This document shows, in pieces, positions 1 through 64,000 of a DNA stretch of 64,000 nucleotides. This stretch comes from an uncultured Poribacteria bacterium (GTDB lineage: Bacteria > Poribacteria > WGA-4E > WGA-3G). The position numbers were made by a program, and so were the translations under genes. The DNA lies in contig OX638351.1 in assembly GCA_951813565.1 (NCBI GenBank), forward strand, positions 3,200,001 through 3,264,000. Direction: 5' to 3'. The notes beneath the pieces are model-generated. The model saw only the letters and a list, made by a program, of their open reading frames with translations. It had not been told where the DNA came from and made no database searches. The stretch's first letter is position 1; every line of letters starts with the position of its first letter.

Positions 1-1
1 A

Positions 2-70
2 TTAGATATGCCACAACTTGCCTTTGACCATAGTGAGATAATAAAGAAGGCGTTAGAAGGATTTAAATGA
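2..70 (+). CDS. C-terminal fragment of probable NUDIX hydrolase (window edge)
   Basis: Frame 2 reads LDMPQLAFDHSEIIKKALEGFK*; LAFDH is a typical NUDIX C-terminal motif; stop overlaps next ATG (ATGA). Confidence 0.55.
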   Translation, partial: LDMPQLAFDHSEIIKKALEGFK

Positions 71-399
71 AACACTACGGTTTGACCTTAAACCTGAAAG
101 ATGATCCTACAATTATTGAACAGTATAAGGCATATCACAGAGATGCCTGGCCAGAGACATTGGCTGGCCTAAAAGCGGTCGGAATTACAAAAATGAATAT
201 CTATCTGTTAGGTCGGCGTTTGTTTATGGCGATGGAAACCGTGGATACGTTTGATATAGAACGTGATTTTCCGCGCTACCTTGAAGAACATCCGAAGTGC
301 AAAGAATGGGATGAATTAATGCGTACTTTTCAGGAACCTGTTGAAGAGGCACAAGCTGGTGAGTGGTGGGCAGAGATGGAACCTGTCTTTGAGTTATAA
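67..399 (+). CDS. L-rhamnose mutarotase family protein
   Basis: 110 aa; Y..YH..AWPE, GI..MNIY, WDELM..FQ, W..ME.VF.L. Confidence 0.85.
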   Translation: MKHYGLTLNLKDDPTIIEQYKAYHRDAWPETLAGLKAVGITKMNIYLLGRRLFMAMETVDTFDIERDFPRYLEEHPKCKEWDELMRTFQEPVEEAQAGEWWAEMEPVFEL

Positions 400-478
400 A
401 GAGGCAAAAGTGAGAACATGTGAGGGTATCCGCAATCTTGTTTGTGTGATTTTATAGGTTAAGAAATAGGATTGAAAA

Positions 479-1396
479 ATGACAATCAGTTACGACTTCA
501 TGGCATTCAGTGGTAGGCTTTCAGAAAGTAGCTGGACTCTTGGGATGAAAGCGATTCAAGGCGAAGTGCCTCTGGATATCGTGATACCGAGTTTGCAAAC
601 ATCATCAGATTACGACGAAAAGGATATAATTGGGGTTTTGACAAAAGAAGGTATCTCGCGGGAAAGTTCGGATGTGATGGAACTTTATCGATACCTTCGA
701 CAGCTTAACCCAAAATCTAATCAAGCGTTCGGATACAATGAGGTTGCGATCCGTAATATTCACACCCGTCTAAATTTGCTGAAGGTTGATGAAGAACTTC
801 GCGTTCAAATTACCTATACCGAACGTAAAGAGAACTATATTGCGGCTTCATATAACATAAAATTGTTAGGCATCTTCCAGATTACAACTGCCGATCTGCC
901 AGTTCCTCCTGCTCCTGATATTACTGAAAACATTGATATAGATGTTTCTGAAGCGGATACACAAGATATTCCAGAACAACAGGAGAAACCCATAATTCCA
1001 AAAGATTTTCCTCAAACGGATCAAGAGATACCGGTTTATAAAACGACGAATACCTTGGAAAAATTAATCACTTTTACTCGAACGTTACAGTCTGAACTGA
1101 AAGAGATAACAGAAAATCTTGCCTTAATGACTGAAAGAGTACGTTTACTGGAAGAAGAACGTCAGCGTTACCGCGGACAAGAAGACCTATTACAGGAGAT
1201 TCTCAAACGGCTTAACCATCTGGAAAGTTTTGAAAGGCGGATTGACTTCCTTGAAGATGACCGTCATCAACTTGACGACCTAAAACAAACTTTAATTGCA
1301 TATTTCAGAACGTCAAACCGACAAACACGGGCATTGCTTAATGAAGTTAGTGATGAAACGGATGACACCAATTCGATAAGTGAGACATCTCAATAA
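479..1396 (+). CDS. hypothetical protein with acidic/Pro linker and C-terminal coiled coil
   Basis: 305-aa ORF with RBS (AGGA); heptad-rich C-terminal half. Confidence 0.7.
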   Translation: MTISYDFMAFSGRLSESSWTLGMKAIQGEVPLDIVIPSLQTSSDYDEKDIIGVLTKEGISRESSDVMELYRYLRQLNPKSNQAFGYNEVAIRNIHTRLNLLKVDEELRVQITYTERKENYIAASYNIKLLGIFQITTADLPVPPAPDITENIDIDVSEADTQDIPEQQEKPIIPKDFPQTDQEIPVYKTTNTLEKLITFTRTLQSELKEITENLALMTERVRLLEEERQRYRGQEDLLQEILKRLNHLESFERRIDFLEDDRHQLDDLKQTLIAYFRTSNRQTRALLNEVSDETDDTNSISETSQ

Positions 1397-1430
1397 AATA
1401 GAAGTGATATAAAGAAAGGATGACCGTTTC

Positions 1431-2231
1431 ATGATGAAAATAGGCACAATGTCTTTGAATGTCAAAGGCACCACAGCAACCGATTTTGCACAAATCGTAT
1501 ACGACCTCGGCTTTGACGTAATTGAACTCCACTCCAGTGCATTTGAATCTACCGATGCAACCTATCTACGGGAACTAAAGATGAACCTGATGCGGAAAGG
1601 TTTACCATTAGGTTACATCGGCATCAGCAATAACTTTGGTAAACCTGTTGCCGAACACCCCGAACAGATTGCGCATATTAAGAAGTGGATTGATATTGCC
1701 TCATTTATGAGTTGTCCTATAGTCCGGGTATTTGCAGCTTATGTGCCTGCAGATTGTGATGATGAGGAAACATTGTGGCCTCCAATGATTGAAGGCTTCA
1801 AAGAAGTTGCAGAATACGGCTATGAATCAGGAATTCTTGTTGGTCTGCAAAATCATAACCACAACAATGTTACTCGCGATGGGGATGCTGTTTTACGTGC
1901 GTTAAATGAAACTGACCATCCCTATTTCACGCATATCTTAGATACGGGACAGTACGCAGGTTCTCCTGGTGCCAGTGGACATCGTGGTTCGCCACATCCG
2001 GACTATGACTGCTACACGAGTATTGAACAAACAGCACCCCACGCTGTTTACGTCCGTACCAAGTTTTATGAGATTGATAGCGGTGTAGAGGAGTGGTTGG
2101 ACTATACGCGGGTTTTGGACATTTTGCGAGGTGTTGGATATAACGGATGCCTTTCAGTTGTCTATGAAGGTCAATCGGATCCGATTGAATCAATGCGTAA
2201 AGCAAGAAGTTATCTGGAATCCTTATTGTAG
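1431..2231 (+). CDS. sugar phosphate isomerase/epimerase (xylose isomerase-like TIM barrel)
   Basis: GFDVIEL, GLQNH, LDTG, LSVVYEG motifs. Confidence 0.85.
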   Translation: MMKIGTMSLNVKGTTATDFAQIVYDLGFDVIELHSSAFESTDATYLRELKMNLMRKGLPLGYIGISNNFGKPVAEHPEQIAHIKKWIDIASFMSCPIVRVFAAYVPADCDDEETLWPPMIEGFKEVAEYGYESGILVGLQNHNHNNVTRDGDAVLRALNETDHPYFTHILDTGQYAGSPGASGHRGSPHPDYDCYTSIEQTAPHAVYVRTKFYEIDSGVEEWLDYTRVLDILRGVGYNGCLSVVYEGQSDPIESMRKARSYLESLL

Positions 2232-2239
2232 AGGGTAAG

Positions 2240-3343
2240 ATGAAAACACGTGCCGCTGTTATGTATGAACATAATCAACCTGTGGTTGTTGAGGAACTGG
2301 AGTTAGAAGAACCGAAAGCAAACGAAGTTCTTGTCCGCACTGCTGCAAGTGGTGTCTGCCATTCCGATCTATCAGTCGTCACGGGTGCTATCTACTACGA
2401 TGCGGCTGTTGTGCTTGGACATGAAGGTGCGGGTGTAATTGAACATATTGGAACCGATGTGACAGATTTTCAGGTGGGAGATCATGTAATTCTCTCTTTC
2501 GTTAGTTATTGCGGTGATTGCCACATGTGTCAGATGGAAAAAGTCTGTTTGTGCGAAAGTTACAATGTACCGCGCGGGTTTCAATTAGATGGTACCTACC
2601 GTCTGTATAACAAATCAGGTGAAGGTATCTTACAGATGGCGCGGATTGCGACTATGTCGGAATATATGGTCGTACCGCAACAAAACCTTATAAAAATAGA
2701 CGATCACTATTCGTTAGAGAAGGCTGCGCTTGTGGGATGCGGTGTAACAACAGGTGTTGGTGCCGTCCTCAATACAGCAAAAGTAGAACCCGGTAGTTCC
2801 GTAGCAGTTATCGGCACAGGTGGAGTAGGTTTAAACGCTATTCAAGGTGCTGTGCTTGCGCAAGCGGAAAAGATTATCGCTGTTGATATTGCTGAGAAGA
2901 AACTCAACTTTGCCAAAAGTTTTGGAGCAACAGATGTTGTCAATGCTGCCGAAGTGGATCCGGTTGAGACTGTTCGTGAGTTGACAGATGGCCGCGGTGT
3001 AGATTATGCATTTGAGGTAATCGGGAATCCAGACACTATTGTGCAAGCATATCTTATGGTGCGAGCGGCTGGCACTGCTGTTATTGTCGGAATGGCACAC
3101 CATCAAAAGGAATTCAGCATTCCAGCACAACACTTTGTCGCAACTGAAAGACAGATTATCGGTTCATTTTACGGTTCATGTCAACCGCGAGTGGATATGC
3201 CAGAACTTCTCAATCTCTATACGGAAGGGAAGTTAAAGTTAGATGAGCTAATTACAAAGCACTATTCGCTTGATCAGATTAATGAGGCGTTTGCGGATAT
3301 GGAAGCTGGCGAAAATGCACGCGGAGTTATCCGCTTTAATTGA
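2240..3343 (+). CDS. Zn-dependent alcohol dehydrogenase (class III-like)
   Basis: GVCHSD, GHEGAG, CGDCHMC...C, GCGVTTG, GTGGVG. Confidence 0.95.
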   Translation: MKTRAAVMYEHNQPVVVEELELEEPKANEVLVRTAASGVCHSDLSVVTGAIYYDAAVVLGHEGAGVIEHIGTDVTDFQVGDHVILSFVSYCGDCHMCQMEKVCLCESYNVPRGFQLDGTYRLYNKSGEGILQMARIATMSEYMVVPQQNLIKIDDHYSLEKAALVGCGVTTGVGAVLNTAKVEPGSSVAVIGTGGVGLNAIQGAVLAQAEKIIAVDIAEKKLNFAKSFGATDVVNAAEVDPVETVRELTDGRGVDYAFEVIGNPDTIVQAYLMVRAAGTAVIVGMAHHQKEFSIPAQHFVATERQIIGSFYGSCQPRVDMPELLNLYTEGKLKLDELITKHYSLDQINEAFADMEAGENARGVIRFN

Positions 3344-3399
3344 CCCTTTTCACCATAAGATAACATTTCCTACCGTAGGTTAGGTAGAACAAAGTGAAA

Positions 3400-3873
3400 C
3401 CCATAAATCAACGCTATGAGTGCCCTTATGGCATTAAACCAAATCAACGCAGCATGCGCCAAATCAAGAAATCAACGGTATGAATCATGGCGAATGCTAA
3501 AAGCGCATTCGTCTTTAGTCATTCACCGGGTCCGAATGCCCTTTGGCATTCCCCGTATGGCATGCTGCGGGTGTTAATTTAAGGAAACATGACCACCTAT
3601 TCCGACACGGTAGGAGCGGTTTCTAACCGCTCCGTATTATCCGAAAGGCTCTTGTGGGAGGCGTTTTCAACGCCGATATATCGCGCGGACAAAGCGCTCC
3701 CACAAAGATGTCCTGCCGATTAGTGGCTACCAACTCATGTAAGTCCGATTGCGGTGAATCAACGCCAAATACGACAAGTGCCATACGCGTGCTTGGCGTT
3801 GATTTGGCTTTTGGTATTTGTCGGGAAAACGCATCTACCGAGGGTGAAAATCCACTAAATTGACAGTTATGGG
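3400..3873. mobile_element. MITE-like shell 'E' carrying REP-like cargo
   Basis: Ends CCCATAAATCAACGCTATGA and CCACTAAATTGACAGTTATGGG recur inverted at 5038-5343; flanked by duplicated GGTAGAA(C/T)AAAGTGAAA. Confidence 0.6.
3458..3554. repeat. palindromic insert 'D' (97-bp form)
   Basis: GCCAAATCAA...GGCATTCCCC; related copies at 8121-8157 and 23422-23542 (reverse). Confidence 0.8.
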
Positions 3874-3976
3874 GGTAGAATAAAGTGAAACCCAACAAAC
3901 TATCTTCTGTTTGTAACCGCGCAATTCACAGCACCTCTTCCAGTTTAATCGACAACTGATAGCTAAAAACTGAAAT

Positions 3977-4753
3977 ATGAAAACCATCCATACCTCCGTC
4001 CGTGAACAGTTTAGCCAACATGCCGACTATTATGCCCAAAGCAGCGCGCATGCCAAAGGCGATACCCTTGAGGTTATCCTTGACTTTGCAAATCCGAAAG
4101 GGACGGAGAAAACTTTGGATATTGCGACAGGCACAGGTTTTACAGCGTTTGCGCTTGCACCCAAGGTAGCACAAGTGGTCGCTACGGATCTCACGCCTGA
4201 GATGGTCACTAAGGCATCCGAGTTAGCACAGGAACAAGCGATAGAAAATGTTACGTTTTCCGTTGCCGCAGCAGAATCTTTACCGTTTGCTACTGCTTCA
4301 TTAGATTTAGTGACCTGTCGACTTGCTCCTCACCACTTTCAAGATGTTCCCAAATTCTTGAGTGAGGTCCATCGTGTTTTACGAACAGAGGGACTTTTTT
4401 GCCTTGTAGATTCCGTTTCCCCTGAATCAAAAAAATTAATAGCATGGCAGAACCGCGTGGAAAAATTACGCGACGATTCTCATGTGTATGGGTACCCACC
4501 GTCTCAGTGGGATGCGATGATTTCAGATGCCGGTTTTGATATTGAGAGGACAGCACACACGCGAAATGCGCTGATGTCGTTTTTGTGGTGGGTGCGTCCA
4601 CAGAAAAATCCGCCGGAAGTGGTGAAGGAAATCCGTGACGCGTTCGCGCAACTCTCGCCTGATGACGCGAAAAAGTATTATACAGTTAAACCCGCAGATG
4701 ACGATTTCTATTTTTCGTGGCCGATGTATGCTGTTAAAGCAAGAAAAGGATAG
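3977..4753 (+). CDS. class I SAM-dependent methyltransferase
   Basis: LDIATGTG, DLT, AESLPF, DLVTCRLAPHHF. Confidence 0.9.
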   Translation: MKTIHTSVREQFSQHADYYAQSSAHAKGDTLEVILDFANPKGTEKTLDIATGTGFTAFALAPKVAQVVATDLTPEMVTKASELAQEQAIENVTFSVAAAESLPFATASLDLVTCRLAPHHFQDVPKFLSEVHRVLRTEGLFCLVDSVSPESKKLIAWQNRVEKLRDDSHVYGYPPSQWDAMISDAGFDIERTAHTRNALMSFLWWVRPQKNPPEVVKEIRDAFAQLSPDDAKKYYTVKPADDDFYFSWPMYAVKARKG

Positions 4754-5037
4754 AACATCGGTATGTAAAATTCTTGTCATTGACCTTTGCTTTTCTTGTA
4801 GGAGGAGTTTTTAACCCCAATTTCTCAATTGCAACAAGCGTATCGGGCATTGACTTGGATTTCTTCTGTAGGAGCGACCTCCTGGTCCCGACCCGACGAA
4901 TGTCATACGCTCATTTGACGTTGATTCGTAGTGTATCAATAGACATTATAATGATTTAATCGGAAGTGTCTGATAATGCCAAGACCGAAAGATAGGCAAA
5001 AAGTGGATGGCGTGTCCGTCGGGTAGAGCTTGCGACA

Positions 5038-5343
5038 CCCATAACTGTCAATTTAGTGGTCCGCCACCCTGGTAGGCGCGTTTTGATGAAGATTAATTTT
5101 TTAATTCGGTATTTTTCCGTCAGCACAAGGCAAGTGTCCACTTCTGCTGGCGAGGTTTCCTAACCTCGCCAAATTACCGATTTATTTCTTAAACTTCATG
5201 TAAACGCGCTGATAATTCAGAATTTTGCTGAAAATTACACCATTTTTGCCGTAATTACCGCAAAAGTCGAGAAAATTGCGTAAGTCCTGCTTAAGTTTAC
5301 ATCCGCTGAATGCCAACAGACATTCATAGCGTTGATTTATGGG
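5038..5343. mobile_element. MITE-like shell 'E', inverted copy with different cargo
   Basis: 5038-5059 is the exact 22-bp reverse complement of 3852-3873; right end matches reverse complement of 3400-3419. Confidence 0.6.
5086..5199. mobile_element. MITE-like shell 'B'
   Basis: Imperfect TIRs ATGAAG...TTCGGTA / TACCGA...CTTCAT; near-identical reverse copy at 55471-55585; sits in loop of GTAG-GCGCGTTT/AAACGCGC hairpin. Confidence 0.75.
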
Positions 5344-5734
5344 TTTCGCTCCGCTCTACCCAACGGACGATACTATTATAAAGAATTAACGCATGTGATA
5401 AAATGCGTCAGAAATATAGAAAACTAAATAACCCTGTCTAACCCCTATGACCATTGACTTCGTGAAAACAAACGCACACACATTTTACATCAGTAGATCT
5501 TTTCTTATTCTTCTAAACCTGATAATATCAATACCAAATACCTATAAAAAAACCATTTAATGAACGATTTTATTCTATTTTGTATTGAAAATAAGGTGTC
5601 TTTTTCACGTAATGGGGATCTATCAATAAGCATTTTTTAGCATTTTCATAACCGCGTATTGAGAGAACTTTGATAGGTAGTGGCTTCTGAGTGCTTTTGA
5701 GAAATCCCAGAATAGAAACTAACCAAACTTACAA

Positions 5735-5848
5735 CTAATTAGTTATAATATCTATTACTGTGATGTTCAGGGTAGCAGCTTCTGCTATATTCAAAACAAC
5801 AAATAAGGAAACCAAAAAAAATATACTAATTAGGCTCAATCGTTTCAT
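5735..5848 (-). pseudogene. truncated secreted-protein gene (signal peptide plus about 13 residues)
   Basis: AAGGAG RBS; MKRLSLISIFFLVSLFVVLNIAEA-ATLNITVIDIITN*; TTGACT/GATACT promoter-like pair near 6017-6046. Confidence 0.5.
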
Positions 5849-6236
5849 TATTCTAACTCCTTTATTTGGAATACTGTTTAGTTGCCATGGCAATAAGCGG
5901 TATTCCGAAATCGACGTACTTGACCTGGGGTAGTTTATCACTCTTTTGTGTTGGAACTGAGTTTACCACAGAAATTCCATGGGGTCGCAGCACGCTTGAA
6001 ACTTATAACTTAAGCGTAAGTATCACAACTTGAAGAAAAAAAGTCAATTTTATTCTGATTTTACCTCAAGAATTTGTCTTGATTTATATTGCGTATATTG
6101 GTATAATTAAGGATCAGAAAAATAGTTTCATATCGAATCCGTGTGTTCATGTTTACCCATTTCGGGACACACTTCAGTTAACAATTGTGGCCTATGATAT
6201 GCATATCTTCTCGGTCAGCAAACAAACAAGAAGCAG

Positions 6237-6818
6237 ATGAAAATCGCAATTATGGGGGGGACTTTTAACCCAATCCATTACGCGCATCTGCTGAGTGCCG
6301 AGCAAGTGCGTGAAGGTTTAGGTTACGATAAAATTCTGTTTGTCCCCGCTGCGCGACCACCTCATAAATCACAACCGGATATGGTTTCTGCTGAGCACAG
6401 ATATCAGATGGTGTTGTTAGCAACAGCAGACAACCCGTATTTTGAGGTATCTCGAATTGAATTGGATCGCGATGGTCCATCATACACAATTCAGACAATA
6501 AAAGAATTACGACTCCGCTACGGTAAAACAACAAAACTTGCATGGATTATCGGTGCGGATTCGTTAATTGAGTATAAAATTTGGAAAGATTTCGACGAAG
6601 TGTTAAAGCAGTGTACTATGATTGTTACAACACGTCCCAATTACGATTTACAGCGTGTTCCCGCCGAAATCCGCAATCGTGTTATAACGTTTCAGATAAC
6701 CGGTTTCGATATGTCGGCAACCGAGATTCGGGAACGTATTCGGGAAAACAACTCTATCCGATACCTTGTTCCTAAAAAAGTTGTTATTTATATTGAACAG
6801 CATCAGTTATACCGATAA
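6237..6818 (+). CDS. nadD: nicotinate-nucleotide adenylyltransferase
   Basis: GGTFNPIHYAH, PPHK, SYTI.T, IIGADS, SATEIR. Confidence 0.95.
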   Translation: MKIAIMGGTFNPIHYAHLLSAEQVREGLGYDKILFVPAARPPHKSQPDMVSAEHRYQMVLLATADNPYFEVSRIELDRDGPSYTIQTIKELRLRYGKTTKLAWIIGADSLIEYKIWKDFDEVLKQCTMIVTTRPNYDLQRVPAEIRNRVITFQITGFDMSATEIRERIRENNSIRYLVPKKVVIYIEQHQLYR

Positions 6819-6902
6819 AAGGATATTCGTAAAGTGTGGTCTGTTAGAGCAAGTGGGCGAATTCTGTCCATACAGATCGTATTAGTTTGAAAAGGAGTTA
6901 AT

Positions 6903-7148
6903 ATGAAGCTGAAATGTAGTCTCTGCGGCACTGCTTACGAATTTATTTATGTAAAAGGTAAGCCTTTACCTCCAAATTTTCCGTTTTGTAGTAACCGATG
7001 TAAGTCGATAGATTTAGGCAAATGGCTTAACGAGGAATATCGTATTAGCATGCCGCTGCCAGAAACAGATATATTAACAGAAATCTTTACCGAATTTCAG
7101 GAAGAGACACTTGCAAGGATACTTGGAGACGATATAGAATCTGAATAG
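6903..7148 (+). CDS. yacG: DNA gyrase inhibitor YacG
   Basis: CxxC...PFCSNRCKSIDLGKWLNEEYRI. Confidence 0.9.
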   Translation: MKLKCSLCGTAYEFIYVKGKPLPPNFPFCSNRCKSIDLGKWLNEEYRISMPLPETDILTEIFTEFQEETLARILGDDIESE

Positions 7149-7152
7149 GCTT

Positions 7153-7869
7153 ATGTCTCCTGATTTCACACATTCAAGAGTTGATTTGCTCTATAGATCG
7201 CAGCGCAAAAAGAAGATAGACATGACGTTGAGTAAACCTTTTTCAGTAAACAGAAAATTAAAATCAGCGTTTCCTACATTAACGGAACTCAGGAAGCACT
7301 CAAAATCGATAGAAATTCAGCGTTACCTTTCGGAAAAACTGGCATCGGAACGTTTTGATCACGTCCTTTCTGTGCAGGAGACATCAGTAGCATTAGCACG
7401 ATGTCATAATGCGGATGTCTGGAAAACCAATTTAGCGGCTCTTTTACATGATGTAGTAAAATGGATGAGTGACGATCAATTGTACACTGCCGCAGCACGT
7501 TATGAAATAGAACTCGACCCGATTGAGAAGATAATGCCTGCCTTATTACATGCGATTGTCGGTGTAAAGTACGCAATCGAATTATTCGATGTGACCGATT
7601 TAGATGTGCTTGAAGCGATTCGGAATCACACGACAGGCAACGCATCAATGGGAATAACGGCAAAATTAATATATGTAGCAGATTTTGCGGAGCCGACACG
7701 AGAATACAAAGAAGCTGCGCAGGTAAGAAAATTAGCAGAAACACAGTTAGAACAGGCAGTCCATAACGTAGCGCGTTACAAGATAGATTTTCTGCTTCAA
7801 AAAGGATGGATAATTCATCCGAATACCATCCATACCTACAACAGTACGTTGGCAAATATTACGTTTTGA
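7153..7869 (+). CDS. yqeK: HD-domain Ap4A hydrolase YqeK (start may be later, e.g. 7222)
   Basis: RFDH, ALLHD, LLHA, AIRNHTTG, IYVADFAEP; nadD/rsfS context. Confidence 0.9.
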   Translation: MSPDFTHSRVDLLYRSQRKKKIDMTLSKPFSVNRKLKSAFPTLTELRKHSKSIEIQRYLSEKLASERFDHVLSVQETSVALARCHNADVWKTNLAALLHDVVKWMSDDQLYTAAARYEIELDPIEKIMPALLHAIVGVKYAIELFDVTDLDVLEAIRNHTTGNASMGITAKLIYVADFAEPTREYKEAAQVRKLAETQLEQAVHNVARYKIDFLLQKGWIIHPNTIHTYNSTLANITF

Positions 7870-7912
7870 GTTTCAAGTTGACTTTAGCATGGTCTAAGTG
7901 TTTAACTCAAAC

Positions 7913-8359
7913 TTATAGTAAAACCTATAATTAATGGGACACTTCTGTAGCGCAAACTTTATGAAGTTTAAGAAAATAAATTCGGTATTTTCCTTAGTCC
8001 CGTAGGGACGATATGTTTGTTGCCATGTGCTGCAAGGACATATCGTCCCTACGGGACTAAGAGAAGAGATAACACCTCCTGCTATAAACATATCGTCCCT
8101 ACCAAATCAACGCCAAATGCGCCAAATCAACGGTATGAATGCCTTTTGGCATTCCCCGTATGGCATTTGTCGGGACTGAAGAGCGTTTGACATATCCAGA
8201 ATATACCTAACAAGAAATTACCGAATTAAAAAATTAATCTTCATTTAGTTTGCGTCTCATAAGGCACAAACTAAAAGTTTGTGCTACAACTTCTATTGTC
8301 CATTATCTTTCCAAGACAAGTTTATCAAAGTGTCCCAATAATTTCAAAGTTCACTATAA
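7913..8359. mobile_element. composite nested MITE (shell 'A' containing shell 'B' at 7961-8244, REPs and inserts)
   Basis: TIRs TTATAGTAAAACCTATAATTAATGGGACACT / AGTGTCCCAATAATTTCAAAGTTCACTATAA; same shell at 55423-55671. Confidence 0.8.
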
Positions 8360-8433
8360 ATAATACGCAATAGCCTATAACTGTATCTCACGAAGCGTTT
8401 ATGCACGACCTCATTTATTAGGAGACCTAACCG

Positions 8434-8877
8434 ATGGAAACAAATAATACATTAGAAATTGTAAAAGCAGCTGCATCGGCGGCTGTGAGTCGACGCGCAC
8501 AGAATCCTGTGATTCTTGATCTTCGCGAATTAGATTGTTTTACCGACTATTTCGCGATTTTCAGCGGTATCTCCGATGTACAAGTTGAAGGTATTTCAGA
8601 AGCAATCTTAGAAGAACTTGAAGTAAACTGGGATCAGCAACCGTGGCATCGGGAAGGGGCTCAAAAAGCGGATTGGATACTGTTAGACTATGTTGATTTC
8701 GTCGTACACATCTTTTTGGACGAAAGACGTTCCTACTACAGTCTTGAGCGTCTATGGGCAGAAGCTCCGCATGTGAAACTACCGGAAATGGACAGGATTC
8801 CCTTATTAGATGAACCAGAGGAATATGATGAAGATGAAATGGTGTTGGGTCTTGTTTCAGCAGATGAAGAGAACTAA
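8434..8877 (+). CDS. rsfS: ribosome silencing factor
   Basis: DYFAIFSG.S..QV, WILLDYVDFVVHIF...R.YY.LERLW. Confidence 0.95.
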   Translation: METNNTLEIVKAAASAAVSRRAQNPVILDLRELDCFTDYFAIFSGISDVQVEGISEAILEELEVNWDQQPWHREGAQKADWILLDYVDFVVHIFLDERRSYYSLERLWAEAPHVKLPEMDRIPLLDEPEEYDEDEMVLGLVSADEEN

Positions 8878-9187
8878 TTCTAAGGCAGGCAGTTGTTGGG
8901 CAACGTTTTTATCAGTATAAATATATTAATGTAACGACTTGTGCCAGTTACGTATCAGTTTTGTTGTTTTTCACAACTGTTCATATTCTGGAATCAACGC
9001 CAAATACACTTTTGGCATTTGGCGAGAGCGATTTCCGAATCGCGACCCGTTTGTCGTCGGGAATCGGAGTTCCCTCCTACCTTGAGGTTGTCAGGTATCG
9101 GAAAAGTTTCGGAATCCAAACCCAAACGAGGCGAACATGTCAAATATAAACATACCATATGTTAACAGGCACAACGCGTTAATGTAA

Positions 9188-9922
9188 CTAATCAATAGCA
9201 ATAAGGAGTACAGTGACGTTATCCGTGCCACCGTAAGCAAGTGCTTTACTAACAAGATTTTCGCCTGCTTCCTCAAGCGTAGACGCTGATGTGATAATAT
9301 TACGAGTCTCGGTGTCGTCGGTAATTAGGTCGTGCAATCCATCGGTGCAGGCGAGGATAATGTCACCAGCGGAAAGTGGATACACGTCTGTCGTGAGCGA
9401 AACCTCTTCTGCTAAGCCGATAGCTTGTGTAATGATGTTTCGTTTTGGATGGACCCGTCCTTCTTCTGGTGTGATTTCACCTTTGTCTATCATTTTTTGC
9501 ACTAATGAATCGTCAACGGTAATTTGTGTAAGAATGTCGTTATGGAGGACGTACAACCGGCTATCACCGACGTGGACGTAAGCTAAATAACTCGGTGTAA
9601 CAAACCCCGCGGTAAGAGTTGTTCCCATTCTGTGGTATTGATGTGAGTCTTGTCCCGTAGCGTAGACACGTCGATTCGCTTCAGTGGCGATTTTTTCTAA
9701 GATATCAAGTCTTTTTATGGGACCCAAATCACTTGTAGGAATAGGGGTTTCTTTTGCCCATTCCTCAAAGATTTGAAGCGCAAGTCGACTTGCAATATCA
9801 CCCCGAGCATGCCCGCTCATTCCGTCCGCGATTGCAAACAACCGATTTTGTTCGTCAAAAAAGTACGAATCTTCGTTTCTTTCTCGAAGAGCACCGATGT
9901 CTGTTTTTGCTATAAAGTTCAT
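9188..9922 (-). CDS. PP2C-family Ser/Thr phosphatase (Stp1/IreP type)
   Basis: RERNED, ADGMSG, MGTT, HVGDSR, CTDGL, GGTDN. Confidence 0.95.
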   Translation of the reverse strand: MNFIAKTDIGALRERNEDSYFFDEQNRLFAIADGMSGHARGDIASRLALQIFEEWAKETPIPTSDLGPIKRLDILEKIATEANRRVYATGQDSHQYHRMGTTLTAGFVTPSYLAYVHVGDSRLYVLHNDILTQITVDDSLVQKMIDKGEITPEEGRVHPKRNIITQAIGLAEEVSLTTDVYPLSAGDIILACTDGLHDLITDDTETRNIITSASTLEEAGENLVSKALAYGGTDNVTVLLIAID

Positions 9923-10046
9923 CGAAATTAGCCCTTCCCTTTACGTTGTAAATTATTAACGTTAAATAAGTAGTTTTGTTTCAAATTAGTCATATATGGA
10001 GCATTATTTAAATTCAATATAAATATGTCACATTGGATGGCATCTT

Positions 10047-11210
10047 ATGAGTATAAATATTGGTATTAGTTCTAAAGTTTACAGATTGACGGCTTCACCG
10101 AAACATCATTTTTTCGGATATTACGGAATTAATCCGTGGGATAAATCAGGTCAATATCATCTTGCACTGGAAACAGATTTTCACACACATCGTCCGACAA
10201 CATCCGATGTTGCCACTGTTGGACTTGTTGATCGCGAAACACATAACTTTATTCCTTATGCCAAAACCTCTGCTTTCAATCTACAACAAGGTAGTATGAT
10301 GCATTGGATAGGTGAGGAATTTACTTTTAACGATTGGGAGAGTGGGACACTTGTATCTCGTGCGCTGAATCCAAAAACAAAGAATATCCGCACGATTCAA
10401 GGAGCGATTGCGGCAGTTTCACCAACAGAACCTGTTGCTATAGGATTGAACTATCAACGTATGGCACATTGTCGTAGCGTTGTTGGTTATGCCAGTGATC
10501 TGGAACTGAATAACATCAAAGCACAACCCGAAGATGACGGTTTATATCTGCTTGGCCTTCAAGATGGTACATCAAAACTCATCCTTTCAATTGCGGATAT
10601 GATGTCAACTATTGACGATGAAAGGCTTGTTGAGAGACGGGCTTGGTTTAACCATGTCCTTTTCAATACAGATGGCACTCGGATTTTGTTTTTCTGCCGC
10701 GTCAGACACGAAAAAGGTTTTTATTCATCGCTATGGACGGTTAACCCTGATGGAACCGGTTTGGAGATACAGATTCCGTTCGGTTATCGCGTTTCACACT
10801 TTGATTGGAAAACTCCCACCGAAATTCTTGTCTCTTCCGATATAGTGGATGAGATGGGTTTCGTTGAATTTACTGACGGTATGCGAAATTTTAAACCTCT
10901 CGGACGTGGTGTGTTACCGAACGATGGACACGCTTCATTTTCACCTGACCGACAATGGTTGCTCTGTGATACCTATCCGCGAGGTACAGAACGTTTAGCA
11001 GAACTTTTGCTTTACCATATTACAGAAAACCGAAAAATCGTTCTTGGAGAATTTCATCACGAAGAACAGTTTAGTGGAGACATTCGGTGCGATTTACATC
11101 CGCGTTGGTCATCAGATGGAAAGACAATTACCTTTGATTCTGTCCATGAAGGTTCTCGGCAAATATACAGCATTGACCTACATAAGTTGACAGAAAACTT
11201 GAACGTATAG
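10047..11210 (+). CDS. TolB/oligogalacturonate lyase-like beta-propeller protein
   Basis: HHFFGYY, DGHASFSPD, RCDLHPRWS, FDSVHEG.RQIY. Confidence 0.7.
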   Translation: MSINIGISSKVYRLTASPKHHFFGYYGINPWDKSGQYHLALETDFHTHRPTTSDVATVGLVDRETHNFIPYAKTSAFNLQQGSMMHWIGEEFTFNDWESGTLVSRALNPKTKNIRTIQGAIAAVSPTEPVAIGLNYQRMAHCRSVVGYASDLELNNIKAQPEDDGLYLLGLQDGTSKLILSIADMMSTIDDERLVERRAWFNHVLFNTDGTRILFFCRVRHEKGFYSSLWTVNPDGTGLEIQIPFGYRVSHFDWKTPTEILVSSDIVDEMGFVEFTDGMRNFKPLGRGVLPNDGHASFSPDRQWLLCDTYPRGTERLAELLLYHITENRKIVLGEFHHEEQFSGDIRCDLHPRWSSDGKTITFDSVHEGSRQIYSIDLHKLTENLNV

Positions 11211-11261
11211 GCAAATTTGTGTTGATATGATTGAATTTGAACTACATTGAGGAACATGTGA

Positions 11262-12314
11262 ATGTCAATATCTACCTCTATTCTTGATTTACACACGCAG
11301 TCTCTCGTGATCGATTCCCATAACGATGCCATCGTTGCACATATCCGCCGTGGCAACATCAGTCTTGCAGACGAACACACTAAAAACTCCGATCAGCATA
11401 GTGGCACTATCGCCTATCTACGTGGACGGGTACCGCCTGAAGAGGACGCCATCGGCATTCAACTCAACATTCCAAAAATGCGTCAAGGTGGAATTGATGT
11501 CGCGTTTTTTGCCGTTGACGTGACGCGCGCATGGAAAAATCATCTCTCTTACGCGTTAGACGCTTTCGGTTGGTTTGATACGGAAGTGGCAACCAATGCA
11601 TCTGATATCTGCATCGCACGTACAGCAGCAGACATTCACAAGGCAAAGGCTGAAGGCAAACTTGCCGCAGTGCTTGCCATTGAAAACAGTGAGGCTGTGG
11701 AACGTAGTTTGAATATTCTACGTTCCCTGTATTTACTTAGTGTTCGATCAATTGGGTTGACGCATAACCCAAATACGTGGGCATCAACGGGAAACGATGA
11801 AGGGGAGACTGGTGGAGGTTTAACGAAATTTGGAGTTCAGTTGGTAAAAGAGATGAATAAACTCGGCATGCTGGTTGATGTATCGCACATCAGCGAACGC
11901 GGATTTTGGGATGTATTAGATATATCAGACGCACCTGTTATCGCTTCGCATAGCAACTGCAAAACGTTGTGTAACCATTCTCGTAATTTGACCAACGAAC
12001 AACTTAAGGCGATTGCAGTCAACGGTGGCGTAGTAGGGATAACATTTGTACCAGGATTCATCACTGGAGACGGTTGGAAAAAAACACCTCCCTTTGCACA
12101 ACTTCTCAATCATATTGAATATGCAATTGATGTTGCGGGTCTTGACCATGTTGGCATCGGTTCAGATTTTGATGGTGGTGGGGATCTTCTCAAGGATGCT
12201 ACCGAATTCCCTAAAATCACGGAAGGCTTAAGTGAGCGAGGCTACTCGGATGAAGCAATTCAGAAAGTATTGGGTGGGAACCATCTGCGCGTTTTTGAAG
12301 CTGCGTGTGGATAG
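11262..12314 (+). CDS. membrane dipeptidase (peptidase M19)
   Basis: DSHND, AIEN, DVSH, ASHSN, GIGSDFDG. Confidence 0.95.
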   Translation: MSISTSILDLHTQSLVIDSHNDAIVAHIRRGNISLADEHTKNSDQHSGTIAYLRGRVPPEEDAIGIQLNIPKMRQGGIDVAFFAVDVTRAWKNHLSYALDAFGWFDTEVATNASDICIARTAADIHKAKAEGKLAAVLAIENSEAVERSLNILRSLYLLSVRSIGLTHNPNTWASTGNDEGETGGGLTKFGVQLVKEMNKLGMLVDVSHISERGFWDVLDISDAPVIASHSNCKTLCNHSRNLTNEQLKAIAVNGGVVGITFVPGFITGDGWKKTPPFAQLLNHIEYAIDVAGLDHVGIGSDFDGGGDLLKDATEFPKITEGLSERGYSDEAIQKVLGGNHLRVFEAACG

Positions 12315-12341
12315 AGCGAATGTAAATGTAAACAGTACAAT

Positions 12342-13337
12342 TTATCTCTCAATCATTTGACAGATAGAATCCCACACTTCATCAACTGTAATCTGTTTCA
12401 TACAGATATTATCTTTACATTTATCCGTAAACTGTTTACAAGGACTGCACGGCACATCATAGCGAATGATTGTGTGTAAATTCCCGAAAGGTTGGAATCG
12501 GATGTGATTGCCAGGACCGAACAGTGCTACGGTGGGTGTTCTCACTGCAGCTGCGATGTGCATCGGCCCGGTGTCATTTGTGAGAAAAAGATTACACCTT
12601 TCTATGCAAGCGGCTAACTGTCGAATATGAAGTTTTCCCGCAAATGGAGTAGCAGGTTCGTTCATCAGTTTGCTAACTGTGTGTACCAAGTCTACCTCCT
12701 TCGGTCCGCCGAAAATGATGACTTGTGCATTGAAATGTCGAACGAGTTTATCTCCAATAGCTGCGAAACGTTCTGGCATCCATTCTCGCAATTTCCATCC
12801 TGCCCCTGGGAATAGACCAACCTTTAACTGCATTTCTGCTATACCCGCTTCTTCGAAAGCGTGATAAACATCTGCACGTTCAGATTCCGTAAGGAAAAGT
12901 TCTAATTGACGATTTTCTGCTGGTATTCCGGTTGCATGTAACAGATCAAAATAGTGTTCTGTTGCATGTTTGTTGTCCCGTTCAGGAACACGGGTTGTGC
13001 AGAGTCTTCCCTTTCCAACACGCTCAGAAGCCCCACTTAAAAACATGAGTAGTTCTGTCCGAAACTTACGTTGAAAATCAAATGTAAGTCCGAATTTACG
13101 TTGACGCAAGATACGGATAATCCGCAGCATTTCACCCGTATCCTTGTCTTTCGCGAACCTATTGAATTGGATTATCTCATTGAGGTGTGGATTTTGTCGG
13201 AGAACATCTGCAGATTGCTTCGCGACTAACATCGCGATATAAGCATTGGGAAAATGGGCGCGAATAGCACGAATAGCTGGGGTTGTCAACACTACATCTC
13301 CGAGCGAACTGAGGCGAATGAGTAAAATTCGTTCCAT
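12342..13337 (-). CDS. GT9 LPS heptosyltransferase (WaaF-like)
   Basis: RLSSLGDVV, TNDTGPMHIAAA, ALFGP. Confidence 0.9.
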   Translation of the reverse strand: MERILLIRLSSLGDVVLTTPAIRAIRAHFPNAYIAMLVAKQSADVLRQNPHLNEIIQFNRFAKDKDTGEMLRIIRILRQRKFGLTFDFQRKFRTELLMFLSGASERVGKGRLCTTRVPERDNKHATEHYFDLLHATGIPAENRQLELFLTESERADVYHAFEEAGIAEMQLKVGLFPGAGWKLREWMPERFAAIGDKLVRHFNAQVIIFGGPKEVDLVHTVSKLMNEPATPFAGKLHIRQLAACIERCNLFLTNDTGPMHIAAAVRTPTVALFGPGNHIRFQPFGNLHTIIRYDVPCSPCKQFTDKCKDNICMKQITVDEVWDSICQMIER

Positions 13338-13390
13338 GAGCTTTTAATTGGTATTCAGTTAAGAGATTCCTTGTCAATCTAAAACCGCCT

Positions 13391-14578
13391 TCAACTACCA
13401 TTTTCATAAGAAAAATTTACAATTTTCTTTTCAATTCCATCCATCGCCGTTTCAACAAGTGTTGCTATATCAAAACCTGCCTCCGCTTTGTCTAAATCTG
13501 CAGGTGATGCGTGCGTTGCAGGGTGCTTCGGCACAAAAAGAGAACAACAATCCTGATGTGGAAGTGTAGATACCTTAAAAGTGCCTATCTGTTCAGCTTT
13601 CGCGATAATATCAATCTTATCATAGCCGATAAGAGGACGGAGAATTGGTATGTCTGCAATTGCTTCAATTGACCGAAGGTTCGTAAGTGTTTGGGATGCT
13701 ACCTGTGCAAGACTTTCTCCTGTAACAAGTGCTTCAGCGTCAACAAATGCAGCAACCCGCTGTGCGATACGTGTCATCATCCGCCGATACAGTAAAACTC
13801 GAAACGGTGCGGGAGTTTCTGTTACGATAGTTTGTTGAAGTTCGGCAAATGGCACCAGAAAAATTACACTGCGATAGTTCGACTCTGCTAAGATATTGGT
13901 CAACTCTATTACCTTCTCCAACGATGCCTTATCAGTATAAGGATAACTGTAGAAGTGAATAAAAACGGCTTTCGTACCACGTTTAATCATTTGCCACGCT
14001 GCAACAGGGGAATCAATCCCGCCAGAAAGCATCACAAGTACTTTTCCACTAACACCAACCGGCAAGCCACCAACGCCTTGAAGTTTATCAGTGTAAATAT
14101 AGGCAGAATTGTGTGATATTTCTACCCAGCAGCGTAGGTCAGGGTTATGCATATCTGCCCTGGCACCAGTCTGTTGAATCAGGTGTCCGCCGACTTCACT
14201 ACTAATTTCGGGCGAAGTTAACGGAAAGGATTTGTCGGAACGTTTGGTTTCAACTTTTAGTGTCTCAAAAGTTTTTCCTTCGGTCAGCTGCAAAGCAGTG
14301 TCTTTAATTACATCAATGTCTTTTTCGGTGCGACAAACAAGTTCAAAATGTGCAATACCCATAACTCGCCGCAGTCGTTTCTCGATTTCAGCAATATCTG
14401 TCCCTTGTTTAAGATGCACAACGATTCTATCGTGAAGTCTTTGGACTTCTGCGTAACCTGTTCCGCGTAGGGAAAGTTTGATGTTTTGTGTAAGCTTCTT
14501 TTCAAAAAACACTCTATTTTTCCCTTTGAGTCCAACTTCAGCATAATGAATTATAAATAACTTTTCGGTATAATGCAT
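13391..14578 (-). CDS. thiI: tRNA 4-thiouridine synthase
   Basis: THUMP domain, GGLPVG, SGGIDS PP-loop, GESLAQVASQT, DCC. Confidence 0.95.
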   Translation of the reverse strand: MHYTEKLFIIHYAEVGLKGKNRVFFEKKLTQNIKLSLRGTGYAEVQRLHDRIVVHLKQGTDIAEIEKRLRRVMGIAHFELVCRTEKDIDVIKDTALQLTEGKTFETLKVETKRSDKSFPLTSPEISSEVGGHLIQQTGARADMHNPDLRCWVEISHNSAYIYTDKLQGVGGLPVGVSGKVLVMLSGGIDSPVAAWQMIKRGTKAVFIHFYSYPYTDKASLEKVIELTNILAESNYRSVIFLVPFAELQQTIVTETPAPFRVLLYRRMMTRIAQRVAAFVDAEALVTGESLAQVASQTLTNLRSIEAIADIPILRPLIGYDKIDIIAKAEQIGTFKVSTLPHQDCCSLFVPKHPATHASPADLDKAEAGFDIATLVETAMDGIEKKIVNFSYENGS

Positions 14579-14651
14579 TGCTATTAATCCTTATATTGAC
14601 TTAAGATGCACTGCTTGAGAACGGTCATGAATCCTTGTAAGCTGATTAAAT

Positions 14652-15308
14652 TTATGCAAGGACAGTTTCTGTTGTACGAAAATGAAGTTTGGCAACATTC
14701 CTTAGTGCTTTAGCACCGTGCAATTTGATAAATTCTTTTCCTGCGTCTGTAACCTGATATGCACCTCTCGGCAACCGTATCTTATATCTTTGTGATAAAG
14801 TTTCTATACCTTTCAGAAAAGCATCGCGCGCTATGATTGACGCAGCAGCTACTGCGATGTCTCTTTCTGCCTTAGTTTCCTGTTTTATCTCTATATCTTG
14901 TTGTGCCAACTGTGGTGTTATTATATCATTATTTGCAAATTTATCTATGAGCGCGTGCTTCGCTCCCATACGGTTCGCAAGTGTTTGAATGGACTCAATA
15001 TGTAATTTGGCAAGCATCGTATTTAGGTTTTGGTCACGCTTTCTGAGGATTTCGTAAAGAGAATTATAGTCCTCTGGCATCTTTTGTTTAATAACGATGT
15101 GTTGCTCGTAATGCTTCCATATCCAATCAGCAAGTTTACGGACGCGTGGATTTGAAATCTTCTTTCCATCAGTAATTTTCTTACTCAAAAACTCATCTTG
15201 ACAATCGGCGTTTACGTAAACTCCCGCAACAACAAGCGGACCAAAGTAATCGCCTTTTCCTGCTTCGTCCGTACCGATCCATTCATTCCAACTGTGTATA
15301 TCATTCAT
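14652..15308 (-). CDS. rnhC: ribonuclease HIII (catalytic domain only)
   Basis: IGTDEAGKGDYFGPLVV, KAE..AVAAASIIAR, AKLHF. Confidence 0.85.
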   Translation of the reverse strand: MNDIHSWNEWIGTDEAGKGDYFGPLVVAGVYVNADCQDEFLSKKITDGKKISNPRVRKLADWIWKHYEQHIVIKQKMPEDYNSLYEILRKRDQNLNTMLAKLHIESIQTLANRMGAKHALIDKFANNDIITPQLAQQDIEIKQETKAERDIAVAAASIIARDAFLKGIETLSQRYKIRLPRGAYQVTDAGKEFIKLHGAKALRNVAKLHFRTTETVLA

Positions 15309-15323
15309 ATTATATGTCTATAT

Positions 15324-15887
15324 CTATTTTGAATTATAGAGGGCAGCGAATTGGGTAACTTCGCGTCCAATCGTTTTGACACGCGCTGCCAATTCTGGAT
15401 CGCGTAAATTACCGTTCTCATCAAAAGCTTGAGAAGCACGTGGAATTGAAACATCGTTCGGAATGACCCATGCACGTAATGTAGCACCTACAATTCTTAA
15501 CATTGACAAGGCATTTCCCGCGCCCATCCTACCACCTGAAACACCGATTAGTCCAACAACCTTATTTTCAAATTCCTCATACCGCATCAGATCTAAAGCG
15601 TTTTTGAGAACGCCACTGAAACTTCCATGGTATTCTGGAGTGCCAAGAAGAATACCATGCGCGCGTTTCACCTTTTCCTTGAGTATGAAAACATCGGGAG
15701 GATATTCAGATTCATCTGCAACTGCACCGTGGAAGATAAGTTGATATTCACTCAAATCCAGCAACTCTACCTCCGCACCGACCTCTTTTGCACCTGCAAG
15801 AGCAATTGTCAGTGCTGCGTGTGTGGTACTACCTTGCCGTAGACTACCGCATAGCCCTACCACATAAATCTGTTTATTTGATACCAT
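15324..15887 (-). CDS. NADPH-dependent FMN reductase
   Basis: GSLR.GS, TPEYHGSFSGVLKNALD. Confidence 0.95.
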   Translation of the reverse strand: MVSNKQIYVVGLCGSLRQGSTTHAALTIALAGAKEVGAEVELLDLSEYQLIFHGAVADESEYPPDVFILKEKVKRAHGILLGTPEYHGSFSGVLKNALDLMRYEEFENKVVGLIGVSGGRMGAGNALSMLRIVGATLRAWVIPNDVSIPRASQAFDENGNLRDPELAARVKTIGREVTQFAALYNSK

Positions 15888-15913
15888 AAGGAATATCCTC
15901 TACTCAGGAATAT

Positions 15914-17257
15914 TTATTTTTTCTTTTGTAGTTCACTTTTATTTTCTTTGAGTTTTTCTTGTGTTTTCGCGCGGAGATTCTCATAAGCCTCAACACTTGG
16001 AGCAAGAGTGAGAGCGCGGTTGATAGCAACTAACGCCTCGGAGTATTGTTTATTGCGGTAATAGGCATAAGCAAGTGTGTCGTAATGTTTCGGTATTGGG
16101 GACAAAGCAACTGCATTTTCTGCAAGCGCAATTGCTTGTTTAGTCTCTGTCCCGAGGCCGGCATAGACACGCGCTAAATTGTTATAGGCTTCAGCGGATG
16201 TGTTATCTGCTGCAATAGCCTGCTTGAAAGCCTCAACAGCACGTTCAAACTGCTTACGATTAATATGTATAACACCCAACTTTAACCATGCTTGTAAGTT
16301 GTCAGGTTCAATTTCTGTTATTTTTTGATAGACTTTGGTCGCTTTTTCTAAGGCACGTTGATGAATCAGCACTGTGCCAAGGCTGTGATAGGCGGGTAAA
16401 AAAGAAGGATATAACGCCATTGCAGTCTGATATACACGTTGTGCATCAGCAAAGTTGTCAAATTTTTCGTGGAGTTGTCCTAACTTCACATACAAAATCG
16501 GAGTGTTCGGATTTTTGTAAATTGCTTCGCGAAACCGATGAACGTTGTCTGAGTAACTTTTCATTCGTTCAAACTGCGCCATCGCTTTTTCTGCTGCTTC
16601 CAGATTTTGTAAACAACGGTACGCGATTGCAAGACGGTAATGCGGTTGTGGATCGTAAAGGTTTTGTTTAATGGCTCGACGGTAGTTGTTAACAGCAGAA
16701 ATGAAATCGTTCTGCATTTCTGCCACCCTACCTAAACCGTAATAGGATTCAGTAAAATTTGGATTTAACAGGATGCTCTGGCGATACGCATGTTTTGCCT
16801 TGTCCAATTGACGTTGGAGGAGGTATACCTCTCCAAGATGAATATACGCTTCTGGAGTTTCAGGAGTAAGCGTTAGGACCTCTTTGAGATGCGTCTTTGA
16901 GAGGTGCAATTTTCCTTGTGCTTTGTAGACGATCCCTAAATGGAGGTGAGCACTACCGTGTATTGGCGGAGGGGCTTGGAATGTTAACGCATTCTGATAT
17001 GCTTCTAATGCTTCGTTCAGTCTATTTTGTTCTTGAAGCACCATGCCGATATAACAATAGATGCCGCTACTTGGTTCTTGCTTTCGTATGGTATCAAACG
17101 CCGCTAACGCTTTTTCATACTGTTCCATCTCCATGTAGTGGAGCCCAAGCGCAAATGGGTCGTTAAGCACAACATCGGTATCGCTCCATACCGATACCGT
17201 TCCCCACTGAAAACATAGTGCCAAACAGAAGCACATAAGCAGGCGGTAGTTTAACAT
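15914..17257 (-). CDS. secreted tetratricopeptide-repeat protein
   Basis: Signal peptide and many TPR units; start moved from 17290 because that codon lies inside a terminator hairpin. Confidence 0.85.
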   Translation of the reverse strand: MLNYRLLMCFCLALCFQWGTVSVWSDTDVVLNDPFALGLHYMEMEQYEKALAAFDTIRKQEPSSGIYCYIGMVLQEQNRLNEALEAYQNALTFQAPPPIHGSAHLHLGIVYKAQGKLHLSKTHLKEVLTLTPETPEAYIHLGEVYLLQRQLDKAKHAYRQSILLNPNFTESYYGLGRVAEMQNDFISAVNNYRRAIKQNLYDPQPHYRLAIAYRCLQNLEAAEKAMAQFERMKSYSDNVHRFREAIYKNPNTPILYVKLGQLHEKFDNFADAQRVYQTAMALYPSFLPAYHSLGTVLIHQRALEKATKVYQKITEIEPDNLQAWLKLGVIHINRKQFERAVEAFKQAIAADNTSAEAYNNLARVYAGLGTETKQAIALAENAVALSPIPKHYDTLAYAYYRNKQYSEALVAINRALTLAPSVEAYENLRAKTQEKLKENKSELQKKK

Positions 17258-17283
17258 GCGCTGAACCCGAAGGAGTGTATAAG

Positions 17284-17321
17284 AAAACATGGGGAAATTT
17301 CAAGAAATTTCCCCATGTTTT
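17284..17321. terminator. intrinsic terminator hairpin downstream of LamG gene
   Basis: AAAACATGGGGAAATTT-CAAG-AAATTTCCCCATGTTTT perfect 17-bp stem. Confidence 0.8.
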
Positions 17322-17348
17322 TTGTTGTTTATGTGTGACGGTTAAGTG

Positions 17349-18149
17349 TTAATTCCGCTTTGTTTTGAGAATACCCCAAGTTGTTGTCAACTTATCGCGT
17401 GGTTCAACAGAAATGAGTAAGCCACCCATTATGTCGTTAACCTCGTCTTTAGAGAGTGCTCGGTTGAAGGCAAAAAAGTCATCAATGTAGAAAGTCGCGG
17501 ATCTATAACCCGTTTTACCGATATACAACTTTTCTTCACCTTGAGCGTGTGCCGCGGGGACGTCATATTCACCAACTTGGACACCATCAATATAAAAATG
17601 GAATTTGCCTGCCGCTTTGACTCCAGCGATATGATGCCATTTACCAGTTTCAAACTGTTGGTCTTCTCCTCCGGGACCCGCACATTGTGAGCCTTGGTTT
17701 CCAGGATTAAACCGATAGTGAATATTCAAGGAATTAGGACACGTCCATACACCAGGGGAACGGTCAGAACCAGGAGCTTTTTTCGCGAAAATTTGACTCC
17801 AGGCACCATTATGCCCCTGAATGAAGTGGAGCCAGAACACAAAACTATTGTCCTGATATTCTTCCAATTCTTGGAAAGATTCAACTTCCAAACTGGCATT
17901 CTGATCTAACATTTCCAAAGAACCCGAACCAACTTTCTTTTCGTCTGTTGTAACACTTGCGCTTGTCAGCGTTCCATTATTGCCTCCACCGGTACCATCA
18001 GTAACGACGCCTCCTGTTTCTTTGTCGAAACTGAAGTAGAGAATTAAACCGTCGTCTAACGCAGCGTGCGTGGAGAGAATGCCACCAGCGAAAAACATTA
18101 CCGCAATAAACACATAAATCGTAAAACGCATGAGTAAATTCCTCCTCAT
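17349..18149 (-). CDS. secreted LamG-like jellyroll protein with VEP-WGxxK tail
   Basis: Signal peptide, LILYFSFD, WHHIAGV, FYIDG, IDDF..FNRALS; ends VEPRDKLTTTWGILK. Confidence 0.9.
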   Translation of the reverse strand: MRRNLLMRFTIYVFIAVMFFAGGILSTHAALDDGLILYFSFDKETGGVVTDGTGGGNNGTLTSASVTTDEKKVGSGSLEMLDQNASLEVESFQELEEYQDNSFVFWLHFIQGHNGAWSQIFAKKAPGSDRSPGVWTCPNSLNIHYRFNPGNQGSQCAGPGGEDQQFETGKWHHIAGVKAAGKFHFYIDGVQVGEYDVPAAHAQGEEKLYIGKTGYRSATFYIDDFFAFNRALSKDEVNDIMGGLLISVEPRDKLTTTWGILKTKRN

Positions 18150-18434
18150 GTATTCAATAAACTATTTGGTCTTGTTTGGTGCGAAAAGTTTTTTTATGTC
18201 ATCCCACTTTGGATTGTATAATGTTCGCAAACTAAACAACATCTTTTGTAAGGGACAACTTAAAAACACTCTTTTCGTATAATTACGTAATTACGTTGAA
18301 TATTTTACAAAAAACATCAAAATCTGTCAAGAAAAAATCAAATTTTTTATTTTTGATAATATTCGTGTATTTGGTTGAATTAAAAAATATAGTGATGCTT
18401 AGAAATAGATATACATTATTAGGTTTGGGCGTTT

Positions 18435-18889
18435 GTAGTTGCGCAATTCATTGCGCCTCTTACATTAGTTTGTAGGTTGGATAGAGCATAGCGAAACCTA
18501 TCGTCATCATTTTTAGAATGAATCTGCTTTTTATGGGAGTCTCCTCGTACGGTAGGAGCGGTTTCCTAACCGCTCCGTGTTCTCCGAAAAACGAACAGTC
18601 GTTCTTGTCAAAGGGTTTCAATTCTGCCAAATGCCCAAAAGCGTATTTGATGTTGATTTGGATTTATCGGGCGGACGAAGCCCTCCTACAAGAAAATGAC
18701 ATGGTTAATGCCAGAAACTTTACATACCCAATATTTACATGCCCTTGACAGGGTGTGTAAAGTTTTTGTAGAAATCCGCACCACTCCTATTGTAGGGGCG
18801 GGTCTCCGCCCTACAGTGGGAAACGCCGCGTAATCATTGCAAATTGAACCTATGTAACCAAATATTTACACACCCATATTTACACACCC
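18435..18889. repeat. cluster of GTAG-tagged REP-like palindromes and a small TIR shell (18751-18875)
   Basis: GTAGTTGCGCAATTCATTGCGC, GTAGGAGCGGTTTCCTAACCGCTCC, GTAGGGGCGGGTCTCCGCCCTAC; GGGTGTGTAAA/TTTACACACCC. Confidence 0.75.
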
Positions 18890-19031
18890 CCTTGACAAAT
18901 TTAATCGTTTTTTGTAAAATGGGTTTCACTATAGTATTTTGAGAAATAGATTTGAAATAGTATGTGGGTTAAAAAATCAACATGCCTACATCTAATATTA
19001 ACTAACTTGTATGCTCAAGGAGGCAATCACG

Positions 19032-19814
19032 ATGAGATTAGTAACATATTTGTCCTTCATACTCCTACTTTTGGTAGGCGTTCTAACTGCACAAGCTGCA
19101 ATTAAAGATGACGGTTTGATTCTCTATTTCAGTTTTGATGAAACTAATGGTAAAAAAATTGAAGATAAAACCGGTGGAGGGAATGACGCTGAAATAATTA
19201 ATAACGCAGATATAACAACCGATGAAAAAAAGTTTGGTAAAGGTTCTTTGGAAATCAGAGATGCAAATGCTGATGTCCAAGTTCAACCTTTCAAAGAATT
19301 GAATGAATATCAGGACAACAGTTTTCTATTTTGGATCAACTTCATTGCAGCTCATAATGGTGCTTGGAGCCAAATTATCGCAAAAAAAGGACCTGGGGAC
19401 CGATCTCCTGGTATATGGATTTGCCCAAATTCTCTGAACATTCACTGGCGGTTCAACCCTGGAAATCAAGGCACCGAATGTGCTGGTCCTAAAGGAGAAG
19501 GATCCCTGTTTGAATTAGATAAATGGTATCATGTTGCGGGGACCAAAGAAGATGGAACATTGACGTTTTACATTGATGGCGAAAAAACCCAAACAAACGG
19601 TGTTCCGGCAAAACATAATCAGGGTGCTCAGCAACTTTTTATTGGTAAAACGGGATATAGAGCAGCAACCTTCTACATTGATGAACTTTACGTATACGAC
19701 AGAGCCCTTGATGGCGATGAGGTTTCAGGGGTGATGGAAGGTGACTTACTTCCTGTTGAACCCCAGGAAAAACTTGCCACTAAGTGGGGAAAAATGAAAA
19801 CGCGTCGTGACTAA
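19032..19814 (+). CDS. secreted LamG-like jellyroll protein with VEP-WGxxK tail
   Basis: Close paralog of 17349-18149; AGGAGG RBS; ends VEPQEKLATKWGKMK. Confidence 0.9.
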   Translation: MRLVTYLSFILLLLVGVLTAQAAIKDDGLILYFSFDETNGKKIEDKTGGGNDAEIINNADITTDEKKFGKGSLEIRDANADVQVQPFKELNEYQDNSFLFWINFIAAHNGAWSQIIAKKGPGDRSPGIWICPNSLNIHWRFNPGNQGTECAGPKGEGSLFELDKWYHVAGTKEDGTLTFYIDGEKTQTNGVPAKHNQGAQQLFIGKTGYRAATFYIDELYVYDRALDGDEVSGVMEGDLLPVEPQEKLATKWGKMKTRRD

Positions 19815-19830
19815 TTCCATATCCATAAAT

Positions 19831-19858
19831 ATAGGGACGGCTTCTATGCTGTCCCTAT
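19831..19858 (+). terminator. terminator-like hairpin
   Basis: ATAGGGACGGC-TTCTAT-GCTGTCCCTAT followed by T-rich tract. Confidence 0.65.
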
Positions 19859-19957
19859 TCATTTTCTATCCCCTTTGATTATGCATTCTTCATAAATAAG
19901 GGTGAATTTTAAATTAATTTCGCAACATTGATAAATATCCATATCACAGAGGACATA

Positions 19958-20746
19958 ATGAAAAAAGGAATATGTATTGGGTCATTGCCCGGCGATTCAA
20001 CAGATGCGCGGTTTAAACTTGCCAAAAAAGCAGGTTTTGACGGCGTTGAAATCGGAACATTAAGTAATGATACAGAACGCGTTAAAATAAAACAGTTGGC
20101 AACAGATAACGGAATTGAGTTGTGCAGCGTGATGAATGGAAAACATTGGTCACATCCACTTTCAGATGCGGATGCTGCGGTGCGTGAAGTGTCTCACAAT
20201 GCGATGCTTGATTCATTAGCGACAGCAGAGGCTATAGGTGCAGATACGGTGTTGCTTGTTGCAGCAGTTGTTAATCAAAAGACCACTTATGAAGAGGCAT
20301 ACCAACGTTCCCAAGAAGAAATTCGGAAATTGATTCCAACTGCAAAAGAAAAAGGACTAACCATTGCGATAGAGAACGTATGGAATAAATTTCTATTGAG
20401 TCCTATAGAATTTGCGCGTTACCTTGATGAATTTGAGAGCGATGCAGTTTCAGCTTATTTTGATGTCGGCAATATTGTTGCATACGGTTTTCCACAACAT
20501 TGGATCCATTCGCTTGGTTCTCGTATTTCCAAGGTACATGTAAAAGGCTTCAATGCAAATGAACACCGGTTTACATATCTGATTGAAGAATGCACAATTG
20601 ATTGGAACGCAGTAATGACAGCGCTAACAGATGTCGGGTATGACGACTATATGACAGCCGAACTACCAGTAGGAGCGGATGATCCGGAAGGCACAGTTCA
20701 TCAAATTAGCGAAGATATGGGTAAAATTATCGCTGGAGAAGTTTAG
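19958..20746 (+). CDS. sugar phosphate isomerase/epimerase
   Basis: GFDGVEI, IENVWNKFLLSP, FDVGN, VHVKGF, TAE. Confidence 0.9.
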   Translation: MKKGICIGSLPGDSTDARFKLAKKAGFDGVEIGTLSNDTERVKIKQLATDNGIELCSVMNGKHWSHPLSDADAAVREVSHNAMLDSLATAEAIGADTVLLVAAVVNQKTTYEEAYQRSQEEIRKLIPTAKEKGLTIAIENVWNKFLLSPIEFARYLDEFESDAVSAYFDVGNIVAYGFPQHWIHSLGSRISKVHVKGFNANEHRFTYLIEECTIDWNAVMTALTDVGYDDYMTAELPVGADDPEGTVHQISEDMGKIIAGEV

Positions 20747-20759
20747 AGTTCAGTTTTAA

Positions 20760-21545
20760 ATGGAAGTTATTATTCAACCCTCTCATCATCAACTTGCTGT
20801 AATTGCCTCGGAAATCATTCGGGACGCACTCCTAAAAAAGCTTAACCTCGTGTTGGGTTTAGCGACAGGCAGTACCCCAATAGGGCTTTACAAAGCACTC
20901 GTACGCATGCACAAAGAAGACGGACTCGATTTTTCAAGGGTTACTACCTTTAATTTGGACGAGTACGTTAACATTCCCCGTGAACATCCGCAGAGCTATC
21001 ACACATTCATGGCGAAACACTTTTTTGACCATGTCAATATCTCCGTAGAGAATCAACATATCCCTCAAAATACTGCGGAGAACCATGAAACGTTTTGTGC
21101 AAGGTATGAGGAGGCGATTGAACGTGTTGGCGGTATTGATATTCAAGTACTGGGTATCGGTACGGACGGACATATCGGTTTTAATGAGGTGGGTTCGTCT
21201 CTCGCTTCACGAACCCGCATCGTAACCTTGACGGAAAGCACTCTTGTGGCAAATGCTATCCATTTTGGTGGCGATGTTAGCACGGTGCCAGAAATGGCAA
21301 TTACGATGGGGATTGGTACCATCATGCAAGTAAAGCAGTGCCTGCTTTTAGCATGTGGCACTTCAAAATCGGAAGCAATAGCAAAAGCGATTGAAGGTCC
21401 TATCACAGTTATGATGCCAGCGTCAGCTTTACAGATGCATCCAAATACGGTTGTTTTGATTGATGAAGCGGCGGCATCAAATCTCAAAGAGGTGGAGTAT
21501 TACAAAAGGTCTTATGCAAATAAGTTAAAACTTGAGTCTCAGTAG
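20760..21545 (+). CDS. nagB: glucosamine-6-phosphate deaminase
   Basis: GLATGSTP, FNLDEY, LGIGTDGHIGFNE, ITMGIGTI. Confidence 0.95.
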   Translation: MEVIIQPSHHQLAVIASEIIRDALLKKLNLVLGLATGSTPIGLYKALVRMHKEDGLDFSRVTTFNLDEYVNIPREHPQSYHTFMAKHFFDHVNISVENQHIPQNTAENHETFCARYEEAIERVGGIDIQVLGIGTDGHIGFNEVGSSLASRTRIVTLTESTLVANAIHFGGDVSTVPEMAITMGIGTIMQVKQCLLLACGTSKSEAIAKAIEGPITVMMPASALQMHPNTVVLIDEAAASNLKEVEYYKRSYANKLKLESQ

Positions 21546-21593
21546 AAACCCGATACGTATTCGTGTAAGTGTGATTACAGTGCATTTCAATAA

Positions 21594-23021
21594 TTACTCG
21601 TCACACAGTCCATATTCTTTAGCTTTCCGTTGAATTGTTCGTCGACTGATGTCAAGGATTTTTGCTGCTTTTGCCTTGTTGTTGTCGGTATATTCAAGTG
21701 TAGCTCGTAACACTTCTCGGTTGATTTCTTCCAGCGACATACCGACTTCAACGTTAAGGTGGAGGTTTCCGTTGTCAAAGGAATCTGTTTTATGGAGGGT
21801 TGGTACTGAAGATATAATTGAATTTGTACCTGCTGTGGTCTTCAGGATACGTTCAGGTAAATCCGTCAGTTGTAGAGTCTCTTGTGTAGACATAACGACA
21901 AGTCCTTCAATGCAGTTTTTCAGCTCGCGCACATTTCCGGGCCAGTGATATTTCATCAAAACTCTAACAGATTCTGGCGTAAGTGCTCTTAATGTTTTTC
22001 CGTTTTCTCTACAAAATTCTTCCAGAAAATCGTTGACAAGCAGTGGAATATCTTCAATTCGTTCTTGAAGTGTTGGTAGGTTAATGGAAACGACGTTAAG
22101 TCGGTCATAGAGATCATGTAGGAATTCACCTTTACTGCAAGCATCTTCTAAGTCATGGTTCGTAGCGCAGATAATACGAACGTTAACTTGGATTGTTTTA
22201 TCTCCTCCCACGCGTTCAAATTCTCGTTCTTCAAGCACACGCAGTAGACGTGCTTGGTTAGAAAGACTCAGTTGAGAAACTTCGTCAAGGAAAAGCGTCC
22301 CTCCGTGAGCAAGTTCAAACCGGCCCTTCCTTTGATTATAAGCACCGCTGAAAGCACCGCGCTCGTGCCCGAAAAGTTCGGATTCTGCCAAATTCTCATT
22401 AAGGGTCGCACAGTTAAAGGCGATAAGATTACCTTGTCGTAAACTCCGATGGTGTATGGCGCGTGCGACCAATTCTTTTCCAGTGCCACGAGCACCATAA
22501 ATCATTACGGTCGCCTTTGTCGGGGCAATTTGGGTAATCATTTCACGAATCTGTATGAGTTGTGGCGATTTACCTGTAAGTCTACAAAGACCTTCCTTTT
22601 CGTCAATTTGTGATCGAAGTTGTCGATTTTCAAAAGTGAGTCGTTGATTCTGAAGTGTTTTATGGAGGAGAGCCTTAAGGTGAACTGGATTAAGCGGTTT
22701 GTAGAGAAAATAAGTTCCTTCATGTGCCAGCATCGCCTTGATACCAATATCGGTTTCTAAAACGTTGGGAGCCGTAATAAAAATAATCCCGACATCCGGA
22801 TGGTGACGTGTAGCAGCTTCCAAGAGAGCTAATCCATCAATCCGTTCGGCTTTCAGAGGCGCAATCAAGATGTCCATCGTCAGGTGTTCAATCCGATGAA
22901 AAGCTTGATACATATTACCTGTAACGATTAGATTGAGTCCTTCCCCGTCAAGTGCTTGACAAATAATCTCACGTTGTCGAGGATTGGCATCTACAATCAG
23001 GACGTTTTTTCGGATGTTCAT
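21594..23021 (-). CDS. sigma-54-dependent enhancer-binding protein (NtrC-like) with degenerate receiver domain
   Basis: GTGKE, ESELFGHERGAFSGA, FLDE, WPGNVREL, C-terminal Fis HTH. Confidence 0.92.
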   Translation of the reverse strand: MNIRKNVLIVDANPRQREIICQALDGEGLNLIVTGNMYQAFHRIEHLTMDILIAPLKAERIDGLALLEAATRHHPDVGIIFITAPNVLETDIGIKAMLAHEGTYFLYKPLNPVHLKALLHKTLQNQRLTFENRQLRSQIDEKEGLCRLTGKSPQLIQIREMITQIAPTKATVMIYGARGTGKELVARAIHHRSLRQGNLIAFNCATLNENLAESELFGHERGAFSGAYNQRKGRFELAHGGTLFLDEVSQLSLSNQARLLRVLEEREFERVGGDKTIQVNVRIICATNHDLEDACSKGEFLHDLYDRLNVVSINLPTLQERIEDIPLLVNDFLEEFCRENGKTLRALTPESVRVLMKYHWPGNVRELKNCIEGLVVMSTQETLQLTDLPERILKTTAGTNSIISSVPTLHKTDSFDNGNLHLNVEVGMSLEEINREVLRATLEYTDNNKAKAAKILDISRRTIQRKAKEYGLCDE

Positions 23022-23219
23022 TTGCCACCCTGGCTCTCTTTAGAATTTCAGTATAATTAAATACGTTTGCGTGTACTATTGAAACATGCCTACTGGAAAT
23101 GTTTGTACGTAAACATCGTCTTGATAGATTATACCTGATGTTTCTATCTTTCGTCAACAAGAATGTTGTAATTCCAGAGCTATTCAGTTTTCGTGTTTTT
23201 CTCAACATTTTGGCGCATT

Positions 23220-23649
23220 GGTCGAGACCAGGAGGTTGCTCCTACAAGAAGAAAATCGGGCGGACAAGGTCTCCCTCCCACAAGAGCAAATCCAGCATTT
23301 TTTCTTAAGTTGATACTTATAGGTTTCGCGTTTGCTCTACCTGACCTATAAAATAATGAATATCGTCACATAGAAATGATATTAGAACGTATCTCATAAA
23401 TCATTTGTAGGGCGAGGTCCCGGGGAATGCCATAAGGCATTCGGACCCGGTGAATGACTAAAGACGAATGCGCTTGGTAGAATACGCTTTTGGTATTCTA
23501 CATGATTCGCCATGATTCATACCGTTGATTTCTTGATTTGGTGCCTCGCCATGTCTCATAAATGAAAAATCATGGGCGGGCACAGAGACCCGCCCCTACG
23601 ATGGAGTTGAATTTTCTGGTGGGAACCGTGTTTAACGATTTATGAGATA
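23220..23649. repeat. REP cluster, TIR shell (23390-23649) and 121-bp insert 'D' (23422-23542)
   Basis: Perfect 13-bp TIR TATCTCATAAATC/GATTTATGAGATA; insert sits in loop of GTAG-GGCGAGG/CCTCGCC. Confidence 0.75.
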
Positions 23650-23914
23650 GACTTTACATAATCGAATTATCATATTTTCGGGAATTGTGTGTTTTTCAGA
23701 GTTTTTGTTGACTTAGAAACTACACTTGAGTATACTTATTGACATATAGTGTCTCTATTTTCTTAATCCATTTCAATTGTAAAGACTTTTACAATAAAAC
23801 CAACGATTTATATTTGATATAAATTCAGAGATTATTAACTTGTTAAAAATTATTAGACATATCCGACATACCGAAGATATTTACCAATTTACATAAGGGA
23901 AAAGGGTTATGTAA

Positions 23915-24535
23915 ATGAATGATAATTCAAAAAGTTTGTGTTTTCTCGGTGGTACAAGCGCTGTCCTTAGTGGACTTCTCATGATATTTTTAAGTTATTG
24001 GTTCGCTTTTCGACCTGAGGCAACTCATGATGCTATGCATGGGGTCAGTGTGGTAATGCTTATTTTGGTCGTGCCAACAGTCATTGCTGCTACTGTTCTA
24101 CTCATAAAAGATGCGAAAACAGGCGCTCTTTTAGGGGTGGGGTTCGCAACGCTTTGGATCGTGTTGGAACTGATAGCACACTGTTCTCAAACTGCACCTT
24201 TGAAGACGCTCCATGCATTGATACAGGAAACAGCAACACAAGAGTTTGGAGACAAAATCAATCTGGTATGGCAAGAATGGTCACAAGCACTCACACTTAT
24301 TGGGGCGTTCTTATTCTCTGTGGCTGCATTGTGTTACGGTACATCTCTCCGTGCGTGGGGAAATCCTGCTTCTGCGTATCTGCTGATATTGTCTGCAATC
24401 GTTTTCGCGATTACTTTCATACCAGGCGTAAGTTTCTATTGGCACATTTTGATCCGAGGCATTGCCTTTATATTTTTTGGCGGTGTTCTTGTGCAGGCAA
24501 GCCGTGAGGCGGTTGATGAGGAATGGAAAGCATAA
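23915..24535 (+). CDS. integral membrane protein (about 6 TM)
   Basis: 206-aa ORF with repeated hydrophobic segments. Confidence 0.75.
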   Translation: MNDNSKSLCFLGGTSAVLSGLLMIFLSYWFAFRPEATHDAMHGVSVVMLILVVPTVIAATVLLIKDAKTGALLGVGFATLWIVLELIAHCSQTAPLKTLHALIQETATQEFGDKINLVWQEWSQALTLIGAFLFSVAALCYGTSLRAWGNPASAYLLILSAIVFAITFIPGVSFYWHILIRGIAFIFFGGVLVQASREAVDEEWKA

Positions 24536-24647
24536 TCTCTGCCCAGTAAAAGCAGACCGTTGACACTGTAGACACAGATTGAACTGATAAAATAAAAAAA
24601 GATGAAACACGTATTATTGACTGTTCATTTAACTGATACGTGTGCAA

Positions 24648-25451
24648 TTATTCTCTTTCTATTTCCGGTGAATCTACTTCATTCAATAACTGTTCTAATT
24701 CGGTCAAGAGATCTGTGTCATCCTCTTCACTCGTCTCATTACCACTGTTGTCACCATCTTCTGTGCCGAGAGCCTCTAAATCGGATCGGAATTCAATGAG
24801 GTTGCTAAGGTAACGTTCACGCGTAATATTTTCTGCTTCACCATGTTCCTCGCGTAAACATTCTCCACAAAATTCACCAATCTGTTGAATTCCAATGTCA
24901 ATTTGCTGTAAAGCTGTGTCAGGATCATCCTCTTGCAGGCTTAATTCCGCTTTAGCAATGCTGTTCATCATAATCATATACCCTTTATATTGGTAACTTT
25001 GCCAAGCAATTTCGGAGGGTGCATATTCGCGAGCCAAATTAGTTACAGATAAATTCATATCCGTATCGCGTTTCACATCTTCCCATCGTTTAATACCTGC
25101 GAATAGAAGATATCGAGTATAGCGATGGAAAGATTCCTCAAACAACGTTTGCCACTCCTCTTCTGTTAATTCAAAACCTTCCCGTGTTCCGTTTTCTTCT
25201 TCATACTTTTCTAATTTCCCAGTAAAATAATCGTAGTATGAATCCATTCCGTGAGGACGTGAACCATCGGGACGCCCCGTAGCATAGATACGTGAAACTG
25301 TGAAAGCGTTCGGTTGTACGACAACCACTTCTCTACCGTCTTCAATTGTCAGAATCCTGATTGGATGATCTTCGTCAAGGTTAAGGACTTGGAGAAGTCT
25401 ATCAAGCGCTTGAACCCACCGTGTATTTCTTTGTGTCGAATCGTTTGCCAT
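24648..25451 (-). CDS. conserved hypothetical protein (GRPDG motif, acidic tail)
   Basis: 267 aa starting 3 nt after carB stop; DGREV, GRPDG.RPHG. Confidence 0.75.
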   Translation of the reverse strand: MANDSTQRNTRWVQALDRLLQVLNLDEDHPIRILTIEDGREVVVVQPNAFTVSRIYATGRPDGSRPHGMDSYYDYFTGKLEKYEEENGTREGFELTEEEWQTLFEESFHRYTRYLLFAGIKRWEDVKRDTDMNLSVTNLAREYAPSEIAWQSYQYKGYMIMMNSIAKAELSLQEDDPDTALQQIDIGIQQIGEFCGECLREEHGEAENITRERYLSNLIEFRSDLEALGTEDGDNSGNETSEEDDTDLLTELEQLLNEVDSPEIERE

Positions 25452-25454
25452 TTT

Positions 25455-28400
25455 TTACCTTAATTCCGATTTATGATAATCTTGGAGTGGTGAAACTGAA
25501 ATATCTCCGCGTTGTAGCGCGTCAATGGCGTTTACAGCAGCGGCTGCACCTGGAATAGTTGAGAAGATCGGAATATCATGTTCTATCGCCATCTGGCGGA
25601 TAAGTAGTTCATTGGTTCGGTGCAAATCGCCTGTTGGTGTATTGATAATCAAGTCAACTGCATGGTTTTTAATATAGTCATGAATTGTCGGCCTACCTTT
25701 GCCGATGCTATACACGAGTTGAACGTCCATTCCGTTACGGAGCAATACTTTCGCTGTACCGTGTGTGGCAATGAGTTCAAATCCCATATCTGTGAGTTTC
25801 TTTGCTATAAAGATCACAGCGCGTTTGTCCTTGTTTCTCACACTGATAAAAGCATTACCTTTCAGAGGCAATGTATATCCACAAGCTTTTTGTGCCTTCG
25901 CAAAAGCGCGGGAAACATCGCTATCAATTCCCATGACCTCCCCTGTTGATTTCATTTCGGGACCAAGTCGAGAGTTTGCGCCGGGAAATCGATTGAATGG
26001 AAAAACAGGTGCCTTCACGCTAAAATACGGAGGTTCAATTTCGCGCGTAAATCCGAGTTCATGCAGTGTTTTTCCTGCCATCACGCGCGCAGCTAACTTT
26101 GCCAGCGGAACACCGATGGCTTTACTCACAAACGGTATAGTTCTGGAAGCGCGCGGATTCACCTCAAGCACAAAAATTTCATCGTTCTTAATCGCATACT
26201 GTACGTTCATTAATCCACGTACGTTTAGTGCTTTTGCAAGTGCGTAGGTATACTCCTTGAGTTGATCAATTTGTTCGTCAACCAATGTATACGGAGGAAG
26301 GACACAGTCGCTGTCCCCTGAATGAACTCCTGCCTCTTCAATATGTTCCATGATACCACCGATAACAGTTAAGTTTCCATCAGAAATTGCATCTACATCT
26401 ACCTCAATTGCTTCTTCAAGATATTTGTCAATAAGCACAGGGTGCTCAGGTGAGGCTTGTACAGCAGATTCCATATATTCCTGTAGGAGTTTTTCATCGT
26501 AAACAATTTGCATAGCACGCCCACCCAGAACAAATGACGGACGGACAATTACAGGATATCCAAGCGATGCGGCGATAGGCGCTGCTTCCTCACTTGAGGT
26601 TGCAGTGCCGTTAGGTGGTTGCATTAATCTGATTTCGTCTAACACCTCTTTGAAAAGTTGACGATTTTCAGAACGAGCGATGTCTTCAGGACTTGTGCCG
26701 ATTATCGGAACGCCTGCATCTTTAAGCACCATTGCAAGATTCAGTGGTGTTTGCCCGCCGAATTGCACGATGACCCCGATAGGTTTCTCTTTGTCGTAAA
26801 TATTCAAAACATCTTCGCAAGTCAAAGGTTCAAAGTAGAGACGATCAGAGGTATCGTAATCTGTGCTTACCGTTTCGGGATTGCTGTTCACCATGATAGT
26901 TTCATAACCATCTGCTTTGAGTGCCATTGCAGCATGCACGCAACAATAGTCAAATTCTATACCTTGCCCGATACGGTTAGGTCCGCCGCCTAAAATCATG
27001 ATTTTTTCTTTATCTGTGGGACGTACTTCGTCTTCACTGGAACAGGTTGAATAATAGTAAGGTGTTTCTGCTTCAAACTCTGCTGCACAGGTATCAACAG
27101 TTTTGAACGTTGCTTCAATTCCAAGTGTTTTTCGTGTTTTTCGCATTTGGGTCTCTGACACATCATAGATTTCAGCGAGCTGCCGATCCGAAAAACCGAA
27201 CTGTTTTGCTTGACGTAGGAGAGATACTGCCTCTGCATCTGACTTTCCGTTTTCTACAAAGGGTCGTGTCTGCGGTGACGAAAGATATTTTTCAAAGTCA
27301 ACAATTTCTTGGAGATTGTAGAGGAAAAACGGATCAATATGTGTATAGGAATAGATGTCTTCAATAGTCATCCCACGCTTGAGGGCAGACTTGATGTAAA
27401 AGATACGTTCAACATTTGGGATCGTCAATTTACTTGATAGTTCTGAGAGTGGTAGTTCTTCAAGTGGATGATTGTCAAATCCTGACCAACCAGTTTCTAA
27501 AGATCGCAAGCCTTTCTGAAGTGCTTCCTTGAAAGTGCCACCAATGGACATCGCTTCACCGACAGATTTCATCTGCGTTGTCAATGTTTCATCGGTGCCT
27601 TGAAACTTTTCAAATGCCCATCTCGGAATTTTGACGACAACGTAGTCAATGGTCGGTTCGAAACATGCAGGTGTTTCTGCGGTGATGTCGTTCGGGATTT
27701 CATCTAAATTATACCCGACAGCTAACTTCGCGGCAATTTTGGCAATTGGGAAACCTGTTGCTTTTGAGGCAAGTGCGGAACTACGGGAAACACGCGGGTT
27801 CATTTCAATCACAACCTGTTCACCAGTCTTTGGATCAACAGCAAATTGAATATTGGAACCACCTGTATCCACACCGATTTCTCGGATGATTTTAATCGCT
27901 GAATCCCGCATCTCCTGATACTCTTTATCGGTTAATGTTTGGATCGGCGCAACGGTGATACTATCTCCAGTATGAACACCCATCGGATCGACATTTTCAA
28001 TGGAGCAGATGATAACAACGTTGTCCGCGCCATCCCGCATCACTTCTAATTCAAATTCCTTCCAACCGATGATAGATTCTTCAATGAGCAATTCGTTGAT
28101 TGGACTTAAGGCAAGACCTGTGGCGACCATTTTCTGATACTCTTCTATGTTGTAAGCGATGCCACCACCTGTGCCACCGAGTGTAAATGCAGGACGGATA
28201 ATTGCAGGAAAACCGATCTCGTCAATCAACGCTATTGCTTCCTGCGTAGAGTGTGCTATACCGCTCTTAGGAACAGCTAAACCGATTTTTTCCATCGCCT
28301 GTTTGAACAGCGCACGGTCTTCTGCTTTCTGAATAGCAGGTAATTTTGCACCAATCAGTTCTACGTCGTATTTTTCCAGAACACCTGATTCAGCAAGTGC

Positions 28401-28700
28401 CACCGAGACGTTCAATGCTGTTTGTCCACCTAATGTTGGTAACAAGGCGTGCGGACGTTCCTTCTCTATTATGAGTTCTACCGTGTCTGCTGTAATCGGT
28501 TCAACGTAGGTGCGGTCGGCGAAATCCGGGTCGGTCATAATTGTTGCTGGATTACTATTGACCAGAACAATCTGATAGCCCTCTTCTTTGAGCGCTTTGC
28601 ATGCCTGCGTTCCGGAGTAATCGAATTCACATGCTTGACCGATGATGATCGCGCCGGAACCTATAATTAAGATCTTTTCTATATCTGTTCGCTTTGGCAT
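25455..28700 (-). CDS. carB: carbamoyl-phosphate synthase large subunit
   Basis: [17 protein letters not shown], duplicated ATP-grasp, MGS domain. Confidence 0.99.
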
Positions 28701-28756
28701 TTTCTTATGGTAATTGGTTATTGAAAAGGTTTAAATGCGTATTAAAAATATCTTTT

Positions 28757-29893
28757 TTAATATTTTGCCATCATCTGTGTAAATTGTGAAAACAGGTAAC
28801 TTGCATCATGTGGACCGGGTGATGCTTCTGGATGATACTGTACAGAAAAAGCGGGATACTCTCTATGTTGTATCCCTTCAAGTGTGTTGTCATTTAAGTT
28901 GATGTGGGTTATATCTACGGTATTGGGAAGTGAATCTATATCAACGCAAAACCCGTGATTTTGGGAAGTTATCTCAACCTGATCAGTTTCCAGATATTTT
29001 ACAGGTTGATTTGCCCCCCGATGCCCAAACTTTAGTTTATAGGTTTTGCCACCGAGAGCCAGTCCCAAAAGTTGGTGTCCCAAACAGATGCCGAAAATCG
29101 GTTTTTTACCCAGCAATTCCTGTATCGTTTTTATCGCATAATCAAGCGGCATCGGATCTCCAGGGCCATTTGAGAGGAACACGCCATCAGGTTCCGCAGC
29201 GAGAATTTCTTCTGCAGTTGTTTTCGCAGGCACAACTTGGACTTCACAACCATGTTCTGTCAGCTGTCGTAAAATGTTGTATTTGATGCCGAAATCCATC
29301 GCAACCACACGGAATTTTCCATTTTCTGATAGATTTGAATCTCCTGATTGTAGCCCATTAGAACTTGATGGATGTTGATTCCACGCATACGGGTTCGGAC
29401 AGGTGACGCGTTGCACCATATCCCACCCTACTAAACCGTGCCATGCTTGTGCTTTTTCTATGAGGCTTGCTGCGTCAAGATTTCCATCGGCATCTTCTGT
29501 AGCGAGACAACCGTTCATTACACCGTGAACACGGAGACGGCGGGTTAGCGCACGCGTATCAATATTTTGAATTCCGATGATCTCGTTTTCGGCTAAGTAG
29601 GTGTCCAAACTCCATTTTGAACGCCAATTGCTATGATATGCGCTGTATTCACGCACTACGAATCCTTCTACTTGTGGACCGATAGATTCAATATCCGCTT
29701 CGTTACAACCGTAATTGCCAATTAACGGATAGGTCATGGTGACAATCTGCCCTTTATAGGACGGATCTGTTAGGACTTCCTGATACCCTGTCATACTTGT
29801 ATTGAAGACAACTTCCCCAACAGTTTCACCTGTCGCGCCAAACTGCTGTCCTTCAAAAACGGTTCCGTCCGCTAATGTGAGAATTGCTTTCAT
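28757..29893 (-). CDS. carA: carbamoyl-phosphate synthase small subunit
   Basis: GEVVFNTSMTGYQE, SNGPGDP, GICLGHQ, QYHPE. Confidence 0.99.
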   Translation of the reverse strand: MKAILTLADGTVFEGQQFGATGETVGEVVFNTSMTGYQEVLTDPSYKGQIVTMTYPLIGNYGCNEADIESIGPQVEGFVVREYSAYHSNWRSKWSLDTYLAENEIIGIQNIDTRALTRRLRVHGVMNGCLATEDADGNLDAASLIEKAQAWHGLVGWDMVQRVTCPNPYAWNQHPSSSNGLQSGDSNLSENGKFRVVAMDFGIKYNILRQLTEHGCEVQVVPAKTTAEEILAAEPDGVFLSNGPGDPMPLDYAIKTIQELLGKKPIFGICLGHQLLGLALGGKTYKLKFGHRGANQPVKYLETDQVEITSQNHGFCVDIDSLPNTVDITHINLNDNTLEGIQHREYPAFSVQYHPEASPGPHDASYLFSQFTQMMAKY

Positions 29894-29915
29894 ATTTTCC
29901 TCTTTATTGGAATGT

Positions 29916-31202
29916 TTAGCTCTGAATTCCCTCTCGGATTGTCATCACTGACCATCCCTTAAGCTGCCAATCAGCAAAAGGTGTGTTTCGGCTTTTTGAA
30001 CACGATTTTTCTATGTCAACCTTTGCCACTTTTTGTGTATCAATTAGTGTGACATCTGCCACCGCACCGATAGAGAGTGTCCCACGATCTATTCCGACTA
30101 TTTCTGCTGGAATACATGTTAACTTTGCGATCGCATCTTTCAGTGTTAGATGTCCAGCATCAACCAAATATGTTAGTACAAGTGGCATACATGTCTCAAG
30201 TCCAATAATTCCGTTAGGCGCATCTTTCATTCCGAGTGCTTTTTCTTTTGGCGTATGTGGCGCGTGGTCAGTAGCGATTGCATCTATTGTGCCATCACGC
30301 AAGCCTTCAAGCACAGCGTCAATATCCTTTTGTGTCCGAAGCGGTGGATGCATTTTAGCGTTAGTTCCCTGTTTTTCAATCTCCGTATCAGTCAGAATCC
30401 AATGATGGGGGCACGCTTCTGCTGTAACGTTGACGCCTCGCTGTTTACCCCATCGCACTAATTCGACTGCTCCTGCCGTACTGACGTGTAAAATATGCAC
30501 ATGTCCGCCTGTTAATTCCGCGAGCATGATGTCGCGCGCTACGATAATATCCTCCGCTGCATTCGGGCTGCCCACGAGATTTAGTTTTCTTGATGTCTCA
30601 CCGAGATTCATCACTGCATCAGCATTCAAATTGTGCTCTTCACAGTGAACCATCACCGGAAAACCGAGTTCTGCACTTAACATTAATGCTTCATACATCA
30701 GTGCAGAATTCATGACGGTAACACCATCATCACTGACACCGACTGCTCCAGCAGAGAGCATGCCACGGATATCGGTTAGTTCTTCACCAGCAAGGTTTTT
30801 TGTTATACTACCCACCGGAAAAACGTTTGCTGTAGGAGATGTCTGTTGCTCCGAATTTCGATTTGCGATGTCATAAATGTGCTTAATCTTTTCAGGAGAA
30901 TCTGTTACCGGTGACGTGTTTGCCATGCAAACAACGGAGGTAAACCCGCCCGATGTTGCCGCTGCTGTCCCCGTGGTAATCGTCTCTTTATGCTCAAATC
31001 CGGGTTCACGCAGATGAACGTGCATGTCAATTAAACCGGGCGTAACGGTCAAGTCAGTTGCGTCAACAATGTTGTTGGCATCCGCCGCCAAATTTCTACC
31101 GACCTTAGCGATTTTACCATCAACGATAAGAATGTCGCCAACTTCATCAACGTTATTCGCCGGATCAATGATATGTCCATTGCCGATAAGCACACTCTCC
31201 AT
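29916..31202 (-). CDS. pyrC: dihydroorotase (type I)
   Basis: DMHVHLREPG, HCEE, HVST, ATDHAPH. Confidence 0.95.
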   Translation of the reverse strand: MESVLIGNGHIIDPANNVDEVGDILIVDGKIAKVGRNLAADANNIVDATDLTVTPGLIDMHVHLREPGFEHKETITTGTAAATSGGFTSVVCMANTSPVTDSPEKIKHIYDIANRNSEQQTSPTANVFPVGSITKNLAGEELTDIRGMLSAGAVGVSDDGVTVMNSALMYEALMLSAELGFPVMVHCEEHNLNADAVMNLGETSRKLNLVGSPNAAEDIIVARDIMLAELTGGHVHILHVSTAGAVELVRWGKQRGVNVTAEACPHHWILTDTEIEKQGTNAKMHPPLRTQKDIDAVLEGLRDGTIDAIATDHAPHTPKEKALGMKDAPNGIIGLETCMPLVLTYLVDAGHLTLKDAIAKLTCIPAEIVGIDRGTLSIGAVADVTLIDTQKVAKVDIEKSCSKSRNTPFADWQLKGWSVMTIREGIQS

Positions 31203-31228
31203 CTTTTTGTGGTTTTACCTCCTACCCG

Positions 31229-31813
<585 letters not shown>

Positions 31814-31840
31814 TTACATCAAGGGTGTTATTTTGACCAT

Positions 31841-31871
31841 AAAAAAACCTCCTCACTAAAGAGTGAGAAGG
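31841..31871 (-). terminator. attenuator terminator in pyrR leader
   Basis: Minus strand CCTTCTCACT-CTTT-AGTGAGGAGG-TTTTTTT upstream of pyrR. Confidence 0.8.
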
Positions 31872-32018
31872 GTGCAATTTAATATTTCTCTTTTACAGAT
31901 GGGATGTTTTAAAAGTAAAACCAATTTTGCAAGATTAGCAGGTATTTTTTGCTTCAATATGATTTTCTGTTGCGCAAAACATGTTTTTTGAAAACAGTCT
32001 GCCGAAGTGTAACACAAC

Positions 32019-32056
32019 ATCCTTTTTCCACCTCTCCGGATGGGATTAAAAAGGTT
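32019..32056 (-). promoter_or_regulatory. PyrR-binding RNA loop
   Basis: Minus strand AACCTTTTTAATCCCATCCGGAGAGGTGGAAAAAGGAT resembles the CUUUAA..ARUCCNGNGAGGYU consensus. Confidence 0.8.
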
Positions 32057-32155
32057 TTCTGAACATAAACATCTTAATTCCTAACGTAAATTGTATCATG
32101 GTAATGCCAAAATTGCAAATTTATTAATTTCTAAAATCTGTTATTTCAAAATTAT

Positions 32156-32761
32156 TTATGCCTTTTGTTTTACCATACTTGAGAGGATACCGAGAATTTT
32201 ATCGCACTGTCCAATTGAATAGAGTGATCTATCAATATGAAGGCGTTGTCCCTCTAATTTGAGGAACCGCCAATCTGTTCCAGAGGTTGTAGCTCCATAG
32301 ACGCAAGGAATGTTATTTCCTTTTTCAGTATTAAATCGTTGTGCGGCTAGCATTTCGGCTGCACACTGTCCGAAACCGAGTGTCAAATTATCTTTCTTTG
32401 CCTCAACAAGAATGATAATAGGTGCCCTTAAAAAAGAGAGGATAGGAGACAGACTTACGAGAAAATCGCATACACCGCTCAATCCTTTATCGTCATCAAC
32501 GTTAAAATCAATACCAGAAAAAAAACTTATACTACGATCAAATTGCTCTCGGAGTTCAAACAAGACATCAGTTACAATAAGTTCTGACCGAGCTTTCTCT
32601 GTACCTATAGAAATAGCTAACTGCACCTTTTCCTCTAACTCATCTATGAAACGCTCACGTGGCACAACTGTTTCTGTTTTAGAAAAAACACCGGCGGATT
32701 CAACGATTTCAAGTTGAAACTCCGAGCGTACTGTGTCTAAGGTGAAATTGCTATACGCCAT
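32156..32761 (-). CDS. PD-(D/E)XK nuclease-like protein, paralog 1 of 5 (201 aa)
   Basis: EKARSE, G.CDF, LVEAKK, GQC.AEM.AA. Confidence 0.75.
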   Translation of the reverse strand: MAYSNFTLDTVRSEFQLEIVESAGVFSKTETVVPRERFIDELEEKVQLAISIGTEKARSELIVTDVLFELREQFDRSISFFSGIDFNVDDDKGLSGVCDFLVSLSPILSFLRAPIIILVEAKKDNLTLGFGQCAAEMLAAQRFNTEKGNNIPCVYGATTSGTDWRFLKLEGQRLHIDRSLYSIGQCDKILGILSSMVKQKA

Positions 32762-32777
32762 GTCGTAGAACTTCCTG

Positions 32778-33383
32778 CTATGCCTTTTGTTTTACCATGC
32801 TTGAGAGGATACCGAGGATTTTGTCGCATTCTGCGATTGAATAGACCACCATATCAAGTTGTAACCGGTTTTCTTCTAATTTAAGAAACTTCCACTCTGT
32901 TCCTGTAGTAGCAGCACCATAAATGTGGGGAATGTCATTTCCTTTTTCAGCATTAAAACGTTGTGCGGCGAGCATCTCAGCAACACACTGCCCGAGGCCA
33001 GGGGCTGGATCTTCCTTCTTTGCTTCAACAAGGACGATAACAGGTGCTTGTAAAATAGATTGCATCGGCGACAGACTCACTAAAAAGTCGCACACACCGG
33101 TGAGGCCGTTTTCGGGATCAACGTTGAAGTCAATACCTGAAAAGAAACTGATACCACGGTCAAATTGCTCTCGGAGTTCAAACAAAACATTGGCGACAAT
33201 TAGTTCCGAGCGCGCTTTCTCTGTATTTATGGCGGCAGCTACCGGTACTTTTTTTTCTAAGTCCGCTGTTAGTTCCGCGCTTGGTGTCACCGGTTCTATA
33301 TTAGAAAAGACACCAGCGGATTCAACGAATTCGAGTTGAAACTCCGTGCGTACTGTTTCTAATGTAAAATTGCTATAAGCCAT
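32778..33383 (-). CDS. PD-(D/E)XK nuclease-like protein, paralog 2 of 5 (201 aa)
   Basis: Same motifs as paralog 1. Confidence 0.75.
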   Translation of the reverse strand: MAYSNFTLETVRTEFQLEFVESAGVFSNIEPVTPSAELTADLEKKVPVAAAINTEKARSELIVANVLFELREQFDRGISFFSGIDFNVDPENGLTGVCDFLVSLSPMQSILQAPVIVLVEAKKEDPAPGLGQCVAEMLAAQRFNAEKGNDIPHIYGAATTGTEWKFLKLEENRLQLDMVVYSIAECDKILGILSSMVKQKA

Positions 33384-33405
33384 TGCTTTAACCCTCTATA
33401 GTTCT

Positions 33406-34011
33406 CTATGCCTTTTGGTTCACCATGCCTGAGAGGATACCGAGGATTTTGTCGCACTGCCCAATTGAATAGGGCGCTCTATCAATGTAGAGCTGTTGCT
33501 CTTCCAATTTAAGAAATTGCCAGACTGTGCCTGTAGTAGATGCACCATAAATGACAGGGATGTTATTGCCCTTTTGGGCATTAAAGTGTTGGGCGGCGAG
33601 CATTTCTGCAATGCACTGGCCGAAACCGGAAACAGGATTTTCTCGCTTTGCTTCAACAAGAATGATGATAGGTGCCTCTAAGTAAAATTGCACAGGAGAT
33701 AGGCTTACCAGGAAATCACACACGCCGGTCAAACCTTTTTCAACATCAACACTGAAGTCAATTCCTGAAAAAAAACTGATTCGGTCCTCAAACTTTTCGC
33801 GAAGTTCAACGAGAATATCGGTGACAATTAATTCTGAACCGGCTTTCTCTGTGCCGATAGCGAGAGCTAACGGCACTTTTTTTGCCAATGCAGTGGTGAG
33901 ATGTGCACTCGGTGCTACCGGTTCTATTTTGGAAGAGAAATCCGCTGCTTCATCCGTTTCTAACTGAAACGCTTTACGTACTTCTTCAATGGTGAAATTG
34001 CTATAAGCCAT
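33406..34011 (-). CDS. PD-(D/E)XK nuclease-like protein, paralog 3 of 5 (201 aa)
   Basis: Same motifs (EKAGSE, EAKR variant). Confidence 0.75.
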   Translation of the reverse strand: MAYSNFTIEEVRKAFQLETDEAADFSSKIEPVAPSAHLTTALAKKVPLALAIGTEKAGSELIVTDILVELREKFEDRISFFSGIDFSVDVEKGLTGVCDFLVSLSPVQFYLEAPIIILVEAKRENPVSGFGQCIAEMLAAQHFNAQKGNNIPVIYGASTTGTVWQFLKLEEQQLYIDRAPYSIGQCDKILGILSGMVNQKA

Positions 34012-34065
34012 TGCGGTAACCCTCCTAAAAAATAGTATAACAAATTGTACCTTAGCGTGTCCAAT

Positions 34066-35589
34066 TTATCTCCGCGTCCGTGCGTGTTTCACCTTTGATT
34101 CAGAGAGTAACCGACTAATGTGTCTGGCAGGTATGGCTGCAGCATTCATGAGTTGATCGCTTCGTGCCACAATGCCAATTAAGATGCCTTGTTTGTTAAG
34201 CACAGGTCCTCCGCTGTTGCCGCCGAACACATCGGACTGGATATGCAGGAAATCCCCGTGATCGTTCAGAAATTCGCCAAGTGTCCAACGCCACAACTCC
34301 TGTTTCGCAGGGTTGCCGAGGATGTAAACCAATTCGCCTGCTTTTGTTTTAGGTGGTGTAAAGTTCCAATCAATTTCGCGGGCGGTTTCGGGTAATCCAT
34401 CAAGTCTGATGATTGCTAAATCCGTTTTCTCATTTTTTGCGATGACGTGTCCTTTGGTGTAATAACCGAGTCGTTTTAGCACGGCACCATTTGTTAGGTA
34501 GAAATTTCGATCTTTAATGAGTTCGCCTTTTTCGTCTGGTGCGGGAAAATATACGTCTATTGTGTTCTGTTTATCTGCGACGTGTGCGTTGGTGACAACG
34601 AGTTTGAATTTTTTATCAATTAACACGCCGCTGCCTTCACTTATTCCTGGGTTGATTATCCACATGACTGCGCGTATGGCGTTGGTGTAGACTTGGTTAG
34701 CGGTGGGTTTTGGTGGTATGAGAGAATCGGGTTTTGCCGGACGCTGAGAAGTTAATTTCCATAAGCGAATAGTTTTGTCCCCACTTCCGCTTGCGATTGT
34801 CTGTCCATCCGGACTGAACGATACGCTAATGACAGCCAACCTATGTCCCGTGAGCGTGCGCTTATGCGCGCCTGTTCTCACATCCCATAGAAGAATGGTA
34901 CTGTCAGGACTTCCACCTGCGATTGTCTGCCCATCCGGACTGAACGATACGCTATTAACTTTACGCGTATGCCCGGTGAGGGTGCGTTTATGCGCGCCTG
35001 TCTTCGCATCCCATAGGCGGATGGTCCTAGCACCCACGCTTGCGATTGTTTGCCCATCCGGACTGAATACAACGCACCATACACCACCATCTTCTGTATG
35101 TCCTGTGAGTGTCCGAATATGTGTCCCCGTTTTCGCATCCCATAAGCGGATGGTAGGGTCCCAACTCCCACTTGCGATTGTCTGCCCATCCGGACTGAAT
35201 GATACACTATGGACCCAAGACGTATGCCCGGTGTAGGTGCGTTTATGCGCGCCTGTCTTCGCATCCCATAGGCGGATGGTCCTAGCACCCTCGCTTGCGA
35301 TTGTCTGTCCATCAGGACTAAAACTTACGCTACTGACATAGTCTGTATGCCCTATGAACGTATTTTTATGATTGCCTGTGACAGCATCCCACAAACGGAT
35401 GGTCTTGTCATCACTGCTACTTGCCAGTGTCTGTCCATCAGGACTAAAACTTACGCTACTGACAAAATGGGTATGTCCTGTGAGAGTTTTATAGTGAACA
35501 TAATCTTGTGCAAAACTGTTTGAGAGGAAAGTGGTTGTGACAAGAAGTAGCGTTGAAATGAGGAAGTGGAGTCGTTTTATAGTATTCAT
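34066..35589 (-). CDS. secreted WD40-repeat / trypsin-like serine protease fusion
   Basis: Signal peptide; 6 GH...FSPDGQT...W(D/K) repeats; TNAHV, DLA, GNSGG triad. Confidence 0.9.
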   Translation of the reverse strand: MNTIKRLHFLISTLLLVTTTFLSNSFAQDYVHYKTLTGHTHFVSSVSFSPDGQTLASSSDDKTIRLWDAVTGNHKNTFIGHTDYVSSVSFSPDGQTIASEGARTIRLWDAKTGAHKRTYTGHTSWVHSVSFSPDGQTIASGSWDPTIRLWDAKTGTHIRTLTGHTEDGGVWCVVFSPDGQTIASVGARTIRLWDAKTGAHKRTLTGHTRKVNSVSFSPDGQTIAGGSPDSTILLWDVRTGAHKRTLTGHRLAVISVSFSPDGQTIASGSGDKTIRLWKLTSQRPAKPDSLIPPKPTANQVYTNAIRAVMWIINPGISEGSGVLIDKKFKLVVTNAHVADKQNTIDVYFPAPDEKGELIKDRNFYLTNGAVLKRLGYYTKGHVIAKNEKTDLAIIRLDGLPETAREIDWNFTPPKTKAGELVYILGNPAKQELWRWTLGEFLNDHGDFLHIQSDVFGGNSGGPVLNKQGILIGIVARSDQLMNAAAIPARHISRLLSESKVKHARTRR

Positions 35590-35667
35590 TTTCTGTTAGG
35601 TTGTGCGTTTACCACAATTGTTAATTATTCATCTCAGAAGAGGTGCTGTTAAATTCTGAAAATCCAT

Positions 35668-36489
35668 TTATTCGTTTAAAAGTTTCTGGTAATTTTTCCA
35701 AAGGTTTTCAAGAGTTGGGTAATCAGAATATTCAATCTTAAAGTAGGTCATATATTCCTCTAATATCCCAGAAATACATGTGAAAATTATCATTAGAACA
35801 GGGAGACAGTAGGCATAACAAGGTTGGAGGTTCAAATCTATCTTAAATTGATTTCCAGTGGAATCTGCAATGGCATCAAGCATAGCACCAATACTGACAT
35901 GGGATAAATCTGAAAAATCCTTATACAATTGGTGGAATTGTTCCTTGTTAATAGTGTCAGCTTTTTCTTTTAGGTTGAGTCCCGCCCAACTATATAGTCT
36001 GTACCTGGGTGTTGCATCCGCTTTTTTTACACCAGAATCAACCTCTTGCTTATGCCGATCATTATACTTCTTTTTTAACTGATCGTATGCATTTGCATAC
36101 TTTTCTTGATCTTTTTGAGATACTGTCTGTCCAGATTCTCGGATTCTTTCCATCTTGCGATAGAGATGCTCATTACCGTGATCGATAAACCTCATAAAGC
36201 GTTCTTCTTTACGTGATTCTTCATGATTGATGTATTTAATATCAAGGAGAATTTCGTATATGGAACGTGCTGCACCAATACCACCATGTCCCCAACCGTT
36301 ATAACAACTGTAGTAAGCACCATAGCCAAACTTTAAGGACTCACTCATTTGAACAAGGAGGAAGATTGTGTATCGAATTTCGTCAGCAGCAACAGATTCA
36401 GTTAGTGGAACTGAGTTGTCAACAATTTTTACGGATTGATCTAAAAGTTTTTTCGTTAAATTAAGCAATTCAGGTACTTTTTCATTCAT
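35668..36489 (-). CDS. DUF5677-like protein
   Basis: ARSIYE, W, LY..FS...H pattern; AT-rich; likely start MNEK at 36489. Confidence 0.6.
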   Translation of the reverse strand: MNEKVPELLNLTKKLLDQSVKIVDNSVPLTESVAADEIRYTIFLLVQMSESLKFGYGAYYSCYNGWGHGGIGAARSIYEILLDIKYINHEESRKEERFMRFIDHGNEHLYRKMERIRESGQTVSQKDQEKYANAYDQLKKKYNDRHKQEVDSGVKKADATPRYRLYSWAGLNLKEKADTINKEQFHQLYKDFSDLSHVSIGAMLDAIADSTGNQFKIDLNLQPCYAYCLPVLMIIFTCISGILEEYMTYFKIEYSDYPTLENLWKNYQKLLNE

Positions 36490-36499
36490 ATTAAGCTTC

Positions 36500-36833
36500 C
36501 TTGCAATGGTTATCCTTGCTTCAATTTGTTCGACAACCACTTCTTGAATTAAGCACTCAGGAAATATTCCAGTGACTTGGCTTGTGTATTAATACTCTCA
36601 AGTTTTCCGGGTTCAAACCGAACAGAAACTAAGGTATCAAAGACAGGAAGAAACATGTTGAGGTTACCCATGCGCGGATATAGTCGAACAGAAGCTGACG
36701 TATCAAAGACAAGTTCAGTTACTTCCTCAAGTTCATCCTCAAAGTCGGTTAAGTCATGTGTATCCCAAAAATCAGCGAGTTCTTGAATAGAATCGGTTTG
36801 CGGAATTTTTGTGTGATTCATCGGTTCCTCCAT
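36500..36833 (-). pseudogene. BrnA/CopG-like antitoxin, frameshifted near the C-terminus
   Basis: IPQTDSIQELADFWDTHD; family tail GIFPECLIQEVVVEQIEAR is in a different frame after about 36572. Confidence 0.7.
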
Positions 36834-37120
36834 TGCCTATAACGTCGTTTTTCTTTATCAGTCATTGGTCGTGCTGTAATTGGGTGTCCTCTACCATCAG
36901 GAAAACGGATTATAACGCAAAACAGATAACGCCCTACTTCTGTTTGTCCTAAAAAATAGTAGACAGGGTTTTCACCTTGGGACTTCGCTCGCTGAACAAA
37001 CGAATTACCCAAGCAAACCTCTATAACTTCATCAGGTGTGACACCGTGTTGTGCAATATGTTCTATTCTGTCTTGGGGCCAGATCAACTCATATATTTTC
37101 ACATCTAACCCCATTTTCAA
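36818..37120 (-). CDS. BrnT-family toxin
   Basis: EHIAQHGVTPDEV, GQTEVGRYL, ITARPMTDKEKRRY; overlaps the antitoxin start. Confidence 0.85.
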   Translation of the reverse strand: MKMGLDVKIYELIWPQDRIEHIAQHGVTPDEVIEVCLGNSFVQRAKSQGENPVYYFLGQTEVGRYLFCVIIRFPDGRGHPITARPMTDKEKRRYRQWRNR

Positions 37121-37240
37121 CAGATTGTAAATTGTCCATTATCAAACGCCTTAATCACGAAAGTTTTGCCGCGATATACGACATTGACTTCATCAATATT
37201 ATACCACAATTAATACAAGAGTTTACAGAAAAGATTTACC

Positions 37241-37311
37241 TTATTGCCCCTGCACAGCACTAATCCCACTTTCAGATATTTTATGAACACTTTTTGGATT
37301 GAATGTCTTTA
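37241..37311 (-). repeat. diverged duplicate of 3' end of gene 39093-39878
   Basis: KTFNPKSVHKISESGISAVQGQ* vs QTFNPKSVHKISEDEISAVQE*; 50/58 nt identical. Confidence 0.9.
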
Positions 37312-37331
37312 CTTTTCCTCTTTGCAACAAA

Positions 37332-37661
37332 CTAACCGGCCTCAATATGCTCAAGTACCCACTTCCGAATAAGATTCTCAGGTGATATACCACGCGACTT
37401 GGCAAGTGTTTCAACAATCTCAAATTCTTCGGGTTCCAACTGAACAGGAACGAAACTGGTAAAGACATCTTTTTCGGATTTGGGCTTCTCACTTGGCAAA
37501 TCTGCAAACTTATATTTACCCGACTTCCGCATTTTATTTTCTAACTCTTGGTAATATGCAACCAATTGATTAAGATCATTTCCAAATTCAGCAGAAATTT
37601 TACGCCGCATTTCGCGAACTTCGTCCATTATGCTGCATGCCATATTTTCTTTATTTTCCAT
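37332..37661 (-). CDS. chimeric small protein with C-terminal CopG/RHH-like antitoxin tail
   Basis: IMDEVREMRRKISAEFGND N-part fused to VPVQLEPEE...RGISPENLIRKWV. Confidence 0.6.
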   Translation of the reverse strand: MENKENMACSIMDEVREMRRKISAEFGNDLNQLVAYYQELENKMRKSGKYKFADLPSEKPKSEKDVFTSFVPVQLEPEEFEIVETLAKSRGISPENLIRKWVLEHIEAG

Positions 37662-37669
37662 TTTAATGC

Positions 37670-37720
37670 CTACCTTGCCGCAATACGTTCAACAACCCAC
37701 TCTCGAATTAGATTCTCAGG
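37670..37720 (-). pseudogene. orphan 3' fragment of CopG-like antitoxin
   Basis: Reads PENLIREWVVERIAAR*; no start codon. Confidence 0.75.
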
Positions 37721-37732
37721 TACAGGAATGCT

Positions 37733-38338
37733 TCACGCCTTTTGCTCTACCATGCTTGAGAGGATACCGAGGATTTTGTCACACCCGTGAATTGAGTAGA
37801 ACTCTGTGTCAATATGAAGTTTCTGCCCATCTAATTTGAGAAATCGCCAATCTGCTCCAGTCGTGCTAACCCCATAAATGTATGGGATACTGTTCGCTTT
37901 TTTGGCATTAAATTGCTGAGCGGCGATCATCTCTGCAACACACTGACCGATCCCCTGCAATAAGTCATCTTTTTTTGCCTCAACCAGGACGATGATAGGT
38001 GCCTCCAAGACAAATGACACAGGTGACAGACTCACCAGAAAGTCACACACCCCAGTTAATCCTTTCTCAGCATCAACGTTAAAGTCAATACCTGAAAAGA
38101 GGCTAATACGCCGATCGAAATGTTCCCGCAGCTCCAAGAGTACATCACCAACAATCATCTCTGATTTTGCTTTTTCTGTTCCGATGGCAAGTGCGACTGG
38201 CACATTGCGTTCCAATTCTGTTGTCAGATGTGCGCTCGGTGCCACAGGTGCTACATCACAAAAAAGGTTAGTGGGGACATCGATTTCAAGTTCAAATTCA
38301 GTTTTCACGCTATCTAAAGTAAAGCTGCTATATGACAT
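37733..38338 (-). CDS. PD-(D/E)XK nuclease-like protein, paralog 4 of 5 (201 aa)
   Basis: Same motifs as paralog 1. Confidence 0.75.
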   Translation of the reverse strand: MSYSSFTLDSVKTEFELEIDVPTNLFCDVAPVAPSAHLTTELERNVPVALAIGTEKAKSEMIVGDVLLELREHFDRRISLFSGIDFNVDAEKGLTGVCDFLVSLSPVSFVLEAPIIVLVEAKKDDLLQGIGQCVAEMIAAQQFNAKKANSIPYIYGVSTTGADWRFLKLDGQKLHIDTEFYSIHGCDKILGILSSMVEQKA

Positions 38339-38368
38339 TATGTGAGAGTCTCCTGTAATGAAAATGAT

Positions 38369-38974
38369 TCACGCCTTTTGCTCTACCATGCTGGAGAGGA
38401 TACCGAGGATTTTGTCACATTGTGCAATTTGGTAGGGTTCTATATCAATATGCAGGCTTTGCCCTTCTAATTTGAGAAATCGCCAATCTGTTCCGGAGGT
38501 GGTAGCCCCATAAATCCGAGGAATTTCATTGCTTTTATCGGTGTTAAAACGTTGTGCAGCGAGCATCTCCGCGGCACACTGACCAAGACCAACCGTCAAA
38601 TCTTCCTTCTTTGCCTCTACAAGAATAATAATGGGTGCCTCTAAATGAAGCTGCGCGGGTGATAAACTTATCAAAAAATCGCACACCCCGGTTAATCCGT
38701 TTTCCGCATCAACGTTGAAATCAATACCTGAAAAGAAACTGATACGGTTTTCAAACTTTTCACGCAGTTCAACAAGGACATCAGCGACAATCAGCTCTGA
38801 CCTTGCTTTCTCTGTGTTTATAGACGCGGCCAGCGATACTTTTTTCGTCAAAGCCGTCATCAGATGTGCACTCGGTTCCACCGGTGCTATTTCAGAAAAT
38901 ACGCCCAAGGTTTCAAACTTTTCAAGATGAAATTTTTCCACTGCTGTTTCTAAAGTCCAATTGCTATATGCCAT
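38369..38974 (-). CDS. PD-(D/E)XK nuclease-like protein, paralog 5 of 5 (201 aa)
   Basis: Same motifs as paralog 1. Confidence 0.75.
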   Translation of the reverse strand: MAYSNWTLETAVEKFHLEKFETLGVFSEIAPVEPSAHLMTALTKKVSLAASINTEKARSELIVADVLVELREKFENRISFFSGIDFNVDAENGLTGVCDFLISLSPAQLHLEAPIIILVEAKKEDLTVGLGQCAAEMLAAQRFNTDKSNEIPRIYGATTSGTDWRFLKLEGQSLHIDIEPYQIAQCDKILGILSSMVEQKA

Positions 38975-39092
38975 TGCTACAGCACCTCTTCTGTGTCAAA
39001 TTTTTCCCAACGTTCCAGCGTATTAAAGTTATGTTAAGTGTATCATGCAAAGTTTCTTATCTCAAGCAGAACTGAATAGGTGTTAATTTTCG

Positions 39093-39878
39093 CTATTCTT
39101 GCACAGCACTAATCTCATCTTCAGAAATCTTGTGAACGCTTTTGGGATTGAATGTCTGTGTTGTCCCAACGCGCAAAGCAACCTCAATTCTACCGCCTGT
39201 CAACACAAAAAACTGGATTAGGAAACCACCGCCCTGCATAGATTCAACCTGATATTCCTCAGCGTCAAGGTCGCCAATCCATTTTGGCAGTGCGTCTTCA
39301 AATTTCGGATGTGTCATAACGTTCTCAGGAAGTGCTATAATCAGAGTGCCAGGTTCATCACCTATTGCATCGCCAATAACCTGCCGTTTTTCTACCATAA
39401 ATGGCACAACATGGCTTGCATATTCAAAATCATCTGCGGAGGTGCGTTCTGGCGGCACAAGTCCCCACGTCAAGTGATGGATAAACGGATTGCCGTATCC
39501 CTGTCCGAGCATGTGTTGTAGTGCTGCTTTGTCAACAGGATGCACAACGGCAACGTAGTCAAACCAGCCATCATCGTGTGCAGGACTATCCGCTGACAAC
39601 TGTGCAGAGACGTTGATATAGTCGCATCCGTCAACAGGGGAAGGATAACACCGCGCATCCCATCCATTCACATAACCGAGTTGTTTTAAGCCATCAGCGA
39701 CAAGGTGCGGTGGGTCGCAGAAAATGGCGGCATGATCCATGTTCGGATAGATTTGGACACCTGCTCCCGTGATATGTTCTGCAACGTCGGTTGCCTCGGT
39801 GAAGCGTAGGTCAGCGTTTTCAATTTGTAAGTAATCAGCGAAATTTGTGGGCAATTTAATTGAGTTTTTCATAGACAC
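39093..39878 (-). CDS. conserved hypothetical protein
   Basis: 261-aa ORF with GAGGTG RBS; DH/HH/E residues suggest a possible metalloenzyme; family not recognised. Confidence 0.75.
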   Translation of the reverse strand: MSMKNSIKLPTNFADYLQIENADLRFTEATDVAEHITGAGVQIYPNMDHAAIFCDPPHLVADGLKQLGYVNGWDARCYPSPVDGCDYINVSAQLSADSPAHDDGWFDYVAVVHPVDKAALQHMLGQGYGNPFIHHLTWGLVPPERTSADDFEYASHVVPFMVEKRQVIGDAIGDEPGTLIIALPENVMTHPKFEDALPKWIGDLDAEEYQVESMQGGGFLIQFFVLTGGRIEVALRVGTTQTFNPKSVHKISEDEISAVQE

Positions 39879-40095
39879 CTCACACAGTTATAGAAGGGTA
39901 GGCTGAGGCACAGAGACCTTGCCCTACCAATTTTGGTATAAATAGCGATGCAATATCAGTTTAACAAAAATTGTTCTCATAAGCAAACGTTATTTTGGCG
40001 TTGAAAAAAGTACGGAATCCTGTTAACATAGATGCGTTTAGATGCCGAAAAATCGCAATTGTAGATCGTTTTTACAATACAGAAGAGGAAAATTG

Positions 40096-40884
40096 ATGAG
40101 AAAAAATACCTTTCGAGAGTTACTCAATGCTGATAAACCGACCGTCGGCACACATATCCATACGACTTGGCCCTCCGTCGTTGAAGCGATTGGTCACACA
40201 GGGATGTATGACTATGTTGAATTTGTGGCGGAATACGGTCCGTTTGACCTACACGATTTGGATAACCTGTGTCGTGCAGCGGAACTACACAATATCTCCA
40301 CGATGATAAAAGTTGACCAAGAACCGCGTGGTTTCATCGCACAACGCGCAATCGGTTCTGGCTTCCAGAGTGTGCTTTATGCTGATTGCCAAAACGTTGA
40401 AGATGTGAAGGAGTGTGTTAAGATTACCCGCGCAGATACGCCAGAAGATGGTGGTAGTTATGGCGTTGCAACCCGTAGGTTTGCCTATATGGGATATGGA
40501 GGCGGACCGGAATACGTTCAAGCCTTACGTGATGTTGTCGTTGTTATTATGATTGAGAAGAAGGGGACAGTTGAAAACCTTGAAGAGGTCCTATCTGTTG
40601 AAGGTGTTGACATGATCCAGTGGGGTGGATCGGATTATTCTATGAGTATCGGGAAGGTAGGTCAGCGCGGGTCAACTGAAATTCAAGAGACGGAACAGAG
40701 GGTATTTAAGACTGCTCTGAAGATGGGTGTGCCGCCGCGTGCTGAAATTGGAAGTGCGGATGGTGCAAAACGTTTTCTTGATATGGGCGTGCGACATTTC
40801 TGTATCGGCACTGATATTTCTATCCTCTACGGTTGGTGGCGAGAACATGGGGATGGGCTGCGAAAAGCCCTTGAGGGACATTAG
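40096..40884 (+). CDS. HpcH/HpaI aldolase family protein
   Basis: DYVEFVAEY, MIE, GVDMIQWGGSDYSMS. Confidence 0.85.
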   Translation: MRKNTFRELLNADKPTVGTHIHTTWPSVVEAIGHTGMYDYVEFVAEYGPFDLHDLDNLCRAAELHNISTMIKVDQEPRGFIAQRAIGSGFQSVLYADCQNVEDVKECVKITRADTPEDGGSYGVATRRFAYMGYGGGPEYVQALRDVVVVIMIEKKGTVENLEEVLSVEGVDMIQWGGSDYSMSIGKVGQRGSTEIQETEQRVFKTALKMGVPPRAEIGSADGAKRFLDMGVRHFCIGTDISILYGWWREHGDGLRKALEGH

Positions 40885-40960
40885 GAAAGGCAATTTTGTA
40901 GGCTTGGTTTTCAACCGCGCTGATACAGGCGCGCTTTGTAAGCGCGCCTACAGCGAAGGG

Positions 40961-41692
40961 TTATGACATCATCTCTTGCATCTTTTCTGCAACCCAATCT
41001 ACTGCAACATCAATCATAACCTGCCCTTTTTCTGTTGTGGCAAGTTTTGCCTGATGATGATATTCACGGTCAGATTTTGCCTGTCCTTCATTTGAGATAG
41101 TGAGTTTTGCACTGTCGTAATCCACGCCGTTCCAATCGACGTTTTCTGCAAAAGCAGCGAGGGCAAATGCTGTTTCAAACTCTGCAGCATGCCCCGGACA
41201 AACCCCTGATTCCATCTGCTCTTTGACCAATTCGCTCGTATACGCTTCCCAATAGGAATGAAATGCAATGTTAATGCCGAGTTTCTCGCGGTAGCCATCT
41301 AACCGTTGATGCACTGGACCGGCATTGCCCGCATGTCCGTTGACAATCAAGATATTATCAATACCGTGTCGGCGCATACTATCGGCAACATCGTATAGTA
41401 CCTCACCGAATACCTCCGCACGCAGCGTGAGTGTGCCTTTGTGATCCATCCAGTGTTCTGATACGCCAATCGCCAAAGGCGTTGTGACGATCACTTGTGG
41501 GAACAACTTTTCAGCTGCCAGTTTTGATACATACACCGCGCTTTGTGTATCGTGATACATTGCCAAATGTTCGTTGTGTTGCTCTGTGCTACCTGTGGGA
41601 ATGATTGCACCTTTGAGGGTGCCTGCATCTATCGCCTCGCGGATATACCGTCGCTGGTTTTCCCATAGTAACACCGATTTGATTTGAGACAT
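40961..41692 (-). CDS. creatininase family protein
   Basis: PTGSTEQH..HL...D, VSEHW, VNGHAGN, GHAAEFET. Confidence 0.9.
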   Translation of the reverse strand: MSQIKSVLLWENQRRYIREAIDAGTLKGAIIPTGSTEQHNEHLAMYHDTQSAVYVSKLAAEKLFPQVIVTTPLAIGVSEHWMDHKGTLTLRAEVFGEVLYDVADSMRRHGIDNILIVNGHAGNAGPVHQRLDGYREKLGINIAFHSYWEAYTSELVKEQMESGVCPGHAAEFETAFALAAFAENVDWNGVDYDSAKLTISNEGQAKSDREYHHQAKLATTEKGQVMIDVAVDWVAEKMQEMMS

Positions 41693-41756
41693 TGTTTATC
41701 CTCCAAGTTGTATATACGGTCAATAGCGTGCTTACAAAGCACGTCTAAAAAGAAAA

Positions 41757-42409
41757 CTAATTAGAAGGTTCTAATTTCTTTTGTACCTCTTTGAGATGAA
41801 ATATCGTTTCAGGATAAGCAGTTTCCCTATTCTTTTCTGTCCGATTTAGAATAGGTCGCTTGTGTTGATTAACGATGTGCATTCCTGCTATTTCAGCAAT
41901 GGTGGGATACATATTAAACTTATCGTTTGCCACAACGAAGACATCGTAATCATCAGCCAAAAACCGCTTACAGTTCTTGAAAACCTCTGCTACACCGTGA
42001 ACATAAGATTCTCTCGCCTCTCGTCCTCTTCCTCTAAACAACGGTCCTATTTCTAATTCATCTAATCTTTTGAAGTCAAAGAGATCATAAGCGTAGGCGT
42101 GCTGCTCATGGTAGTTAATAAGTCCAACGTAAGGAGGACTGGTCAAGATGCCTTTAATTCGCTGTTTTTGGGCAATTTCTGCGAATTGTGGGTTTTCCTT
42201 TCTCAACATTGTAGAGATGTCAATTGTCCGTGAATCACCTGTTATGCAGTGTTGAAAGGTGTCCGTTTTTAATTTACTGAATTCTATCCATCGTTCTATG
42301 CTGTCCTTGCTGTATCGTTGCCACCATCCTAAAATCGAAAAGAGCGGTTTACAGACCTTTCCATGCTTTCTGCAATAGTAGGTTGTCGTTACAGGTTTTC
42401 GTAAAGTTC
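41757..42409 (-). pseudogene. DNA methyltransferase, C-terminal part (after IS insertion)
   Basis: Open frame from 42407 TLRKPVTTTYYCRKHG... through TSPPY to stop at 41757. Confidence 0.9.
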
Positions 42410-42560
42410 GTCATAGGTACCCACTACCTAAAGGTAGGGGCTTGTGCTTCCTTGCGACTGCGGTTTTCTCAGAGAGTTGACCGTCTTACTGTCGCTCCAC
42501 TTTAGGCAGCCAAGCCTGCCCGTTTGATATTGATAGCAGCATTGGTGTCTCGGTCGTGAT
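42394..42560 (-). ncRNA. predicted TnpB omegaRNA (right-end scaffold plus flank-derived guide); 5' boundary approximate
   Basis: Position at tnpB 3' end and right-end hairpin; guide would begin GAACUUUACGAAAACC. Confidence 0.6.
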
Positions 42561-43614
42561 GTGAACCACATTCGGGACATGTCCACTGCCTATCAGAAAG
42601 AGAGAGTTCTTTGTTATGGTATCCACAATCACTACAAGGTTTTGTTGTTGCTATCCATTGCGAGATTCGCACAAGTTTTTTGCCGTGCTTCGCACACTTC
42701 TGTTCCAATATCTGAAGAAACTGGTAGAAAGAATGGTCAGAAACTTTACGCCCCCATAATCGTTTCATACCATCAAGGTTCAGCGTTTCAAAAATGAGTG
42801 TGTCAAACTCTACACAAAGTTTTGAGGCAAGTTTCCATTGCCAATCTTCTCTTTGTCGGGCAACTTTTCTGTGTTGCCTTGCCAAAGCACGACACGCACG
42901 ATAATAGTTGTTAGAACCTTTGACTTTACGGCTCAGCGCTTTGCTCAAGGCTCGCAACTTTTTCAGTGATTGTTTGAAAAACTGCGGAGATTGTCCCTTG
43001 TTGCCTTCGTCACTTGTGAGGAACGTTTTATTTCCATAATCAAATCCTGCGCTCTTACCTGTCTTGGGTTTGGGTTCGGAATCGTCAACATTCTCGCACG
43101 AAAAGCATATCCAATAGTCACCGCACCTATCGCGTTTGATTGTGATTGTCTTGATAGTTCCTTTGATTTCACGGTGTTTGTGGTAGGAAAACCATGTGTC
43201 TATACAGTTGATTTTGATACGGTTCCCTTCAAGTTTGTAGCCCGCTTGTGTGAAGGTCATGGAGTTGTATTTGTGTCTCGGTTTGATTTTCGGTCTACCC
43301 ACTTTACGCGTTGTTTTGCCTGATTTGCGGCTTGCTATATTTTGGAAAAATGCGTCTTGTGATTTACCATAACGTAGGACAACGTCTTGAACAACTTGAC
43401 TCGGCAAGTCCGCCCAGTGTGGTTTAGTTGTTTTTTTGAGTTTCGCAACATGTGCCTTCAGACGATACGCAGACAAATTTTTGCCGAACATGCGATAATA
43501 CCTACGTGCCAAACGCATGATATGTAGATGGATTTCCCACATATCATCAAGCATATTACCAAGTTTGATTGTGTTAGATTGGTGTTGAAGTTTGAACTTG
43601 TGAGATTTTCTCAT
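42502..43614 (-). CDS. tnpB: RNA-guided endonuclease TnpB
   Basis: RuvC GFDYG / FETL / DRDTNAAINI; zinc finger CSDC..CPEC. Confidence 0.95.
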   Translation of the reverse strand: MRKSHKFKLQHQSNTIKLGNMLDDMWEIHLHIMRLARRYYRMFGKNLSAYRLKAHVAKLKKTTKPHWADLPSQVVQDVVLRYGKSQDAFFQNIASRKSGKTTRKVGRPKIKPRHKYNSMTFTQAGYKLEGNRIKINCIDTWFSYHKHREIKGTIKTITIKRDRCGDYWICFSCENVDDSEPKPKTGKSAGFDYGNKTFLTSDEGNKGQSPQFFKQSLKKLRALSKALSRKVKGSNNYYRACRALARQHRKVARQREDWQWKLASKLCVEFDTLIFETLNLDGMKRLWGRKVSDHSFYQFLQILEQKCAKHGKKLVRISQWIATTKPCSDCGYHNKELSLSDRQWTCPECGSHHDRDTNAAINIKRAGLAA

Positions 43615-43661
43615 TGTCCACTTTGACCTTCAATATAGTCTTTTATCACTTCAAGAGTTAC
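43611..43661 (-). pseudogene. tnpA: remnant of tnpA C-terminus
   Basis: VTLEVIKDYIEGQSGQ* (Y1 YIxxQ helix); TGA overlaps tnpB ATG. Confidence 0.75.
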
Positions 43662-43774
43662 ACTATAGTATGATATATTATACCACATTGTGATTAGATT
43701 GAAAAGTATATTTTAAATCAAAACTTTCGCCGTGGACATCCCCTACCTAAAGGCAGGGGGTTTGACGGGGAGTG

Positions 43775-44714
43775 CTAAATCTGCGTGTGTTGTGGCTCTG
43801 CAAGAGCGAATTGTTCGGCTTAAAATAAGCATCAAGGCGTTTTGTGTTGACGTATCTTCTACTTTGCAAATTTCGTTGTGAACGAAATCAATCTCTGCCT
43901 TGACATCCGGAAGATACCACTGCTTCATAAAACGATCAGAATCAGTTGGCATCTGGACATCAATTTGGTATTCTGTAATGAGTTGATGATATGTCCCTAA
44001 AAAAGCGGTTTCCTTTTCAATTCCGTACTGCTTCTGGTCTATTTCACCCATTCTGACTTGGCGTTTGAACGATACTGGAAAATATTGATTGTTGAATTCT
44101 GTAAGGCTTTCAGCAAGTTTAGATTCAAATTCGGCTATTCCAGACTTGGCAACAAAATTACTTAGTGCTGCTGTAATTTCCTGACTTTTCTCGTACAGAT
44201 GGATAAAGTTGAATGTTCCCACCTTCGCATTGCTAATGAAAGCATTAAAAGCAGAAATATCAATACCGATTGCCTGCATGCCGAGTTCATTCGCTTGTAC
44301 CAATGTGGTCCCACTACCGCAAAATGGATCAAGGACAATATCGCCAGGGTGAAAATACACATCATGCTTAAAATCGTCTGTATGTGCATCTAAAAAATAT
44401 TCGACTAATTGGGGGATAAATTTGCCTTTGTAGGGATGCAGTCGATGGACGTGTTTTGTTGTTTCCGCCTCTTTGATTTTTTCAAAGGACAATGCCCAAT
44501 TCAGGTCGTTACCGAGTTCATTTTTCCATCGCTTCTCTCTATTGCTTTGCCCATAATAATTTTGTAGGCTATCCAAGGGAATCAACGATGCCCCATTTTC
44601 AAGTACAGATTCGATGTGTCCATACTGAATCAAATAGGAAATATTTGCGGTTGTAACGTTTTTATTGAGGTGTTCTGATGCCCATTGGCTTGCTTGTTTG
44701 AGTGTCAGAAGCAT
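43775..44714 (-). pseudogene. DNA methyltransferase (N4/N6, motif I before motif IV) with N-terminal HTH, N-terminal part
   Basis: HPYKGKFIPQ, VLDPFCGSGTT; joins in frame to 42409. Confidence 0.9.
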
Positions 44715-44845
44715 TTTAAGTCCCTTTGTTATGACAGCAGAATTATTTTCAGCTTATGTTCAATAGAAAGTAGTATACCATTCAAATATATAATTGTCAA
44801 AACGTTTGCTTATTCGGATGTCTAAAGTCTTGTCAATTGTCTGAA

Positions 44846-44888
44846 CGGGTCCCCACTGAATGCGCTTTTGACATTCAGTGGGGACCCG
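44846..44888. repeat. perfect 17-bp-arm palindrome with shared AATGCGCTTTTG core
   Basis: CGGGTCCCCACTGAATG-CGCTTTTGA-CATTCAGTGGGGACCCG. Confidence 0.8.
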
Positions 44889-45007
44889 CTCTAAATTAGG
44901 AAGTCTTACTCATTCTTTGCAAATTGAACCAATATGAAAAATATTTACATATCTCTACTCTTATTTACCTTGCCACCACCCGCAAGTCATGCTAAAATAC
45001 CGATAGC

Positions 45008-46390
45008 ATGAACCAACACAATTTAAAACATCCGCATAAAGAACTCCGTTCCCTTCTGGGAATACGTTTCAACACAGACAACACCATTCGAGAAGCGCAT
45101 TCACAGGATGCATCATATCATCGCGGCACACTTCCTGATGCTGTTGTCTTCCCAAAAACGAATGCTGAAGTTTCTGAAATCGTCAAAATCTGTGTGAAGT
45201 ACAATATACCGATAATTCCTTATGGCACAGGCACTGGCGTTGAGGGTGCTGTTGTTGCAACCGAAAGAACGCTTTGCATCTCCTTAAACCGAATGAATCG
45301 CATCCTCAGCGTCAACGAGGACGACAGAGATGCTACTGTCCAAGCAGGCGTTACGCGCGGACAATTGAACACGCATCTTGCTGAACTTGGGTCGAAACTC
45401 CATTTTCCTGTTGACCCGGGTGCGGATGCCTCATTAGGAGGCATGGTGGCAACACGTGCCTCTGGGACAAGTGCTGTTTACTACGGCACCATGCAGGATA
45501 ATGTTCTCACATTAACTGTGATTACTGCCGATGGTACGCTTATCCGCACTGGCAGCAGAGCGCGGAAATCTGCCGCTGGATACGACCTTACACGGCTGTT
45601 TATTGGATCAGAAGGCACATTGGGTATCATCACTGAAATCACACTCAAATTAGCGCGGTTACCAGAAGCGATCACCTCTGCTGTCTGCGCGTTCCCAACC
45701 GTTGATGCCGCAGTAAATACCGTCATTGAACTCATAGGCATGGGTGTCAATATCGCTCGCATAGAACTATTAGATGAACAGCAGATGGATGCGATAAATA
45801 AATATTCTGGGTTGGCATACGAAGTTGCACCGACGCTCTTCTTTGAATTTCACGGAACGGTTAATAATGTCGCTGAGAGTTCAAAGGTTGCTGGCACTAT
45901 TGCAGCTGCACATGGATGCGGTGATTTCCAATATGCCACAGAGGAAACAGAACGTAAACGACTCTGGCAAGCCCGTTATGATAGTTATTACGCTGCGCTC
46001 AACCGACGTCCTGGGTCCGTAGGATATGTCACCGATGTCTGTGTCCCGATCTCCCGACTCGCAGCGTGTATCTCAAAAACGAAAGAACTACTTAACAACT
46101 CAAATCTCATAGCATCTATACTCGGTCATGTAGGCGACGGCAATTTTCACGTCGTTTTTCCGCTTGAACCCCACAATAAAGATGAATTGGCAGAAGCACA
46201 GCAAATTAGCAATCAGATTGTGGACATCGCATTGAAAATGGATGGCACTTGTACCGGTGAACATGGCATCGGGATTGGTAAAAGGGCATCATTAGAAAAA
46301 GAGCATGGTGAAGCAGTTAACTTAATGCGTGCCATCAAGCAAGCCTTGGATCCACAAAATTTAATGAATCCCGGTAAAATTTTCTTGTAA
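45008..46390 (+). CDS. FAD-linked oxidase (D-lactate dehydrogenase/GlcD-like)
   Basis: PYGTGTGVEG, GSEGTLGIIT, GHVGDGNFH, GEHGIG, NPGK. Confidence 0.93.
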   Translation: MNQHNLKHPHKELRSLLGIRFNTDNTIREAHSQDASYHRGTLPDAVVFPKTNAEVSEIVKICVKYNIPIIPYGTGTGVEGAVVATERTLCISLNRMNRILSVNEDDRDATVQAGVTRGQLNTHLAELGSKLHFPVDPGADASLGGMVATRASGTSAVYYGTMQDNVLTLTVITADGTLIRTGSRARKSAAGYDLTRLFIGSEGTLGIITEITLKLARLPEAITSAVCAFPTVDAAVNTVIELIGMGVNIARIELLDEQQMDAINKYSGLAYEVAPTLFFEFHGTVNNVAESSKVAGTIAAAHGCGDFQYATEETERKRLWQARYDSYYAALNRRPGSVGYVTDVCVPISRLAACISKTKELLNNSNLIASILGHVGDGNFHVVFPLEPHNKDELAEAQQISNQIVDIALKMDGTCTGEHGIGIGKRASLEKEHGEAVNLMRAIKQALDPQNLMNPGKIFL

Positions 46391-46436
46391 TAATCTTGTG
46401 GGAGCAGTTTCTAACTGCGATTTTTGTAAACAAAAT

Positions 46437-47453
46437 ATGTCACAAAATTGGAAAGTTCTCATAACCGACTACGCATGGTCATCTATTGAACCGGAACGAC
46501 AAGTGCTTGCAGAAATTGGCGCTGAACTTATAGTAGCAGAAACGGTTAACGAAGAAGAACTCCTCACGCTTGCCCCAACGGTGGACAGCATCCTTACCTG
46601 TTGGAAACCGGTTCGTGAACGTGTTATCGCAGCAGCTAACAAATGCCAAGTTATCGCTCGTTATGGTATTGGATTAGACAATATTGATGTAGAAACTGCT
46701 ACCGAGAACGGCATCATCGTTACCAATGTTCCCGCATATTGCGTTGATGAAGTCTCTGATCATGCTATGGCACTTCTCCTCGCTTGTGCAAGGAAAGTAT
46801 CACGTTACAATGAAGCAGTTAAATCTGGCACTTGGGACCAGAACATCGGACCGCAGATGTGCCGATTGCGTGGGAAAATTTTAGGTGTCATAGGGTTCGG
46901 ACACATTGCAAAAGCAATTATCCCAAAAGCGAAAGCATTTGGACTTGATGTAACAGTCTATTCACCACGCACGTCGCCAGAATTAATCAAACGTCACGAT
47001 GCGGAAAAGGTGCCTTTTCAAGACTTACTCAAAACGTCAGATTTTATCACGATCCATGCGCCGTTAACACCAGAAACACAGCACATGTTCAGCTATGATG
47101 AATTTCGTGCGATGAAAACCACAGCGTTCCTGATTAATACTGCGCGTGGCGGTATTGTAGACTCTGATGCACTTTCCACTGCACTTAAAAAAGGTGAAAT
47201 TGCTGGTGTCGGTTTAGATGTCTTAGAAACTGAACCGCCTGAAGAAGACGAAGGACTGCTTACACTCGATAATGTGGTCATTACACCTCACGCTGCTTTT
47301 ATTTCAGAAGAATCGATCCTTGAATTGGAGGTCACCGCCGCCACATGTGTCGCACAAGTATTAACAGGACAACTTCCGGAATCTATTGTAAACCCCTCGG
47401 TTTTAAAACGTCCAAACCTACGGGCGAAATCACTAATTAAAAAGAATGGATAA
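46437..47453 (+). CDS. D-isomer-specific 2-hydroxyacid dehydrogenase (CtBP-like)
   Basis: GIGLDNID, GFGHI, INTARG, LDV..EP, TPH. Confidence 0.92.
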   Translation: MSQNWKVLITDYAWSSIEPERQVLAEIGAELIVAETVNEEELLTLAPTVDSILTCWKPVRERVIAAANKCQVIARYGIGLDNIDVETATENGIIVTNVPAYCVDEVSDHAMALLLACARKVSRYNEAVKSGTWDQNIGPQMCRLRGKILGVIGFGHIAKAIIPKAKAFGLDVTVYSPRTSPELIKRHDAEKVPFQDLLKTSDFITIHAPLTPETQHMFSYDEFRAMKTTAFLINTARGGIVDSDALSTALKKGEIAGVGLDVLETEPPEEDEGLLTLDNVVITPHAAFISEESILELEVTAATCVAQVLTGQLPESIVNPSVLKRPNLRAKSLIKKNG

Positions 47454-47495
47454 TCACATATCTAAACACGATACAACACATACTGGAGAACTCTC

Positions 47496-48689
47496 ATGCA
47501 ACAACTCCCTGACGCAACAGGACACTTCGGCCAGTTCGGCGGCAGATATGTCCCCGAAACCCTTATGCCTGCTCTTTTGGAATTAGAAGAAGCTTATGCC
47601 TCCCTCAAAGATAATCCAGATTTTCAAAAGGAATTTCGGTATTACCTCAGCGAATATGTAGGGCGTCCCAATCCACTCTATTATGCCGAACGTCTGACAG
47701 AAACACTCGGCGGCGCAAAGATATACCTCAAACGGGAAGACCTGAACCATACAGGGGCACACAAAATCAATAGCGCAATCGGACAGATATTGCTCGCAAG
47801 GTGGATGGGCAAAAAGCGTATTATCGCAGAGACCGGGGCAGGACAGCATGGTGTTGCAACAGCCACCGTCGCCGCAAAATTCGATATGGAATGCGAAGTC
47901 TATATGGGTGAAGAAGACATGGAACGACAAGCACTCAACGTCTTCCGGATGCAGTTGATGGGAACAAAGGTCGTGCCGGTCAACTCTGGTTCGCGTACGC
48001 TCAAAGATGCTATCAATGCCTGTTTTCGGGATTGGGTTACAAATGTCCGCACGACATATCTATTGCTCGGATCGGTTGTTGGTGCACATCCTTACCCCAT
48101 GATCGTTAGAGATTTCCAAGCAGTCATCGGCGAAGAAGCAAGAGCACAGATTTTAGAACAGGCGGGTGATTTGCCAGATTGTATCGTTGCTTGTGTCGGT
48201 GGTGGGAGCAATTCTCTCGGAATGTTCTATCCATTCTATAATGACGAATCTGTTCGCCTTATCGGTGTAGAAGCCGCAGGTGAAAGTATCCGTAGTGGAC
48301 GACACGCAGCACCGCTCACTGCAGGAAGCGTCGGTGTTTTCCACGGGGCAAAGTGTTACCTATTACAAGAAGAAGATGGACAGATTACACCCGCACACTC
48401 AATCTCCGCAGGGTTAGATTATCCTGGCGTCGGACCTGAGCATAGTTATTATCGCGAAACTGGTAGAGCGGAATATGTCCCGATTACGGATACAGAGGCA
48501 ATAGAAGGATTCAAATTGTTATCGGAGACTGAGGGCATTATCCCTGCTTTAGAATCCGCACATGCCATCGCATATCTATGTGAACTTGCGCCGAAACTGG
48601 GGAAAAATAAAGTTGTAGCCGTGTGCTTGTCTGGACGTGGCGACAAAGACGTCTACACCATCGCAAAGGAATTGGGGATTACCTTGTAG
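47496..48689 (+). CDS. trpB: tryptophan synthase beta chain
   Basis: [37 protein letters not shown]. Confidence 0.98.
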
Positions 48690-48793
48690 GACACAGAGAC
48701 AGTTTACGCTGTATATTTCAGATCTAAAAACCGATTGCCATTGGATAGAATACATGCTATAATTCCACAATTCCATTACCATAGGACAGCGCA

Positions 48794-49402
48794 ATGGCAC
48801 GCAAAGTTTCGGATCAATCTCGACAACAAAAGATTCGTAGATTGATTCATCTGCTTTCACACAAAGACGGTCCTCTACGAAATTGGCGGTATTTCCCGAC
48901 GCGGTTGTTACTCCGAAAATTACAATCGGAATCCGCTGAAATGCGTGCCTATGCCGCTGAAGGGTTAGGCGGTGTCGGTGATGTGCATGCCGTAACTCCG
49001 CTCATTGAGGCATTGTCTGATGATAACACAGCCGTTCGCCGCTTTGCTATATCTTCCCTTGGACACCTCCGCGATGAACGTGCCATTGACAGACTTATTC
49101 CGTTCCTACAAGACGAAGAACCTGACATGCGGTGTGCTGCGGTCGTTGCTCTTGGTGAATTGGGACTTGGTGAAGAACGGGTTGCAAACCCACCCGTGCA
49201 GGTGATAGACGCATTGATAGGTAGTGTTAACGATATTGACAGGTCAGTCTGCTCAGCTGCTGTTGTAGCGTTAGGCAGAATAGGCAATCCGCAGGCGATT
49301 TCTGCTCTCAACGAATTAGCAGAAACCACCGAAAGTGAATGGGTTCGCCGCTACATCAGCGAAGCATTACATCAAATTGAAGAACAGACACTAAACGAAT
49401 AG
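48794..49402 (+). CDS. HEAT/PBS-lyase repeat protein
   Basis: Repeated R..A..ALG.LG...A...L...L.D units. Confidence 0.88.
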   Translation: MARKVSDQSRQQKIRRLIHLLSHKDGPLRNWRYFPTRLLLRKLQSESAEMRAYAAEGLGGVGDVHAVTPLIEALSDDNTAVRRFAISSLGHLRDERAIDRLIPFLQDEEPDMRCAAVVALGELGLGEERVANPPVQVIDALIGSVNDIDRSVCSAAVVALGRIGNPQAISALNELAETTESEWVRRYISEALHQIEEQTLNE

Positions 49403-49457
49403 AACAAGCCTTCGTGAATTTTGATTTGACAAGACGATATAAACAGTAAAAAAATAA

Positions 49458-49717
49458 ATGAAACATGAAAAATTCCACAAACCGATTCAATTCAAGAACT
49501 TGCCAACTTTTGGGACACTCACGACTTAACTGATTTTGAAAACGAACTTGAAGAGGTACAGGAATCTATTTTTGAATCTATAGTCCCAGTTACTTTAGCG
49601 CCTGAAGAAGCCGCAGCTGTTACCGCCGCAGCGAAGGTACGCGGAATATCACCTGTGATGTTGATTCGAGAGTGGGTTACCCAAGGCATCAAAGCATCAG
49701 CAAAATCAGCAAACTAA
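49458..49717 (+). pseudogene. BrnA/CopG-like antitoxin with 1-nt deletion in A-run (not in ORF track)
   Basis: KIPQTDSIQELANFWDTHD...RGISPVMLIREWV; out of frame with ATG 49458 at A5 run 49468-49472. Confidence 0.8.
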
Positions 49718-49765
49718 CCGATAGCGCGATTAGTCTCGAATATGTCAGTAGTGTTCAATGAATCT

Positions 49766-49815
49766 GCCGATACATCAGTGAAGTCCTACATCAAATTGAG
49801 GAACAAAACGCGTAA
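49766..49815 (+). repeat. diverged duplicate of HEAT gene 3' end
   Basis: RYISEVLHQIEEQNA* vs RYISEALHQIEEQTLNE*; 34/40 nt identical. Confidence 0.88.
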
Positions 49816-49869
49816 ACTTATCAATATGCTGTTAAATGCAGAAAACAACACGATAGGTTGGAGGAACTA

Positions 49870-50136
49870 ATGAACCGTGAAGACTATCTCCTCACTGGAG
49901 ACGAAGAATACCTCGATGTCTATGACGAATATGAATTCTTAGCCGCACAAGAAGCAGCTGAGTATGATGGTGCACTTGTGGAAACAGAAGATGGGTACAA
50001 AGCTTCTGTGTGGTTAACTGAAGAAGAAATAGAGGTGGTACTGGAACTGGCTGAAGCACGTGATATTCCGCCAAGACACTTAATTCAAGAGTGGGTTGTT
50101 GAATGTATAAAGGCAGCAGCAAAATCAGAAACTTAA
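49870..50136 (+). CDS. CopG/RHH-like antitoxin paralog with novel acidic N-terminus
   Basis: GGAGG RBS; LTEEE...ARDIPPRHLIQEWV. Confidence 0.65.
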   Translation: MNREDYLLTGDEEYLDVYDEYEFLAAQEAAEYDGALVETEDGYKASVWLTEEEIEVVLELAEARDIPPRHLIQEWVVECIKAAAKSET

Positions 50137-50201
50137 TCATTGGAACAACCAGATAACAAAATGTAATTTGTGTATACCTCAATTGAAGAACTTTAAAACA
50201 G

Positions 50202-50693
50202 ATGCTTATCCGCTTCAAAAAAGGCAAAAACCAACATAAACACAAACCTGACACACTTACCTGCATTCGGGACGATGGAACTGTAACTTGGACTCACATC
50301 CATCGAGGATTTGTGCAACACGATTTTGCGCACTATGTTGTCGAAACCACGCTGGGTTTTCAAAATGCGTTCTTCGGACTTGTTGCGAAAGGTTACAACA
50401 TCCTTGATTTTAACCTGCCTACGTCAAAACGTCCATTCAAAATTCCGAAAGAAGCGATGAAGGTAGAACCTATTGTAGCACTGTTACAAGCAGAACTTTG
50501 GGAAAGTTTCCCTGCTCCGTTGCTTCAACCTGAAAGCCAAGAACTTCCTGCCAACGCCACTCCTGCACAGATTGAGACAATGCGCCAACATCTACGAAAT
50601 TTATTACAGCAATGGGACAATTTAGCGCCCGGTGAATCTATGGATTTGCAGTTTGTCACGTTAGGAGAAATATATAATGGACATTTTGCATAG
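50202..50693 (+). CDS. hypothetical protein (HDxxH motif)
   Basis: TLTCIRDDGTVTW, HDFAHYVVE, FFGLVA. Confidence 0.7.
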   Translation: MLIRFKKGKNQHKHKPDTLTCIRDDGTVTWTHIHRGFVQHDFAHYVVETTLGFQNAFFGLVAKGYNILDFNLPTSKRPFKIPKEAMKVEPIVALLQAELWESFPAPLLQPESQELPANATPAQIETMRQHLRNLLQQWDNLAPGESMDLQFVTLGEIYNGHFA

Positions 50694-51264
50694 TATTCGT
50701 GGCGCGTTGTTGGATGCACAGGACACACTCAATCAGTTTATCCAAAACCGAGATAACATCACGATCATCGCGGAAACAGCAGTCTTGATACGCGACGTTT
50801 TTGAACAACAAGGAAAGATTTTCACGTGTGGGAATGGCGGAAGTTTATGTGATGCTATCCATTTTGCGGAAGAGTGCACAGGGAAGTTTCGGGATAATAG
50901 GAAGCCGCTTCCTGTAATTGCACTGAGTGATGCGGGGCATATCACCTGTACAGCAAACGATTTCGGGTTTGCGGAGGTATTTGCGCGTCCGCTGTTAGCA
51001 TTAGGAGATCCTAACGATCTATTGGTTGTCCTCTCAACAAGTGGGAATTCCGAAAATGTTGTTCGTGCGGCTGATGCAGCAAAATCACGCGAGATGAAGG
51101 TATTCGGATTACTGGGTAAAGACGGTGGGAAGCTTAAGAACTACTGTGATAGTTACCTAATTGCACCAGGTGATACTGCTGATCGGATACAGGAAATTCA
51201 TATTAAGGTTTTGCATATTCTGATAGAAAACGTGGAACGGTTAATGTTTCCTGAGAATTATTGA
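50677..51264 (+). CDS. gmhA: D-sedoheptulose 7-phosphate isomerase
   Basis: CGNGGS..DA.HFAEE, STSGNS, RIQEIH. Confidence 0.95.
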   Translation: MDILHSIRGALLDAQDTLNQFIQNRDNITIIAETAVLIRDVFEQQGKIFTCGNGGSLCDAIHFAEECTGKFRDNRKPLPVIALSDAGHITCTANDFGFAEVFARPLLALGDPNDLLVVLSTSGNSENVVRAADAAKSREMKVFGLLGKDGGKLKNYCDSYLIAPGDTADRIQEIHIKVLHILIENVERLMFPENY

Positions 51265-51346
51265 CAAAAATACTGTTTTCTGATACTATTCTGCATACTC
51301 CTACAGATTCCACCCCAAAGACTTCCAAAATATCGGAGGACAGTTT

Positions 51347-51625
51347 GTGAAAACATCAGATAATAATAGACTATATTGGCGGAAAAATCTACAATATCTC
51401 GGTATCCTACTCGGAATCTGGTTCGCCACATCTTTTCTCTGTTCAATTGTGTTTGTGGAACAACTTGACAAGATCCGATTCGGGGGGTTCCGTCTCGGAT
51501 TTTATTTTGCACAACAGGCATCTATATGGATATTTGTTGTGCTAATTTTCGTTTACGCTTGGTTGATGAACAGACTGGATAAGAAATATCGGACCGATCA
51601 AGATGATGTGGAGGATTCCGAATAA
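51347..51625 (+). CDS. solute:sodium symporter small subunit (DUF4212)
   Basis: YWRKNL, GF.FAQQ, MNRLD; directly upstream of SSS gene. Confidence 0.88.
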   Translation: MKTSDNNRLYWRKNLQYLGILLGIWFATSFLCSIVFVEQLDKIRFGGFRLGFYFAQQASIWIFVVLIFVYAWLMNRLDKKYRTDQDDVEDSE

Positions 51626-51627
51626 GT

Positions 51628-53319
51628 ATGAGCGTACAAACCTGGACCTTCATATTGGTTGGTCTTTCCTTCGCATTGTATATTGGGGTAGCGATTTGGT
51701 CTAAAGCACGTTCTACTGGTGACTTCTATGTTGCTGGCAGCAACGTACATCCGGTTGTGAATGGCATGGCAACTGCAGCGGATTGGATGAGTGCTGCGTC
51801 TTTCATCTCAATGGCGGGGATGATCGCTTTTCTGGGACGCGATGGATCGGTCTATCTCCTCGGATGGACAGGTGGGTATGTCCTCCTTGCACTATTATTA
51901 GCCCCTTATCTTCGTAAATTCGGTAAATATACCGTTCCCGATTTCGTTGGGGATCGGTATTATTCACAATTGGCAAGAATCGTTGCTGTTGTGTGTGCTG
52001 TATTTGTTTCATTTACCTATGTTGCTGGACAGATGCGCGGTGTCGGCATTGTCTTTTCTCGGTTTCTCAATGTTAATGTTACAACGGGTGTGCTAATCGG
52101 CATGGGGATAGTGTTCTTTTACGCTGTGCTTGGCGGCATGAAAGGCATTACCTATACGCAGGTTGCACAATACTGTGTCCTCATTTTTGCATACCTCGTG
52201 CCTGCGATTTTCATCTCAATACTAATTACTGGCAACCCTATTCCGCAGCTAGGATTTGGCGCAGCAGACGATACAGGTGTGTATCTCTTGGACCGTCTCA
52301 ACGGACTACATGAAGCACTCGGTTTTGACCAATACACAGACGGAACTAAATCTAAGATTGATGTTTTTTTTATCACTGCAGCTTTGATGTTGGGAACTGC
52401 TGGACTTCCGCATGTAATTATCCGATTCTACACAGTCCGTAAAGCATCAGAAGCACGAATTTCTGCAGGATGGGCGTTGTTATTCATCGCGATGTTGTAT
52501 ACAACAGCACCTGCTGTCGCTATATTTGCCAAAACAAATTTGCTTAAGACTGTAACTTCTGAACAGGAAGGCAAATTAATCGACACCAAATATGAAAGCA
52601 TGCCTGAGTGGTTTAAAAATTGGGAAGCGACCGGACTAATAAAATTCAATGATTTGAATGACGATGGTGCAATTCAATACCGTGGCCCAAAATCTTCTGA
52701 TGAGAATGAACTTGAAATTGATCGTGACATTATGGTGTTGGCAAACCCTGAAATTGCAAAACTACCGAATTGGATTGTAGGATTAGTTGCTGCAGGGGGT
52801 TTGGCAGCCGCTTTATCTACTGCTGCGGGGCTTCTTTTGGTTATTTCAACCGCTATTGCGCATGACTTACTGAAAGGTTGTATTGTCCGCGATTTATCGG
52901 AGAAAAATGAATTAACTGCTGCGCGAATCGCTGCAGGTTTTGCTGTCTGTATTGCTGGATATTTTGGCATCAATCCACCTGGATTTGTGGCGCAAGTTGT
53001 CGCATTCGCTTTTGGATTGGCGGCAAGTTCTTTCTTCCCCGCAATCGTGATGGGAATTTTCTCTAAGCGAATGAACAAAGCTGGGGCAGTAGCAGGTATG
53101 GTTGTTGGTATCACATTTACAGCAGCCTATATCATATTTTTCAAATTTATCAAACCCGACCTTAACACAGCCGAGTACTGGTTATGGGGCATATCTCCAG
53201 AGGGTATTGGCACACTTGGCATGGTGTTAAATTTTATTGTCGCTGCTGTCGTATCTGCTTTCACACCACCGCCACCTGAAGAGGTGCAAGTACTGGTTGA
53301 AGATATTCGAGTTCCGTAA
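51628..53319 (+). CDS. sodium:solute symporter (ActP-like)
   Basis: NGMATAADWMSAASF, GGMKGITYTQ, GTAGLPH...RF. Confidence 0.95.
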   Translation: MSVQTWTFILVGLSFALYIGVAIWSKARSTGDFYVAGSNVHPVVNGMATAADWMSAASFISMAGMIAFLGRDGSVYLLGWTGGYVLLALLLAPYLRKFGKYTVPDFVGDRYYSQLARIVAVVCAVFVSFTYVAGQMRGVGIVFSRFLNVNVTTGVLIGMGIVFFYAVLGGMKGITYTQVAQYCVLIFAYLVPAIFISILITGNPIPQLGFGAADDTGVYLLDRLNGLHEALGFDQYTDGTKSKIDVFFITAALMLGTAGLPHVIIRFYTVRKASEARISAGWALLFIAMLYTTAPAVAIFAKTNLLKTVTSEQEGKLIDTKYESMPEWFKNWEATGLIKFNDLNDDGAIQYRGPKSSDENELEIDRDIMVLANPEIAKLPNWIVGLVAAGGLAAALSTAAGLLLVISTAIAHDLLKGCIVRDLSEKNELTAARIAAGFAVCIAGYFGINPPGFVAQVVAFAFGLAASSFFPAIVMGIFSKRMNKAGAVAGMVVGITFTAAYIIFFKFIKPDLNTAEYWLWGISPEGIGTLGMVLNFIVAAVVSAFTPPPPEEVQVLVEDIRVP

Positions 53320-53334
53320 AATGGAGGTCTTCTG

Positions 53335-55023
53335 ATGAAATTCCAAGTCTTAGTTCAAGATCGCAATTTATCATTGTTACCTTGGCGTAACATACTTAAA
53401 TTACTTATTTTCACGCTTTTAGTGGTCGGTATCCCTGTTTCAGGACACACAGCGAAAGTAACAGATTTTATTCCAAATGATAGTATCGTCTACCTAAAAT
53501 TACAAGATATAGATGAAGTTTATAAAGAAATACAAATCTCAGAAGAATGGGAAAATATACTTGATCAAATTATGGACGAATCAGAGATGCAGGAGATAGA
53601 ACAGGTACTGTTAGCTGCGCAAGCGATTATTGGAACTGATCTGTTCGGTGTCATTGATACTGTCGGATACCAAACAGGTTTCGCACTATGGAAAAACGAG
53701 GCAGATACCGTTCAAGGTGGAATTGTTGTTCATTCAGGAGGGAATCTTGCTGAGTTAAAACGATTAACTAAAATGCTGACCGGTTTTATCGGTTTTTCTG
53801 GAGGCACATTAAAACTTGATGTCGGTGAACATGAAAAAGTAAAATACAGCATTGTCCAGCTACCAGATTTACTGATTAGCTACGGATTTGTAGGCGATTT
53901 TCTCGTGGCAGGAATTGGAGAGAATAGTTTTAAAAAATTGATTGATACCTATCGCAAAAAAAATCCAGCTATTCGAAAAAATGTGTCTTATTCTAAAGTT
54001 ACAAAGAGATTTGGGGAAGGACAATTGAGCCTTTCTATAAATGTGTCAGAAGCATTGCCTTTGCTTGAAGATATAGATGCTGAAGAACGAGTACAACTGG
54101 AAACCTTTACAAATGTTTATGCTAAACTCAATCTACTTGAGGCAGCACCATTTCTTCAGTTTTACGCCGCATTTGATTCTTCTCTGCCAGAAAACAAAAT
54201 TGCACTCTTCTTGAAAGAAGGTAAAGACTTACAAACTCTAAAAGGGTTGTCAGGAGAGGAAGACCTGTTTATCGCAGTTGCTCCGAGGATATTAGAAACG
54301 ACGTGGCTGCTTATCCGTGACCAAATTAATAATAACGCAACGGATGATCTTTATGCGTTAATCTTGTTTCTTGAAGGCATGCTAAACCTGAATTTAGAGG
54401 AAGACGTTATGGCAGGTTTAACCGGGGAAATTGCGTTGTCTGTTGACGACTTAACACAGTTTGAACCGAGTGCTTTAGAAAACCTCAATATTGATTTTCT
54501 TGAGACCTTTCAGATAGATGCAGCGAGCGTGCATACGCATGGCGGATTAATCTTCAATTCTGCAAATTCTCAAAAATGGAATCAAATAGGCAATAGTCTC
54601 TCTAATCTACAGAACGCTTCTATTTCTCAAACTAACTATAAGGGCACAAAAGTATCAATTTTTGCTTCAAATATCTACTATACTGAAAAGAACGGACTGT
54701 CTCTTTTAAGTTTTTCTGAGGACCAGATGTATTCCATCATTGATAGGCTTGAAAGCAAAAAGAAACCATCATACTTAAAGCAGTTGCCCAAAAAACCACT
54801 GGCAGTTGTAAAACTCAACATCGCGAAGTTGTTGGAATCTATCAATGGTGCCGTACCGATAGAAGATGGCATTGTAAAACCAAAGGAACTACCTCCGCTT
54901 CTTGCTTGGATCACAGTCAAGAAAAATGAAGCTGTGTTAGAAGCAACGCTCTCAAATAAAGAGTCACCGCTTGAGGTATTGGCTAAATTTGCACCTATTA
55001 TCGCTTTTCATTTGAAGAATTAG
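53335..55023 (+). CDS. DUF3352-like exported protein
   Basis: Signal-like N-terminus, FIP....VY, LTGEIAL. Confidence 0.55.
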   Translation: MKFQVLVQDRNLSLLPWRNILKLLIFTLLVVGIPVSGHTAKVTDFIPNDSIVYLKLQDIDEVYKEIQISEEWENILDQIMDESEMQEIEQVLLAAQAIIGTDLFGVIDTVGYQTGFALWKNEADTVQGGIVVHSGGNLAELKRLTKMLTGFIGFSGGTLKLDVGEHEKVKYSIVQLPDLLISYGFVGDFLVAGIGENSFKKLIDTYRKKNPAIRKNVSYSKVTKRFGEGQLSLSINVSEALPLLEDIDAEERVQLETFTNVYAKLNLLEAAPFLQFYAAFDSSLPENKIALFLKEGKDLQTLKGLSGEEDLFIAVAPRILETTWLLIRDQINNNATDDLYALILFLEGMLNLNLEEDVMAGLTGEIALSVDDLTQFEPSALENLNIDFLETFQIDAASVHTHGGLIFNSANSQKWNQIGNSLSNLQNASISQTNYKGTKVSIFASNIYYTEKNGLSLLSFSEDQMYSIIDRLESKKKPSYLKQLPKKPLAVVKLNIAKLLESINGAVPIEDGIVKPKELPPLLAWITVKKNEAVLEATLSNKESPLEVLAKFAPIIAFHLKN

Positions 55024-55038
55024 GAGGATAACACAGTT

Positions 55039-55311
55039 ATGTCTGACTGGATTAAAACCATTAATCAAAAAACAAAATGGATGAAGTGGTCGGCTATTGT
55101 TTTTTGTTTCCTCATAGGAATATATAATTTTGTTGAGGGTTATAGATTGCTGCAAGATGAACCAGGAGAGCGATCGGGTACACTACTCATTATCTCTGGC
55201 TCGTTTTTCCTTATCAGTGGTGTCTTGCAATTTTTATCACGTTATCTCACTGCTAATGTTGTAGGCGCAATATCATCAGTTATTGCAGTGGTTATATTTT
55301 TTATTGCTTAA
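55039..55311 (+). CDS. small membrane protein
   Basis: AGGAGG RBS; three hydrophobic segments. Confidence 0.65.
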   Translation: MSDWIKTINQKTKWMKWSAIVFCFLIGIYNFVEGYRLLQDEPGERSGTLLIISGSFFLISGVLQFLSRYLTANVVGAISSVIAVVIFFIA

Positions 55312-55422
55312 TTTTATTATTGGACAAACCGTAATTTGTGTCTCGGTAAATTTTCGAAAGGAGCCAGCATTCCTAAATATGCTGTTAAGATGGGTAGGTT
55401 TATTTCGGACACTATACTCAAT

Positions 55423-55671
55423 TTATAGTAAAACCTATAATTAATGGGACACTTCTGTAGCGCAAACTTTATGAAGTTTAAGAAAATAATTCGGTAATTT
55501 AGCGAGGTTAGGAAGCCTCGTCAGCAGGTGGGTACACCTGCCTTGTGCGGACAGAAAATTACCGAATTAAAAAATTAATCTTCATTTAGTTTGTGCTACA
55601 ACTTGTATTGTCCGTTATCTTTCCAAGACAAGTTTATCAAAGTGTCCCAATAATTTCAAAGTTCACTATAA
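55423..55671. mobile_element. MITE shell 'A' containing shell 'B' (55471-55585)
   Basis: Ends near-identical to 7913-8359; inner B matches reverse complement of 5086-5199. Confidence 0.8.
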
Positions 55672-55705
55672 ATGAATAGCACGGGGAATATACGGGAGAT
55701 TTTAA

Positions 55706-56518
55706 ATGATAGATGTCTGTTTTTTTGCTGACGAAGTTTCCAGAGAAGATTTTGAGGAAGCTATCAAACTCGGTGTCGAAGCTGGCGCCACTACTGTGGA
55801 AGTACGCGGTGGTGTTTGGGGTAAACACGTAACCGAAATCGATGATGACGATGTGAAACGCGCGCAAGACGTACTAACTTCTTACAATGTCCGCGTCGCG
55901 AGCGTCGGTTCACCTTTTGGTAAATGTGCAATTGACAATCCACAAGAATATGAACGTCACCTGCGACACTTCGACCGTATGGTTGAACTCGCTCACGCCT
56001 TTGAAACACAGATTATTCGAGGATTCGCTTTTTGGAATCCAAATCGGCGGCTTAAAGAAACATCCCGTCCAGATATAAACGACTATTTGGAACAGATCGT
56101 GGAAAAACTTTCACCTGTAGTTCCAATTGCTGAAAGCGCAAACGTTATCCTCGCATTTGAAAATGAAGATGCAACGCTTGCAGGAACATGTGAAGAAACA
56201 CGTGCTGTTATTGATGCACTTGGTAATAGTCCTGCTCTCGCTTCATGTTGGGATGTCAATAATGGTTTACACTGCGGTGAGATTCCTTTGCCTGACGGAT
56301 ATTCACATGTTAAGGGACTGGTGCGGCATGTGCATGTAAAACCAAACCGCGAGAAAAATCTGGATCCGATTAGAGATACAGACTTACGCTATGAACAATT
56401 GTTGCAAACATTAATTGATGACGGATTTACTGGTGCAGCGAGTATTGAACATTGGGGAAATCCACAACAGATGTTAGACGGCATCCGTCAACTTCGTGCA
56501 GTTGTTGATGCAATGTAA
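55706..56518 (+). CDS. sugar phosphate isomerase/epimerase
   Basis: FADEVS, VEVR, GSPFGK, FENE, WDVNN, HVHVK. Confidence 0.88.
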   Translation: MIDVCFFADEVSREDFEEAIKLGVEAGATTVEVRGGVWGKHVTEIDDDDVKRAQDVLTSYNVRVASVGSPFGKCAIDNPQEYERHLRHFDRMVELAHAFETQIIRGFAFWNPNRRLKETSRPDINDYLEQIVEKLSPVVPIAESANVILAFENEDATLAGTCEETRAVIDALGNSPALASCWDVNNGLHCGEIPLPDGYSHVKGLVRHVHVKPNREKNLDPIRDTDLRYEQLLQTLIDDGFTGAASIEHWGNPQQMLDGIRQLRAVVDAM

Positions 56519-56549
56519 CGCACACTCAAACAGAAGGAGAGATATTATA

Positions 56550-57539
56550 ATGCAATTAAAACCTGATGCGCCACATCTGAATTGGCAAGGGATTGTATCC
56601 ATTGAAAAAACAGATACTTCTATTATGCCTTGGCGAACACCTCACGAGACGCACGCACTGTTTCCAGAGCCGTTATTAGAACGCTCAGCAATGCCTGCGG
56701 GGGTTCGCATCAGTTTTCGGAGCAACACTACGCGCATTTCGGGCAATATTGTTGAACAACGCGAATCCGGCATGCTTGATCTCTGTTGTGATGGAGAGTT
56801 CATTGCATCATTTGATCTGAAGGGACAAAATAGTTTTGTCTTTGAAAATCTATCAGATCAAGATAAATTAATTGAACTATGGTTACCGCAATTCGGTAGG
56901 TTTCAACTCCGAAATTTAGACATAGATGATGGCGCAACATTAGAACCGTTCATTGACAAACGTCCGCGGTGGATCACTTATGGAAGTTCTATCACGCAAT
57001 GTCGTTCAGCCGCTTCACCAACACAGACATGGCCTGGCATTGTTGCTCGCGATCAGGATTTCAACTTGACATGTCTTGGCTATGGTGGACAGTGTCATCT
57101 TGATTCTATGGTGGCACGAATGATTCGCGACCTACCTGCGAACTACATCTCAATGTGTCTCGGAATTAACATACAGGGTGCATCCAGTTTGGGACCTCGT
57201 GCATTTCGTCCAGCGATTATCGGTGCTGTGCAGATTATTCGTGAGAAACACACAGACATACCTATTGTCCTGATGTCACCCATTTATTGCCCAAACAGAG
57301 AGGAAAATCCGAACGCTGTCGGTTTCAATTTGCAGAAAATGCGTGAGGAAGTGCAAGCAGCAGCCGAAGCACTAAAATCTTATGGCGACGATAATATCCA
57401 TTACGTAAGCGGTTTAGATGTATTTGGCTCAGATTTTGTGAACCTGCTCCCTGATAACTTGCACCCTGATGCAGAAGGATATAGGGTAATGGGCAGGAAT
57501 TTTGTAAGTGAGGTTGCCAATAAATTTTTCACTGAATAA
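56550..57539 (+). CDS. SGNH/GDSL hydrolase
   Basis: YGSSITQ, GYGG, GIN, DNLHP. Confidence 0.9.
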   Translation: MQLKPDAPHLNWQGIVSIEKTDTSIMPWRTPHETHALFPEPLLERSAMPAGVRISFRSNTTRISGNIVEQRESGMLDLCCDGEFIASFDLKGQNSFVFENLSDQDKLIELWLPQFGRFQLRNLDIDDGATLEPFIDKRPRWITYGSSITQCRSAASPTQTWPGIVARDQDFNLTCLGYGGQCHLDSMVARMIRDLPANYISMCLGINIQGASSLGPRAFRPAIIGAVQIIREKHTDIPIVLMSPIYCPNREENPNAVGFNLQKMREEVQAAAEALKSYGDDNIHYVSGLDVFGSDFVNLLPDNLHPDAEGYRVMGRNFVSEVANKFFTE

Positions 57540-57592
57540 TTTTAATCCTGTAGGTTTCTATTCCAATTTATTGAAGATTACGGAGAACACCT

Positions 57593-58672
57593 ATGAATAC
57601 TTATCGTGCCGCTATTATCGGTTGTAGCCGAATGGGTGCGTTCATTGACAACGAAGTTCCGGATTATGAGGCGATAAAATTGCCCTACTCTCACGCTGCT
57701 GGCTTTTTTGCCGAAGAACGAACCGATCTTGTCGCGTGTGCTGATCTACGTCCTGAAGTAATGGAACACTTTGGGAACCGTTATAATGTCCCAAAAGCAA
57801 ATCAGTACACCGATTATCGTGAAATGCTTGAAAAAGAACAACCAGATATTGTTAGCGTTGCCACGCAACCCGAACATCGCGCGGAAATAGTCATTTACGT
57901 AGCAGAACACGGTGCCAAAGCCATTTACGCAGAAAAAGCGATGGCAGCTTCTATGGACGAGGCAGCAGCGATGGTGTCTGCCGTCGAACAAAACAACGTT
58001 GCCTTCAATCTCGGCACAAATCGTCGGTGGCACACAGGCTTTGACAAGATGAAAGAGGTTATTGACAGCGGCGAAATTGGCAGTCTGCGAGCACTAATCA
58101 TCTATGGCAACGGCTCACTTTTCAACACTGCAAGCCATAATTTAGATCTAATTTTACGCCTGAATAGCGATGCGCCTGCAAGTTGGGTTTCTGGTTACCT
58201 TCCGCAAGGCGATTCCGTTTTTGATGGCGACGTGCTACAAGTTGATCCATCCGGATCAGGCACAATCCAGTTTGAAAATGGTGTAACAGCACATGCGCTC
58301 TTGACACCACGCAGCAGTGAATGGGAAGCAATATGTGACGGTGGAACCGTCACATGTTGGAACAACGGTTGGCAGTGGCATCTCCGTAAACAGCAAGATG
58401 TACCGGGATGGCGAGCGTGTAAAGTGCCTGATACCTTTCCTGAATTTGAGCGTGCCAGTAGCACAGCAAATCTGATTAAAGACCTTGTTAATGCATTAGA
58501 TACAGGTGAACCAACACGCGGCGGAGTCCGCTGTGCGTATGCAAGCACTGAACTAATTTTTGGTATCATCGAATCACATCTACACAACGGTGCACGAATT
58601 GAACTTCCATTGAAAGATTCAAAAATCCGTTTACAAAGAAATCCATCTGCAAGACAACCACGGATTGAGTAA
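57593..58672 (+). CDS. Gfo/Idh/MocA oxidoreductase
   Basis: IIGCSRMG, DIVSVAT, AEKAMA, SHNLD. Confidence 0.9.
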   Translation: MNTYRAAIIGCSRMGAFIDNEVPDYEAIKLPYSHAAGFFAEERTDLVACADLRPEVMEHFGNRYNVPKANQYTDYREMLEKEQPDIVSVATQPEHRAEIVIYVAEHGAKAIYAEKAMAASMDEAAAMVSAVEQNNVAFNLGTNRRWHTGFDKMKEVIDSGEIGSLRALIIYGNGSLFNTASHNLDLILRLNSDAPASWVSGYLPQGDSVFDGDVLQVDPSGSGTIQFENGVTAHALLTPRSSEWEAICDGGTVTCWNNGWQWHLRKQQDVPGWRACKVPDTFPEFERASSTANLIKDLVNALDTGEPTRGGVRCAYASTELIFGIIESHLHNGARIELPLKDSKIRLQRNPSARQPRIE

Positions 58673-58771
58673 CCACAATAATAGTGGAGGTGCCCTCCTT
58701 GAGTTGTTCTTAAACCTTTGTTGAAACTTCTAACCAAGATAAACTTTTGGTTCCAAAAGGAGGAATTCCCG

Positions 58772-59488
58772 ATGAGATTTACAACTTTCTGTTCGCTTAT
58801 CGTAACAGTTATACTAATAACACCCGCGGCTTTAGCACTTCATGATGAAGACCAGGGACCGGAAAAATTTGGAAATTACGAATTCAAGGAGCAAGACATC
58901 AAAGCGGCAACAGACGCTTGTGATGCTGACGGTCGAGCAGGCCCCGAATTTGTGCCAACAGTTCGGGATAAAGAGCCAAATTTAGCACTTCTGAAAGATG
59001 CTAAGCCTGATGCTTCTTCACTCTTAGGAGGTTGGTGTCCACAACGGCATTGTACAGAATACCTTAACGATGGCTTCTATAACAATTGCCGTAGTTGGAT
59101 TATCGACGCAATACCCGGTTGGGCACAGATTGACATTGGTGTTGTTGCAAATGTGAACCGTATCTATTTCGGTAGCGATCATGCGCAAAGTTTTATTGAC
59201 CGGATGACGACGGACTTTGATATCCTCGTCGCAACAACTAAGGCTGATGCGAACTCCGAAGCAAACACCTGGAAAAAGGTCTATACTCACAAAGGTGCGG
59301 CTATAAGCAAAACCACTGAGATAACCTTTGACGATGTAGAGGCACGATGGGTACGCATTCACATTCGCGCCAATGGTGGTGCACGTATTGATGAAATCGA
59401 GATTTATGGTGGTAACGATCCGATGGCAGTTGAACCTACTGACAAACTAACGACAATCTGGGCACAAGTTAAAGCTGATAAATTTTAA
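58772..59488 (+). CDS. secreted discoidin/galactose-binding-like protein with VEP tail
   Basis: Signal peptide, NLAL, LNDG, WAQIDIG, ARWVRI, IDEIEIY; ends VEPTDKLTTIWAQVK. Confidence 0.75.
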   Translation: MRFTTFCSLIVTVILITPAALALHDEDQGPEKFGNYEFKEQDIKAATDACDADGRAGPEFVPTVRDKEPNLALLKDAKPDASSLLGGWCPQRHCTEYLNDGFYNNCRSWIIDAIPGWAQIDIGVVANVNRIYFGSDHAQSFIDRMTTDFDILVATTKADANSEANTWKKVYTHKGAAISKTTEITFDDVEARWVRIHIRANGGARIDEIEIYGGNDPMAVEPTDKLTTIWAQVKADKF

Positions 59489-59511
59489 CAATATAATATA
59501 AGGAGATTAAA

Positions 59512-60222
59512 ATGCGCTATCTTATCTATTTGACACTGATTCTGTGTGTTGGCACCGTTTCAGCTGAAATTCTGTTTCAAGACGATTTTGAAAGTGGTAA
59601 AGTTGACAATGCAAAGTGGGCTCCACAAGGCACTTGGGTAATCGAGGATAATAAGGATGATCATGATGTTCTCGGCAAAAAAGTGCTTGCTGTCCAAGGC
59701 AGTGAAATTGGGCTCAGTGTTGATGAGTTTCCTGAAGAGTTCGATTATTATGCTGATTTTAAAACCGTATCGGCTGGTTTGACAGGCTTCTGTTTTCACT
59801 GTCAAGACAGCAATAACGTCTATATGCATCAAGTTTCAACAGCTGGTTCCGGGCATACGCCGCAACATATCCGGTGGCACAGAAAAGTAAACGGTGTTTA
59901 TGCTGTTGAACCTGACCCATTCGCAGATAAAGTGAATCGTGACCAAAATGTGTGGTATCGCGTGAAGTTTGAGATGCGTAAAAACTACAAATTTAAGGTT
60001 TATCTCGGTGATGTCGGCGCTGAAAATAATGATCTCACCCTTGTGAGTGAATGGACAGATAGCCAAAAATCTTTTAAGATGGGTAAAATTGGAATCCGGA
60101 TGAGCGGTGGCGAGCGCGCACAATATGATAACATTGTTATTGCTACCCCAGAATTTGATATATTTCCCGTAGAACCTAAAGGCAAACTCGCGGTGACGTG
60201 GGGTAACTTGAAAAATAAATAG
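59512..60222 (+). CDS. secreted DUF1080/ConA-like protein with VEP-WGxxK tail
   Basis: LFQDDFESG, WYRVK, GKIGIR, YDNI; ends VEPKGKLAVTWGNLK. Confidence 0.75.
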   Translation: MRYLIYLTLILCVGTVSAEILFQDDFESGKVDNAKWAPQGTWVIEDNKDDHDVLGKKVLAVQGSEIGLSVDEFPEEFDYYADFKTVSAGLTGFCFHCQDSNNVYMHQVSTAGSGHTPQHIRWHRKVNGVYAVEPDPFADKVNRDQNVWYRVKFEMRKNYKFKVYLGDVGAENNDLTLVSEWTDSQKSFKMGKIGIRMSGGERAQYDNIVIATPEFDIFPVEPKGKLAVTWGNLKNK

Positions 60223-60431
60223 GTCAAAATCTCGTTTTTGTTCTTTCACAGCAACAGAAAAGATGGCTATTTACTTTGCCGTTTATGGTTACCTTAATAA
60301 TATAGATTATGGTATAATTTAAATTGAATGACAGTTGAATTGACTGTCAGATTAATAGTTTCTGAATTGATAAAAGCAGGCTTTGGCACCAAAGCCACCT
60401 GATTTTACCTTCACTATAAGGAGAAAATATT

Positions 60432-61142
60432 ATGCGATATTTAATCTGTTTAGCAATGATTCTGTGCGTTGGCACTGTATCTGCTGAACTGCTATTTCAT
60501 GATGATTTTGAAAGTGGGAACATTGACGAATCTAAATGGGCACCGCAAGGCACTTGGGCGATTGAAGACAATGCCGATGGGCATGATGTACTCGGTAATA
60601 GTGTTCTTTTTGTTCCAGGTGGGGAAGTCGGACTTAGCATTGATGAGTTCCCAGAAGAGTACGACTATTATGCAGATTTTAAAGCCATGCAGAATGGGTT
60701 AACTGGTTTTGTCTTCCACGGGACGGACGGTAACAACATCTACATGCACCAGGTCTCCACTGATGCCTCTGGTCATACACCTCAACATATCCGTTGGCAT
60801 AGAAGAGTTAATGGTGGATGGGCTGCCGAACCAGGTGCTTTTGAAGATGGCGTTGATCGTAAAGCAAATGTCTGGTACCGTGCGAAATTCGAAGTGCGGA
60901 AAGGCTCTAATTTCAAGGCATACATTGGACCAGTAGGTGGCAGTGTTGGCGATTTATCTTTTGTAAGCGAATGGACCGATTCACAAGGCGCCTTCTCGTC
61001 AGGGAAAATCGGGTTCCGTATGAGCGGTGCTGAACATGCTCAGTACGATAATATATTTGTCGTAACACCGGGCGGTAATGCTACACCTGTTGAACCGCGA
61101 GGTAAAATTGCTGTGACGTGGGGCAACTTAAAACGTAAATAA
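60432..61142 (+). CDS. secreted DUF1080/ConA-like protein with VEP-WGxxK tail (tandem paralog)
   Basis: Same length (236 aa) and motifs as 59512-60222. Confidence 0.75.
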   Translation: MRYLICLAMILCVGTVSAELLFHDDFESGNIDESKWAPQGTWAIEDNADGHDVLGNSVLFVPGGEVGLSIDEFPEEYDYYADFKAMQNGLTGFVFHGTDGNNIYMHQVSTDASGHTPQHIRWHRRVNGGWAAEPGAFEDGVDRKANVWYRAKFEVRKGSNFKAYIGPVGGSVGDLSFVSEWTDSQGAFSSGKIGFRMSGAEHAQYDNIFVVTPGGNATPVEPRGKIAVTWGNLKRK

Positions 61143-62176
61143 TGCAACAAAAATCCACAATGAGTGCAACTCGTGGCGTTGACACCTTAGCCATCGGCAT
61201 TATTGGCGCCGGCAGAATGGGTAGACATCACCATAGTGCTATCACCAACTACGGTGCAAGGGTGGTTGCTGTCCACGATGTGCAGCTTGAAGCAGCACAA
61301 GAACTTGCAACGCTTGCCAACGCTGAACTTGCGACAGATGTACTGAGTGATTTTTTTGATGTAGAAATGCACGGGGTGGTGATTACAACACCACCCCCTG
61401 TTCGTTTAGAGCCTATCCAGATGGCGTGCAAACACGACATTGCCTTAATGGTTGAAAAACCGCCTGCTCTGAATATTAGTGATGGACAGAAATGTCTTGA
61501 ATGTATTGAGAAGGCAGATGTGATGGCAGCTGTCGGATTTCAACTCAGATATCATCCTCTCTATGAACAACTGAAAGCATTAATCGCTTCGGAGACAGTC
61601 CATCTGGTGCGAACAGTTTGCACAATCAATTACTATCTCAATTTTCAAATGCCTACTTGGTTTTTACAGTCAGAGGTCAGCGGTGGACCCTTAGCAGAAC
61701 AAGCTGTGCATGTGCTGGATTGTGCAAGATTTGTTATGGGTAATCCAAAACCTGTGCAAGCACATGCATTGGCTGTAAAAAATATGGCGTTAGAACGAAC
61801 CGAATTTGATGCTGAAAATGCTATACAAATGACTTATGAATTGGACAATGGCGTTTTCGGTACACACATGAATCATTGCGGCACCGAAGGATTTTGTTTT
61901 GATGTTGAGGTCGTAGGACCGCATTTACGCTTGCAAGCAAATATGGCGGACAGCGCGATTCGCGGCTATCTTAATGGTGAAACAATAAACGAGCCTGCTG
62001 TTTCGCAAAACAGTTTGGGTTTAGATAAAACTGGAGCGTGGCTACGTGCTATTGAAACAGGGGACAGAAGTCTAATCCGTTCCTCTTTTGCTGACGCACT
62101 TGAGACGCTTGCATTAATTGACGCGGCAATCAAAAGCCGTAATACTGGACGATTTATTCAAGTGGAGGAATTATGA
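61142..62176 (+). CDS. Gfo/Idh/MocA oxidoreductase
   Basis: IIGAGRMG, VEKP, VGFQLRY, HVLD. Confidence 0.9.
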   Translation: MQQKSTMSATRGVDTLAIGIIGAGRMGRHHHSAITNYGARVVAVHDVQLEAAQELATLANAELATDVLSDFFDVEMHGVVITTPPPVRLEPIQMACKHDIALMVEKPPALNISDGQKCLECIEKADVMAAVGFQLRYHPLYEQLKALIASETVHLVRTVCTINYYLNFQMPTWFLQSEVSGGPLAEQAVHVLDCARFVMGNPKPVQAHALAVKNMALERTEFDAENAIQMTYELDNGVFGTHMNHCGTEGFCFDVEVVGPHLRLQANMADSAIRGYLNGETINEPAVSQNSLGLDKTGAWLRAIETGDRSLIRSSFADALETLALIDAAIKSRNTGRFIQVEEL

Positions 62177-62520
62177 TGATAGACTGGGTATATTTTCGGA
62201 ATAGCTGAAACTCATGCAAAAAAGTGCAAGAGGTTCTTGACACACATAACTTAGAAGCAAAAGACAGAACTGATGCTCGAAAAGAGAAGTTAGAAGCAGA
62301 CGCAGTATGGGATTTAATAGAATCCGCTGAGCGGATAGTTGTTGCGAAAGGTAAAAGCATAGAAACCTTCGTGCCTGCTGAAGACGACCGTGATTCAATC
62401 TTGAAAGCGGTTTTAGGACGGAGTGGCAGTTTGCGTGCCCCGACGGTTAAAACGGGCAATGTATTTTTTGTTGGGTACAACGATGCGCTCTATACTGACG
62501 TGCCGTTCGCAAACGGATAA
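62173..62520 (+). CDS. ArsC/Spx-like selenoprotein (UxxC), 115 aa
   Basis: GGAGG RBS; MMIDWVYFRNS-U(TGA 62206)-NSCKK in frame with ORF 62224-62520; LGRSGSLRAP; SECIS-like hairpin. Confidence 0.8.
62224..62243 (+). promoter_or_regulatory. putative bacterial SECIS hairpin
   Basis: GTG-CAAGA-GGT-TCTTG-A-CAC; loop G 23 nt after UGA. Confidence 0.6.
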
Positions 62521-62530
62521 CTAAAAACCG

Positions 62531-63295
62531 ATGGCTATTGAAAAGATACTGATTACAGGTGCCTCTGGATACCTTGCCCAATTTATCATTGAGCGGTTGC
62601 ACACCAAATATCAACTGACGCTGACCGATATTGTTGAACCTAAAACTGATTTTGCTGGGACAACATATATCAAAGCAGATGTAACAAATGCCTCTGAGAT
62701 TGAAGCGGCGTGTGCGGAGCAGGATGCTGTTGTTCACCTCGTTGCGCTGGTGCGGGAACGGCACGGTAAACCCTTGACCTTATTTGCTGATGTGATGGTG
62801 AAGGGAACATGGAATGTTGCGGAGGCATGTGCTCGGAAGGGCGTACAAAAATTGGTAAACATTTCCAGTATTTCTGCTTGTTCTCCTGCTCCTGGAGCCA
62901 AATTGCCATATCAGGTTGACGATGCATTTCAGTTCGGCGCTGGTGACCTTTATTATGCACTGGCGAAACACCTCGGCGAACAGATCGGTTTGGCGTACCA
63001 TCAGGCACACGGTTTGAAAGTAATTCATGTCCGTCCAGGTGTCATTGCAGGGGATGGGCTTAATCCCGGCCCTTCAGCACCTGAAGTCGTAACCGATCCT
63101 TGGTTCGTCTATGTTGATCCGAGGGATGTTGCGCAGTGTGTGGAACGTGCGATTGAAACGGAAAACGTTACTTACGGTGCATATAATGCAGTAGCGGGAC
63201 GGGCAGATTCGCGTTTTGATTGGAAGCAGGCAAAAAAGGAATTGGGATATTCACCCGAACATAATTGGGATGAGATACCAGACAGTGATCAATAG
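62531..63295 (+). CDS. NAD-dependent epimerase/dehydratase
   Basis: ITGASGYL, VHLVA, YALAK. Confidence 0.9.
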   Translation: MAIEKILITGASGYLAQFIIERLHTKYQLTLTDIVEPKTDFAGTTYIKADVTNASEIEAACAEQDAVVHLVALVRERHGKPLTLFADVMVKGTWNVAEACARKGVQKLVNISSISACSPAPGAKLPYQVDDAFQFGAGDLYYALAKHLGEQIGLAYHQAHGLKVIHVRPGVIAGDGLNPGPSAPEVVTDPWFVYVDPRDVAQCVERAIETENVTYGAYNAVAGRADSRFDWKQAKKELGYSPEHNWDEIPDSDQ

Positions 63296-63303
63296 GGGTG
63301 CTT

Positions 63304-64000
63304 ATGACTTTTCAAGAAAACGAATTTGAATCGCAAGCTGCAGAGCTGCGTGACAAAATCACCACACTTGATGCTGAACTCACCGAAGATTTCAAATCGA
63401 AATTCTTAATAGTCCCTTTTTTGTCTCGAAAGATTGTAAGCTTTCAGGGAAACAAAGACAAACCTGCCTATAATTGGTACAAATACAAAGAAGCATTTTC
63501 TGCAGGACTTGTTGAATACTTTTTGAGTAATTATGAAGGTGGCACACAAGGGAAGGTGCTTGATCCATTCGCAGGTATAGGCACGACCTTGTTTGCCGCA
63601 AGTGAACGAAGTATCCATGCTGATGGGATAGAATTACTACCTATTGGACAAGAAATTATCCAAACACGACTCTTATTGCAAAAGGGTTTGTCCTCCAGTG
63701 ACACTGCTACGCTTGAACGTTGGATAGCCTTCCAGCCGTGGAAAGAATTCCCAGAAAGAGTACCGTTCAACATATTCCGAATTACAAAAGGAGCGTACTC
63801 CTCGGAAACATTAGATGCGATTGAACGTTATAGAGGTGCAATGCATCAAGAAAGCGAGAAAATTCAAGCAATTCTTCGTCTTGCATTGTTATGCGTTTTA
63901 GAATCAATCAGTTATACGCGAAAAGATGGGCAATATCTGCGCTGGGATGCGCGCTCCGACAAAATACGACCAGGCACAAAGCCTTTCAATAAGGGTGAAA
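63304..64000 (+). CDS. DNA methyltransferase, partial (runs off window)
   Basis: VSFQGNK...WYKYKEAFS...VLDPFAGIGTT; SYTRKDGQYLRWD. Confidence 0.85.
   Translation, partial: MTFQENEFESQAAELRDKITTLDAELTEDFKSKFLIVPFLSRKIVSFQGNKDKPAYNWYKYKEAFSAGLVEYFLSNYEGGTQGKVLDPFAGIGTTLFAASERSIHADGIELLPIGQEIIQTRLLLQKGLSSSDTATLERWIAFQPWKEFPERVPFNIFRITKGAYSSETLDAIERYRGAMHQESEKIQAILRLALLCVLESISYTRKDGQYLRWDARSDKIRPGTKPFNKGE

What the first reader, a model, noticed from the sequence alone, without database searches (positions are those of the whole stretch)
41757..44714. TnpB element silences a DNA methyltransferase; ends, TAM and guide can be read from the sequence
Seen: removing 42410-43774 restores a 530-aa ORF (..HADLGTLRKP..) joining motif I (DPFCGSG) to motif IV (SPPY). 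Known: in IS608-type ends the tetranucleotide 5' of each hairpin pairs with the cleavage site. Here AAAC predicts TTAG and CAAG predicts TGAC, and both are at the junctions. All three RuvC acidic residues are intact. Inference: TAM is TTAG, and the guide GAACUUUACGAAAACC would cut any restored MTase allele, locking the methylation state off. This is a 370-aa editor candidate.
Basis: partly seen in the sequence, partly recalled or inferred. Interest (0 to 1): 0.7.

Follow-up and report, generated by a model that had tools for sequence, protein, structure and literature searches.

The report
TnpB transposon splits orphaned DNA methylase
One of about 25 copies of a small jumping element in a sponge-symbiont bacterium sits inside a DNA methylase gene whose partner restriction enzyme is missing from the genome; the element's RNA-guided nuclease is predicted to cut the empty site, as such elements are known to do, and one amino acid of the nuclease changes together with the four-letter target motif.

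Summary
The anatomy is confirmed. A 1365-bp tnpA-less IS605-group element (43774..42410, minus strand) carries an intact 370-aa TnpB. All 30 left ends found in the genome follow TTAG, 42 of 49 right ends end in TGAC, and 118 of 120 homologues read DLGTL across the junction. The 'methylation lock' is overstated. Donor-joint cutting is the published retention mechanism and applies to every copy. The methylase is the orphan of a TdeIII-type R-M pair: no endonuclease gene was found in this genome, but one follows the methylase in 45 of 83 related loci. The guide matches only 4 of 73 uninterrupted TTAG-bearing orthologues over 16 nt, so it would cut precise excision products and near-identical alleles, not 'any' allele. 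Extras: left-end guide, flanking motif and TnpB residue 53 (aligned to the TAM -1 contact S56 of ISDra2) vary together (K/TTAG; mostly N/TTAA; S/TTAT), with one mosaic exception. Sister copies also split a type I HsdM and a Dam-like methylase, most simply because these genes are dispensable. Activity, TAM and expression are untested. The scan earlier noted the residue-motif link and orphaned methylases of this family on other DNA.

The parts
44772..44800 (-). sigma70-like promoter of the methyltransferase (TTGACA-17-TATACT, extended -10)
   Evidence: 11 of 12 matches; consensus match only (9 sites found vs 8.0 in shuffles)
43775..44714 (-). 5' half of an alpha-class amino-methyltransferase (313 codons, motif I DPFCGSG at aa 129); now reads on into the element and stops at 323 aa
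   Evidence: (PF01555); 99% identical to the intact 526-aa P0002
43775..43778 (-). TTAG: insertion target (C_L) and predicted TAM; stays outside the element
   Evidence: 30 of 30 left ends; position -5 not fixed (T16, A9, C3, G2)
42410..43774 (-). non-autonomous IS200/IS605-family element, 1365 bp, no tnpA, no target duplication
   Evidence: empty sites in L037 and L086
43760..43763 (-). left-end DNA guide G_L, AAAC
   Evidence: AAAC goes with TTAG, AAAT with TTAA, AAAA with TTAT
43740..43759 (-). left subterminal hairpin, TTT at the tip
   Evidence: (DNA fold)
43677..43705 (-). internal promoter-like site upstream of tnpB (extended -10, TGnTATAAT)
   Evidence: 10 of 12; consensus match only
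42502..43614 (-). tnpB, 370 aa; RuvC D192/E276/D356; zinc-finger cysteines 327/330/346/349; K53 at 43456-43458
   Evidence: NF040570 229.8 bits vs cut-off 100; ISDra2 TnpB E 2e-44; model's best fold match 8h1j, TM 0.70; pN/pS 0.14 against 23 other copies
42410..42535 (-). predicted omegaRNA scaffold: overlaps the tnpB 3' end; 5' hairpin near 42503-42521, right-end hairpin 42420-42440; 5' limit approximate
   Evidence: 4 of 15 consensus pairs show compensatory changes in 15 aligned ends; kept in gene-less minis; single-sequence fold no better than shuffles, z -0.06; no Rfam family
42441..42444 (-). right-end DNA guide G_R, CAAG
   Evidence: CAAG/TGAC 27 and GAAG/TCAC 18 of 47 resolved relatives
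42410..42413 (-). right cleavage motif TGAC, the last four bases of the element
   Evidence: 42 of 49 right ends
42394..42409 (-). predicted 16-nt RNA guide (right flank, inside the methyltransferase gene)
   Evidence: by analogy with ISDra2 (PMC8612924, passages read); no TTAG/TTAA site within 3 mismatches elsewhere in the genome
41757..42409 (-). 3' half of the methyltransferase (motif IV SPPY at aa 404, 42129-42140); open frame, tail of the endonuclease-less type; creatininase-family gene follows directly

Best explanation
A tnpA-less IS605-group element sits 3' of a TTAG inside an orphaned TdeIII-type DNA methyltransferase gene and splits it between motifs I and IV; it was likely mobilised by TnpA from sister copies, and its TnpB is predicted to keep it there by cutting the empty site. 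Shown: ends, target motif, empty-site sequence, intact TnpB under purifying selection, tnpA-bearing copies with the same ends, absence of the partner endonuclease from the genome, and the same insertion in several samples. Inferred: (1) single-strand peel-and-paste insertion directed by the left-end guide AAAC; (2) the insertion was tolerated because no endonuclease needed the methylation, so that loss most likely came first; (3) an omegaRNA made from the last ~125 nt of the element plus ~16 nt of methylase sequence loads TnpB, which cuts TTAG + matching sequence after precise excision, and repair from the sister chromosome restores the element; (4) both methylase fragments are inactive, so loss of this methylation is a by-product of selfish retention, not a regulated switch.
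For: Ends and motif. Empty site. 25 full-length TnpB copies at 89-100% identity; pN/pS 0.14. Y1 transposase inside elements with the same ends (228258-230009, 2158618-2160368 and two more; NF033573 over cut-off). Partner endonuclease is PF09520 RE_TdeIII: full in 45 of 83 related loci, partial in 7, absent in 23, 8 contigs too short. It was not found in this 95%-complete single-contig genome by tblastn or family search. Contigs of 4 of 4 runs laid on L038 skip it. The endonuclease-less arrangement with an intact methylase occurs in other species (L087, L072, L040), which fits endonuclease loss before insertion. Sister copies sit in many unrelated genes and between genes. Mechanism papers: PMC8612924, 10.1101/2023.03.14.532601, PMC3201880 (passages).
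Against: No nuclease assay, RNA data or methylome. No RNA run held more than 7% of the words and none was laid. The single-sequence omegaRNA fold is no better than shuffles. One TnpB with a native guide (HpyTnpB, IS608) was inactive in the assays of 10.1101/2023.03.14.532601. DNA methylase genes are hit more often than their share of target sites: 3 of 14 coding insertions vs 1.0%, and 1 of 8 in relatives. This leaves room for selection rather than mere tolerance. The order of endonuclease loss and insertion is inferred, not dated.
Confidence: 0.8

Rival explanations
1. The element is present and stable, but its TnpB does not cut here (inactive, not expressed, or a different or looser TAM such as TTAR). 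The insertion persists because excision is rare and the gene is dispensable.
For: No functional data. Copy 5120465-5119091 pairs a TTAA left end with a K53-type TnpB, so end and protein can be uncoupled. Gene-less minis of both end types share one right end. In another sample this copy's left hairpin appears interrupted by a second IS (P0129; same letters as at genome 4217481).
Against: Catalytic and zinc-finger residues intact, pN/pS 0.14. K53 in 22 of 22 TTAG-type copies and in none of 47 resolved TTAA/TTAT relatives.
Confidence: 0.12
2. Host-selected silencing: losing this methylation, or blocking return of the R-M cassette, benefits the symbiont, and the TnpB guide acts as immunity against incoming intact alleles of the same species.
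For: Near-identical intact alleles exist (P0002, P0122: 2-3 differences in aa 1-313, none in 315-446), with a tail like that of endonuclease-linked alleles. Three methylase genes are split in this genome and a fourth has a copy 36 bp before its predicted start. Pooled enrichment without the window copy P = 0.0013. TnpB defence against IS-free alleles is shown for plasmids (10.1101/2025.02.20.638934, section 9 read).
Against: The category was chosen after the fact. With a five-fold higher background (dispensable genes only) P = 0.09, and the independent set alone gives P = 0.08. The type I system hit also has a broken hsdS. Most orthologues escape the guide. The DNA of P0002/P0122 was not seen, so neither their guide match nor their endonuclease is shown. 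No second insertion in this gene among 83 other loci.
Confidence: 0.06
3. Reversible switch: TnpA excision, or splicing, restores the methylase in part of the population.
For: Both halves are still open frames, precise excision gives the wild-type protein, and TnpA is present in trans.
Against: No contig joint 42409-43775 in 4 runs; the one joint seen carries 8 other letters of a different lineage's allele. No room or Rfam match for a group I intron. An active TnpB would remove excision products. Contigs drop rare variants, so low-level excision is not excluded.
Confidence: 0.02

Closest known systems
ISDra2 TnpB (Deinococcus radiodurans; PDB 8h1j, 8bf8; PMC8612924, PMC10097598)
   Same: Best sequence match among solved structures (E 2e-44) and best fold match (TM 0.70, 27% identity); RuvC triad, zinc finger, right-end-derived guide position.
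   Different: 370 vs 408 aa; four-base motif TTAG vs TTGAT; K53 where ISDra2 has S56 (contact to TAM -1); this copy lacks tnpA.
IS608 (Helicobacter pylori; PMC3201880)
   Same: Hairpin ends with four-base guides at the foot; target outside the left end, right cleavage motif inside; 10 nt from the right hairpin foot to the cut; TTT tips.
   Different: G_L AAAC / C_L TTAG vs AAAG / TTAC; C_R TGAC vs TCAA; 15 vs 19 nt from the left cut to the hairpin.
ISGst family and PATE-like elements of Geobacillus stearothermophilus (10.1101/2023.03.14.532601)
   Same: Many non-autonomous TnpB copies and gene-less minis alongside few tnpA genes; co-varying TAM/guide pairs; donor-joint cleavage model.
   Different: Activity was shown there and is only predicted here; here two end types share TnpBs 89-94% identical and differ at one aligned TAM-contact residue.
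TdeIII/MjaII-type type II R-M systems (PF09520 + PF01555)
   Same: Relatives carry this methylase directly before a PF09520 endonuclease.
   Different: The endonuclease is missing here and the methylase is split. The site GGNCC is recalled and echoed by earlier notes, not tested; GGNCC is only mildly under-represented (0.94).

Membership tests
IS200/IS605 family, IS605 group (tnpA-less, IS1341-like form) | subterminal hairpins at both ends, no terminal inverted repeats | tested here: met
IS200/IS605 family, IS605 group (tnpA-less, IS1341-like form) | insertion 3' of a fixed 4-5 nt motif, no target duplication, scarless empty site | tested here: met
   30 of 30 TTAG; empty sites L037, L086
IS200/IS605 family, IS605 group (tnpA-less, IS1341-like form) | guide tetranucleotides co-vary with cleavage motifs | tested here: met
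   AAAC/TTAG, AAAT/TTAA, AAAA/TTAT; CAAG/TGAC, GAAG/TCAC. In one search the motif was looked for as predicted from the guide, so those counts are partly circular; searches are not.
IS200/IS605 family, IS605 group (tnpA-less, IS1341-like form) | Y1 HUH transposase associated with the same ends | tested here: met
   absent from this copy, present in four sister copies; NF033573 145.5 bits vs cut-off 55
IS200/IS605 family, IS605 group (tnpA-less, IS1341-like form) | TnpA-dependent single-strand excision | not testable with these tools
   no same-allele excision joint in contigs of 4 runs; contigs drop rare variants
RNA-guided TnpB nuclease (OMEGA) | TnpB family profile and fold | tested here: met
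   NF040570 over cut-off, below the stricter NF038281 cut-off (213.7 vs 425)
RNA-guided TnpB nuclease (OMEGA) | intact RuvC D-E-D (not a TldR) | tested here: met
   D192, E276, D356
RNA-guided TnpB nuclease (OMEGA) | structured omegaRNA from the right end, expressed, with flank-derived guide | tested here: inconclusive
   two conserved hairpins with some compensatory pairs; MFE z -0.06; no RNA run laid
RNA-guided TnpB nuclease (OMEGA) | TAM-dependent dsDNA cleavage | not testable with these tools
   needs a TAM library or interference assay
IStron | group I intron fused to the left end | tested here: not met
   only 160 bp between left end and tnpB; no Rfam intron match
TdeIII-type type II R-M system | intact methyltransferase with motifs I and IV in one frame | tested here: not met
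   split by the element
TdeIII-type type II R-M system | adjacent PF09520 endonuclease | tested here: not met
   none found in the genome; present in 45 of 83 related loci
TdeIII-type type II R-M system | recognition site GGNCC and N4-cytosine methylation | not testable with these tools
   SPPY motif seen; site recalled; o/e 0.94 is uninformative

The most novel reading that the evidence does not exclude
This Poribacteria element family is a natural TAM switch caught in progress. One residue of TnpB (53, aligned to S56 of ISDra2, which touches TAM -1) sets the last TAM base: K for G, N for A, S for T. It changed together with the last base of the transposase's DNA guide, and one mosaic copy is mismatched. 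The window's protein would be a 370-aa TTAG nuclease, a TAM not found in the papers searched, and re-targetable by one substitution. At this locus it would also act as immunity against return of the same-species restriction-modification cassette.
Probability: 0.3. Interest if true: 0.55.

Novelty: new member of a known kind. Interest (0 to 1): 0.27.

Why it matters
As a locus it is ordinary: an insertion sequence in a dispensable gene, kept by a published mechanism. Its value is as a well-documented TnpB with ends, TAM and guide fixed by 30 natural insertions, and as a near-isogenic TTAG/TTAA pair (89-94% identical) that makes the protein basis of TAM -1 specificity testable with one substitution. 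That bears on how protein-read TAMs keep pace with base-pair-read transposase targets, and on widening the target range of compact editors.

Tried and rejected
Alternative junction registers (DLATL and others): rejected by copy flanks and orthologues. IStron or splicing: no intron. Self-targeting: no TTAG/TTAA site within 3 mismatches of this guide in the genome; among 31 elements the closest was one 2-mismatch site. Site avoidance as a clue to the methylase target: GGNCC 0.94, CCNGG lowest at 0.79; uninformative. Replichore orientation: GC skew too irregular to assign strands. Same-allele empty site in public runs: not seen. In X5 the 5'-half contig stops exactly at TTAG, which may mark a branch; unresolved. 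Characterised relatives of the methylase: only partial, weak matches in plasmids and PDB. One search timed out and resolved no ends through a pattern error; both were redone. In one search, 15 of 62 TnpB hits were left unresolved and dropped before counting. Literature: 'TTAG'+'TnpB' as whole words gave 0 papers; one search gave 1, where the matches were TtAgo; two searches listed nothing on a single-residue TAM switch or a TnpB-locked methylase (listings only). The ortholog survey of Xiang et al. 2024 was seen only as cited in PMC13639567; its tables, and closed bioRxiv supplements, may list a TTAG TAM.

Full report
Observation. The window lies at G000:C1:3200001-3264000 of a 5.43-Mb single-contig genome. 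Its close protein relatives are named Candidatus Poribacteria and its holders include sponge metagenomes. On the minus strand a 323-aa ORF with methyltransferase motif I (44714-43743), a 370-aa TnpB (43614-42502) and an open frame with SPPY (to 41757) follow each other. Removing 42410-43774 gives a 530-aa frame, but so do several neighbouring registers, so I fixed the ends from other copies. All 30 left-end matches follow TTAG (position -5 varies: T16, A9, C3, G2), and 42 of 49 right-end matches end in TGAC, with flanks diverging at once. Orthologues agree: 118 of 120 proteins and 80 of 84 loci read DLGTL, DLATL occurs only in distant ones, and L037 and L086 have TTAG followed by an exact 20-nt match to the right flank. 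Contigs from four studies run from the flanks into the element (right side 4 of 4, left side 3 of 4); X2 and X6 also show the right junction. Four further database proteins and locus L031 end in the same left end. The insertion is real and shared among samples.

The element. The genome has 25 full-length TnpB copies at 89-100% identity, one frameshifted copy, partial copies and more distant families. It also has 404-417 bp gene-less minis and a 46-bp fusion of the two ends. Four copies carry a Y1 transposase between left end and tnpB, so the window copy is the non-autonomous form. TnpB passes NF040570, keeps D192/E276/D356, shows pN/pS 0.14 against 23 other copies, and matches ISDra2 TnpB best by sequence and by a moderate-confidence model (pLDDT 69). 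The IS608 rule (PMC3201880, passages) is borne out by natural variation. A second left-end type in the same genome has guide AAAT and follows TTAA (10 elements). Of 62 TnpB hits in relatives, 47 had both ends resolved: 46 AAAT/TTAA and 1 AAAA/TTAT; right ends were CAAG/TGAC in 27, GAAG/TCAC in 18 and variants in 2 (the motif was sought as predicted, so this count is partly circular).

TAM. In ISDra2, Y52 and S56 contact TAM base -1 (PMC10097598, passage). The sequence alignment puts K53 of this protein on S56. K53 is in 22 of 22 TTAG-type copies (20 with the left end resolved, 2 with an interrupted one). N53 is in 3 of 4 TTAA-type copies; the fourth (tnpB at 5120295) is a mosaic with a TTAA end and a K53 protein. 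In relatives TTAA goes with N (31), L (14) or C (1), never K, and the two TTAT elements seen have S. These sequences are related and recombine, so the counts are not independent events, and residue 52 also differs between the types. The pattern supports a TTAG TAM and names a candidate determinant; it does not show cleavage. No paper with TTAG and TnpB as whole words was found.

omegaRNA. The last ~120 nt are conserved in gene-less minis and relatives. A 15-sequence consensus keeps a 5' hairpin and the right-end hairpin, with compensatory changes in 4 of 15 pairs. The single sequence folds no better than shuffles, and Rfam has no match. The 16-nt guide length is taken from ISDra2 (PMC8612924, passages). 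Expression was not tested.

The methylase. In related loci it is followed by a PF09520 (RE_TdeIII) endonuclease: full in 45 of 83, partial in 7, absent in 23, contig too short in 8. In this genome the creatininase-family gene follows directly and no endonuclease is found (95% complete). The population in four runs has the same deletion, and other species have it with an intact methylase, L087 with an almost identical tail. So the gene was most likely already an orphan, which explains why the knock-out is viable. Five of 26 genomes with a match show a partial or broken 3' half (G016, G020, G022, G024, G028), and the genome holds 29 other PF01555 matches. The recognition site (GGNCC, recalled) was not established.

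The lock. Cutting the donor joint to retain the element is the model of PMC8612924 and was shown in 10.1101/2023.03.14.532601 (abstract and passages); exclusion of IS-free incoming alleles was shown for plasmids in 10.1101/2025.02.20.638934 (abstract, section 9). It applies to every copy. Its reach is narrow here: of 73 uninterrupted orthologues with TTAG, 4 match 16 of 16, 6 match the first 12, and 63 have two or more mismatches in the first 12.

Are methylases targeted? Of 39 elements with both ends, 14 fall in predicted coding sequence and 3 in DNA methylases: this one, a type I HsdM (4364926-4366289) and a Dam-like D12 enzyme (4822847-4821484). Methylase ORFs hold 1.0% of coding TTAG sites. 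In relatives 1 of 8 coding hits is a methylase. Without the window copy the pooled P is 0.0013, but 0.09 if only a fifth of genes are dispensable, and 0.08 for the independent set. The type I locus also has a broken hsdS. Tolerance in decaying defence genes is the simpler reading.

Verdict. Observation confirmed; interpretation partly supported. New member of a known kind, interest 0.27. The most useful by-product is the testable residue-53 TAM switch. Papers seen: passages of 10.1101/2023.03.14.532601, PMC8612924, PMC10097598, PMC13639567, PMC3201880, PMC12970189; abstract and one section of 10.1101/2025.02.20.638934; all others as search listings only. No supplements were read.

Noticed in passing
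G000:C1:4364926-4366289 (L169, L179) and 4822847-4821484 (L171, L180): Sister copies split a type I HsdM (521 aa rejoined; hsdS also broken) and a Dam-like D12 methylase (277 aa, opposite strand).
   Followed up: partly
G000:C1:3892772-3894146 (L182): A TTAA-type copy ends 36 bp before the predicted start of an intact D12-class methylase; it may have replaced or supplied the promoter.
   Followed up: no
G000:C1:5120465-5119091 (L175, L184): Mosaic copy: TTAA-type left end and first ~40 codons, then TTAG-type TnpB including K53; predicted end/TAM mismatch.
   Followed up: partly
G000:C1:4217481, 4851251, 3746253; protein P0129: A second IS appears inserted in the left-end hairpin of several copies; P0129 suggests the same happened to the window's copy in another sample.
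   Followed up: no
G000:C1:918809-918764: 46-bp element made of a left end fused to a right end through the shared hairpin sequence, still after TTAG.
   Followed up: no
G000:C1:365967, 611047, 2117809, 4985928 and others: 404-417 bp gene-less minis of two interior types keep the right-end RNA scaffold; both TTAG and TTAA ends occur on the same interior. Earlier notes describe their RNA cargo.
   Followed up: partly
window 44274-44364: A patch of 7 substitutions separates the window/X1 allele from that of X4, X5 and X7 within the dead methylase half, suggesting recombination.
   Followed up: no
L226:594-3693 (G009): An independent tnpA+tnpB copy splits another N6/N4 methylase in a relative.
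   Followed up: partly
window 44847-44887: A perfect 16-bp inverted repeat upstream of the methylase promoter; single copy in the genome.
   Followed up: partly
G000: Of the 11 rejoined frames of 150 aa or more that are cut at least 15 codons from either end, 10 lie on the element's own strand; could reflect single-strand targeting or selection for read-through.
   Followed up: no
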